The translations under genes were made by a program, and so were the position numbers. Under the pieces are notes generated by a model. That model did no database searches and had not been told where the DNA came from. It saw only the letters and a program-made list of their open reading frames with translations. Positions 1-64,000 of a DNA stretch of 64,000 nt are shown piece by piece. Position 1 is the stretch's first letter. Each line of letters opens with the position of its first letter. Source of the stretch: Paramecium tetraurelia (lineage: Eukaryota); assembly GCA_000165425.1 (NCBI GenBank), contig CT868012.1:186001-250000 (forward strand), given 5' to 3'.

Positions 1-1207
1 TTCAATAGGGCTATTTGATTATTAATTTCTTATAATTCTTCTATGCTGTCCTAGAATATGCAATCGATATTCAAATTTTTCAACTTGTATTTAATTTCCA
101 TATCCTTCAAAGTTTATCTCATTTATTCTGGTTTACTCAATATATCTGCTATATCTAAGATTTCATTAAGAGTCATAGTATCCCAATCTTTACCAATGCT
201 ACTTAGGATTTTAAAGACTTCCAAATCTGTCTATGCCATGATCCCATTCAATTATATTATAATTGCGTTGATTTTTTCAATAAATGAACTTTTCAATTAA
301 AATAACAATTATTTGATAATTCCGATTTATGATGTTCTGGATTAATAAAACTATGTCAGGATTTCTGATTATTATCTTTCATAGTTTCTCCACATGTTTT
401 AACATTTTGACAAAGATGTAAAAATACATGGGTCGCATTCTACACATCTTGCCCTATAATCTCTTTCTTACTACTCACTTAAATCAAATAGTATTATTTC
501 CTTATCATGTTATTTGCAAATCAAATCTAACTTTGGAGTTCTCTTTTAACAATATATTAATATATTCATACTTAAACATTTAGCTTTTTATTTTCTTCAT
601 TCATCTCATTATTATCTATTAATTTTATCTTTTTTCTTACGTCCACTTAAATTATTAACTCAAGACACTCATTTAATATATCATCTTATTACAAGCTCAA
701 TATCTAATGTTATATTTGATTCTAAAATTCAATAACACTCTACTCTTCGCCAATCTTCCTCATTCTCTAACATTTTGATAATTCCTCTATTAATTATTCT
801 CCAAAATTCCGTATATTTAAGGTTCCACAAAAATTTTCAAATTAATCATTTTACATTCCTCCTTAATCAAAAATCAATGTGCTGAGTTCTATTCTTTCGT
901 TTATTTTATTGTTTATTTAATCAAATGTTGACGAAAAGTGATTCTGCAATTTCTACACAATCATTTGCATATTTTTTAAGAAACCTATTTTCTCTTTCTA
1001 TTCCTCTTCATATTGATTCTAAAATTCCAATCTGAATTATTCAAATACTAATTTAGCATCTTTCAACAAAAATATGTGCTTATTGTTCGCTTTTTCTGCT
1101 AAACAATTCTCACACAAAATTGAATAATTATTTTCATCTCTTATCTAGCACTCTACAGCAATTCCAGCCTTTTGATGATACTAACAGCTTTCTAAAGCCT
1201 AAGACAT
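1..1207 (-). CDS. 5' part of a large protein with two Cys/His (zinc-binding-like) motifs separated by coiled coil; runs off the window start
   Basis: Code-6 ORF from ATG at 1207 (MSQALESCQYHQK...ILCENCL) with a second motif LICKQHDKEII...RCVEC near 440-530 and Q/E/K-rich helical segments. It resembles N-termini of expanded Paramecium WD40-type families (inference; the C-terminus is not visible). Confidence 0.65.
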
Positions 1208-1984
1208 CGCCTATGACACAACAAGATTAACTTTAATTCAAATAATCAATATCCGCGTATACAATTTATAACATATTTTATCATTGAATACTATTTGGTA
1301 AGAAATTATATCATTCATTATTTGTGCCAACTTTTTTCATTCAATTTTCCAGATTCTAAAACAAAGACTTACATTTTTAACCTATTAAGTCAATAGGAAA
1401 GAATAATTATCTCTTGTTAAATCATAATCATTTTCTAGATTTCTATAAACTAATAATTTTTCTTTATAATTTAAATGAAAATACTTAATTTTTTTATTCA
1501 TAATCTTTGTTATTTACTTATAATTGCTAGCCAATTCTTTTAGGAAATTAATTAACCTTGCTTGTAAAGACTTCTAATAATATTGTCAGATTATTATAAC
1601 TTTAATTATATATGAATTAAAGAATCCCTATATAAATATTATATTGTAGAAAGATATTTATATAATGAATATTTTTAATATGTATTATCCTCTTTAAACA
1701 TAATAAATTGGATTAGAAGTACTTTTCCAAGATATAATATTTAGATATCATATATAGTATTTTCAATTCTTATTATAAATATAATTTAGATATGATAATT
1801 AATGTTTTTTTCAAATTTAAGATGAATAGAGAAAAACATGACTTTGTAGTCATCTAAGCAACACTATTTTCATAAATTAGAAGAATTAGAACTCAAGATT
1901 AATTGATTATTTTTAATATATCAAATACCAATCAAAGAATAAATAGTAAATAAATTATATTAAATTGAATTAAGTAATTTAATT

Positions 1985-2313
1985 ATGAAATATACTTACG
2001 ATTAAGTGAAAGGGGTGGCATAAGAAGAATAAGGAGGGGATATGCAACAAATTTTTTCATTTTTGTTGGCATTTGCTGGAACTTGGATGAAAGTAAATAA
2101 AATTTTAAAGGATAGCAAAAAGTTTTTATTTGGATGGCATTTTTTTTTTTGATGTCATCATGTGCAACAATGAAGACCAGATCAGCTAACTATATGCAGA
2201 TTATACTGAATTTTGGCATAATTGTTATGGGATTCCTATCATTATATGTTTGGCAGCCAAAACATGAGATGTTGTTGCAACAACAAAGGGAATAAGCAGT
2301 GCTATAAAATTGA
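1985..2313 (+). CDS. Small multi-pass ER membrane protein, Asterix/PAT10 (UPF0139)-like
   Basis: After removing a 23-nt intron (gtaaataaaattttaaaggatag): MKYTYDQVKGVAQEEQGGDMQQIFSFLLAFAGTWMKQKVFIWMAFFFLMSSCATMKTRSANYMQIILNFGIIVMGFLSLYVWQPK..., about 101 aa. The size, three hydrophobic segments and MKxK..W pattern match Asterix as I recall it. Confidence 0.6.
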
Positions 2314-2356
2314 TAATGTTAATATTGTTAAAAAATAATGAAATTTATCAATTAAT

Positions 2357-4410
2357 TCATGAATAGGCTAAAAAATATAAATGTATTAATTACCTAGACA
2401 TTCTAAGGTAAAATCGTCTATACGGCCACTCTAGCAATAGCAACTATTTCCTTATTTAATAAAATTAGCTTCACATTCGTTACAAGTTTGTTGATCAGAA
2501 CATTTCTAACAACCTAAAGGACATAAAACACATTTTTATTATTGAACATCAAAAATAAATCCATTTTTACATTTCTTGAAATCATTAGAGTTCTAATCGT
2601 AGATCCATTCTTTGCAATCAGATTCATTTGGACCAAAACATGATTTGCATAATGGATAACATCTTGAAATCATGACATTAACTTTAGATATTCCAAAACT
2701 GAAAATAGAACGGTCTTCTTAATGTGAAAGTAAAGATAATTGTAGGTTATTTGATTAATGGGCAAATTATTAGCTAATTTGCTGCACTTAATTTTATTGT
2801 GATCTGATAATTAATACAGTGTTGTTATCTTAATTCAATTCGAGGGTATTGGGGTATACATTGTTACCCAATTCAAAAGTTAGTATATTGAATTAAACTA
2901 TGACTTAATAATGAGGTGGCAAAGAATAGAATTACTTCTAATAGAGCTAAATCGGTTCTCTTTATAAGCCTCCAAAATATCTAACTCCATCATAAAATGT
3001 TCCAAAATAACTTTATTTGACTGAAGCTAGAGTTGTAACATTTTTTGATAAGAAATTAGCAATTATATTGTCATCATAGGCTCTCATAATTACATCAGCA
3101 TTTGGATAATTTTCTTTGACATCTGCGCAAGTATTTTCATTATAAATTTATGAATATTTAGGACAAGACTCAACACAATGTCCCAAATATAACAAAAAGC
3201 CGGATTTACATGATTAGCATGTACTTTTAGTTGAGCATTCTTAACATTATGGTGAACAATTTTATTCATTAAACACAACTTAGTTTATGCCCCATTTTGT
3301 ATTTGGATCTCCTTTTAATGAAAATTTGATGTTTGAATTTGCATTGGCATCAATAATATAATCAATATGGAATAATTTGTATCCCTTCTATCCTGTAATT
3401 GTTTGATTAGAGAGTGGCTTAACATTAGTTTTTATCTTATCAACTTGAATGTAGATTTCAGGACTTATAAGTGATTAGAATATGTAAATATCTGCTCTTA
3501 CTCTAATGGAATTGAATAAATTTGTATTATTGAATTAGTAACTAATAGTTTAATCTACAGAAAATAATCCAATCACACCAGAGTAGGTTTTGTCTTGCAA
3601 TTCTTATGCAATTTCATTTTCAATTATTGTCCATCCTGTATAATCATAGGTATTCCAAAAAAAGAGCTGCATTTATTCAATATCTATGATAAAATGTAGT
3701 TCATACTTTTATCAAGCGCGCATTTGTTGGATGAGGCATCATAATATTCAGAAACATCACATTTAGATAAACATTGATTCTAAACTATACTGAAATATGG
3801 TAGGTCTGGAGGGCAAACACATTGATTAGTTTTTCTATTAAGTTAAGTTCCAATTGCACAAGATCGACACTAATTTTCTTTAGGACCCACACATTAAGTA
3901 CATGATTCATGACATAATTTAGGTACTATTTATATGTTTCTTACTCCTAAAATAAAATCTGTTGTATTTTCCAATTAAATCAATAAATTCAGATCTTACT
4001 AAAAATGAGAGTAGCTTGTTGAGTATGTCACAATCTCACTGTCGACTGAATCATCACAAAAAGGAGAGGGGTATTTGTATTGTTTCTAATACTAATCAAT
4101 TAGGATGGTATCCAGGTATATATTGACATTTTTCTCTGTGTATTCACCGAGAAGGTAAAAATCAACATATATTTCCACAGCAAAATGGGGTTCGTTAATT
4201 TTAAATTGAAAATTCAGATTGGGTTATTATTGATCAATGTAGTAGAAATCAATTTTATCTTGTAAAGAACACTGCTTCACATTGGTTTGAAATAGTTCGG
4301 ACAAGGAGGGTTCACTCAATTCTTCGTAGACAATCTAGGCAACTATTTAAAGTATTGAGATGATAATTACAAGTGTGTGCTAATAAGTTAGAAATCAAGA
4401 AGAACAACAT
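2357..4410 (-). CDS. Secreted or surface cysteine-rich protein with furin-like CxxC repeats
   Basis: Signal peptide MLFFLISNLLAHTFAQ (after a 28-nt intron). Repeated modules end in motifs such as CHESCTQCVGP, CHPLCKSCFGP and CPLGCQKCSDQQTCNEC. TGA follows a final tiny intron. Confidence 0.8.
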
Positions 4411-4701
4411 GATGTAATAATTGTTTGAAAATTATTTTAATCTCTCGTTTAGAATAAATAAGTCTTTTATTTTGTGTAATAAATCTTGTTGATATCATTT
4501 AATTATACATACAATAATATTATTGATTATCGTGAAAATGACATATTAATTATTAGGGTACTACAAATTATTTTAATTCTGTGAATTAAGGATCAGATCG
4601 ATCATGATTAGGTTAATAAGAATTAAATTAGATTTTTTGAATCAATATAAAGCATTTACAAATGTTAATCATTTAATATAAAATTTAGTTCATTGAACAT
4701 A

Positions 4702-7700
4702 ATGAGCTACAAATAGTAAAGAGATGTAGAAGCCTAATTTCAATCTCAATTAACTACAGACGACTTGACTGATTTATTTAAGTTGAACTAAATCAACGAT
4801 GGATCCAGTATGTAAAAGATGAAATAATTCGGAGATGATAATGGAATAGCGAGGAAATTAAATACAGATTTGAAGGTAAAAATAATTGTAATTTTATAAG
4901 AAAGGGTTTTCGGACAAGAGTGCAATAGAGAAGTCAAAGTAATTGTATGGGGACAACACACCTGTTGAGAAGGAGCCAACAACATTATGGGAATTGATAA
5001 TGGAATGTCTGGGGGACACAATGCTATAGATTTTATTGATTGCAGCACTGGTTTCGACTGTAATCGGTATGATCAATGAGGGAGTCAAAACAGGATGGAC
5101 TGAAGGGTACTAAAATTTGAAATAATCTTAGTGCAACGATATTTTTTGCTATATTCTTGATTATTTCAATCACAGCAGGTAACAACTACTTAAAGGAGAA
5201 ACAATTTAGATAGTTACGTAGGAAATTGGACGATGGAAAATGTTAAGTCATTAGAGATGGTAAAGTAACGGAAATAGCAACCAAAGACATAGTGGTTGGA
5301 GATTTGTTAATTTTCAATTTAGGGGATTTGTTCGTTGTAGATGGTAATAGAGTGTATCAATAAAATAGGTTTGATGGTTTAAGGAAGCGCAGTGAAAATC
5401 GATGAATCTCCTATGACAGGTGAGAGTGATGAGATCAAGAAATTACCATATTTTGAGATGGCATAACAACAGCACAATCAATTGAATGTAAATCAAGATG
5501 CAGCCAGAGGACACGTAAGTCCATTCTTAATCTCAGGAACAAAATGCCTTGATGGTACAGGACAGATGATTGTGTTGGCAGGTACAAGATTATTAATATA
5601 ATAAAGTGGGTTAAAATACAGTGTCAGGGAAATTGAAACAATTATTGATTCAAGAGAATCCTCCAACTCCCCTACAATAGAAATTAGAAGGAGTTGCTTC
5701 AGATATAGGTAAGTTGGGTGTTTTAGTATCTATTTTAACATTTATTGCTTTGATGGGACATCTAGGATATGATTGTTAATAGGGTAAGTTTCCATTCCTA
5801 AGTATAAAGACCTTACAAATCATAGTGGAATCTTTTATGATTGCTGTTACAATTATTGTGGTGGCAGTGCCAGAAGGATTGCCATTGGCAGTTACAATTG
5901 CATTAGCATATTCAGTGGGCAAAATGAAGGATGAATAGAATTTGGTTAAGAATTTATCATCATGTGAAATAATGGGTGGAGCTAATAACATTTGTAGTGA
6001 TAAAACAGGAACACTAACATAAAACATAATGTAAGTTGTAGCTTTGTGGACTGAAAACCAAACATTTAAAGATTAAGTCCACACTAATAAAAATAAAATC
6101 AAGAAAGAAACTATCGAACTTATGAGTGAAAGCATTTGCTATAACTCAAATGCATTTCCTGAAAAAGACCCCTAAACCAACAAATGGATTCAAATAGGAA
6201 ATAAGACAGAATGTGCTTTGTTGGAATGTGCAGACAATTTTGGATACAATTTTAATCAATTTAGACCTAGTGATAAAGTATTAAGATAGCTTCCATTCAA
6301 CAGTAAAAGAAAGAAGATGAGCACAGTTATTTTCAATTAAAAATCATAATATATTAGAGTCTATACTAAAGGAGCATCTGAAATTGTATTGGCGTAATGC
6401 AATAAGTATATTGGAAACAATGGTATTGAATAAATGTTAGATCCACAATTGAGAAAGAATATCTATGATAATATTATCCAAAAATTTGCATCTGATTCTT
6501 TGAGAACAATTGCCATTGCTTATAGAGATCTTGATCCTCAATCACATGGATCAAATATTAGAGGATAGATTACATAATTGACTAAAGTAGCATAAAATAT
6601 TCCTGAGGATGATCTAGATAAAGATCTAGTATTGATTGCTATTGCAGGTATCAAAGATCCAATTAGACCTGATGTTCCTCATTCAATTAAATAATGTCAT
6701 GAATCTGGTGTCAAAGTCAGAATGGTCACTGGAGATAACATTCTTACTGCCACTGCCATCGCTAAGGAATGTGGAATCCTACCAACAAATAGAGAAATCG
6801 GTGAATGGGAAGTTGTAGAAGGTAAGAAGTTTAGAGAATTCGTTGGCGGATTAAAGGATGAGTAAGTTGATGGAAAAACAGTGAAAGTTATAGGTAATAA
6901 AGAAAACTTCGCCAGAGTTAGTAGGGATATGAAGGTCATGGCTAGAGCATCTCCAGAAGATAAATATATACTTGTTACTGGTTTGATTGCTGAAGGGAAT
7001 GTAATTGCTGTAACAGGAGATGGTACCAATGATGCTCCAGCCTTAAAGAAGGCAGATGTTGGATTTGCTATGGGTATCACAGGATCCGATGTTGCCAAAG
7101 ATGCTGCTGATATCATTCTATTAGATGATAACTTTAGCTCTATCATTACAGGTATTTGTAATCTTTAGATTTAGCTATGAAATGGGGTAGAAACATATAC
7201 GATTGCATAAGAAAGTTCATCTAATTTTAATTGACTGTCAATTTAGTTGCTTTGTTCATGTCCTTTTTAGGAGCTGTGGTCCTCAAGGAATCCCCCTTGA
7301 ACACAATTGAAATGTTATGGGTTAACCTTATTATGGATACCTTTGCTTCTTTGGCCTTGGCGACTGAACCTCCCAATATTACTGTTCTTGAAAGATAACC
7401 ATACAAAAGAGATGATAAAATTGTCTCACCCACAATGAACAGAACAATTGTTGGTGGATCCATATATTAGATTTTTGTTCTTTGTTTCATATTATTCATG
7501 CTTCCTTAATTTATGGATTTGTCTATGCCTGAAGAATTGTTTGGTTAGAAAGTAATTTATTAATTCATTTATTTAGTACCACAAAAATGTAGTCCAAATG
7601 AGTATTTTCTTCTAGACTTTCGTTGTTATGCAAGTCTTCAATTCCATATCTTGCAGACAATTAGATTACAAGACTATCAATCCATTTGCTAATGCTTGTA

Positions 7701-8053
7701 ATAACCCTTTGTTCTGGGGTGTCCAAACTTTTACGTTGATTATTTAATGCGTGCTCATCTAATATGGAGGCAAATTTGTAAAGGTTTCTCATTTAACTTT
7801 ACAACAACACCTCTTGTGTCTTGGATTTGGTGTTGGCAGCATCATATTCTCAATTCTGGTCAAAATTGCCATCCCTGAACGTTGGTGTTAATTTGTTGAG
7901 TTGTTTAGAGAATAGGAAGTTCAATCAGGAGATATGGATACTTCCTTGACAAGTGTCCTTAGAAGAAAATCAACCAATAGGTTAGGTAATTCAAGAAGGA
8001 GCATGGATTAATAAGGCAGTCAAGTTAAAATGAGTGCTTAAAGAATTTAATGA
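4702..8053 (+). CDS. PMCA: Plasma-membrane-type Ca2+-transporting P-type ATPase (P2B)
   Basis: Motifs [32 protein letters not shown] (phosphorylated Asp near 5999), [37 protein letters not shown] and [19 protein letters not shown]. About six tiny introns. Confidence 0.97.
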
Positions 8054-8125
8054 TATAAATACACATCAATTATAACATAAAATATTTCTATGATCAAATA
8101 AATTATTTATTTAATATCAAAACCA

Positions 8126-9506
8126 ATGTTAATCTAAAAGTAATATCGATTATATTTTAGAACCAAAATAAAGAAAATTATATCTTATTTCTGCATACAT
8201 TACATTTACTTTAACTTATTTGCATTGTTATTTGCTCTATTCCAATATAATCGAATTCCTTTTGCAATTCCATTAGGATTGAGCATTACCTAAGAAATCT
8301 TAATATGCTATTACTATTCAAACAAAGAAATCGTCAAGATGCTTGACCATGTTCTGCACATTATGGCATACGTAATTTCCACAAATATTACTCAAGAACT
8401 TTGTTATCATCCTTTTCTACACAAACCTCCAATATTATATATTTGGAAATTTGTTTTTCCTTCTATCCTTTGTTATCAGAACTAAAGAAAGTTGTTAATC
8501 GTAAGTAACGCATGAATATTCTTCCATCATTAGATTTGTAAACAAATAAATTCATTATCAATATAGTTAAAAACCTTTTATAGATTTTCATAACTGATAG
8601 CAAGCGTTTGCATCTCCCTAAAACTTAGTAAATACGTTGAATGGACTTGGCCTTAAGCATTCTGGTGGTACTGGATGTTTCTGAGTGCTTTAGTTGGTAC
8701 AAGCTTTACTTTAGTTATTCTACTTCTATCAAAAATTATTAATGAAATCTTCAAGCAATATCAGACAGTTCCTTAAGAATGTAAAAAATATTTTAATATT
8801 AGATAAATCCCTCATTTGGGCCCTTTACATTTCAATAATAAGCAGCGTTCTTTCTATCATGTGGATTATTAACACTTTCAATATCTTAGGATTGGATATG
8901 CCAATTGTAATAGGAGAAGTGCTGTTTTATTCTACAGTTTCTTCCAATTTAGTACTATTTTGTGCTATTACTAAATTGTTTTGGGACTCCATTATTGATT
9001 ATTCTGTTGATATATTATAATCACAAATAACTGATATAGAATCACAAAGAGAATTACCTGCGATCTAAGTCATTTAATAAAAACAGTTTGAAAAAAAGAA
9101 GGCCGTTCATTAAATATTTTTAAAAAAGCTCTCATCGGCTTTTTTTAGATTGACAACTAAAGAAGACTTATTCTAATAATCGCAAAAGACTACAGATTTG
9201 ATGACTGAAAGAGGACAAACTAAAAAAATACTATAAACTACAGAAGTTGAATCCAAATAATTATAAGAAAACTAAAATAAATTAAATGAATCTAATTAGA
9301 AATGTATTATATGTTGTGAAAATCCACCTAATGCAGTTTTAATGATATGTGGTCATGGTGGAATTTGTTATAAGTGCGGATTGGAAATGGCTCAAAAAAG
9401 TAAAGAATGTTTTTTATGTCGATAAAAAATTGTGTTCATTTATGAAATCTCCAATTTTAATGACGACCTTATGAAAGTAGTAACAATAACTAAATTTAAT
9501 TACTGA
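8126..9506 (+). CDS. Multi-pass membrane protein with C-terminal C3HC4 RING finger (probable E3 ligase)
   Basis: Hydrophobic N-terminal two thirds (e.g. EWTWPQAFWWYWMFLSALVG), then CYICCENPPNAVLMICGHGGICYKCGLEMAQKSKECFLCR at about 9303-9422. The start could alternatively be the ATG at 8090. Confidence 0.85.
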
Positions 9507-9531
9507 TTATCTATTTTTAAATTAAATATAC

Positions 9532-12500
9532 TCAACTTTATTATTGTTTTTCCTAATTTGAATTTTCATTTAACTAAACAAGAAGTTCTGAACTTTTCGA
9601 TCTCTTATTATAATACTAGTCAGTTATCTATTTTCGTTTTGTATTTCTAATACTTCCAGATATAGACTCAGCTTATTTCTCTAGCACTAGTTACTCTGAA
9701 ATAAACAAACTTGCTCTAGGTCTAGTTTAAGGAGATTCCTCTGTTTAAATGGTCTCATTTTCTTATTATTATTATTATGAATATTCTAAAGCCGTTTTAA
9801 TAAAAAATTATCCAAAACTTAACATTGCCTTTGTATTTTACCCTAAAATAATCCTATTTTTGGGTTGTATTGAATTCTCAAACATATGAGTAAATAGTAA
9901 TAGTTAGCTTTATTTTAAAAATTTAGAAATTAATATTTTAAGTTCTTCTTTTTTTTGTTTCTGCTTATTTTCTACAACAGATTACTTAAAAAAACTATTG
10001 ATTGATAACACAGTGTTTCTTTTTTAAGGTTGAATGATACTAGATTTATTATTATTATTATTCTTATTTGTTGTTTACTTTTGCTAATAATTATTCATTT
10101 CAGTTCCTAAACTCATATCATAGAATTCTTTAAAGTTGGCAATTGGAAATTAGATTTTCCCAAAATTATTAACAAATTCATCATAAGTGGCTTTGACTCT
10201 CATAAATTCAATATAAATGGTCCATTCTTCCATTAATTCTTCGCTTGATGCTGAAAAATAGAAATCTCTTCGCGGCATTAATTTTTATCTTTTAAACCAA
10301 TTACCTGTTCTAATCTCAAAAGCATACTTTTAATTAACTTTTTCTTTGTCATTAAGTGGAACAATCTAATAGATACTACTAAGAATGATAGTGGCCAAAG
10401 CATTCTATGGTTATCGATGATAGTCTTATTCACTATAATAATATTTTAATTCTTTTTAGGTCATTAAACAATATCTTTCTGCCCAAGTGACATTCTTATC
10501 TGATTTCTTTTTCAACAAACCAAGTTTGATATTGTTAGTTTTAGCTATTAATTTAGTCTATATCGATTTGATTATTATAGATCTTTTGGCTTTATGAGAT
10601 AATTCTAATCCCCTTGGTTTCAGGTTTGATTAACTATGCCACTTTTATTCAGCCAGAATCCAAGTATGCTCTAATCTTTGGGCTTCCAATTTTTCATCAA
10701 TTTCAAACTAAGATGGAATTTCTTATAATGCTTGTGCATAATATTTATGCAATTCCCTCCGTTAAGAGTACAGTAATCGTTAATAGATTATTTCTCTTAG
10801 GAATGGTTTAGCAAACCTGTAATACTTATTCAAATCATTAAGTTCCATGGTTTCAATGATTTCCAACTCTTCTAAACTATTTAAAATCTTAATCAAATTT
10901 TCTTTTTAGATGACTTCTTTGAATGGTTGTATCTTATTAAGTGTTTGTACATCAAAGATGTCTCCAATAACAGAGGCTACCTTAAGTATCAATAAATCTA
11001 AGCACCCCACCTTGTCCAAATAGGGTGAATTAAGTCTAAACTTATTTAAGGGAGCCTCTAGTATAATAAACTCATCTAGATTCAATATGTTTAAGAGGGA
11101 ATCATTTACTATAACTACATCTTATTATTTATTATCGACAACCAAGTAATTGCACTTCAAAAATTTTTCGATCTAGATTAATGTATAAATTAATTTATAC
11201 TAAAGTAATGAAGGTGAGCGGGTTGCCTTGGGTTTTTCGATAGAGGGTTTACAAGAAAAATTCTTAAGTATTTGATTGTATTAATTAATTTTTGATGTAT
11301 TCGTAATGCAAAATGTTTTTGTCTATTGAATTGGATGGTTCTTGATTCTTTGAACATCTAATCTTATTGATACGAAATAAATCAGATAACAAAACCTAAT
11401 AGTCATTTAATGAAATATTGTTGAAACTTATGTGTTCAAAATTGCTGAGATCATTTAATTTTGACTTTATTGATTCGAATCCCTCTTCAATCATTTGAAT
11501 TTGAGTTTGGTGTTATTCTTGAAATTAGAATTGCTCAAAGTAATCGTGTCTGAATATAAATATGAGCAGGATAAATTAATTGTGTTTCATAAAGTGTCTA
11601 ATGATTTTTAGGGATTCTTCATCAATGTTATGTCCATCATCTAGAACGAAGATTTACTTATGATTGTTGGTGATAGATTGAAATTTCTTGAATAATAAAT
11701 CTAGACCTTCTTTGACTAGTTGAATATCTAAGGTTTCTTAAGAATCGTTTGTATTTTTAAATTGATTATCAAATAGTTAGATTTAACTAATCGGTTGAAA
11801 GTCAAAGAGTTATATGAGTTGATCTTATTGTTAATTGAAAATTTCATTGAATAACTAAATGTCATACACTTTATTTTATTTGATGGCTATCTACTTCAGG
11901 AAATGTTGGAATATAATTTTGATAGCATACAAATATTATTGTTCCTTCTGCAAAAAGGAACACAATCTAATCTATACAAAGTGAAAATTCTCCTAAAATA
12001 AGTCAATGCTTTGTTTAACAGAATAGGATTTCCCAGATCCTTAATTTCCAGAAACTTTCAATAATACATTCGATTCATTTTGTAGTTGAAATTATTGAAT
12101 TCTTCTTTAGATTAGTCTTAAATTACTAATATCAAATAAATAATTATCGAGAAGCCTTGGAAAGAAAGGGTTATGAATTCTAATTTTATTCAACTCCAAA
12201 TTGATTTCTGGGTAATAGATATTGACTTAGTCTGCTTTTCCTTTAACCATAACTGATTTATAAAAAGAAATGTTCATTTTATATGAAGCTTCCTTTGATG
12301 TTTCAACATCAAGTAAAATGGAATGTTGATCATCTTTACATGCAATTTACATGAGTCTAGCTGCAAGATTAACAGCATCTCCTATAACTGAGTATCTATA
12401 GATAAAATTGATATTTTTAATACTCTCTTCTAGAACCACTAGTTCCGACTACACCAGCAAAAGTGCATCCAGTTGATATGCCAATTTTACATCCACAATT

Positions 12501-13641
12501 GATTGCATCTAATTCCGATTTCATTGTTATAGCAGTCATCACAGCTCTGGCAGGATCATCCTATTTAGCCATAGGAGGTAGACCAAATACTACAATCAAT
12601 GTTGATCCCTTGTCATCCATTAAGATTTTATTGAGAGATCCTTAGAATGCATATATTGATTTTTATACTGTTTCTACAACTTATTAAATATGACTTAACC
12701 CATTAGAAGTGAGAGCTGCTGACAAATCAATACTCAAATTGATAAACATTATTGTTAATATTCTTAATTCAGAACTCCATTTTTCCTAATCTACCTAAAT
12801 TTATACGAATACTTACAAAGATGTATTACTATAAGGCAGCAGGAATGTATCGTATTAATTGACTCTTAATTGATTCGAATGATTGAGCACTAATGTTACT
12901 CTTAATTAAGAGAGCATTTGAAATATTCTATACCTTAGCTCCTTTATTGAAGTTCACAAAGTAAGACTAACGATCCTCCACTTTTATACAATTATAATAC
13001 TATCCCACCATATCGAATACATCCTTGGATATTATCACTTAGCCTCCTTTAGTGGCACAATGTTCACTCTCAAATGCCTAGATCAAAGCCTAACCTGTTG
13101 CTAGAAATTCATTCCTATTGAACACTCCTCCTACATATAAGATGTTGATATCTCCTACTCCAAATCCTATTTTGACAGATAATTTTATATTCTCTAGGAT
13201 GAAGGTATCATTTAATTTAGCCTAAATATCTAAGGCACTTTATATTCCTTATCGCAGTAGGATTTTGAGTTACTCGCCTTTATCATTTTATCCTGTTGGA
13301 GGTGGCCATACTACTATAATAGCATCGCCTGCAAATTTGAAAATGTCACCTCCACTTTTGGATATTGATTTAATCAATAATTCCATGTATCTATTGATTG
13401 CAAATGCTATCACTTCTGATCCCTCCGGTCCTATTTTAGAGAGTTGTTCTGTTAAGTTTGTGAATCCACAAATATCTGCAAACATGATGACACTCTTGAA
13501 TGACTGGATTTCTGGAACATGCTGTTTAATTCCCTTGATCTAATTTTCAAGTATATGCTAAAACACCAGAGCTGGTATGAAGCCTAATATGGATTGAATC
13601 TTAACATTGCTTTATAGATTAACATTCTATTAATTTATCAT
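9532..13641 (-). CDS. Soluble adenylyl cyclase (ADCY10/sAC)-like enzyme: tandem class III cyclase domains, STAND P-loop NTPase, PH domain
   Basis: C1: MFADICGFT and DIFKFAGDA. C2: GSLNKILMDDKGSTLIVVFGLPP and GISTGCTFAGVVG...EYSVIGDAVNLAARLM. Walker A SGNQGSGKS (~12030-12055), Walker B FVLDDGHNID, then TQGNPL, LKVASVIG and YRFAKPFLREIIYQRLLYSQRRELH. PH-like segment at ~10200-10530. No transmembrane segments seen. Confidence 0.92.
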
Positions 13642-13912
13642 ATTAATTTATATATTAATTTGCCATCACTTTTGTGTTCTAACTTTTATTATTTGTATTT
13701 CTGAAATTCACATTTCTAATATATTTAGTTCATTAAACTGTATTGTTACTTATTACTTCAAGAGGATAAAACCTGTATTTTCAGCATTTTGGGGCTAATT
13801 TATAAATTTAGAAAATTAGAAATCAAAATAAACAGAATAATATAGTTTATATTGTTAAATGATGTTTTTACCCTTTTCTATAAAGATGAATCGAATATGT
13901 TTATATTAATTT
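13642..13912. promoter_or_regulatory. Putative bidirectional promoter region between the cyclase and the first histidine kinase
   Basis: 271-bp AT-rich gap between two divergently oriented ATGs (13641 on -, 13913 on +). Positional inference only; no specific element identified. Confidence 0.4.
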
Positions 13913-16814
13913 ATGAATTATTAAATACTGTTTTATACACAAATCATCCAAAACATCTGGTGGATTATCGGGTCATTGGTTTTTTATGATCCTAATGAAT
14001 ATTTCATTTGTGGTCTATCTATAGCAATCATCATTATTCGGATAATTCTAATTGTATTGGAGAAATGGGTGAAGGAAACACTCCTATATCAAATTTTATA
14101 TTTGCTCCTTAATTGTTTGTATACGGAAGTAAGTATAAGAATGCCGATGAATAATCCCTTTGTTAATCATTCAAATTCAATCATGATTATAGCCAACTAT
14201 TGTTATGCAAACACAGATTAATAGCAGAATATTCAAATTATATCAAAATTAGGATTTCCAGTTTATTCAATTCTAAGAACGCTTTCCATCACATTCATTT
14301 AATCCAATTATACAATATTGGAAAGCTGTCTCATCAATCTGATATTTTTATGCCTCGTTACCCAAGACTTGATAATGTCTAAGATCGATGGAACCTAAAG
14401 TGCTACAAAGTAACTTAATTTAAGTGATCAACATAATTTCAATTCTCAATTTATGACATTTGTTCAATAAGATTCCAGAAGACAGTCGTTTGGAGCATCC
14501 TTCAAAAAAAGCAGGACTCATTATTCACAATAACCTTAGGAGAAACAAGAAGTCTTTTCCAGCATTCCTTTAAATAATAAACCTTATACAACCGAAGACA
14601 ATATAAGGAACTAATTTCCATCAATGCAGAAGAAAAAGAGTTTTAATAAAAAAATTTCAATTGTTAGTGTGGATAAAGCAGATCAGCCTCTTCACACATT
14701 TTTCTAGAATTTAATAAATAGTATTTTCTCTGCAGGAGTAATAATATTGAATTAAAATTAAAAAGTAACCTTTATGAACAATAAGTGTGAAAAATTACTA
14801 GGATAAAGAGGAACTGATAAAGTGTTGGACAGCATCAAAAAAATTATACTAGAGAATTCTTTATTAGAAGAAGATGAATCACCTTTAACATCCATTCCTC
14901 CTCGATCTTAGGCTTAGATGAATAAGGCAACATTTGAACGAATTCTAAAGTAACATCGGAACAATCAATAAGAGTTAAATATCTTTGATGCCTTTTTGCA
15001 TCCTCAAAACTACTTAAATTCACTGTATTAAACAGTTTCTCCAAACTATGAATTTGATTAGAGGAGTAGTATGTCCGAATCATTCAATGAGACATTTGTC
15101 CAAAGGAAAGATGTTGTTACTTATGAACACATCATGAATCAAGAGGGGTGCCCTCTTAAGAAGTTAAGAATCGTAATTATTCCCACCTATATGACTTCTT
15201 CTTAGCAGGATTAACTTTCTTAACCCTCATTACAGAAGGTCCTCATTAACAAGGCTACCAACATAGATGCAGTTCAGCCTATCATTGTTATCAAAATCAA
15301 GAATATAACTAAGAAACACAAAATTGAGCAGATGAATAAGGAAAAAGAGACTCATAATTCACTACTAAAATCCTTTTCTCATGAGTTGAAAACACCGTTA
15401 AATAGTTGTTAGGATATGTTACTGATCATTAAGGATAGGATACAGGATTAAAAATTGTAAGTTTGTGTTGAAATAGCTCATGTTTCAATTATCTTTCTTA
15501 TTCATTAAATAAATGACATTTTAGATTATGCAGCTATGTAATCGAATACTTTTAAATATAGATATACTCTATTTAACATGTAAGAGTTGATAGAAGATAT
15601 TAAATATATTTATAACGGTTAATTGGAATCTAAGAAAATAGAATTTAATATCAAAATAGATGATAGAGTGAACAATTTGAATATACGATCTGACAAATAA
15701 AGGATCATGCAGGTACTTATCAATTTGCTAAACAACTCTAGTAAATTTACTCCTCAAGGAGGTAAAATAGTACTATCTATCAAACCAGTTGAAAATCACC
15801 TTATCAAAATTTAAGTGAAAGACTCAGGCATTGGCATTGGAACTGAATAACTGTCAACCTTAAGAAAGGTTCTGACCAGCTCTATGGGAAAGAGTCTTCA
15901 TCGTTCAAGAATTAAGAAGAGTCTAGGATTAGGATTAAATATTTCTGCCAGAATAGTCGAAGGATTAGTTTAAAAGTATGATGGCACTCTAGAAATCAAT
16001 TCCAAACACAAAAATTAAGGAACTAAAATATATTTTAAAATAGAATACCAAATGTCCTTCAGAGACGAAACTCTAAGAAATCCGATGATCTCTGAATACA
16101 CTAACAAACATAACACTTATAAATAAATGATCTCATAAAATGAACCTAGTCAATTAGAACAGGGAGGTTAGAGTTTGTTAAGATAATATTCAGAGAATTC
16201 TAAAAGTCTTGAACAGATGTCTCCCTCTAAACAGAGTAAAAACACAAAGAGTAGATTCTACAAATTAATGCCAGCAAGTTAGACTGAGAGTTCCCTTGAA
16301 ATGGTCGACAATGCTGTATATAATATAGAATTACCAATAAGTCCTGATTATTTTAGATACAAATCTCAAACCTAAAGTCGCACTTGCTAATTGTGCACTC
16401 AATGCATTCAAGTTTTAATTGTGGATGATGTCCCATTCAATTAGATAGCACTGAAGGCATTATTGCTACATTATTATAAAATATAGGCAGATTAAGCATA
16501 TGATGGATATTAAGCCATAGAGATGGTTAAGAAATAAACATTAAAGCACTGTCAATATTATGCTTTGATTTTTATGGACATTGAAATGCCAGGAATTAAT
16601 GGATTCTAAGCAACAAGAGAAGTAATCAAATTTATTTATTATATATTAGATACTTGAAATTACATAAGCCTCTACTGAGATTGTGATGTGTTCAGCTTAT
16701 GATACGGAAGAGAACTTTAGGGAGGGAGAGGAGGTGGGAATATCTGAGTTCTTACCAAAACCTGTTCACTAAAAAGACTTGGAACGGATTTTAAGACAAT
16801 TTAGTTTGATATGA
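13913..16814 (+). CDS. Membrane hybrid histidine kinase 1 (TM sensor, PAS-like, HisKA, HATPase, receiver)
   Basis: H-box KSFSHELKTPLNS, N-box DKQRIMQVLINLLNNSSKFT, G1 VKDSGIGI, G2 LGLGLNIS. Receiver VLIVDDVPFN...LIFMDIEMPGINGF...CSAYD...FLPKP. Intron 16622-16649. Confidence 0.93.
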
Positions 16815-17037
16815 TATATTTTTTATTATTTCTCCACTTATTTTAGATTGTTATTAAGGTAGCATGTAAATGGGCGTGTACGAAAAGTATAAATTAATCA
16901 ATTTAAATAATAATTTATCTGATTAAATTAGATCTGTATGAGCTAATTAATAATAAGTATAATACTGTATTTGCTATTTGTAAAGAATTTTCACATATTT
17001 AAATAAAATAAAATCAATATTAGGATAAGCCCGGATA

Positions 17038-19856
17038 ATGAATCATAAATACATTTTCCTTATACAAGTTATTTAAAACATCTGGTGGATTGTCGAAATG
17101 TAATTTATTAAAAAGTCATCAAATTACACATATTATTTTTTGTGTTCATTATGCTTAACAACAAGGTTACTTGCCTCTATAATATACTTAAAAAAACACT
17201 AGAAGTACGACCGATTTATTCTCTTAACTACTTTAGCCAATAATGTTTGCTACACTGAGGCCAATATTAACTTTGAAAGCCAGAATTTATATTTAAATCA
17301 TATCAACACTTTAGTCATCCTTCTAAATTACATCGAGGCCCAAACACTAATAAAACATTAGTAACTGGATCTGCTCTCAAGATTTGCATTTCCTACTTAT
17401 ATCCTAATAAGATTGATCTCCCTAATATTCATATAGTTTGATATCCAACTCTGTGAAGCTACTACTTTGATGGCCTTGTTTTTATTTGTGTACTTTTCAA
17501 AATAGGATGACGCTATGCATTAAACACAATCTCATCCAAAATTAGACCAGTCCTTATAAAATTGTTCTGTCTCTATGCATTAATCGTAACCCAAATAAGA
17601 AAAGCGCCTCACTTAAAATTCAAATAAACTCATCCTCTAACCTGACAAAAACTCATAACCCAGAAATAGTATCTAAATTAACATCAAAGACTCTTACAGG
17701 GAAGAAAGTGCTCCCATTCCTACATTTCATTCTAAACTTAGACCAGGCTTCAAAAGCTAATATTCACATTTAGTAGTCGACAGAAATGACTCTTAACTAT
17801 AAAATTTCTATTAGAATCTTGTCAACGTTTTGCCAGAAGGAGTTATAATGTTAAATAAGTTTTAGCAAATTCAATTCATTAGTTCAAAATGTGAAAAGCT
17901 ATTGGAATGTGATGGGAAAGAAAGAGTGCTAGAATACATCAAAAGGTGTCTGGCTAATTGCGATTTACCAGAGGATGTTTAATCGATAACAAAAACAAGA
18001 TGTAAATTGACATAAAGAGTTTTGGAAGAAATAATCAGAATTTATAAGTAGAATTCTCAGGAATTAGATATTTTTGATGTCTTATTGAATCCGAACAAAT
18101 ACATCTAGGCCTTGTTTTCGGGATAGAACGGGTCATTTGAACAAGAGAGAAGTAGTTCTGGTTCAATTTATTTTTCTGATCCTTCTCAATTATAGGAACA
18201 CACTTTTTGCTTTGAAGGCTCAATTGATAAGGAGAAGTGTGATCAATCTAAGAAGCTTAAGTTTATTTTGGTTTAAACTTCAATGACGTTGAGTTAATAG
18301 GAAGCCATCTCATAGAATGGTTTGACCAATTCAAAAAAGTAGAATACGAACGATATGCCTCAACCAATTCTTTTGATCCTAATTAAGAATACCACACATA
18401 AGAATAGAGTGAGGGAATTGAAAAAGGAGAGATTAATTAACAACTCACTCTTGAAGTCCTTTTCACATGAATTGAGAACTCCTTTGAATAGTTGTTAGTA
18501 TATGCTGAATCTGATCAAGGAGGTCTCAAAAGATGAACGTATAGAGCAATACCTAAACACAGCATAAAGTTCAATTAAATTATTAATCTACTAAATAAAT
18601 GATATTTTAGATTTTGCTGCTATGTAATCAAAGACTTTCTCTTATCATACAACTTCTTTTTGTATCAAGGATTTTATTTAAGAGATCCATGAGTTGTATG
18701 ATCAACAAGTAAGTTATAAAAATATCAAACTAGAAATCTAATATGATTAATCTTTATAAAATCAATTTTTCATCAATGACAAACAAAGAATTATGCAAGT
18801 CTTGGTTAACTTATTAAATAACTCTTGTAAATTTACAAAGCCTGGTGGTGAGATTCTTATACTATTTAGACAAATGAAAGGCAATTTAATCGAAGTGTCT
18901 GTTCGAGATAACGGAATTGGAATCTAATCGAATAAGTTGGAATAGCTTAGAAAATCCTTCTGTAAGCCCTCCTCCTAAATATGTTAAGATTCTGGCCTTG
19001 GATTTGGTTTGAAGATAGCTGGGAAAATCATCAAAGGATTAACCTATAATAAAACATACTTGGACATCAACTCAAATACCAAAAGTGGAACCCAAGTTTC
19101 TTTTCTATTTTAAAACTAAGAAATCATGAATTAGGAATGCTTACTATCTCCATAACAAAGTAATATCACTGGTAGATTTGAAATATTGTCTCCTGCCTCC
19201 TCCTCCCATCTTATCCCAAAATCAGAATCCTTGATGAAAGGTCTGCACTAGAAATTTGAAAGTCCCCAGAATGAATCAACCATCCTTAAAGAACAATTAG
19301 AAAGTCCCAGAATCAAGGACGACCAACAAAGTTCAGTGGTTATTCCGATAAGTTCTTATCTTTTCAAAGATAATCTTACTCAAAAGAATAAAAAACAGAG
19401 TTCAATATTATCTTTTTAAATAAATGCCAATAACAATTGTGAAAGTTGCTCATAAATCCTAATAGTTGATGACATACCATTCAATCAAATTGCATTCATT
19501 TAGACATTAAATTATTTCAAAATAAACGCCGAGTCTGCTTTTGATGGGTACCAAGCCGTTGAGATGGTGAAGTAGAAATTGACCAAACACTGCAAGTTCT
19601 ATAGATTGATATTCATGGATATTGAAATGCCAGGTTAAAACGGTTTTTAGACTTCTAAAATTGTAAGAGTACTTCTTTATATAATTAGATCTCGTAAATG
19701 CCTGGTGTCCAATCAATAATCGTTATGTGTTCTGCGTACGATACTCTTGAAAATTATAATTGTGCCCAACAAGTAGGAATAACTGAATTCTTGCCAAAAC
19801 CTGTAAATAAGAAAGAGTTAGATAAAATCCTAAAAAAGTATTTATTCAAAATTTGA
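17038..19856 (+). CDS. Membrane hybrid histidine kinase 2
   Basis: KSFSHELRTPLNS, DKQRIMQVLVNLLNNSCKFT, VRDNGIGI and SGLGFGL. Receiver ILIVDDIPFN...IFMDIEMPG...LPKP. PAS-like LVNVLPEGVIMLN. Intron 19663-19688. Confidence 0.93.
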
Positions 19857-20071
19857 ACAAAGTTTTAATCTATGTATGTTTTTACTAAAGAATTAATAAT
19901 TATTAATAAAGGAACAGTTTTTATTATCTGACTCAAAATTAACATTTTGATCCCTTATTCTTAAATTTTGAATCCTTAATTAAATATTTTGGTTTATAAC
20001 AAAAATCCTAATTTTTTTAAAACTCTCAGTAATTTAATTTGTTTAATAAATAGAGACATATTTATTACTTC

Positions 20072-22967
20072 ATGAAACTATTCAAAGTACTTGCAACTCA
20101 TATAATATTGATTGCCAATATTCTCCAAAGTTTGTGGTGGATGATAATGGCTTTATATTTGATCTAACCAAATGACTACATAGTGTTTTATTTACAAATA
20201 GTGTGTGTCACCATGAGGGTTTTATAATAAATATTGATCGCCAGAAATTATGGTTTGTTTTTATTTGTGCATATAGTATCTCTTTTTTACTACGTGACGT
20301 ATATTGAATCTTTGCTGCTATTTCAGAATGATTACTCATTGGGCATCTTCTCAAACAGTTTATTAATAATTGTTACTTACAATTCATATTTGAAATTTGC
20401 AGTTTAAAAGTGGAGTTAGATTTGTAAGTTGGGACTTCCATTTTATATTATATTAAGACTAATCTCCATCATATTTATTACTTTTAGTTATTATTCCCTA
20501 GAAAGCCTATTAATAATAATCATTGTTTTAGTTTAATATTTGTTAACAACAGATTAATAAATTGAGCGAATTCATGTGAACAATAACTAAGAAAAAGTCA
20601 AACCTAAAATAAATGCCAGAGTGCCAGAATTATAATTGAAAATAGTGGAAGAGAAGGAATCGCCTCATTATCTGCAACAATCTTTACTAAAATCCTTAAG
20701 CAGAGCCTCACTGATCCAAACACCACTGAAAAGTTAAAGCATTTTGATGAAAGACCAACAAAGCGATTCGAAAATGGGATTATTATCAAATTTAACCAAT
20801 TTATCAAAATCCAACAAGAATAACAAGGGTTCTAGTTCTGAAAAATCAGATTTATAGTTACACATATTTTACTAAAACCTTATCAATATATTTCCATAAG
20901 GCATTTTGATATTGAATCAATTCTAATAAGTCAGTTATATGAATAATAAATGTGAAAAACTATTGGAATGTTAAGGAGGGGATCAAGTGTTGGAGAAGAT
21001 AAAGATATGTGTTAACGATGCCAAAATGTCAGACAATGAAAGTGAAGTCTCTAACTTTTTGTAAACCCCAAAACAAAATAAGTAAATTAATTAATACACT
21101 CTCCAAAGGATAGTTAAGAAATTACAGAAGGAAAACAGAAAAGCAGACGTTCTAGATATTATGCTCTACCCTTAAAAATACTATGGAATTATAGATTAAA
21201 AAGCAGAGCCATGTAGTTAAGAAGATTCAAAAACTGATTAATTGACATTCCAATAGTAGGTGTTTATATACGAATGGTTAATGGAAACTGAATCACTGAA
21301 TAAAATCAATTAAAAGAAACTCAAATTGGTCATCATCCCAACATTCATGACTGGTCAACAGTAAGAATACATATCTCTTCCATCATAAAATAAGTGTTCC
21401 AGTAAATTGAACATCTAAATTAGTAATGATGCAGAAATACCAGTCCTTCTCATCATGATTAAGAATATTACTAGTAAACACAAGTATCAATAAATGAAGG
21501 ATGAATAAATTATTCACCATAGTCTTATCAAATCATTCTCTCATGAATTAAGAACTCCATTGAATTCATGTTAACATATGTTAAGCCTTATCAAGAATTA
21601 AGTCATAGAAAAGTCTGTGTTAGAATATATTGATATAGCCATGTGCTCTATTACCCTATTGATCCATCAGATTAATGATATACTTGATTATGCTGCCATA
21701 TAATCATACTCGTTCTCGTATCGCATAAATAAATTCACCATCAATTAGATCATCCAAGAAATCGAGAATCTCTATAAAATATAAATGAGACACAAATAAA
21801 TCAGATTCAGTATTAAAGTTAAACAGTCTTTGAGAGAAGCAATCATTTCTAATGACAAATAACGAATTCTATAGATACTGGTTAATTTATTAAATAATGC
21901 TGCCAAATATACAAAAGAGGGAGGGAAGGTTAAACTCACTATCAAGTAAAGTAGATAATACTATATTAAAATATAAGTGAAGGATAATGGTATTGGAATT
22001 GAAGATGATAAGTTAACCTTGATTCAAAATAGTTTGAATGGTAATTTGGAATTTGGTGCAAGATTAAAAACTCAACAAGTTACTTAAAAGGCAGGATTAG
22101 GCTTAAATATTGCAGCTAGATTGGTAGAAGGATTGGTTGAATAAAATAATAATTAATTGTTCATCAGTTCAATTAAAAACCAAGGAACAAAGGTCTAATT
22201 TTAAGTTTAGAATCTCATAAATGCTTCAAATGATTAATTTTAATCTAACTTAGTATCCTAATTGACAGGAAGATTCAATTAATCAGGTATTTAGGGAACA
22301 TTAAGTGAAAGAAAATTTGATGATAGATTGCTAATTAAGGCTATGAATTAAGATAGTTAATTTTAGGAGAATTATGTCTATGAATCAGAATCATCTTTGA
22401 ATACTCCTCAATTAAATGATTATGCTAAACAACCTTAGATATCTTTACCTATAAGTCCTGAGTACTTCTCTCATAAATTCATTTCTTCATATAAAAACAT
22501 TTTGCGTACAGATACAATTCAAAAGTCAACTTCAATGTGTGATAAGTGTGTTCATGTTTTGATTGTTGATGATATTCCATTTAATCAAATAGCACTCAAA
22601 TTGATGCTCAAACATTACCAGTTGGAAGCAGATCAAGCATTCGATGGGTTATAAGCAATTGAAAAAGTGAAAGCAAAATTTTCGGAACATTGTTCTACTT
22701 ATAAATTAATATTCATGGATATTGAAATGCCTGGCATCAATGGTTTTCAAACTAGTAAACAAGTAAGATTCCTTAGTTCTATTATAGATCAACGAATTGA
22801 CGAAGTAGCAATCAATGATCGTCATTTGTTCGGCCTACGATACTTAGGAAAATTTTATTGAAGGACAAAAAGTTGGGATCTCCACTTTTCTTCCAAAACC
22901 TGTAAAGTAGGACGAATTGGAAGTAGTGTTGAAGTAACTCTTTTAAATTAAAAGGAATTTTTTTTGA
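20072..22967 (+). CDS. Membrane hybrid histidine kinase 3
   Basis: KSFSHELRTPLNS, DKQRILQILVNLLNNAAKYT, VKDNGIGI and AGLGLNIA. Receiver VLIVDDIPFN...IFMDIEMPGINGF...LPKP. Intron 22763-22787. Confidence 0.93.
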
Positions 22968-23092
22968 TCTTTTTATTTATTATATAATACTTCGAACTTC
23001 TTAAAGCCCTTATTTTCGTCGGTTCAGTAATTTTTTCAACTTAATGATTGATTATTCAGAATATTTTTTGCTAGAAATATTTAATATTAATA

Positions 23093-26073
23093 ATGAATAC
23101 GAACATAATTTTAATTTTAGAAGGAATGTAATGCATATGGTGGATAACGTTATGCATCATTTTCTAATAAGATCAATACATTATTATCATAGGATTGTCT
23201 TCTGCGTCGATCCTCATTAAATTAGGATTGTTACTGCAATTTAGAAAAAATTTAAATTCAAGTAAACTATTAGCGATGCTATTACTAATCCTTGTTGATA
23301 CTGTTATCTACACTGAAATAAATCTACTCTATTACCAAGTTTTTAATCCTTTTTCTCATTATACTAACACACTGTTCATAGCAACCAATACATATATTAT
23401 TAAAGAAATTGTGTCTAAATAAATCTCATATCAATTGCTCATGTTATTTTATCCATGTTACATTGTGTTGAGACTATTCTCAATTGTTTTTATTAACTTT
23501 GATTATACAATTTTAGAAAGTGTAATAATCATACTGGTTTTTGTAATTGCTAATTTTGCAGGTGAGAAATCTCTAGTTTCTGCTAAAATTCGCTTAACTT
23601 AACAACTGAATGATGATGAACAAACAGATCGACATATACGTGATATTAAATTTTCAAAATAAAAATAAAATGAATTTAGCCATTTTAATGAATAGCTCAA
23701 AGACAAACTGAAGCTTAGGAACCTTAGCATTCACTCCAACAAACCTCAATCCTACAATGATTTGTCTTCCATCGTTAAATAAAAGGAATCTATTGATTTA
23801 GATAAATCAGACTCGTAATTTAGATTTTCCTTAGCCAAAATTTTGCAAATAATACCAGATGGAATAATTATTCTAAATAAATAATAGAAATTGCATTTTG
23901 TCAACAAAAAATGCGTTAAATTATTGTAATGCAAGAATGAAGAGTTAATACTGCCAAAACTTAAAGATTGTTTAAGAAATCAAATTATCAATATGGATAA
24001 TTGTACACTTAATCAACAATCTTAAAATAACAGAAAAACTGAAATGAATCAACAAGTCTTGGAAGAAATAATAAAAAAGGCGTAATAAAATAAGGTTTAA
24101 GTTGATATTTTTGACGTGCTACTGAATTAGAACAAATATTTGTATTAACTTCATTAAGGCACCTATGATGGAGAGAAAAGCAGTATTGATGATTCTCGAG
24201 TCTCACAAAATAATTAAAATCAATATCATTTCAACCTTTCTTTAGAATCAAACAAATCCTTGAAACTTAAGATCATACAAACACGTATGTCTAATTAACA
24301 ATTAGATTCCATTCTATAAAATGATATACAGATCTTTGGAGATTAAATGAATCAACCTGTTTTGGTGTTAATTATATAAGATGTCACCTATAAACAAAAA
24401 TTCCAAAAGGTTGAACTTAAAAATTAATAATTCTGTCATCTCCTTAAAAAATAACTGTTTCAATTAAGAACTCCTCTCAATTTGAGTCAACAATACTTAA
24501 GAATTGTTAGTGACGTAACTAAAGAATAAGAATAAGAAGTTACTGAAGGATTAGAATTGCTCAAGTGTTCGACTTCTTTTCTTCAATACTAAATTAACAA
24601 TATTTTGGATTTTTTATCATACCAACTTAATGAGTTTGCATATTTTTTCTGCAGATTCTAGATCAATGACTTAATAGATGAGATTGAATAAGTGTTTATT
24701 CCTTATATATTTCAAAAGAAGATCTAATTTTAAATCAGATTTTCATCAAGTCTGTCCGATAGGTATTTCAATTCAGACAAATTGCGAATAGTCTAAGTGT
24801 TGTTAAACATTCTAAATCATTAATGTAATAACATTATAAAGGGAGGAGAGGTGGGTCTAACCTTTCTGGCTAAAGATGATTTAACCATTTAGGTAATTGT
24901 AGAAAATAATTCAGTGCAAGAGAACAGAAAGAAGCAATTTTCATTTAATTAAATAATGCTCAAAAGTCAAGAACTTGACAGCTGTTATGGCTTGATGATT
25001 CATCCAGAACTAGGATTTGGATTAAATTTAGCAGCCAGATTAGCATCAGGTTTAATTGAAGAGAACAATAATGTAGAAGTATTATCGAATTCGGTTGATG
25101 GTAACAGCATAAGCTTTTTGATTCAGGATCGAATAAATAAAAAGGAATAGGATTCAATATTATAAAAAGATTAAATTTAAATATTCAATAAAGAATAGGA
25201 TTACATTTTGGATAAGGAATAGGATCTAATGTTTAAAAAGTAATAAAATTAAATTTTGGTTAGAGGATAGGATCGAATTAATGAAGATTAATATGATTAA
25301 ATATACGAAAAGGACTAAGATGAAATGTTTTAAAAGGAATAAACAAGAAATCAATCCAATACTGGTGGATTTATGACTAGGAATAAATCTTAATCCGAGT
25401 AACAAGAAGACAATTTTATTGTTAGAAAATATTGCTATTAGGATAACACTAATCAGTATGAGAATTCAGAAAAGCTCGTATAAAAGTCTGAAGGTTTGAA
25501 GTCATATGAAAGTCCAAACGTAATTGAGGATCACAGTGAACGAATAATCATACCTTAATCAAATTATTTTTAATTTAAATCTTTTGAAAGTCCAAGGTAA
25601 ATAATAATAAATAAGACATTTTCATTTAAAATATCCACCTTATAATTACATGAATGCAACTCTACTTGTAAAAAGATTTTGATAGTTGACGATTAGATTT
25701 TTAATCAGATTGCTCTCAAAGCTACTTTAAATCGTTTTGCAATATAATGTGATTAGGCATATGACGGTTATTAGGCAATCCAAAGAGTGAAGGAAAAACA
25801 GCAAACCTCTTGTCCATTTTATGATATCATATTTATGGACATAGAATTACCAGGATTGAATGGATTTGAGACTACGAAAGAGGTAAGTTTACTTGTCTAT
25901 ATTAGATAATGTCGATGGGATGCAAGAAGTCAGCAATTGTAATTTGTACAGCTTACGATACAAAGGGTAACTTAATGTAATTTGAACATTCTGGGTTATG
26001 CGATTATCTACAAAAACCAATACTTTAAATTGAACTACTCTAAATTCTCAAAAAATATTAATTAGTTAAATGA
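23093..26073 (+). CDS. Hybrid histidine kinase paralog 4 with degenerate kinase core (predicted pseudokinase) and intact-looking receiver
   Basis: H-box reads KKQLFQLRTPLN (His replaced by Phe), N-box LLNILNHQCN, G1 ENNSVQ with no DxGxG. Receiver ILIVDDQIFN...IFMDIELPGLNGF...CTAYD...LQKP is retained. Intron 25883-25905. Confidence 0.88.
25142..25342 (+). repeat. Degenerate 24-nt (8-aa) coding tandem repeat, about 8 units, in the HK4 linker
   Basis: KEQDSILQ KDQIQIFN KEQDYILD KEQDLMFK KQQNQILV RGQDRINE DQYDQIYE KDQDEMFQ KEQ. Confidence 0.7.
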
Positions 26074-27752
26074 TTATTGTTTTATTATGTCTAATTACTT
26101 TCTGTAATTCAATTGAGATATATGTTAATACGATAAGACCTAAAGATAATCCTTCAGAGACTTACACGTATTACGAGTTGCCGTATTGTAAGCCGAGTGA
26201 TTTTGAGGAAGTGATTGAATCCTTGGGACAATCATTATCTGGTGATAAATAGATGACTTCAGTTTACAAGTTCAATTCAAAAGAGAAAATAGAGGATAAA
26301 CAGGTATGCGACAGAAATTTTACAAAAATGGAAATGAGGAAATGGATTGATGCAATAGATTAAGAATATATGATAGAGTTTTATTTGGCTGATTTTATAA
26401 TGCATGATGTAGTGGGCAGATTTTATGATGGGCAATATTATCTAAAGAATAGGATCACATTTAATCTATATGTGTCGAACGACTCTCGATTGATGTATGC
26501 TAATATCACAAAGAATGAGACAGATTTTATATCAATAAATTCATAAGATGAGAAAAAGGAGATTGGATTCTACTATACAGTCTAGATCAAATAGTATATT
26601 GAGACGATGGTCGTCCATGATCACAGTGTCAAGTGGAATTTGTTAATATTCAAAAGCATCTTAATATTAGTGTTAGTCATAATAGTTAGCCAAGTGTTGA
26701 GGAGATCAATATTAAATGATTACAGCAATATCCCTGATGAAGAGAATGAGATTGAACCTCAAGGCTGGAAGGCAATCAAAATTGAATCTTTGATGCCTCC
26801 AACCAACCGCATAGTGTTTTCTGCTTTACTTGGAACAGGCATTCATTTCTTGATAACAATTCTGATTTTGTTAATATTGGGGTCATTTTATTTGTTTGAG
26901 ACTCATAAGGGGTCTATAAAATCAGCAGGAATAATCATATATAGTTTTGGCGGATGTAATTGAATGTGTTATTAATTTGTTTAGTAATCAATGGGTATTA
27001 TACGGGGAAGTTCTATAAGTTTTATGGAGGCAAGAGTTGGTTACTGAATTTGTTCATAGCAGCAGCCCTTTTTCCGATATCTGCAATGTCAATTCTTTTT
27101 ATTATTGATGTGCTTTCATTTTTGTTCGGAACAACATCCACCTTCTCATTTACAGCAGTATTTTCAGTTGGATTCATTCTAACAGTAGTGTACTTGCCCT
27201 TAACTTTGATAGGAGGCGTTTCAGGTCGACTGAGAACCATAGACGAGTTGTTCGAAAAAAGGTTGAAGAAGAAGGTGCTCATCTCTAATTATTAGTTCCT
27301 ATCAAGTGGATGCTTGTATGGAATTGTGCCTTTTATGTATATTGAAACATTTAAGTTATAGATCGATCATTATGGAGCTGTATTACATTTTGGAAAGTAC
27401 ATGGAGTGATCAATAATTTGAGTAATACACGTTGTTGATCTTTTCCTACATTCAATTATTGATTATAGTGGGTTGTCTATCTATTATCCAAACTTATAAG
27501 CAATTGAATCAGGGCAATTATAATTGGCAATGGATATCATTCATCAATGGAGGACAATGTATCATATACATCTTCGGATTTATCTTCTTTTATTATTACT
27601 TTGTGAATATGCATGGGTTCTTTTAATTTTTGTTTTATTTTGCAGAAAGCATATTGGCATGTTTTGTCTTATGGTTGATGTTGGGATTTGTGAGTTATTG
27701 GATATCATTGAAATTTGTGATTTATATTTATTCATAAAATAAAATTTAATGA
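26070..27752 (+). CDS. Transmembrane 9 superfamily (TM9SF/EMP70, nonaspanin) protein
   Basis: Signal peptide, NTIRPKDNPSETYTYYELPYC, ESLGQSLSGD, EPQGWKAIKIE, LLGTGIH, YNWQWISF and C-terminal KFVIYIYSQNKIQ. Two tiny introns. Confidence 0.93.
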
Positions 27753-28000
27753 CGGATATTAAACTTAAATATTATTATGTAACAGAATGGATTTCTAAAA
27801 CAATTAATAATATCACATTTCTTTTAGTTAATTTGCACTGAAATTTATAAGAAATTCTAAATATTCATTTTGCAATTCTTTAATGATTTATGAAAACTAC
27901 TTTGTATATTATTTAAAGATTGTAATAGATCAGAGTGTTTATTAGAATTATACATATAATGATATGAATATATTCTTATTTAATAATTAATTTATTTATC

Positions 28001-28997
28001 ATGTCAATAACTGTTTCAACTTGTTAGCAAATTTGTGGATCACCACTCAATCAGAGTACTGCTAAAAACTTATGGACATTTTCTAAATCAGACAGATTTG
28101 GCAGTCTTGCAAATCCTGTTAAGTAATGGAATGTGAATTTAAAATTAGTTGTGGGAAGGCTTTCTATGACTTACCAACTCAGATTGATAAGCGATCGGCT
28201 GGAATAGGCAAAGGAACAAAGTAAAAAGATTTAAATATTTATAAAAGAACTGATTTTACAAAAGTAGCCTTTACAACTCCATCTCCATAATAATACAATA
28301 TTACAAGTGATGTTGACGTCAATCAAAAGAAGGGGAAGGGAAATAAATTTGGCATGAGTAGAGAGAAGATGGCAAGCACAGGAATTCTAGGAAATTTAAA
28401 TTCAAAGACTCCAGGTAGATTTACCGTATATCATCGTAGCTCCTGGAACCTATGATTTGGGTTCAACCTTGAGCGACGTACGTTACACAATGAGACAAAG
28501 ACCCAAGACCAATTTTATGGTTTTAACTGGCAAAGAGATCCCAGGACCAGGAACTTACGAATCACTACCAGCTGTGAATCCAGTTGGCAAGTATCCCATA
28601 TCAAAATACAATAACTCTTGCGCCACCTTGTTCAATCCCAAGAATTCTAGGAGATTTGTTAAGGATTTTTGTAAACATCCAATAACTTATTAGAACAGCC
28701 ACTAACTTGTATGCTCCTGGACCAGGAACTTACCCAGTAGACAAGACAGGAATTCAAAAGGATGGACATTATTTTATTTCAAAATTTCACTCTTCGACGA
28801 TGTTAGGAGTTTTCCAAAGGAATCCAGAAGAACAGGATCAGTCGGCAAAGGTACTATGATTATTATGAACCTTTGCATCAGCTGGAACACCAGCCCCAGG
28901 CAGTTATAGGTTGCCATCCGAATTCGGGTATTACGAATCAAGAAACAAAGCCAATAGAAGTGCAGGAGACATGGGAGAAACCAAACCTTAATAATGA
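28001..28997 (+). CDS. SHIPPO/ODF3-type PG-rich repeat protein (probable axonemal protein)
   Basis: Repeats TPSPQQY, TPAPGTY, IPGPGTY, APGPGTY and TPAPGSY with intervening F/R-rich segments. Five tiny introns. Confidence 0.85.
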
Positions 28998-29317
28998 TTA
29001 TCATATTAAATATGAAAATATACGTTTTGATTTAAGTACTTAAATCATTTTTAGAAATGACTTTTACTATATCAGATGACCATATGGTAATTCTAAGATT
29101 CTTAAATCATTAGAAACTATCATTTTTTGAAACAAAGATGAGAATAGTTTGTAAATACTCTATAGTTTTGTAACTAATTTACACTCTTAAGTAAAGTACT
29201 TCCAAATTTAAATGACTTATATACTTATTGATATATTTTGTTGCAATTTTGGCTACTAAAATTAATGAATCACATTAAATAAACATATAATTTTATTAAT
29301 AAATATTTAACGACTTC

Positions 29318-31392
29318 ATGGATTAACAGATATCCTACTATCAAACTCAATAATTCCAAGAACCCAATCAAGATCCACATAAATCTCAAAGGGCCTAATC
29401 CAATACAAGGGATCTCTTGACATCTCCCAATATTGTCTATGTCACCAGAACCATTCCCCAACAACAAACTCAACCACCTATCAGATTGGAAACCCAGCAA
29501 TTGAAACCCTCATAATCTTAATATAATATTAAGGTCTAAGAGATAGTTAAAGTGGTTGAGCCATCCAGAGAAGAACTTGAGTTTTATAAAAATAAGTGTT
29601 CCCTCTATGAAAAGTAAATCCAAGAACTTACAAATGAAGTCCACAGACTCAAAAGCACTTGTCAAGAGAAAGTCACCTATATTGAAGACACTCATAGAGT
29701 CTAACAATTAGAAACCAATCTATAATAATATTAAATTGAACTCAATAGAGTAAATACTCTCCTTAGAGAAACTACAAATGAATCAGAATAATTAAAGATC
29801 AAAGTATCTCAAATGACTCAATAATTTATGGCAATTCAACAGAATCAAGTTGAATATGAGAGAATTAAAAAGAGTTCTTAGGACAATGAACAATATTGGT
29901 AGAATGAAATCCAAAGATTAAATGTACTTGTCTCTCAAAGTCAATCCCAATTACAGTAAATGCAAAAGACCTTAATTGAAAGTAAAAAGTACGAACAATC
30001 ATACATCCAATAGTAATAAGTACAAAATTAATTGACTACTGAACTTGAAAGAATTACTGCACTACTTAAACAGAAATCAGAAGAATATGATCAATCCAAA
30101 TAAACATACATTAAAGAGATTGAGATTCTGTCTAAACGTTTGAGAGACTCTGAATCAGAAAATTAGGATCTGAAGAATAGAGAAATCAATTACAAATAGA
30201 GCATTGAGAATTAATACAGGGAGAATTAAAGTCTTTCAGATAAATATATGAATGAATTGCTCAACAAAAATGAGGAGATTTCTAAACTGTAATCCATTAT
30301 TCAAACACTTCAAATGACTCTATAGGATACTTCCAAATATCAGGAGTATGAAATCAGATCTAAATTATAAAATGAAGAAATTAACAACCTAAATCAGAGA
30401 ATCAGAATTAAATAGGATGAATTAGACAAATGTAAATAATAAATAATGATTTATCAGAATTAGTTATAAGAGCATCAAAAGTATACAGATTATGAAATCA
30501 AATATTAAAATCTTGCTTAGGAATTTGATAGAGTCAATAATTCATTAATGATCAAACTATAAGAAAATGATCAATTAAGAAATTGCATAGCCAAATTATA
30601 GATCACTCTTAATGATCATTACAAAGTTGATGATTATGAAAACAAAATTGGATTATAAAATCAAGAAATCGATAGATTACATTAAAGTCTCCAACACAAA
30701 ACTGAAGAAATAGACAGACTGGCAAATGAAAATAGTAGAATGTCATAAATAATGAGATAAAGAAATGAGGAACTAGAAAATTTGAAATTCAAATTATAAG
30801 ATATAACTTAATTGAAGGAATATCAATAGAAGTTTGCTTTACTCAGCACTGAAATTGAGAGATTGACTGTTCAATTGAGAAATAAGAATGAGGAAATCGA
30901 AAAAGTTAGATAACAATTTTCTTAGTTCTAATTAAGTGAAGCTCACAAATTAAAAGAGTTAGAATAAAAGAACGTAGTTTATTCTACAGAAATAGAGAGA
31001 TTGAGCAATTTATTGAAAATTAAATTGTAAGAGATAGAATCAAATAAAATGAGCATCAAATAATTATAAGATGAATGCGAGAATCAAAAGTTTAAATTAA
31101 TCAATCAATAAGAAGTAACAACTTACAATGAAAGAATTACACAGCTTAATCAAGAGGTTGATTCTTGGAAGGCCTAATTTATTAATTTAAATAGAGAATA
31201 CCATAAACAATAAGAATAGCTTATATTATCAAATGCTGAACTCGATACTTTTAAGAAACAGAAAAATGGATCTTTTAGAGTAAATAATATTTCTATTTAA
31301 TTTAGGTTGAAACATACGAAATTGTCAAAGAAAATCAAAATTCTAAGATTTCCTAATATCAGTACGGAACATTAACCACTAGAAATATATGA
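29318..31392 (+). CDS. Long coiled-coil protein with repeated EIERL-type motifs (probable cortical or cytoskeletal protein)
   Basis: About 680-aa Q/E/K-rich ORF with recurring units WQNEIQRLN, LTTELERIT, LAQEFDRVN, NQEIDRLH, LLSTEIERLT and YSTEIERLS. One intron near the 3' end. Confidence 0.85.
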
Positions 31393-32008
31393 GTATCAAA
31401 AATTATACTATTAAATTATATATAAATTAATTATTTATGAATTGGTTAAAGAGTCCTGATAGATATATCTTAAATTCTATCTTTAAATTATTAAATGAAT
31501 TATAAAAAGGTGGTTGAAATGGAAATTAGCTATCAAATATGTCATCTGATGTATAATACACTTAGTATAAAAATTAGAATACAAGTCAAAGGATACAAGG
31601 CCGATTATTTTGAAAGATTGTAATAAAATTTAAATAAGCAAGACAATAACAATAACAGCAATAAGATAAATATATATTGACTAATATGAGTGATAATTAT
31701 TTGAATTAAGGGAAGTGAGTAAAATAGTATAAAGGGAGAATATATAATTAAAATTAAAATTATTAAATAAATTTTTAAAATATATTAAAGAATTGGCGAT
31801 TATTTTTTCTGTTTCTGTTATTAAATAATATTAGATTTCTATAGTCAGGAAACAATCAGAAACAAATATCATAACAATGAAGTTATGTATTTTATTTTTA
31901 GTTTTTTGATGAAAAATTTATACTATATAATTCCGTTTTTATTTATAATATAATATCTGACTAACTAATAATCATGATGAACTTAAAATCTAAGATAATA
32001 TTAAATAT

Positions 32009-32787
32009 ATGAATCGAATCAGCTCTTCAGATTAGACTTGTTAACTCAGTTTAAAACAACAATCTAAAGTTTAATGTCCATTTAAGCCTAAAATACCATA
32101 TGATTTCTAAAATACATTTTTTTAAGCTTTCGGTTAGGTGAGCTATCTGAGAAAGTAATCTTAAGATCGTTTGAAAAATAATAATCTCAAGATCGATAAT
32201 AACGATAAATAGTGTTGTGAAAAATTTGAATAAATATCGCAATATTATGAATCTACATTACAATCTCAAATTGCTACTATGATCTAATTAAATGAGCTAA
32301 TCGATTAGCATACAAATCTTCTGGAATCATATTTGAAAAAATAAAAAGCTCATGTTGATTAATAAAAATCGCCATTTGTTTTTTCAGAATAAAAAGATTC
32401 CACTTAATAATGGAAATAGAAATGGGAACAGGAGAACATGCTAAATCATCAAAGAGATTAAAAAATAAAGTTTTAATATTAAAATATATAAAATTAGCGA
32501 GTTGAAAAATAAGATAGAAGGCCTTAAAGAAGTGTTGGTGAAGACTGATAGTTATACAATTACTTTGGAATTGGAATCTTGGAAAAACAAATATGAAAAT
32601 TTAGTGAACATTCACAAGGAAACAGCAGAGAAACTAAAAGGATTAGAGGATGAGTTGAAGTAAATGAATTAGACGATGCCAATTGATGAAAGTCTTTAAT
32701 CAGTAGATATTTGAGTTATATTATAATTAGAAGAAGACTACAGTAACTACTAATAGAAGACGGTTAACCAAGAAAGTGGAGAATTGA
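32009..32787 (+). CDS. Coiled-coil hypothetical protein, possibly 5'-decayed
   Basis: Open code-6 frame from ATG at 32009 to TGA at 32787 with one 28-nt intron near 32703-32730. C-terminal LESWKNKYENLVNIHKETAEKLKGLEDEL. The true start is uncertain. Confidence 0.55.
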
Positions 32788-32877
32788 GGGTTAATAAATT
32801 GATTTAACAATATAATTTTAAATTGTAGAAATAATGCATAATAGGTTTATAATGTATATTTAACGTGATAATAAAAT

Positions 32878-34104
32878 TCATTTGATAAGAAATGTTCGAT
32901 TTAATGAAGATCTTCTTCTTAGATTTTGTTCATAGTAGTAATCGTCAAAAGCATTTAGGTTTTGAGAGATCAAGAAGCCTGTTTGACTTATGATTAGTTG
33001 ATTTTCTTGATCTTCATAATGAATTTGAGAGACATCGAAGTTGTCGTTATTCAATGGTACATAAGGTGCTTGTAAGACTTTATTATTTAGTTTATCCCAA
33101 GGATAATCTCTAAGCCATGGATGATTTCTTACATTTGTTAATCTATGAGATGGCTTTCGTTATATCAACTTATTGATAAAATCAATAGCATCCAAAGACC
33201 AACCTTCTAATTTCTGTTTGATTTGAGCCTACTTAGCAAGAATAGCATCCCTGATTTCTTTTCGATTTTACCCATAATAAGGCCTTTTCCCGAGCATTAA
33301 TTCATATGCTATCACTCCCAAGGAATAATAATCAGCTGGTATACCGTGTTCCAAACCGCACATGACTTCTGGGGCCATATATCCTGGAGTTCCACTTGTA
33401 TCAATTTGCATATTGTCCAATTTCCTTGCTACTCCCAAATCTGTAATTCTGACATAGCCTTTGGAGTCTAGGACTAAATTTTCTGGTTTAAGATCTCTGT
33501 GAATAATGCGACGAGAATGTAAATATTCCAGACCCACAAGGACACAACAAACAATGAACTCTTATATTGGTCAAATTATACTTGTTTATTCTTCATTAAA
33601 TCTTCTGTTTCGTCCCAGATGATATCTTAAATCTCCTCCCTGTAAGTAATCCAATACTAAATAGATGTTCTGTTTATCTTGGAAGGCTGCAATTGCATTT
33701 ACAATAAATGAGTGATTGAGGTTTTGTAATAATCGCAATTCATTGATAACTGAAGCCACACTCCTTTTATAGATTACTAAGGCCTTGCTCATTTCCTTCA
33801 TGGCATAATATTGTGATTTGTAAGTGACTTTCCAAACCTTTCCGAAACCACCAATCCCAATAACATATTAAAGTTGAAAATGTTTTTTGCTCAACGAAGG
33901 GAGTATAGTCTGTTACATTTATGGTTGCTTTGTAGCGTATTCAAATGAATTGTGCCTAGAATTCAAAACTAATCTGATGGGAGAGTTATTCGTCGTCTTC
34001 TTCTCTTTTGAGTTGTATCTGGTCTGGTTTTCTGGTTTAAAGAGAACTCTTCCTAAAGAAGATCCTGGTTTTGAATTTCTATAGGGGGAAGTATGTTTAC
34101 GCAT
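32878..34104 (-). CDS. AGC-group serine/threonine protein kinase
   Basis: VIGIGGFGKVWK, YAMKEM, HRDLKPEN, ITDLG, DTSGTPGYMAPE and DYYSLG, plus an AGC C-tail (APYVP..DNFD...FDDYYY). One 21-nt intron. Confidence 0.95.
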
Positions 34105-34297
34105 ATAAATTTATTTACTTATTAGTTTTTTTACAAATATATTGATCAATTTTAAATAGAGTAATATTTGTTGAATGCTTTCCTTCCTCTCAAACTATTC
34201 CTTGATCTCCTGATCTTCCTTAGATTTACCATGCAATTAATAATATTCGAACAATAAATAAGACAACAAATTAATATTATTTTATCATAAAATTAAT

Positions 34298-34914
34298 ATG
34301 AATTAGTATGGATTGAGTGAAAAATTATCAGAGGAACAGAAAAGGAAATTACATGAGTTGCATCTCATTTAATAGAGAGAATTGGGTGAATTAATTAGAA
34401 GACATCAGTAGGAATAATTGATGATATTTGAGCAATGGAAAAAGGAAGAACAAGACTCTCACAATCAATCCAAAAATTTTTCTATTAAAGATGACAAAAA
34501 CTCCATTTTCAACTACAAACCCTATACTCTCAGCTAATATAAACTATTGAAATTGTAACCCATTTTGAGAAATCCAGGACAAGGACTGGGTCCCACATTA
34601 TCGATCGAGAAATGGCAGCAGCAAAAGGAGAAAATGGATAGGATGCTTGAATTTGCAGAGCATGTATCACCTTAACATATCTAAAGGTCAAAGCAGAGCA
34701 TAGACACTTTAAATAGAAAATTTCCAAAAGCTAACCAAAAGAAGTAACTGTTCGATAAAAAGGCTTAGAATTTGCAAGGAACATCTTGAAACCTATTGAA
34801 CCTTCTCCTATGAGAAAAAAATCAATATCAAAAAATTCAGTCGAGAATGATGAATTATTAGAATATGAACTGAGAAATCAATTATTAAAAGAATAGATAG
34901 GTAAAATGAAATGA
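34298..34914 (+). CDS. JHY-like (juvenile hydrocephalus domain) small protein
   Basis: YKPYTLSQYK...GQGLGP...KEKMDRMLEFAEHV...RQKGLEFARNILKP resembles the conserved JHY C-terminal motifs (from recall, not searched). Confidence 0.65.
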
Positions 34915-34985
34915 TTTCTTTTCTTTTCATGTAAATCAATAAATTACATGTATCCACTAAAATGAAGTGTATTTTTAAATTACAA

Positions 34986-35859
34986 TCATATGAATGGTCT
35001 CTTCTCTCCTGGCTTCGTTATAAATTCTCTCTTCTTGGAAACCCTATCAAATGCCGAGTTCTACTCATATCTGCCAGGTCCAGGAGTGAAACTCAAAGAT
35101 GAAAATGGACTCCTCTTCTCACCTATCCCCTAGGAGATTTTCTAATTTCACTTCGATGTATTTCTTACTGAAAATCGATTAGGAACAATCAATGAAATTT
35201 GAGGTTAATAAGTCTCTGGCCCAGGAACACCATTCTCTCTTTGATCATTGAACATCTTCCCTTTGCCCTTCAATTAAAACTAATATCTATGTTGACCCAG
35301 ATCTTGACGTACATTATATTCTCCAGGACCTCAATTTACTCATCATTTTAGTACCTGGCAAGAATTTGGCCACCTCAGGAGCCTAATGTTTATTGTAAGG
35401 GAGGTATGTCTTCGAGTAAGCTTCCCATCCCAAACCAAATGATCGTTTCAATTGATCCATCCCAGGCTCTTATCCCACTCGATATCTATCAGGACTCGGG
35501 AAATCTTTGGCATTCACCTTTTGCCATTCATATTGAAACACCTTCTTATTCCCAAAACCTTATTGAGTGTATCTGAAATATTGATAAAATTAATGTTTAC
35601 AACCTTTTTCCCAATTGTGATGGTAATTCCAATTTGGTTGGCAATTGAAATTGAGATTGAGTGTGAAACCTATTTGCCTTAGGAAACGAGATCAAAGGGG
35701 CTGTATGTCTCAAAGTGCTCGATGAGATATTTGTACTCAATCCAACATTGTTTTGGAATAGGGTGTCCGTACTAAAAAACTGTTGACTACTTGTATTGGT
35801 TTCTCCTGGTTCGGTATTTACTCATAATAAATGCTTAATTTTCTACCTTTATGTTACAT
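34986..35859 (-). CDS. SHIPPO/ODF3-type PG-rich repeat protein
   Basis: FPKANRF, FPSPDRY, LPGPGEY, VPGPETY and TPGPGRY repeats. Three introns are needed to keep the frame. Confidence 0.85.
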
Positions 35860-36039
35860 TTAATAATTAATTAATAATGAAATTTTTATAAGTGTTAATG
35901 CAAAGTATTTGAATAACCGTAAGCCAAATACTTCAGAAATTGTGTATATCTTATACAATTATTGTGTTATTCCATCAGATTAATAATATAATTATCAATA
36001 TAAAAATAAAACAGAAAATTTGTTTATAAATAAAATTTC

Positions 36040-37673
36040 ATGAGTCAGTTGAAATTTGTAAGATCGAAGAGTACCTCTAGATCAAATCCTTTGCGCAGAT
36101 TAAAATAACAATTAAAGCAAGTTTAGAAACCTGGGAAACTCTATGTCAGTGTTGGAAGAAGCAGGTAATCTCCATAACCCAATGAAGAATTACCCATTTC
36201 AACGCCAAGAAACAAGATGGATTTAAAATTACTTTAACTGCATCAGATCAATGAGAATACTGTTCCACTGTAATAATCGGTTGGATGGCAATCGTTGCTT
36301 CCCTTGTCTCATGATGTCAGGATAATCAACGATTCATATAAACCACCAAATTCAACTTAATACAATGGAAATTGGAGGAATATTGACAGCAATTAGCACT
36401 ACTACACTCAAACCAATTATTGTCGTTCCAAACAAAGTGAAAGTGCAAAAACAGATAAATTGTATACCTATCAAGTCCAATCAACCAAATTAAATTCATC
36501 CGATCAATTATCAATCTCTGCAAATGATTCAAATACTACTTCCAAATTCAATTTCAATTAAATCGCACTCAAATAAAGCTAAAAAATTAATTAATAATTG
36601 AGCTCAGATACGAAATAATGCAGATTATACAACTCCACTCATTCAAATACCAACACAAAATTCAAAAATGAGAGTGAGATCTCTGAATAAAGTAACAAAT
36701 AATAAAAAAATGAAAAATTTGAATCAATCATTTTAGACATTTATCCAACATCTGCAAGAATGAAATAAATTAAGACTAAACCTATTATTGAACAAAATGA
36801 AGATGAAGAATTATAAGGAATGAAATGTAGTACTCAATCATCCTAAAAGGAAATACCAAAGTTTTATAGTGAAATTTTATGTGATGGATCACTTTTTTTA
36901 AATGGACCTAAAAGATTTAAAGATACAGAAATTCAAACTAATTTCACTCAATCTAATAATATTGAAACTACCAAAACTTCTCAATTGAGTTAAACTTGCA
37001 AATCCACTACAAATGCTTCTGTTTAAACAAAATCAAAGAAAAAGAATTTAGGTTTATTCTAATATCAACTTTCATACTTATCCCCAAAGACAGATAAAAA
37101 TTTCTTAGAGAATGATTTAATATCGTTAGATGACTTTTAATCATAAATTGTCTATGAGACTTAACAAGAAAACAAAAACAAGATGAAAAATTAACATTTC
37201 CAAGAGATTGACATTAATAATAAGTAATATATATATACTTATAATTTAGATCCTAAGTTTCACTTTAAAAGGGTAATATTTATTTGTCAAATCAATTACT
37301 TTTGGATCCTGAGGATGATTCATAACCTTTCTACTTATAAGCTGAACCCAAAGAAATTAATTCTAATTTATTTGATAAGAAATCCAATAAATAAAAGAGT
37401 ATTTCTAAAGAGTTGGCACATAATAATAGTTGTACAAACCTTTCAAAGGGTAAAATCGAAAAAAGTGCTTCATTTTAAAGTGTAAATTGTTACAAAGACC
37501 ATTTAAAAATCCTAATAAATTAGAGTTCTCAAAATAATTGTAAAATTGATTAGAATTAATCTTACTTAGTTTAAGATAATAAAACCAATAAATAAAGATA
37601 CCCACTGAGAACTTCATAAAACAATTAGAGTACAATGAAACAATAAAAGTCAAAAATAACAAAAAAAAAATGA
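36040..37673 (+). CDS. Hypothetical low-complexity (Q/N/S/K-rich) protein
   Basis: Long code-6 frame starting MSQLKFVRSKSTSRSNPLRRLK with a probable intron near 37224-37249. No recognisable domain; the 3' end is approximate. Confidence 0.6.
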
Positions 37674-38000
37674 ATTATAAAAGACTTATTTAATAACTGT
37701 TACTCTGAAATATTTTTATATAAGTATACAATTAAATGATCTTGAATTGCAAGACGAAATGATTAAATCCAATTTCCCCTTTCTATAATTCTAAATGGCA
37801 AAAATCTTTTTTTATAATAATAATATTATATATTAAAAATAAAAGGATCCCTTTCTATTACCAAATATAGATTTGCATATATAAATATCCTTTTTGGAAT
37901 GTCTTACTCTCTATATATTAGTTCATTTTTTTAAACATAACTAACAATAGAATTGAAAAATAAAAAAACAAAAGAAATTATACTGTAGTTTCTCAGAAAT

Positions 38001-41000
38001 TCAAATTTAATTACTTAATAAAAAAGATACTCTATTTAATTTTTTGACGAATATAATGAGCGTAAATTTGTAGATTTGATAAATATACTTCAGAAACTTA
38101 ACATCTTTTCTTAAATTTATCTAAACTTCAGACTAATTGCTTGGAGTGGAGAATTGAGCATACCCTAGACTTATTGATCTAGATAATAAACTTTGTAAGT
38201 TTTCTAAAGTAATTTATAGGTATAACAACAGGATTCCCAATTTTGTTTATTGAGTAAACACCTATCCACATATTGAAACAAGGATTTAATAAATTTATCA
38301 TACTAAAATGTATATAAATGGGGATAATACTCTATTAGATTTGATGAAACAAATCTTCATTTAAATTTTGTTGTTGGCCCATTTCTCTTTCAATTCAACT
38401 ACAATATCATCAAGACTTTGATGATCCAACAATCTCTCTTATTAATCTGATTAGAAGATCTACAGTTCATCACTCACCAAGGTAAATCTCTGTTTTGACA
38501 TTAACTTCTAATTGTCATGATAATCAGCTTCAGAATAAAACAATTTCAGACTAAATGAATAATTTACTTGAATTAGAGTTTCATAAATGAAATTCCATTG
38601 CTAGAAGTTGATGTTACCCTTATTTGATGTATCAATAGATTCAAATAGGAATTTATATTTATACGAAGTTCTGTTTTTGAATTTACTGAATATTGTTAAG
38701 AATTGGTCCATTATTAAATCGAATTCTGTTGGAGATGGGTTATTTTTTAAATAAGCTAGATCAGATTAATATAACTCATTAGTTATTACTTCCATCTCCT
38801 CTTCTGTATAATGATTTTAAGTAAGCCATTCTTGAAGAGCTTAAATGAAATTACTGAATATCAAACTAGGATATTCTTTACAGATCTCTAATATTTATAA
38901 GTACGTGTTGAAGTCTTAGACATCCAATTCGGCCTTAAGGAAACGTACAACAATCTTACAAGTTGAGTGTCGATGTTCATAATATAAAAAACTCTTTATC
39001 ATCCTCTTATATCGGTTGCAATCGCTTAACTATGACTATCCAAATCGAAAAGTGATGTGCTCGTAAAGATGAACATGCAAAGGTGTATTTGTATTGTTGG
39101 GCAATTGTCGTTATACTAATTCTGTGTAATGCTATAACAGAGTCCCAATTGTATATAGACCATTCATGTTGCTTTTATTAAACTTCCTGAGTACTATAAT
39201 TTTAGTCAAAAATTACTTTGTTTAAGAACTGCAGTTGAATGTTATGCGGATTTCAAAGGGCAAGTGTTTATTCTTAGCTTCTTCTCCAATGTTAACTACG
39301 GTTTTTGGGTCTAAAAGTCAAATCTTAATAAGGAAAATGCATTTTCATCTTTCTCTAATTAATCTTCATCCTCTGATACACTCCTATACGATTCTTCGTC
39401 AATGTCTCTCAAACCTTTGGGCATATCGACTTCTATTTCAAATGACTTTTGAGCTTTCAATGTTTTGTTATTGTTGGTAATTTATTTCATGGAATTTATT
39501 TACAATTGGGATTGAAAAGACACTTGGCTTGCTCTGATAGGAGACTGCTTGGAATACAATTGAGAACTATCTTCTCTTTAAGGACTAACAGAAATTCTTG
39601 AGTCAACTAAGGTGTTTTTCTTCCTCATTTCTTTGAATTCAACTCCATCTAAGACCTTATGTAGATTGGCTTACTATTAAATTTAATTAATGATGAATTA
39701 AGGAGCATATCGTATGATTCGTACTAGAGATTATTAATAGAACTCTGAGATTTTTCTATCATCCTCATATTTAATCTAAAATTATTTGATGATTTGCATA
39801 TTATTAGTAAATATCGATTTGATATCATCCAATTCAACTTGTAACTCTTGTTTTTCAATTGTAGCATCTATCACAGATGATTATTGATTTAGGACTATCT
39901 TCCAAATTTACATATAATTTTATAAGGTCTCTCTATTAATCTACCTTAAGTACTCCTTAAATTTGGATAAATCATTAAGGGCAATTTCGTTTCTTATATT
40001 TAATGTATCTACAATTTGATTTATCTGTTTTTCTTGACGATTCATCTCATTATTAATCAAATTCAAATAGTGTGGATCATTAGATAGGAGTTCCTAATAT
40101 GGAAAATAAAATTGCTGGAACTTATCAATGATGTCATCCAAATCAAGGTAAGCATTCTTTAAAATCATCTATTCATAAGGATTCCTGATTAGTTTATCCC
40201 TTTTGATTTGATATACACTGACTTGTGTTTCTTAGTCAGTAGAATTAACCTTCACTTAAATCTCCTCATCAATTTATCGCTTCTACTTGTGAGTCTAAGT
40301 AGCAACATTAATCAATTAGTTATCGGATGTGCTTATGCATTTATCAATTGTTCTTACTAAATCGACAACCTAACACCCCTTATCTTTGATCACTAAGTCC
40401 AATGTATGATCAAAGTAAAAGTCTTACACTTACAAATTCTTATACTAGATTTCCATGGTTTTAATATGATTTTCACATTACTTTTTAAAGAAGTCATAAA
40501 TTTTTTGTTGACATTATTCTAAATCTGGAGGATAATTGATTTGTGATGATTTCAATTCGATAATTTCCAATAGGTAATGATCCTTGTCATAAATTAATTC
40601 TCTTATTTATTTTTCTCTTCTAACGTCCTTCTTTCTCAAATATTAATTTTCCTTATTCATTTATAGATTCATTTATTGGATTTAAAGTAATTCTTCTTTC
40701 TATTGTTGAATCTGACATAGTTGTTTTTACATAGCTTCCTAGTACCACTCATGCAATTTATTGATTTTATCTAAACTCTACTACTCAATTTGATTTGCCT
40801 TACCATTCAATCCCTCCACAACATATTGCACATTTATCAAAAAGGAATCCCAAATTTTTTTGAGACATTACCCAAATTCAAACCCCTTTTATTGCAATTG
40901 TCTCTGTAACTCTAACATTGATCCACTAAATATTACTTCTATTTTATTGTAGTATTCTTAAAATGATAAATTGCTCTGAGTTTATTAGACTTGCTATATC

Positions 41001-41430
41001 ATTAATTCCAACCATTGAGCCAATTGCACAATATCTCTTCGTATACTTTTGTTATGTAAATTAACATTCTAAGCATCATGATAGTTTATGGCCTGAGTGT
41101 TTTTCTTGTTCACACTGATGGTTCTCTCTTTCGATCTCAATCTTCGTGGAGTAGTCTGCTGATAAATGATATCGTCAATATTATTTCTGCTTCTGGTTTT
41201 ATCTCTAGAATAGTGCAATAATCCTACTTGATCAACAAGTCCTTTATTTGATAAGTTATAGTTTGTTGTTGGACATTTGTCAGATCGTCCTTGATATTCT
41301 AAAGCCTATTTTATTATAAGTATCTATTGTGTAATTGCTGCGTGAATGGGAACAGTTTCTTAAGTTCGATGTCATTAAGAAAATGAGAACTACTTGATCT
41401 TGAAATATCAATATTCAAATTGCCTCTCAT
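38001..41430 (-). CDS. Large coiled-coil/helical hypothetical protein, possibly ciliary
   Basis: About 1140-codon code-6 frame from MRGNLNIDISRSSS. Contains RRDIVQLAQWLELMI...ELQRQLQQKGFEFGQCLKKIWDSF followed by coiled coil, loosely reminiscent of axonemal-dynein-light-chain-domain proteins (weak inference). Confidence 0.75.
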
Positions 41431-41473
41431 TTATAATTTATAATATTTACATAAATATAATTAATTAATTAAT

Positions 41474-44400
41474 TCAAAAGTTGATATCCTCAACATCGAT
41501 CTAATCATCAATATATGCATCTGATATATCTTTCGGATGATTTTTGTTGACCTGCTGCTTCTTCTTGAATTCCAATTTATTCGATCTGCCCCCCACCTTC
41601 TCATTTTTCTCCAACTTCTACAAATACACCTTTTCCAATTACTGCTGCTTACTCTCCTTCTTCACCTAAAAGTTCTTAGTGAAATCCACCTATGCCTATC
41701 CACTATAAGATTATTCATCGTTGTTCTCATCGCCGAACTCAAATTCCAAGGGTTTCACCTTCGCCTATCTGTAATTCTATTGCGTCTTACTCTGAGTAGG
41801 CAAACGAATCTAGAAATCTGAGGCTTATTCCTCCTCGAATCTTTAATTCAGCTAATTAAACTCTGAAGGCGAAATCTGATTCTCTTACCATTCCTGATCA
41901 GACATAGTATGAATTGAATCGTTTGAATCAAAAATATTCTTAATCTGACCTTCCTTATCGATCTTCTCCTTGCTTATTTATTCTCTCTTTGCCTTCTTCT
42001 AACGGTTCTCCACTTTCATCTAGTAAGGCTTAGGTTTTATTTTTTGGATTTGAATTTGATCTTGAAATATTTCTTAATCTTCCTCTTCTTCGATTGCTCT
42101 GCTGTCCATTAAAATTTGAATTCTATGTTAATCCTTTGATTCTTCAGTATCAAATTAAGGCTATTAATCTGGAATACCTAATTGTAACTAAATATTATCA
42201 GAATCATCATCCTAATTGTTCTCATGTGAAGGTTCTCTAAGATCATTTAGTTTAGTTTTTGGTTTGAATTGATTTGAAGGAATGGAAGGATAATCATCAA
42301 TGTTTTGTTTATGTATTTAATTAAAATCATCACTCTTAGAATTAATTGATTATTTTTAAAATGATTCTATAAAATATTTTTGTTATTATTGATTTTATTA
42401 TTATTATTATTATTGTTATTATTGCAGTTATTATATATATTATTATTAATCTATCCCTTTCTATTAATATACAAATGATTAAGTTAATGGTTTATCTTAA
42501 TTTGAAACCTATTATGTATATTATCCTTATTATGCTAGATTGGTTTATACACTCAAGGATTCACGACTATTAGATTAATGTGATTATAATGCTCTATTGC
42601 CTTCATTGGCAAATTGAGCAGATTTAGCAAGCTATTAGACTTATGAATATTATAATGATTATGTTACTTCTCTCCTAGATTATGAGGATTTACGATTTGA
42701 TGGCAAATTGTTATCTCCTTAATTATTTGACAATTGTGATTAGTTCTTTTTGCAAAAACTATCTGCTTTCTCAACTTATTAGTTAATCTATTGAGGATCA
42801 TTCTCGTTATCATACTCGTTTTCAAAAGTTGGTACTATATTATAATGATCAGGTGGATAATCTTAAATTTTTTATAATTGCAAGGTTTTCTATTATTTTG
42901 AAGGACTTTTGTTCTTCTCCTCATCAAAAATGGACAGTTAACTGTTTTCATGTGGTTCTTCTGAATCCTAGATTTAACTAATATCTTTTAAAGGACTTTG
43001 ACTTTGATCATTGAAGGAATTCTAACAATGTTAACTGGATTGAGACTTTACAGAACTGAAATTCTCAGATCCAGGAGAAGCATATGGAGGTTCATCATCA
43101 GGATTCTCAAATTAATTATTCTGAACAGTCTTATAGTACACAGTATGTTTGAGATTGGAGGGAACAACTTATTTCTAAGGAAATTGCTAAGACCTATCGC
43201 TTTCCTAATGAAACACAGGATTAGAATTCTTATCACTGAGTATTACGCTTATCCCATTTAAATTACAGGATTGTTCTTGTGATTGCTCATGAGATTTCTA
43301 TTTGGTAATATCATTCTCCTGGTTGACTGCTTAAGCATCCAAATCCGAAATGTCAATCTTTTATTCAGCTTGTGATTTCAAATCAAAGGGATGTTGAAAG
43401 AATCCGGAAATTTCTTACCTCTCAATATTCTATTTAGATTCATTCAAATAATAATTTTGGACGAATTCATCGAAAAATTGTTCTCCCTTTTAAGTTTCCC
43501 AAATTAACAGTAGAATATTGGAGAAAGTCACTATAAGTGAATCTATGGCGCTAATAAAAGTCTATGAATTAAATGAATTTTCGTAATAGGCTATCAAGGC
43601 ACAACTAACAATTATTGGAATATTGACTAAGGTAATGTAAAGTCCATTTAAACAATTAAAGGAAAAAAAGGGTTTGATGTCCACCATCTTGGCTTTGAAA
43701 AACGTAAAACCAAAGTATCGACTCATGATGAGTTTGTAGAGGGGATACGCTAATATCAAGGACAATGAAATCAAAATGTAATTGGTAATCTTATTTTTCA
43801 AAGTTGAGGCCTGCCACCTCATGAAATCCTAATCACTCCATATCTTTTATTTAACCAATAGAAGGTGAGCAACATTAAATAGCCAATTCAATACAACACT
43901 ACCAACTAGAATCCAAAAGTAATACATATCATTGTATTCATAATAATCGTGCAATAAAAATAACACAGTCAACCATGATGACCATATCAAAGGAGCATTC
44001 AACCCTAGAATTGAGCCAGGCATATAAGTTTCATTTCTGTATTATTTAGAGACTAGCACAGAGATAGTGAAGAAAGTGAATAATATCACATGGGGAACCG
44101 GGACATATCGGTTTGGTCCCATATTGGTAATGACTTCCTGTGGTATCAATTCGCAAAGTAACCCTTTAGGTTGGTAACTGTTAGGACACTCTTCCTTACA
44201 AGCACCTTCAATCAAGTAATGCGTGCTGGTGGATTAATTACATTAGGTGCAATTATTTAAAGATGTGCATACAGCACAAGTACTTGGACACTGGATGCAT
44301 TTACCACTAGTAACATCACCAAAATAGGTATCTGAACATTTGGTAACACAAACAGTTCCATCTAGAAATTATGGTGTTGTTCCTTAGACTTAACATGATG

Positions 44401-47400
44401 TACAGGTCTATGCACTACCATTACAAGTTAAGCAATTAGATGAACATTGGAAACATTCTTGATTTACAGCATAATAGTTAGATTAACACTATTGAATGCA
44501 AGTGAAATTAGAAAAGAAGTATGGTTTAATGCAGGATGAGCACAATTGTTGTCCATCTTTCAATTCGCATGTTTGGCAACTCGAATTGCATTTCAAACAG
44601 GAAGTTTGATCAGCATCTACATAGTACTAATCTCCGCATGTTAATACACATTATGATAGTTTTAGTAGGAATCCATCTGAACATTTGACACATGTTTTAT
44701 CATCTGGACATTGGCTGCATCCTGATATACAGGACTTACATTGCATTTGTTCTTCATTTATAAAGTAACCAGATGGGCAATCTGCTCTACATGTTCCTGA
44801 CAAAGAATATTAACCAGGTTAGCATTCAGTACATTAATCATTGGTAATACAACTTATGCAAGTGGCTGGACATAATTCACACACTAAAACCTTGCTTGAA
44901 TTATAAGTCTAATAATATCCTTCTTCACATCCTTTGCTGTAACATTTATGATCATATAATGGGATATTTGGTTAACATTTTGAACAGTAAGAGGAATTCA
45001 TGGAACATAAAATACATTCACTATCACACTTTTCACATTTATTATTTGAATTCAAGGGTAAGTAATATGTCTCTCCACATGTGTCAACACAAACACTATC
45101 TTGGTACTTATAAGTGTCAAAACATTTATCACAAATTAGAATATTGTTAATAGGTGAACAAGTTTAACAGTGATTTGGACACTATTGGCAAGAATATTCT
45201 TGCTCATTCTAATAATACCCATCTCCACATGAGTCTACACAAGCATTTGATTTCATATAAATGTACTTAGATATGATGGATGGATAACAGGTCTGACATT
45301 AGAGATTGTCAGATGTAATTATCTTGCAAGTCCTACAATTATTCAACTGAGGACAAAATAAATTAAATTGAAATGCTCCATTTACTGAACTATCAACTAA
45401 ATAGTTAGTATTATCTATTTTTCTATATGTTTTAATCGTAAATGTTCTTGGTTACTATTCATTTTGAGGAGTAGCAATTCCATTAACAATGACGTTATAT
45501 TGTAACTGATTCGAGTCAAAGGGCCCTGTGATAACTAGAATATTATTGGATTAGACACTGCAGTCCAATTTATTATTAGATGTATCCTTACAAGAATAAC
45601 CAGATGATGGTAGATTGAATGGAAATAATATATGAATCTAATAAGTGCCTTCTATCAATCCATTTTGTAGAGCAAAATTAAATTAATAGACTGCATTCTA
45701 AGCTCCATAATATTATTTATCAACAATCAATTCAGTTTATGTAATATCACCATATTAAGAATTACTAATATAAGGACCTTGTTGATAACTCATCAACCCA
45801 TTCGTTGATTTAGTTGAAAATTCAAAATCCTAACTCTTGGTCATAGTGTCTTTGCATTTGATGGTTGAAACTGTTAATTTCAAAGTAGTTGGCAACAAGA
45901 CTTAATCAGTACTTTCAATCAGTACATCTAATTGATTAGAGGATATTTTAGTGCAAGTTTTGATGACAGCTCCTTGTAATTTACACAATGGATTATTGTT
46001 GATCATTAAATCACCAACTTTGACTGTCATTTAAATAGGATAGAATTGAGGAGTCTTAGTTTTGATTGTGAATTAAAAAGTATTGGAGTACCCATTTTTG
46101 AATGGTTAATCTGATTCTATAATGACTAATCCGTCAAATGATGATCTAGTATTAACTGAGTATCCTTAGACATTGGAGATTTTGTCTATAATATTATTGA
46201 ATTAGTCATAAGAAGTAAATTTGAAGTAATTAGTTTAACTTGTATCAAATGGATTTCTAATTTGAATTGATATTGAATTAATAATAAATTGTTTTGAAGC
46301 CTCTAATGATGATTAAATCTTGAATACTAAAACCTAGTCCTAAATTGTAGTGATTTGACAACCATTTGAGTCTATATTACATGTTTGAGTATTTTGATTC
46401 ACAAATTTGATCTCCTAAGGAATTTCCATTCTCAAAGTACCTGATGCTGGAATACTATTCTTAGGTGTTATTTTCAATGTGAAATAAGAATAATCTCCAA
46501 CTATATCCAAACTACTTCCTTGTCGTTCGTATTGAGCATTTAGAGTTCCAGGAGTGAATGAAGGTGTCTTATATTGAAAGTTAGTCATTTTATCTACTGA
46601 AAATCCATTCTACATAGTCTAAATGTATTATATGGTGATAGTGGAAATAGTAGAAATTGGATTCAACACATTCTAAATAGCTATGTTATGTGTGCCAACG
46701 GTAGTCAGACACCCTCCTATATCAATATAATCTGCATTAACAACTGGGATTGCTACAGAATTATCGCAATAGCAGATTAGATTTGAGGATAATAGTGTTT
46801 GAGCTAATGCTATCCTTACGAATCCAGCTGAATTCAATGCATTCTTGATTGTAACACCAAAAGTATATTTCGTATAAATGTTAATCTCGGTTGAATCAAT
46901 ACTTAAACTGGCTGTCAATTGATCATTTTAAACTGAAATAGAGGGAAAGAGTATCTAATACTGTAACACATCATTGGAATCCTTGAAATCTATTTATGAT
47001 TGAATGGGCTAAGTGTTGCCCATCACTTTCAATGCTTCCATATATAGTTTTATTGAAACATCCTTAACAGCTATTGCTGAGGGCATTTAAGCCTTAATCA
47101 AACTCGGAGTACTCACTGTGAGTGCTTCCAATAAGCCTATTGATACAGTGGACACATAGCCTTTCACAGTAGAAGTTGTAACGAACTCCCCGTTGCTTAA
47201 AATCGAAACTTCGATTAGAGGATTTGCACTAAAGGTAATAGGCAACATTATGTTTTCCCAAATCATTTATAATTTATCAGTGTTTGGGAATAAGCCGGTT
47301 GTTGAATTAGATGAAAACACAACTGAACCACCATATGGTTAGAAGTTACTAATCTGAATGTTATCGCAAGACTATTCAGCAAATTATATATTGAAATTTC

Positions 47401-47804
47401 CAATAGGTTTGTTTGTGTGTGGTCCTTTCACATTACTACATTTTATTATCAAGCTGCCTGCTGCCAAAGAAACGCAGGTGAATTTTTGATTATTTTGGGT
47501 ACACGTTATACTTTGAGTGGTCTTTTATAATGTTAATCAAACTTACTTCCCTGCAAGTAGTGGTTCCGCTGATTAAAGGTGAAATTGAAGGTGAACCACT
47601 CCAAAAAGTTGGAAATGTTATATCCACATTACCAGAAGCAGATATTGGAAATTCAAATTACACAGACCCGTCTGTTTTATATGCATAACTACTTAAGGCT
47701 GTTCCCTTTATTGTTGAACAATCCAATGCTATAATTATCATTATATCTCATTTACATGCTAAGGCAACATTCAAAATTTGAATTATGAATAATGAAATAT
47801 ACAT
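41474..47804 (-). CDS. Giant (~2100 aa) receptor-like surface protein: signal peptide, beta-rich ectodomain, furin-like Cys repeats, multi-TM block, long disordered Q/S-rich tail
   Basis: Signal MYISLFIIQILNVALA and two early introns. CxxC repeats at ~44150-45370, a hydrophobic block at ~43500-44100, and a frame that continues through poly-Q (42380-42450) to DIDDQ-like acidic end ...VEDINF-TGA. Confidence 0.8.
42380..42450 (-). repeat. (TAA/CAA)n coding microsatellite encoding poly-Gln
   Basis: The + strand ttattattattattgttatt... reads TAA TAA CAA TAA... in the minus-strand frame of the giant membrane protein. Confidence 0.8.
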
Positions 47805-48280
47805 TTATATAAAAATTTTATTAAAATATTAAAAATCTAATTTTAATATCCTTGAAAGGCTTAAAACTAAATATTACTTGAAGTAATTTCAATTTTTCTA
47901 TAATCCCTTTTCTATTTTATATATCCACAATGATTTCTCGACAATCCAAAGTTTAAAAAAGTAGACAGCAATTTCAGTCCTTTCTCCAATTATGTTCTAA
48001 TTTCATTCAATAAGCTCTCAATTCTAAAACTTAAGGCACCATACATATTTACTAATGCACTCAGTATTCGTGAATCCAAAAGCATGACATAGATGAAAAT
48101 TCTTTTATTGATTAATTATTTTCTATATCAGTAATCTAGAGTATCTATTTAAATTACTCTTTTCGAGAATTAACCACAGATGATCATCCTCTTTAATTAT
48201 TGAGTAAAGTTTTAATAGAAGACAAATGAATAAATGAGAGCCAAACATAAAATGAAAATAAAATCAATTTTTTTCCAAGG

Positions 48281-48505
48281 TCAAGTGCTTATTGAGATTG
48301 ATCTTTATAAATTGTGTTTTTAGAGAGTAATATTCACTTCACTTGGACAATCAGTTGCTCTAAATTAAAGATAAAGAGCATAATCGTCAAAAGTGACTTT
48401 TTTTAATCTTTTTCCACAACTTCTATTAACAGGTGACAAAAGCGAATGGTGATGCATATCCCCACTAACACTTGTGATCTAATTAAACTTCGGTTTCTTA
48501 GGCAT
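48281..48505 (-). CDS. 74-aa basic microprotein with an RVxF-type PP1-docking motif
   Basis: MPKKPKFNQITSVSGDMHHHSLLSPVNRSCGKRLKKVTFDDYALYLQFRATDCPSEVNITLQKHNLQRSISIST. ATG in AT-rich context, 75 codons, more GC-rich than the flanks. Confidence 0.55.
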
Positions 48506-49857
48506 TTTTAATTAATTTAAAAAATAGAATGTAAGAAAATCAGTTGTAATTGGTTAAATTCTCCTGATTGAATTAATTAGATAAAAACCGATTATTGATA
48601 CATTCCCAGTGATTTCACATATATATTATTTATTTATAAATTAATTATTTAGAGAAAATAAACACATCAATATTTCAAAGAAGATCCCTATATAATAGAA
48701 CTAAATTGGATTATCTCATTTAAAAGGAGCTTTCTCTGCAAACTATTACTGTTTTAGAGATGGTGCTATTAAAATAAACTTGAATTCATCCAAAACCACT
48801 TATATGTGACATGAAATCTTCTAAGTTCTTATCACTGTGTATTAGATTTGTGATTGTAGTTAAGAAATAAAAAAATTAATAATGCCAACATTTATTCACC
48901 TTCATTTCAAAATACATACTAGATTTCTTTTTTATTAAACATTTATATTACCGATGTGTCAAATGATATTTTAAATTAAATTACTCATTTTTGAATCGAT
49001 ATTTGTAAAATTTCAATTAAAATCATATAGCATTATTAAAGCGTTTGATTAGCTTAGCTCTATTTGCAGGATAAAAAGTAAGATTTACAAAAATAACACA
49101 ATATCGAGCAATTATAGATATGCTAGAAATCATTTTTTACTTGACTCAGAGGATCATTTAATAATAAATCGATATCATTCAAATCTTCTTATAGTATGTC
49201 TAAATAGTCTGATTAATTAATGAAAAGCCTTGAATTCCTTTAACAAAAGAGAAATTGTTAATTAAACTTATTCTAAAAAATTAATTAGTTAATTGTCATA
49301 AATAATTAACAATACTCTAATAAAAATCTAACATCACACTGTATTGGGAGTACTGTTCAAAATACTTAAACAAAAGGTTATCAGCTAACACCAACTTGAT
49401 GTAATTTTCATCCTTTAAAAAGCACAGAAAAGAGGGTTTAATTGAATTAAAATGATACAAACATCAATTCGGTCTTAATAGATGTATCTAAAAGCTATTC
49501 ATTTCTTATTTTAATATTAAAGTTGATTTAACAAATATTTTATAATAAATAATAGGATCAAGTGGTAATACTGTAAATCTGGTTGTATAGATTCTTAGCA
49601 ATCCAATAATCCTCTGAATTATTGGATTTGGGATTGAATTGACGTGAGATTCAGGAATAATGAATATTAGTGGAAGGAGTAAATGGGAAGTGAGAAAAAT
49701 TATAATCAGGAATTTCATTTATGATGAAATATAAATTTTTATATTAAAGGAGTTTAATATATTAATGATTCTTTTTAGATTCAGTTTTATTTAATTGACA
49801 AAATATCTGTGTATTTTAAGTTGAATCCAAAAACATTGATCAATTATTAATTTTTTC

Positions 49858-50912
49858 ATGAATCCATTCTAATAGATTCCCACTTTAGCATAACTTTAAT
49901 ACTGTCCCTAATTACAATAATTGTAATAGCTTTAACAGCTACAAGTATATTTTTATATTGCTACCCTTAGTATTTTCATTTACTCTGTGCACTCTAAAGC
50001 AATGCTGCTAACCAACCAAATCTATAACTACCTTAACTCAATCCTCTTTAACAAATATCTCTTCTCTCTTAATCCTCTCAAAGAACAATACCAATAATCC
50101 AATAACCTGACATCCGAACAAAGAAGAGTCAATCAGAAAGAGTTTTACCAAAGCAAAAGAAAGAGAATGAAATTCTGAAACAATTTACGCCTGATGAGAT
50201 CTTGTAGGAGCTCAAATAGTTATTGGAATATCTCTGTAAAGAGGAAATTAAGGTATTGGAGGAGGATGAGAAAATAAAATATAATGTAATATTCAATTTT
50301 AATAACAATTACTTTAGATCTTGACCAGAATAGACGATGGATTAATAGAGTCACTGATCAATAGATATCAAAATCAGAAAAAGACGAAAGAAGAATAAAT
50401 AAAATTTATACTTAGGAAGTGCTTTAAATTTTTGAAATAAAAGATGAACTTAAACGAATTAACAATGAGTGCTTATGAAATTGAGAAGGTGTTCTACAAG
50501 GAGTATTTTGCTTCGAGTGACAACATCGAAGAATTAATCCCCTTTAGATCTGAGTCTTCTAATAAAACCATGAATACATCATATTTAAAGAAAATTTTCT
50601 CGTCTGAGAAATTTTATGAAGGCTATCTGTCTTATCTTGGTAAATAAGATAGTTAAACTTAATAGAAAACTTTGATGAAATATGGGATCAAGAAAACAAT
50701 GAGAAGATCTAAAACATGGCTAAATAGGTGCTGAAATTCATAGCTTCTGGTTAAATCGATGTATATAATGTATCAATCCTAAATAGAAAATATCGACATA
50801 CAAAAGAGTGCCCTGGATTTTGTCGATGAAATAACGTTGTTATGAATTGGCTGCTTCTTTGAAAGCATACCATGAACAAGAAGAAATCTGTAAAAAAGTG
50901 AAATAGGAATGA
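49858..50912 (+). CDS. Hypothetical protein with Q/P-rich N-terminus and basic helical C-terminal domain (putative ciliate DNA-binding regulator)
   Basis: Q-rich start, then KTKEEQIKFILRKCFKFL...IPFRSESSNKTMNTSYLKKIFSSEKFY...KRVPW. Several tiny introns. The function is inference. Confidence 0.7.
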
Positions 50913-51040
50913 CGATATTTTATATATAATTCAAAAATGCAACAAACAACGCTTTTTTAAAAATTTAATTAATATTTATTAAAAGACAATAAATTTTCAT
51001 TTAATAATGGTTTTGATATATATGTTAAATGAACAATATA

Positions 51041-52789
51041 TCAGGGTGTCAATTTTGACAAAGGAGCTCTACCTTTGTGTTCCTTCATTGAAGGATGGAA
51101 GCTGTCCTTTCTCCATTGTTTCATATGTCTTCTGAGATTGCAATTGGGACTGTCAGAACAAGGTTCATTATCATCAATTTAATCGAACATAGCAGCCAAA
51201 GTCCATGATGGTTCAACGCCATTAATCTTTCCTGTTTCAATCAAACTAAGAATATAGACAAATATAGATACGTATCAGAAGGTACTCTGTAACCAACAGC
51301 GAATAATTCTTCGACGTAAAGTCCCAAAAAGCATTAAGTGGCATAAAATTTGTTTTTATTATTCTCATCGAATTCCTTTGTACAGAATTCATCAAAATAC
51401 TCTAATTATGTCCAAGTGTAATCATTATCATCATTAAACAATTTAGATACAAAATCGGCTGATCCTGCAGCATAGACCTTAGATTCAGGTGAGATTTTTG
51501 GGATATAGGCTTCTTGAATGTTACATTAATCGCATGTAGAATTGAATCCAATTAAATATAAGTCGATTAAATCTTTGCAATCATTTGGATTACCAGTACC
51601 AACAACTTCAACCTCATCATTGAATTTGTCTTTGTATCCTTTGAGATAGCAAGGATTTTCGAAACTTGCTGATCTCTTGTGTAAATTGTGTAAAAACTTA
51701 TTGATCTAGATTCTGGCTTGATCTTATCCAAAATACAACCATGAATGTGAATACAATGAAATGTTATAAACGGTGGTATCAAAAGTATGATAATCTGTTC
51801 CATATTCATCATCGTATGACAAGTAATATTGATCTTATTCAGTGATTTCGTCAGCCAATTAAGTACTAGCACCACCAATATCAATTGTTGTATAACTTTC
51901 TCTCAATTTTCCTTATTCATCAATGTTGCTATTAGCGAAATAACCCTTCAAATAATTGACAGATAACCATAAATAAGCGCCCTAAATTTGATTTAAAATT
52001 TACCTCGTCTTTTCCACTTATTATTCTTGCCCAATCTGAATTTTCAAACAAATATCCACTCTCCCTCAAAATTCTTCTAACCTCTTCCATGACATCATAT
52101 TGTTATCCCCAATCTAAAATTCTCATGCCTGCTGTAGCTCCAAGTAAAATGGGTGTTCTATGTCTGATTTCCTCTTCAACATGTTCATTTGCAAAATCTA
52201 ACAATGGTTGTAAATAGTCCTTGATTCCAGCAATATTATCTCCGAATTGTGAGATTCCTGGGTTAACCTTGACTGAAGGGGCCTAACAATTAAAATAATT
52301 TGAATACCTATTGTGTTATTTCAATCTCTGGATTTGCATAATGGAATAATCTGCAAGGCCAAGTATAAACAAACACTCTTGTACCTGAGCTTCCTGCGTC
52401 AAATATCACTCCTTTGCAAGTTTGTTATTCTACTGGTTCACTTTAACCCCCAGTAGTACCACCATTTGAACATGAACCGCCATTATCAGATCCTATTTTC
52501 GGTTATATTAAATACCTTCGTCACCATTGCCACTTTATCCACTATCTTCTCCTCCATTTCCTTAGCCTTCTTCTCCGTTTCCTTGACCTTCTTCTCCATT
52601 TCCTTGACCTTCTTCTCCATTTCCTTAGCCTTCTTCTCCATTTCCTTAACCCTCTTCTCCATTTCCTTGGTTTTCTTCTCCATTTTCCTTTCCTGTTTCG
52701 TCTTCTTGACGATGACCCAAAAATTAAACTCTTCTTGCCTGAGCAACGGCCAATAATAAAATAAGCAATATTGCAAGATTCAACTTCAT
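51041..52789 (-). CDS. GDA1/CD39-family nucleoside triphosphate diphosphohydrolase (apyrase), predicted secreted
   Basis: Signal MKLNLAILLILLLAVAQA. Apyrase conserved regions VIFDAGSSGTR, PGISQF, LGATAGMR, SGKDEGAYLWLSVNY, IDIGGASTQ and PSWTLAAM. No C-terminal TM helix. Four tiny introns. Confidence 0.93.
52552..52686 (-). repeat. 21-nt coding tandem repeat (QGNGEEG, about 6.5 copies) in the apyrase N-terminus
   Basis: Unit close to ttctccatttccttgaccttc on the + strand, with mostly synonymous variation including TAA/CAA interchange for Gln. Confidence 0.9.
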
Positions 52790-53398
52790 TAAATAATAAA
52801 AATAATTCAAATTTCCACACGCGTTTTACGATTTGAGATATTCTGATTTGTGTTAAGTCTTATAATAATAAAATAAAAATAACGATAATTGTATTTATAA
52901 TTTGTAGGTTTAAATATTTAACGCTAACCCAATTCCTACTCTATGTCATATAGAAACACTTTAAATCCTCTTGGCACATCAGTATCCATAATATAAGAAT
53001 TAAAAATAAGAAAAGCTTATTTAAAGCTTACATACTTACATTTCAAACCTCTGTTTGAAGATATTGATTAAAACCCACCAATATAAAATACAATCATGGC
53101 CTACTATTTTAAATGTTGGTGGAAAATGAGAATTCATAATGCATGAAAAGTTTAAGAGATTACCATAAATAAGGTAAAATTTTTGATATAATGATTATAA
53201 TATTAATTAGATTCTTGCTTTTATTTCAAATTAAATTTAAATTTTCATTTATATAAAATTCAGGAATTTAGAATAGTTTATTTATTCCAAATTTAGCATT
53301 TTATATTGTAATTAATCAGTAATAATTAGGCAACTCGTGCTATAAGAGCTGACCGCTTAATCAAATCACAATTCATAATAAATTAATCAAAAATTAGA

Positions 53399-54215
53399 AT
53401 GGAAGCAAAAAGAATTGTTTTGATAACAGGTGCCAACAGAGGTTTGGGATTAAAACTAGCTGAAGTACTTGCAGAAAAATACTCTTTGATATTGACTGCT
53501 AGAAAACAAGATGAATTGGAAAAAACTAAACAAAACTTAGAAAAGAATTTCTAAAATCTTGAAATCAAGACTCATCTGTTGGATGTCAGTAGTAAGGAGA
53601 GTGTGAGAAAGCTTAAAGATTGGCTTGTATCACAACACTTAAAGATCGATGTACTTGTCAACAATGCTGGAGTGAACTAAGACCCAAGAAAAATCATTGA
53701 TATCAACTTGATTGGAACCATTGATGTGACTGAGTAATTACTTAGTACCTTGAAGGATGATGGAAAGGTAATTGTGACCATATTAATTTATAGGTTATAT
53801 TGATCTCATCCATCCTAGGAAAGTTGGAAAACCAACCATAAGACTTAAAAGAGACATTATTGAAAAAAAAAACCAAGGAAGAAATTATTTAGCTTTCAGA
53901 GGAATTTATCTTAAAAAACCAAGAATATTTGACTGTTTATTCAGCCTCTAAAGCACTCTTAAATGCTTATGGTAGATATGTTTTGAGTGGAATAGTCAAA
54001 CCAAATTAATCAATCTACTGTATACATCCAGGATGGTACACTAATTAACTTATAAATTAAGGATTAAAACTGAAATGGGAGGTCCTTAAGCTCCAGGTAC
54101 ACTTGATGAGGGAGTTGTAACAAGCTAATTTTTGATCAAGGATCTACCATTCAAGAGAGATGAGAAGTACCATGGAAAGTATATTAATGACAAGGCTCAA
54201 GTGGAAGATTATTGA
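53399..54215 (+). CDS. Short-chain dehydrogenase/reductase (carbonyl-reductase-like)
   Basis: ITGANRGLG, LLDVS, LVNNAG, ISS, YSASK and HPGWIKTEMGG. Two tiny introns. Confidence 0.93.
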
Positions 54216-54601
54216 TTATGAATTATCAAATATTATCAATAATCGAGAAAGATATGCCTAAATTTTAAAATAGTATAACTCTAAAATATTTCATTCAATA
54301 ACAACTTGAAGAAATTGATTAAAAGAATAGAAAATAACAAAACTATTTCTTAACTTACTATAAAGAAATTAAATTTGGAGATCAATTTCAGTTGTATTAC
54401 ACTTATAAAACAATACATGATTTATCCAAAATTTCCTAAATAATTCAGTTTTTGATGAAGTTCAAATTTTGAATAGAATATTTGGATTAATTAATTGATG
54501 GCCTGGAATGGAATGCCCACAAAGGAAGGTAATAATAATAATGGATTATCTCATTTAGTGATGACTATTTTATTAAATTAAATCTTTTATTAAAAAATTC
54601 A

Positions 54602-54913
54602 ATGGCAAGAGGTACTCCAGCAATCGGTAAGAGACATCAAAAGACTCATACTTTTTGTAAAAGATGTGGCAGATAGACTTTCCATATTTAAAAAAATAGA
54701 TGTGCATCATGCGGATATCCAGCTGCAAGATTGAGACTTTGTAAATTCATAAATTGAATAATAGACAGCGGATGGGGAGAGAAGGTCGCTAGAAGAAGAT
54801 CTACTGGAACAGGAAGAATGAGATATTTGAAGTCTATCGCTAGAAGAGCTAAGAATGGTTTCAGAGCTGGAACATAAGCTTAACCAAAAGTTAAAAACAC
54901 ATAAAAAAAATGA
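54602..54913 (+). CDS. RPL37: 60S ribosomal protein L37 (eL37)
   Basis: [45 protein letters not shown]...[14 protein letters not shown]. 24-nt intron at 54741-54764. Confidence 0.98.
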
Positions 54914-55029
54914 TTTAAAATCAAATGCTTAATAAATAGTACATCAATATGTTATGAGCCTTCCCATCCCTACTTCTTAAATTCAAACCTTAATTTTATT
55001 TTAATAAAATGAACAACACATATATAATA

Positions 55030-55701
55030 TCAACAGTATCGTTAATCTGGTACATCAATCATAAAAATGCATGCACATCCCAGCAATACCAACAATCCAA
55101 TCAAAGCCTTTTGTTTTTGGTACCATAAAATCCCAACAAAAAACCCTCCGAAATGAGCAGAGTAATCAATATGAGTGTGAGGTTCAAATATCAATAAGAT
55201 CTAGATGCAAAGCACTATCAGTATTCCATAGTACTTTTCTTAAGGCTATTTAGTTTTTATCAAGTATGCCAATTAGTAGCCCAGAAACCCAAATATAGCT
55301 CCGCTTGCCCCAACTCCAGTGGCTGTTGGGAAGTAGAGTGCACTAGCAATATTACCACCAATTCCAGCTATAAAGTACAGTAATAAGAAATCCTATGTTC
55401 CGTTTCTATTTTCATATGAATAACAGAGCAACAATTAACTAAGTAGATTGGATAACAGATGACCATTTCCTCCATGTAAAAAGATTGGATTGAATAATCT
55501 GTGGAAATGATAATGATATTTAATAGATGGTGTGTGCTTAGATCCAGCATAATATAAAATGCAAAAGTGAGAAACTCCTTTGATTACCATTATGACTGCT
55601 TAAATAGTTATTTGGATCATTGAAATAACAATGGTTGCATTAATTCTGAATTCTTTTTTCTGCCTATTGCTGAAGAAATCATCATCATTATATAACATCA
55701 T
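55030..55701 (-). CDS. Rhomboid intramembrane serine protease
   Basis: Intronless, 223 aa. FHRLFNPIFLHGGNGHLLSN, catalytic GASGAIFG and IDYSAHFGG. Confidence 0.9.
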
Positions 55702-55775
55702 GATTATTTAATAATTATTTAATTAGACAATGAATTTAATAGAATTTTAGATTATTGATAAACACTTTGACTAAG

Positions 55776-57708
55776 ATGGAAATAAAACAGTAGAATACCT
55801 AGACAGCCAACATAATGTTATGTATTGAGTAATTCTATGTAGTGGTAACGGATAATACTAAAATTTCTAAAAAACCGGCACATGGACAGAAGTAATTGAA
55901 GTTTATGGAGAACACATTATAATAGCAAAAGGAGATTATAACCAGGATAAAAAATAAGGAAAGTGGATATATTCTATTAACGATTAAACCTTGTATTTAA
56001 TGAACTCTATTATTAAGAGGGACCAAAACATATAAACAAGACAGAGAAATCGGAAATTCCTTTAGCTATTTTATTTATAGATAGCCAAACATTTCCAATA
56101 ACATTTGGTATTTAGTTGAAGAATTTCTTCTTTATGAAGGGAAAAGAATTACTCAAAGTTACATTTTCAATTTTAATAAATTTATGTAAGATAACTAATT
56201 CCATTTAGATAATGTGGAAATTATTTGATGGGAGGTAGAAAATAAGGAAAATGGATAGAATTAGAGTAAAACTCAATTATATTTGATCAATAAAAATAAA
56301 TATATAGCTTTATTTGTTCTGAAGGAATATATGCTGATGGAGTGAAAGAGGGAAATTGGGAGTCAACATTATATGAATAATATGAACATCAAGTTCATAC
56401 TCATCTTGTTTCAAAGGGTGAATATAAGGAAGGCAGGAAAACAGGAAATTGGACAGAACCAATTGGATATTCATCAAAAGCAGCTATGTTAACAATCATT
56501 AAAGGAAATTATAAAAATAACCAAAAAAATGGACACTGGTCATTGGAAGATGGATAAAAGGATTTATATCCAGATGAAGATTATGATCATGAGGGAAATT
56601 ATGATGAAGATAAGAAAATTAACAACTGGAGGGAAATTAGAATTTATTAGAACTTTCATGTTGATTCCATAATGTATATATCAAATATAAACATAGACGT
56701 ATCTAAGATGAAGGCCAGTATAACAATTATGGCCAGAGGGATGAGGAATGGACTTCTTCATCATCTGGACACAGTGGAAAATGCTGTTATTAAAATGGAG
56801 TACTAAATGGAGAAGCAGAATTATATGATTGCATTGGAAACTTTAAGATCGTTTTGTATTTTAAATAATCTATAATCTAGAACTCGATCAAAAGGAGAAT
56901 TCAATAATGGAAAGAAAAATGGGAGATGGAAAACATCAATTAATATTGATGAAAAATGGATATTATAGTAATTAATGCAAATATAATCTAGTGAAGTTGG
57001 TGAATATGATAATGATATTAAGGTAGGATTATGGCGAGAAAGCTAGTATTTTGATCAATACATTTTAGAATAGACTGAAAAAGATTAAGGACAGTATTAC
57101 CATGGTTAATATTAGAATTTTACTAATTAAAGAAGGTCATTATGGAGAGGGTGGAAAAAAGAAAGATGAATGGACTTGGAGATTCAAATGTCTATCTGGA
57201 GATTACAATGAAAATTAAATCTTTAATATAATAGGTAGAGAAGTACACTCTGAAAATCAAATAAAAGGAAATATGATATTATTTGAGAAAACATTTGGTA
57301 GGTATTATGCCAGATGTACTATTTTATTAAATCATAGTTTACTTTTGTGATATATTTGATGGCCAAATTTTAAATGGGTTTAGAAATGGAGAATGGAAAT
57401 TCTCAGTAATATAAGACCTTATTTAAAAAGAAATCAACTCAAAAGATACTGACTCTGAAAATGAATAAGAATAAAATAATGATGATGAAGAACATAATAG
57501 TAATAATGAAGAAGAATAAGAAGAACATAATGATAATAATGAAGAATAAGAAGAAAATAATAATGATAATGAAGAATAAGAAGAAAATAATAATGATGAA
57601 GAAAATGAAATCGAATAATAAAATTCTGGAGAAGAAGGTGATAATTAAGAAGATCCAGGAAGTTAAGTATTTCAAATTTATTAAAATGGAATAGTTATAC
57701 CTCCTTGA
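55776..57708 (+). CDS. MORN-like (GxYxxxKKxGxW) repeat protein with acidic C-terminal tail
   Basis: Repeats GDYNQDKKQGKW, GIYADGVKEGNW, GEYKEGRKTGNW, GNYKNNQKNGHW and GEFNNGKKNGRW. Many tiny introns; the exact exon structure is uncertain. Confidence 0.75.
57481..57610 (+). repeat. 30-nt coding tandem repeat (about EEQEEHNDNN, ~4 copies)
   Basis: gaagaataagaagaa(c/a)ataat(g/a)at(a/g)at... recurs at 57511, 57541 and 57571, with a degenerate copy upstream. Confidence 0.8.
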
Positions 57709-57776
57709 TTATTAACATTATTAATAATTTAATATATTATTTTTTGTAAATAATTGTAAATTATATTAATTTATAA

Positions 57777-59686
57777 TCATTCCTTGAATTAATCACTATT
57801 TTTATATCTTCTTTATTTCAATTCTTATTCTATTTACCAGGCTTTCTTTCGTTTTGGTTTGATCTCTGGCAAAGCTTCTTTGTTTTCAGCAGAAATATAT
57901 TGATTAACCAGTTCAAAGTGTTTCTTGTCGTTTATTTTAGGAAAATTTAATAAACTTACTTACTTATTGTAATCTTATTATTTCGATTTATTGTCTTTAA
58001 TCCCTTTTTTCTATTCATCTTTAAGTAGAAATTGATTCTCATTCAACTTTCGATTTGTATCAATATTTTGTTCAATTTTGATTTATCCATTTTCCAATTC
58101 TTTTACTAGAGAGGTTGGAGAACCTAATGCTAATTTCTTAGCACTATAATAACTGCTCACTCCAGCTTTTTCTTTCAATTCTCTCACGAATCTTTCATTT
58201 TTCTATTATTCCAACATCATCTCATATCTTTTTTATTCTTACTTAGCAATCTATTCAAGTGCTTGTTTTCTCTTTTATTTCTATTATTCTTCTTTATATC
58301 TTTGATTCCCCAGTCTCAGATGTTCTAATTAACTTGAAATTTTAACACTTAATTTTTCCAATTTTTCTTATCTTTTTAACTCCGCTGCCAATTTCTATTC
58401 TATTACATTTTTCTAATGAAATCTAAGGCTTTCAATTAAGAATCCTTGTTTTTATCTATTAACATCCTCTCTCTAAGACCATTTCGTACCTTAACCTTCT
58501 TTCTTTTTCTTACATAGACTTCTAATTTCTTTTTTGGTGAAGATGTTCTTTATTTATAGTGAATTGAAGATCTCTGTTCCTTTTATGGTAAAGGTTATGT
58601 TATTTATTGTTAATTGTGTTATTCTTCAAGTCTTTCACAATCCTTCCTCATTTAATCTAACTCTTATTATTTCTTTCTTTTTTGCAGTGTATTTGGAGTC
58701 ATCGCCTCAATATGTTTTTTAGGATTCATAGTATTGAAGAAATCAAATAACTCCTTATTAATAGCGCTTTTTGTTCTTGGCTTCTTTTCTTTTTAATATC
58801 TTTGTGCACTCTTACACCCTCTCATTTTTACTTGCAATTTCTCACTTTCAATTTCAAAGGTTAAATTAAATTGTTTACCTTTTTTATTTTAGGTTCTTAA
58901 AGGAAAAATCATACTCTTAAAGAATTTGTCCCTTAATTGTTATTTGTGTAACTTTTCTTATTATTCTTATTCTTGTTTTTTCAGCAATTCTTCTTATTTC
59001 TATTATTCCTCTATTTATTTCTATTTTGCTTCTAATTCTGCCTTCTCTTAATTGTTTTGGTCAGTCTCCTAATTCTCTTAGTTGGCGTCATTGTTTGATT
59101 AAGATGGATTATTCGATTATTAATTTTCTTGTACTTCCACTTTTGTTGTTCTTCTTTTCGTTGTTTTCTTTTTTTGATTGTTTCTTTAGCCCTAATTTTC
59201 AATATTGTCTTCCTTTTATTATTTTTATTCTTTAAATTATCCTTACTCTTGTTAATTCGCCCTATTCGATTAAATAATTTCTTTTTCCTATTTAACTTCC
59301 TTATTATTGGATAGTTGAGCATCCTAGCTATTTTCAATTGTTTGATCATTAATGGAATTTTGCTGATTTCCCTTGTTTTCCTATTATGATTCTGACTACA
59401 CCTATTTTTCCTACTATTATTCCTTCTCATTTAGAGCATCTAATGTTTCACCTTGTTAATCAGTGTCTATTGTAGTTTTCTCCTTATTCAACTCTTACTA
59501 CTGGTTATTTGTATTTTCAGAGGCATTATTAAATTATTCATTTTAATTTTCATCTCCATTTGATTACTCCTGGGCTGCTTGAGTCTTCTTACCATTCTCA
59601 TCTTGTTATTCTTATTGTTCCTATTGCAAAACGGTTTGCTGATTATTTTAATTTTATAAAGGATCATCATTTTCATTTTATTGCAT
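57777..59686 (-). CDS. Coiled-coil, Q/E/K-rich hypothetical protein
   Basis: Code-6 frame from MQQNENDDPLQ through long EQK-rich helices to KRKKAWQIEQELKQRRYKNSDQFKE-TGA. Confidence 0.75.
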
Positions 59687-59721
59687 AATTTATAATAAAT
59701 AATATTAGAAACCAATAAAAT

Positions 59722-60897
59722 TCACATATTGATTTCAATTTAATCAGTTTTTTATGAATGCTTTGAATCAAATTGAATGATGGAACCTTCATTCACACTG
59801 TTCATTAACTAATTTTCAATTATCTATTAAAAGTCTTTAACAATAAACAAAGATCTAATTGGCTTATGTTCATTTAATTGTATAGCCGAAGTGTTGCCCC
59901 TTGAAATTCAATTACACTCAATACCTTTAAGTATTTGGACAAGTCCTCCTATGTCCTGAATTGCATTAAGAGTCTAGTTATCTGGCACTACTCTTCTAGC
60001 TAGGCAAGGGCAATGGTTCTCTCGCATGGAAGCTGTCTCCTTCCTCTACATCTGCCTCCTCTTACTCCCATTCAATTTCCTTTTTGGTCACAACAGGTTT
60101 TGGAATAGCTGTTGGAACGTTTAATTGAGTTTATTGTAAGTAATTTCTGGACATGATATTTGTTTACAGATTTGTTTGATTGGATGTACCTTCTTGCAAC
60201 TTCTTAGAGGATAATTTCTACTCCTTTTGCCTTCTGCTTAATACAAAATCATATGTAGTTATGTTATTGCATCTAAAGTAGATGTGCATAACTAGTAGAA
60301 AACTGATAGGAATCATTAATATAATAGTGACTCCCATGTACACATAGCTGAGTATATTATTCAAAAGTATAGTAATGATAATTACAGTAATTAAATAGAG
60401 TTCCATAAGTACTATTAATATGCAAAAGTATTTATAATTTCTTAATCCTATACAATTATTTAACCACACACAATGATGATCGAAGAGTTCTGTGCATCTA
60501 TTGCATTGTTTGCAATGCTTCGATGAGGCATGAACATAAGCATGACAAGCCTTGCAATAGCAATTCAATTTAGATTCATATTTGATTCTATCATAATAAT
60601 TATTTTTCATTACTTCTTCTCCTTAAGTTAGTATTAGGTATATATCTCCGGATCTGTAGGATCTATTTTTGTTGTAATAAACCAAAATATTAGGTTGAAA
60701 AATGAAAAAATCGTAATCAAAATCCAAAGTTGATTCTTATAAATTTGAATTTATATTTTTACATAATCTAAGGTTTGAAATAAGATTATAATGTAATGTC
60801 CGATGTATAGAATTGCCACTCCAATTTAATAATAATTTATTCCTGTTTTGCACTGGAATCCATGTCTATTCACTATATTTTAATTACTTTAATTCAT
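59722..60897 (-). CDS. DHHC-type protein S-acyltransferase (ZDHHC1/11-like)
   Basis: N-terminal [57 protein letters not shown] and ITTYDF. Confidence 0.95.
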
Positions 60898-61767
60898 AAT
60901 TAATAATATATATCATAATCCGATAAAATAATTATTGGCTCATTCAACAGGGTTTTATTTGAAAATTTAAAACTTTTAAAGAATATTGTTGTCAACTTGA
61001 TTCAAACCATTAATTTGAATTTAACAATCACTTAAATCTCCATTTATTCTATTAATAAACTCGAGTTTACAACTAGTCTCAAATTTTAAGAGTATACTCT
61101 ATAGTCATTATTCTAAATTTCAATATATATTGTGATTAGCAACTAATTCTAAATAATCAAACTTTTGATATTCTAATCTAAATAATTTATCTAATATTAC
61201 ATACTATTGATTGTTTAAAGAGATTTCTCTATTCATCAACTCCTCCTTCATATAGTTTCTTTCTTAAAGCTACTTAGTTACAATCAATCTTAACATTCCT
61301 TAGTAAGTAAAATTACATTTTGATTTATTATAAACTTCTATTTTACAACTTTAATGAATTGACAGTTGTTCAAATAACTTCTTATTTACTACCGAAACCT
61401 AATTGAAGACCATGTGTTCCAGGTTTCAAATCCAATGTATTTAAAAATAAGTATATTGTACTCGAACATGCTTTTATTAATGTGCTATTGAGACAATTCC
61501 TTGGAAATTAATGTATTCAAAAAATTAATTGATATTATTTAAAAGTGCACATTCATTAGTAGTTTTAAGAGTTGGGTTGCTTTATGAATTGATAGCAATA
61601 TGACAAAAGAATAAATATGGGAATTATTGATCTCCTCAATATTGTGATTTCAATGTGCTTGATAATTGTTGTGTGTTTTGAAAATGGATGAACATTTATA
61701 TAGATTATTAAATTTATGTAAAATAACAATATAATTAAATTTGAATTTCAAAAATAAAGTAACTAAT

Positions 61768-64000
61768 ATGAGATTAAATGACTTGACAGAATCTAGGAAG
61801 ATGTTGAAACAATTTAAGGATAAGGATGTCAGACCGCCAAGGTCATATAGTGATTTCTCGAAATCCCCAAGATAATTGTAGTTAGATACAACTCAATTGT
61901 ATTCGTGGGGTAAGATTGTTATTTAATGTAGGTTTAAATACTTGTGGTTAACAATTAAAGAATAATAAAAACATAACTCCACACTATTAAGGAGTGACAT
62001 TATGTTCTGCAGGAGAAAATCATACTATCATAGTGAATAATAAGAATGAAGTTATAGGGTTTGGTGACAACTAATTTGGGTAATTGGGATATGAATCAAA
62101 TACTCAACCGAAATTGAGTCCCATATTCAAAGATCAAAGGATAACTAGCGTAGTTTGTGGAGCTGAACACACATTTATGTTGACAGCTAAAGGCGAAGTT
62201 TATTCTTGGGGTTTAAATTTGAAAGGCCAATTAGGTTTGGGTTGTTTCGATAACATAAGTCAGCCCACTCTCGTATATGGGTTATTACCATTTGGTAATA
62301 GTAATGGGAAGGCAAGAGAACAATAATAGGGTCATAAGCGGATGAAGAGTGCCAATGAAGGGGATTAGTCTACATCTCCAGGATTGAAGGAGAGATCTTC
62401 ATCAATCGACAATATAATGGAGTAGCTTGTGATGATGAAAGAAAAGATTAAATAGAAGAATACGAATGAGAATTTATGTTAGATTCTATTATAAAATGAC
62501 GAAGCAGTTTAATAAGTCGCATGTGGTGCATTACATACTTTAATATTGACTAACAAGAATAGAATTTTCTCTTGTGGTTTTGGTGAATCATATGCATTGG
62601 GACACTAAGAGAATTAGACAATAAGTGAGTTTAAATTAATTTAAAATTTATATCATTTTAAAGTGGAGAAAATTAGTTGTGGCTTAGCACATTCAGGTTG
62701 TATCATTGAAGGCGGAAAACCTTATTTATGGGGTTTTTGCAAATCCAATAAAGAATTTTACAAATAACCAACTCAAATCAAAATTGTAGATGAATTCAAC
62801 AATTAGTAATGCGTATTGGACATGAAGATGGGTGAAATGTATACCTTGTTTTTAACAAGCAAAGGTGAAGTATACTCTATGGGAGATAATATTCAAGGGT
62901 AATTAGGAAATGATTTAAACAGTTCTGATGTGCCTATTAAAATTTTGGGTTTGCCATTGATATCACAGATAGCAGCAGGTAGAAATCACAGTCTGGCTTT
63001 GTCTGCAGATTACAAATAAATATATGGATGGGGTTCCAATATCTATGGATAGTTAACGGGATAGCCAAGTGTAAATGGAAAGGGAATCATCTTACCTAAA
63101 TTGTTATTCACAGTGCCTGAAACTCAGAGAATTGTTTGTGGTAATTTCCATTCCATTCTGTTATCGCCATCATATCTCGAGATCATTTTGGATGAAAATG
63201 ACAATTCCAATAAGGAGTAGGATAAATTGAATGAAGAGGTTGAAAAATATAGGAATGAATAAGAAATACTAAAATAATAAAACATTTAATTACAATAAAA
63301 ATATGACAGGATGAAAAATGAATTGTTATCGAAAAAGAAAGTGAAAGACTAAAAAGTGTAAACAACAGAATCGTACATTTAAAGGCAAATAAAAAAACAA
63401 CAATCTAAATTTGATATTTCAGCATTGGAGATCTCCCCAGAGAGACCAATCAAACATAGAATATTTCAATCTAGTTTGGACATAGATTTCAATGACATTA
63501 TGTTAGAGAAACAAATCAGTGAGGGAGGCTATGGAGTGATTTATAAAGCAAAATGGAGGGAAACTACAGTAGCTGTTAAGATGTTTAAGATAGATGGAAT
63601 GAATGAGAATCATATTAGAGATTTTCTATCTGAATGTCATGCCATGGAGGCTTTGAGACATCCAAACATAGTAATGTTTCTAGGTGCTTGTACTAAACCA
63701 CCTAATCTAGCTATAGTATTGGAATATTGTTAACGAGGGTCATTATGGCAGGTGATATAAAATCATGATATTCATTTGACTTGGGAAGATCGAAGGAAAA
63801 TGGCATTGGATGCTGCAAAAGGAGTGTTGTATTTGCATTCATTCAACCCTCCCATTCTCCATAGAGATTTGAAAAGTTTAAATCTGTTGTTAGATGAAGC
63901 ATTTAGAACCAAACTGGCTGATTTTGGTTGGACCAGAACATTATCTAATTATATGACTAGCAAGATTGGAACCTATCAGTGGATGGCACCTGAAGTAATC
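61768..64000 (+). CDS. RCC1-repeat + coiled-coil + TKL (Raf/MLK-like) protein kinase; runs off the window end
   Basis: RCC1 blades ([59 protein letters not shown]). Kinase [35 protein letters not shown] and GTYQWMAPE. Confidence 0.93.

What the first reader, a model, noticed from the sequence alone, without database searches (positions are those of the whole stretch)
10200..10530. PH domain fused C-terminal to a cyclase-cyclase-STAND enzyme
Seen: after the STAND winged-helix motif the frame reads KLGLLKKKSDKNVTWAERYCLMTQKELKYYYSE...ALATIILSSIYQIV...YAFEIRT...RDFYFSASSEELMEEWTIYI. This is a typical PH pattern with the basic beta1-beta2 loop and C-terminal Trp helix. Established: mammalian ADCY10 and bacterial cyclase-STAND proteins have helical/TPR-like C-termini at this position. 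Inference: a phosphoinositide-recruited or lipid-gated soluble adenylyl cyclase, an architecture I do not recognise as characterised.
Basis: partly seen in the sequence, partly recalled or inferred. Interest (0 to 1): 0.75.

Follow-up and report, generated by a model that had tools for sequence, protein, structure and literature searches.

The report
PH domain on ciliate soluble cyclase
A Paramecium gene really does encode a soluble cAMP-making enzyme of the human ADCY10 type with a lipid-binding-type PH domain fused behind its ATPase switch, but this design is widespread and already catalogued in ciliates, water moulds and other protists, though never studied experimentally.

Summary
On the minus strand, under the ciliate code, a four-exon gene (13641..9532, three introns of 22-28 nt, 1343 aa) encodes ADCY10-like C1-C2 cyclase domains, a STAND P-loop NTPase with a winged helix, then a true PH domain at 10527..10210. 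PH evidence: Pfam 48.1 bits, E 1.9e-12; AlphaFold pLDDT above 90 over most of the PH region; TAPP1 PH Z 16.4, rmsd 1.4 A. The winged helix and the PH domain lie in one uninterrupted exon. Strand-specific RNA reads cover both.

The architecture is not new to databases. Several Paramecium species, Tetrahymena, Euplotes, many oomycetes and a chlorarachniophyte have it. Some relatives add FYVE, C2 or phosphodiesterase domains. A 2013 supplementary legend names Tetrahymena "PHC1,2", PH-containing cyclases. Nine literature searches found no experimental study.

Catalytic residues and the Walker motifs are conserved. The bicarbonate-site arginine of human sAC is never conserved. The PH pocket keeps its conserved lysines and arginines, but ciliates lack the middle basic residue of the canonical phosphoinositide motif.

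Phosphoinositide targeting or gating is therefore plausible but unproven. This is a catalogued, uncharacterised variant of sAC-like cyclases, of moderate interest.

The parts
12817..13641 (-). Exon 1 (ATG at 13641): N-terminus and cyclase domain C1. The equivalents of metal Asp D47 and D99 and of Lys95 are present.
   Evidence: Human ADCY10 is the best solved match, E 5.6e-17.
12795..12816 (-). Intron 1, 22 nt, GTAAG...TAG, Paramecium-type tiny intron.
   Evidence: The junction is identical in orthologue P0005.
12424..12794 (-). Exon 2: first part of cyclase domain C2, holding the K334 and D339 equivalents.
12396..12423 (-). Intron 2, 28 nt, phase 2.
   Evidence: The junction is confirmed by orthologues.
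11201..12395 (-). Exon 3: end of C2 (Ser at the T405 position, N412 and R416 equivalents) and the STAND P-loop NTPase. Walker A lies at 12049..12026, Walker B at 11653..11630 and the GNPL motif at 11227..11210.
   Evidence: AAA_22 scores 27.4 bits (cut-off 27). AAA_16 scores 28.7 bits, below its cut-off of 32.6.
11173..11200 (-). Intron 3, 28 nt.
   Evidence: The junction is confirmed by four orthologues.
10813..11049 (-). Winged-helix domain of the STAND module (exon-4 residues about 42-120).
   Evidence: Secondary structure of the AlphaFold model, pLDDT mostly 84-96. Bacterial AAA_16-TPR proteins match this part of the query.
10546..10800 (-). Helical arm between the winged helix and the PH domain (exon-4 residues 125-209).
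   Evidence: No Pfam family was found.
10210..10527 (-). PH domain (full-length residues about 1013-1118): seven strands and a C-terminal Trp helix.
   Evidence: Pfam 48.1 bits. Model. Foldseek TM up to 0.86. VIA-align Z 16.4 to TAPP1 PH, and all 50 listed rows are PH domains.
10144..10242 (-). Long C-terminal helix of the PH domain and a ciliate-conserved motif, [RK]xKAxYDxFxxxFGxIxFP.
   Evidence: Helix 311-337 in the model. Column conservation. The motif is absent from oomycete, chlorarachniophyte and PDE-fused relatives.
9532..10143 (-). Gln/Asn/Lys-rich tail with no known domain, ending in the only in-frame TGA (9534..9532).
   Evidence: No Pfam hit. Low pLDDT for the first 27 residues of the tail (exon-4 residues 345-371), the only part of it that was modelled. 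Conserved in frame among five aurelia-group sequences. RNA depth is sparse here.

Best explanation
The window comes from a Paramecium of the aurelia group. Its minus-strand gene 13641..9532 encodes a 1343-aa protein, taken as soluble (no transmembrane prediction was run), with five parts in order. First comes a tandem C1-C2 class III cyclase of the ADCY10 (soluble adenylyl cyclase) type with a complete catalytic residue set. Second is a STAND P-loop NTPase with a winged helix. Third is a short helical arm. Fourth is a genuine PH domain, sitting where bacterial relatives carry TPR sensor repeats. Fifth is a low-complexity tail. Shown here: the gene model, the PH fold, the fusion in a single exon, and conservation of this design across ciliates, oomycetes and a chlorarachniophyte. 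Inferred: the enzyme makes cAMP, because the adenine-specifying Lys is kept. It is probably not bicarbonate-regulated like human sAC, because the Arg176 position is never Arg. Also inferred: the PH domain uses its conserved basic pocket (full-length K1019, K1020, R1030, K1091, R1092, R1099) to bind an acidic phosphoinositide head-group. That binding would place or release the cyclase at particular membranes, while the NTPase acts as a nucleotide-dependent switch.
For: PH domain. Pfam gives 48.1 bits, E 1.9e-12. The AlphaFold2 model built on a 42-sequence alignment has mean pLDDT 84.3 and pTM 0.79, with a canonical strand and helix order. Foldseek gives 133 PDB hits at E<=1e-3, with target-normalised TM of 0.86 to TAPP1, 0.78-0.80 to Akt and 0.71 to Grp1. 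VIA-align gives TAPP1 PH Z 16.4, rmsd 1.4 A over 102 of 103 residues, and Akt PH Z 15.9.

Fusion. The winged helix and PH domain share one stop-free exon. Gene models are identical in 4 orthologues. PH follows the NTPase in 12 of 12 and 10 of 10 relatives scanned. Transcriptome-derived relatives P0254 and P0261 carry cyclase and PH on one transcript. Oligo-dT RNA-seq laid 33, 100 and 67 reads, all on the gene's strand orientation, from 13678 down to about 10055, covering the cyclase, the NTPase and the PH domain.

Enzyme. Human ADCY10 is the best solved match, E 5.7e-34 to 7.1e-34 over both domains, for the 96%-identical orthologue. Across the family, the D47 equivalent is kept in 19 of 22, K95 in 21 of 22, D99 in 22 of 23, K334 in 26 of 28, N412 in 25 of 28 and R416 in 23 of 28. 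The Walker A Lys is kept in 34 of 34 and the Walker B Asp in 38 of 38.

Lipid reading. Basic residues are conserved at K222 (38 of 42), K223 (39 of 42), R233 (40 of 42), K294 (39 of 42), position 295 (37 of 42) and R302 (39 of 42), in exon-4 numbering. Non-ciliate relatives carry W-K-x-R in strand 2. Relatives have added FYVE (12 of 120 listed) or C2 (5 of 120), both membrane-lipid modules. The abstract and section-11 passages of PMC3823935 report that Tetrahymena and Paramecium have class I PI3K, PTEN and Akt-like genes.
Against: No lipid binding, localisation or cyclase activity was measured. In ciliate members the first basic residue of the strand-2 [K/R]-x-R motif is missing: Ala in this gene, and basic in only 2 of 42 aligned sequences. 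From my own knowledge, most PH domains are weak or non-specific lipid binders, and some bind proteins instead. The net charge of the PH region varies from -2 to +16 across the family. The T405 position is Ser (25 of 28), so substrate choice is not settled. A Dictyostelium sAC homologue is, as I recall, a guanylyl cyclase. AAA_16 scores below its curated cut-off in this protein (28.7 against 32.6). Some relatives of the winged-helix-PH module show no Pfam cyclase domain: P0058, P0202 and P0206 show PH only, and P0029 shows AAA_16 only. RNA depth is only about 1x. No splice joint reached the listing threshold. Two of three runs have no read in 9451..10054, so the 3' part of the model is weakly supported by RNA.
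Confidence: 0.6

Rival explanations
1. The PH domain is a protein-binding or intramolecular regulatory module. It might dock a small GTPase or G-beta-gamma, or clamp the NTPase or cyclase as PH domains do in Akt, Grp1 and DH-PH exchange factors. It would not be a lipid-targeting device.
For: The canonical phosphoinositide motif is incomplete in ciliates. A pTM of 0.79 for the two-domain model suggests a fixed packing of the PH domain against the helical arm. A ciliate-specific, nearly invariant helix extension follows the PH domain and looks like an interaction surface. The structural neighbours include PH domains solved in autoinhibited or protein-bound states, such as Grp1, GRK2 and ARHGAP21-Arf1.
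Against: The residues best conserved across 42 sequences are basic residues at strand 1, strand 2 and strands 6-7, which as I recall line the canonical head-group site. The top structural matches are inositol-phosphate-bound PH domains. Relatives add further lipid-binding domains. The two roles are not exclusive.
Confidence: 0.3
2. The protein is a guanylyl cyclase or a catalytically altered enzyme. On this reading it would be a PH-bearing soluble cGMP source, not an adenylyl cyclase.
For: The position of human T405 is Ser in 25 of 28 family members. Pfam's family covers both activities. I recall that a Dictyostelium sAC homologue makes cGMP; no call checked this.
Against: The adenine-specifying Lys (K334 equivalent) is kept in 26 of 28. 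All metal and transition-state residues are kept. The closest solved relative is an adenylyl cyclase.
Confidence: 0.15
3. The PH part is a separate gene, or the fusion is an artefact of reading through under the ciliate code.
For: Under code 6 long open frames arise by chance: another frame is also open across the tail. RNA depth is too low to show one molecule spanning everything.
Against: There is no stop and no intergenic break between the winged helix and the PH domain. RNA coverage is continuous across 10055..11262 in runs X20 and X21. The fusion is conserved in 90 of the 120 best cyclase relatives (precomputed Pfam), including standard-code organisms such as oomycetes and transcriptome assemblies.
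Confidence: 0.02

Closest known systems
Mammalian soluble adenylyl cyclase ADCY10 (solved catalytic core, e.g. 4clf, 4oya)
   Same: Both have tandem C1-C2 in one chain, and ADCY10 is the best solved match (E 5.7e-34 to 7.1e-34 for the orthologue). The D47, D99, K95, K334, D339, N412 and R416 equivalents are conserved. As I recall, full-length ADCY10 also has a P-loop NTPase after the catalytic core; this could not be tested, since only the core is solved.
   Different: The Arg176 position of the bicarbonate site is Phe here and never Arg in 27 relatives. T405 is Ser. A PH domain follows the NTPase and winged helix, and no TPR family was detected.
Bacterial class III cyclase-AAA_16-TPR proteins (hits P0018-P0021; MalT/LuxR-type STAND)
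   Same: They share the cyclase plus AAA_16 NTPase and a homologous winged-helix region (E 1.9e-5 to 4e-4). The Walker A, Walker B and GNPL motifs are of the same type.
   Different: They carry TPR sensor repeats (PF13424, PF17874) where this protein carries a PH domain. They are prokaryotic.
Tetrahymena thermophila 'PHC1,2' / 'PH domain protein' (P0013), with Paramecium, Euplotes, oomycete and chlorarachniophyte homologues
   Same: They have the same cyclase-NTPase-PH order. They are 37-41% identical over the winged-helix-PH part and 54% over the cyclase. The ciliate members share the post-PH motif.
   Different: They are longer (1555-2300 aa). Oomycetes insert a FYVE finger and keep W-K-x-R in strand 2. 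Some unnamed or transcriptome members add C2, GYF and a phosphodiesterase. None has been studied experimentally, as far as my searches show.
Phosphoinositide-binding PH domains TAPP1 (1eaz), Akt (1h10) and Grp1 (1fhx)
   Same: The fold is shared: Z 16.4, 15.9 and 14.5, with rmsd 1.4-2.6 A. Lys at the end of strand 1 and Arg at the start of strand 2 are shared.
   Different: Identity is only 21-26%. The middle basic residue of the strand-2 motif is absent. This domain has a much longer C-terminal helix. Its ligand is unknown.
Dictyostelium CRAC, a PH-domain activator of adenylyl cyclase ACA (PMC2290948, PMC2291171; titles and abstracts seen in the listing)
   Same: The logic is shared: a PH domain links membrane recruitment to activation of cAMP synthesis.
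   Different: CRAC acts in trans on a transmembrane cyclase. Here the PH domain is in cis on a soluble sAC-type enzyme. No homology was tested.

Membership tests
PH domain (Pfam PF00169) | Profile score above the curated threshold | tested here: met
   48.1 bits against 25.1, E 1.9e-12.
PH domain (Pfam PF00169) | Seven-stranded beta-sandwich capped by a C-terminal helix with a conserved Trp | tested here: met
   Model strands 216-307 and helix 311-337. TAPP1 Z 16.4, rmsd 1.4 A. W317 is kept in 39 of 42.
High-affinity phosphoinositide-binding PH subclass | Full K-Xn-[K/R]-X-R motif in strands 1 and 2 (motif recalled from the literature) | tested here: not met
   The strand-1 Lys and strand-2 Arg are present. 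The middle basic position is Ala here and basic in only 2 of 42. The motif is present as W-K-x-R in non-ciliate relatives.
High-affinity phosphoinositide-binding PH subclass | Measured binding to a phosphoinositide | not testable with these tools
   No assay is possible. The complex predictor offers no inositol-phosphate ligand.
ADCY10 / sAC-type class III cyclase | Tandem C1-C2 in one chain, closest to ADCY10 | tested here: met
   One aligned stretch, 43-415 against 34-419 of 4clf/4cm2, E 5.7e-34 to 7.1e-34. Exon-wise E 5.6e-17 and 8.3e-10.
ADCY10 / sAC-type class III cyclase | Catalytic set: two metal Asp, adenine Lys, transition-state Asn and Arg | tested here: met
   The D47, D99, K334, N412 and R416 equivalents are present and conserved in the family.
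ADCY10 / sAC-type class III cyclase | Bicarbonate site Lys95 plus Arg176 (residue roles recalled from the literature) | tested here: not met
   Lys is present. The Arg176 position is Phe. Across 27 relatives it is F 13, C 11, I 2 and L 1, never R.
ADCY10 / sAC-type class III cyclase | TPR-like C-terminal region after the NTPase | tested here: inconclusive
   No TPR family at E<=1. A helical arm of about 85 residues was not searched on its own.
STAND NTPase (AAA_16 / MalT-like) | Walker A, Walker B and the GxP (GNPL) motif | tested here: met
   Motifs at 12049..12026, 11653..11630 and 11227..11210. Walker A Lys is kept in 34 of 34 and Walker B Asp in 38 of 38.
STAND NTPase (AAA_16 / MalT-like) | Profile score above the curated threshold | tested here: inconclusive
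   AAA_16 scores 28.7 against 32.6, which fails. AAA_22 scores 27.4 against 27, which passes. The P. bursaria homologue scores AAA_16 35.2.
STAND NTPase (AAA_16 / MalT-like) | Winged-helix domain after the NTPase and helical domain | tested here: met
   The predicted helix-helix-helix plus hairpin at exon-4 residues 42-120 has pLDDT mostly 84-96. It is homologous to bacterial AAA_16-TPR proteins. The fold was not searched on its own.

The most novel reading that the evidence does not exclude
The PH domain has replaced the TPR arm as the ligand-sensing domain of a STAND switch. Binding of a specific phosphoinositide at a membrane would release autoinhibition and trigger nucleotide-dependent assembly that turns on the sAC-type cyclase. 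This would be a lipid-gated STAND signalosome producing cAMP, shared across ciliates, oomycetes and Rhizaria. In some lineages it is hard-wired to a phosphodiesterase on the same chain.
Probability: 0.15. Interest if true: 0.7.

Novelty: new variant of a known kind. Interest (0 to 1): 0.4.

Why it matters
The role of the large NTPase-containing C-terminus of soluble adenylyl cyclases is still unclear, even in mammals. A natural family in which that module ends in a PH domain offers a tractable way to ask whether STAND-type switches can be driven by membrane lipids. Some lineages add FYVE or C2, which strengthens the case. It also offers a way to ask how cAMP production is localised in ciliated protists and in oomycete zoospores. 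Paramecium and Tetrahymena are easy to tag and silence. The gene itself is one more member of a family already present in public databases, so the value lies in the hypothesis and not in a discovery of sequence.

Tried and rejected
- Whole-genome access: no genome is held for this window.
I addressed taxonomic spread through the search for homologous proteins with the public orthologue P0005.
- Earlier findings of this scan: none.
- The look-up of sequencing runs: no RNA holder listed among the indexed runs. I laid three raw oligo-dT runs of the same species label instead. Run X1 (contigs, kind guessed) behaves like genomic DNA and shows no joints.
- Splice joints: none reached the listing threshold at about 1x depth with 58-nt reads. 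The introns therefore rest on GT...AG ends, frame restoration and identical orthologue models.
- The listing of cluster members gave no organism names for 10 metagenome representatives.
- Exon 3 alone found no solved structure at E<=0.01.
- The tail 9535..10209 has no Pfam family.
- One GTA...TAG candidate of 26 nt at 9653 in the tail was rejected as an intron, because the orthologue proteins read through it in frame.
- My first regular expression for the post-PH motif was too narrow and missed true cases. I replaced it with an alignment.
- PMC3383692, PMC12223298 and PMC2837644 were checked by term search only and say nothing about this family.
- Supplementary Figure S2 of PMC3823935 is an image. 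I saw only its legend.
Full report
**What is in the sequence**

The window is AT-rich (GC 0.23-0.34). Long open frames appear only when TAA and TAG are read as Gln.

On the minus strand, four frames join through three tiny introns with GTA...TAG ends. The introns are 22, 28 and 28 nt long (12816..12795, 12423..12396, 11200..11173). The spliced model runs from the ATG at 13641 to the TGA at 9534..9532. It has 4032 nt and 1343 codons. There are 64 TAA and 26 TAG codons in frame, and TGA appears only at the end.

The annotated proteins of P. octaurelia (96-97% identical over the last exon), P. primaurelia (90%) and P. sonneborni (two copies, 81-86%) show exactly the same three junctions. The source is therefore a Paramecium of the aurelia group.

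**Check of the observation**

It maps to 10527..10210.
- Pfam's PH model scores 48.1 bits, E 1.9e-12, against a cut-off of 25.1.
- I predicted the last-exon segment of 371 residues with AlphaFold2, using an alignment of 42 relatives. Mean pLDDT is 84.3 and pTM is 0.79. Ten of the thirteen 10-residue blocks covering the PH region (exon-4 residues 211-340) average above 90; the other three average 81, 74 and 87.
- The model shows strands at 216-223, 230-237, 241-245, 260-263, 267-272, 284-289 and 302-307, then a 27-residue helix at 311-337.
- Foldseek found 133 PDB chains at E<=1e-3. The domain-sized hits are PH domains: TAPP1 (target-normalised TM 0.86), PLEKHA7 (0.80), Akt (0.78-0.80) and Grp1 (0.67-0.71).
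- The Foldseek-independent search put TAPP1 PH first (Z 16.4, rmsd 1.4 A, 102 of 103 residues, 26% identity) and Akt PH second (Z 15.9). All 50 listed rows are PH domains.
- By sequence alone, the best solved match is the PH domain of KIAA0053, E 3.6e-8.

The PH fold is therefore confirmed by three independent routes.

**The rest of the protein**

*Cyclase.* Exon 1 and exon 2 each find human ADCY10 as the best solved relative (E 5.6e-17 and 8.3e-10). The full-length orthologue aligns to it in a single stretch across both catalytic domains, E 5.7e-34 to 7.1e-34. I read the residue equivalents off those alignments. The residue roles are recalled from the sAC structure literature.
- Conserved: D47, D99, K95, K334, D339, N412 and R416.
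- Changed: T405 is Ser, and R176 is Phe.
- Across the aligned relatives that cover each site: D47 in 19 of 22, K95 in 21 of 22, D99 in 22 of 23, K334 in 26 of 28, Ser at 405 in 25 of 28, N412 in 25 of 28 and R416 in 23 of 28. Position 176 is never Arg in 27 relatives: F 13, C 11, I 2, L 1.

*NTPase.* Exon 3 continues into a P-loop NTPase.
- Walker A Lys is conserved in 34 of 34 and Walker B Asp in 38 of 38.
- A GNPL motif follows.
- Pfam gives AAA_22 at 27.4 bits (cut-off 27) and AAA_16 at 28.7 bits (below its cut-off of 32.6).

*Winged helix.* The first about 120 residues of exon 4 are predicted as a winged helix. They are the part matched by bacterial or unnamed AAA_16 proteins that go on into TPR repeats (5 of the 18 hits).

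A helical arm of about 85 residues leads into the PH domain. After the PH helix comes a Gln/Asn/Lys-rich tail of about 200 residues. It has no Pfam family. pLDDT is low over its first 27 residues (exon-4 residues 345-371), the only part of the tail included in the model. The tail is conserved in frame among the five aurelia-group sequences.

**Is the fusion real?**

- The winged helix and the PH domain lie in one exon with no stop between them.
- Three oligo-dT RNA-seq runs of the same species label laid 33, 100 and 67 reads. Every one lies in the strand orientation expected for a minus-strand gene. They run from about 13678 down to about 10055, across the cyclase, the NTPase, the winged helix and the PH domain.
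- Depth is only about 1x, so no splice joint reached the listing threshold.
- Two runs have no read between 9451 and 10054. Only run X20 has a few reads at 9602-9903. The 3' tail is therefore poorly supported by RNA, and I cannot explain the drop.
- The strongest evidence is comparative. PH lies behind the NTPase in 12 of 12 relatives and 10 of 10 relatives scanned with Pfam. These include two transcriptome-assembly ORFs, P0254 and P0261.

**Distribution**

- The exhaustive search with the last exon found 404 cluster representatives at E<=1e-3, 104 at E<=1e-10 and 16 at E<=1e-30. Many long proteins match the winged helix and the PH domain in one stretch.
- Searching with the cyclase half of the orthologue gave 401 proteins at E<=1e-10. 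Of the 120 listed, 90 carry PF00169 in the precomputed annotation.
- The named hits are several Paramecium species with at least two paralogue groups, Tetrahymena thermophila, Euplotes (Moneuplotes) crassus, many oomycetes and the chlorarachniophyte Amorphochlora. The oomycetes include Phytophthora, Pythium, Saprolegnia, Aphanomyces, Plasmopara, Peronospora, Achlya, Lagenidium and Thraustotheca.
- Twelve of the 120 also have FYVE, 5 have C2 and 14 have a cyclic-nucleotide phosphodiesterase domain.
- Thirty of the 120 show no PH domain. Several of these are short and may be truncated.
- In a separate scan of 8 relatives of the winged-helix-PH module, three showed PH only and one showed AAA_16 only. 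The module is therefore not always detectably tied to a cyclase.

**What the PH domain may do**

Across the 42-sequence alignment, the best-conserved PH positions are basic residues, in exon-4 numbering:
- K222 in 38 of 42
- K223 (basic) in 39 of 42
- R233 (basic) in 40 of 42
- K294 in 39 of 42
- position 295 (basic) in 37 of 42
- R302 (basic) in 39 of 42

As I recall, the equivalent places (end of strand 1, start of strand 2, strands 6-7) line the inositol-phosphate pocket of Akt, Grp1 and TAPP1.

The position of the first basic residue of the strand-2 [K/R]-x-R motif is Ala here and basic in only 2 of 42. Oomycete, chlorarachniophyte and phosphodiesterase-fused relatives have W-K-x-R there.

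Ciliate members alone share a nearly invariant continuation of the C-terminal helix, [RK]xKAxYDxFxxxFGxIxFP.

The abstract and section-11 passages of PMC3823935 report class I PI3K, PTEN and Akt-like genes in Tetrahymena and Paramecium, so candidate lipids exist.

Taken together, phosphoinositide or acidic-lipid recruitment is the most likely role. I put it at about 0.55-0.6. A protein-binding or autoinhibitory role is the main rival.

**Comparison with what is known**

The protein is a sAC-type cyclase with a STAND module, as in mammalian ADCY10 and bacterial cyclase-AAA_16-TPR proteins. It differs in two ways. A PH domain stands where the TPR sensor arm is, and the bicarbonate-site arginine is absent.

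The design is not new to databases. Source names include 'PH domain protein', 'Adenylate cyclase', 'Adenylate cyclase type 10' and 'putative FYVE zinc finger, adenylyl cyclase class-3/4/guanylyl cyclase, pleckstrin'. [quoted passage not shown]

Nine full-text searches found no paper that studies such an enzyme. Subscription journals are outside that library.

**Verdict**

The gene is a member of a widespread, catalogued but experimentally untouched variant of soluble cyclases. Interest is moderate at 0.4. The bold reading, a lipid-sensing STAND switch driving cAMP synthesis, is not excluded. I give it about 0.15.

Noticed in passing
window 13598-22858, + strand: Three tandem paralogous hybrid histidine kinase genes lie directly upstream of the cyclase gene, in divergent orientation. 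Each has HisKA, HATPase_c and a response-regulator receiver domain. The receiver domain is cut by a frame change, probably a tiny intron.
   Followed up: partly
window 8685-9506, + strand: A C3HC4 RING-finger gene (47.6 bits) converges on the cyclase gene. Its stop lies only about 25 bases from the cyclase stop at 9532, so the 3' ends must abut or overlap.
   Followed up: partly
window 9451-10054: RNA-seq depth on the cyclase strand falls to zero in two of three runs and is sparse in the third, although the frame stays open and is conserved in orthologues. The tool also reports reads cut at the AAT-repeat stretch 10038-10077. Possible causes are internal oligo-dT priming, an alternative 3' end, or read filtering.
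   Followed up: no
window 10427 and 10438: In RNA run X20, 4 of 8 reads carry T>G at 10427 and A>G at 10438. By my reading of the codons, the first changes the Gln codon of exon-4 residue 249 and the second is a synonymous Tyr change. Strain difference, allele or a close duplicate copy are all possible.
   Followed up: no
relatives P0256, P0261, P0274 and 11 more rows: Some relatives carry a sAC-type cyclase, NTPase, PH, sometimes C2 and GYF, and a full cyclic-nucleotide phosphodiesterase (up to 278 bits) on one chain. Synthesis and breakdown of the messenger would sit in one protein. P0261 comes from a marine transcriptome assembly.
   Followed up: partly
relatives P0058, P0202-P0206: Proteins of 1774-2237 aa share the winged-helix-PH module (E 2e-17 to 2e-23). 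Of the three scanned with Pfam (P0058, P0202, P0206), none shows a cyclase or AAA family at E<=0.01, and precomputed annotation lists only PH for all six. Their N-terminal halves are unexplained.
   Followed up: no
window 12795-12816, 12396-12423, 11173-11200: All three introns are 22-28 nt and none is a multiple of three. Each shifts the frame, so retention would be caught by a premature TGA.
   Followed up: partly
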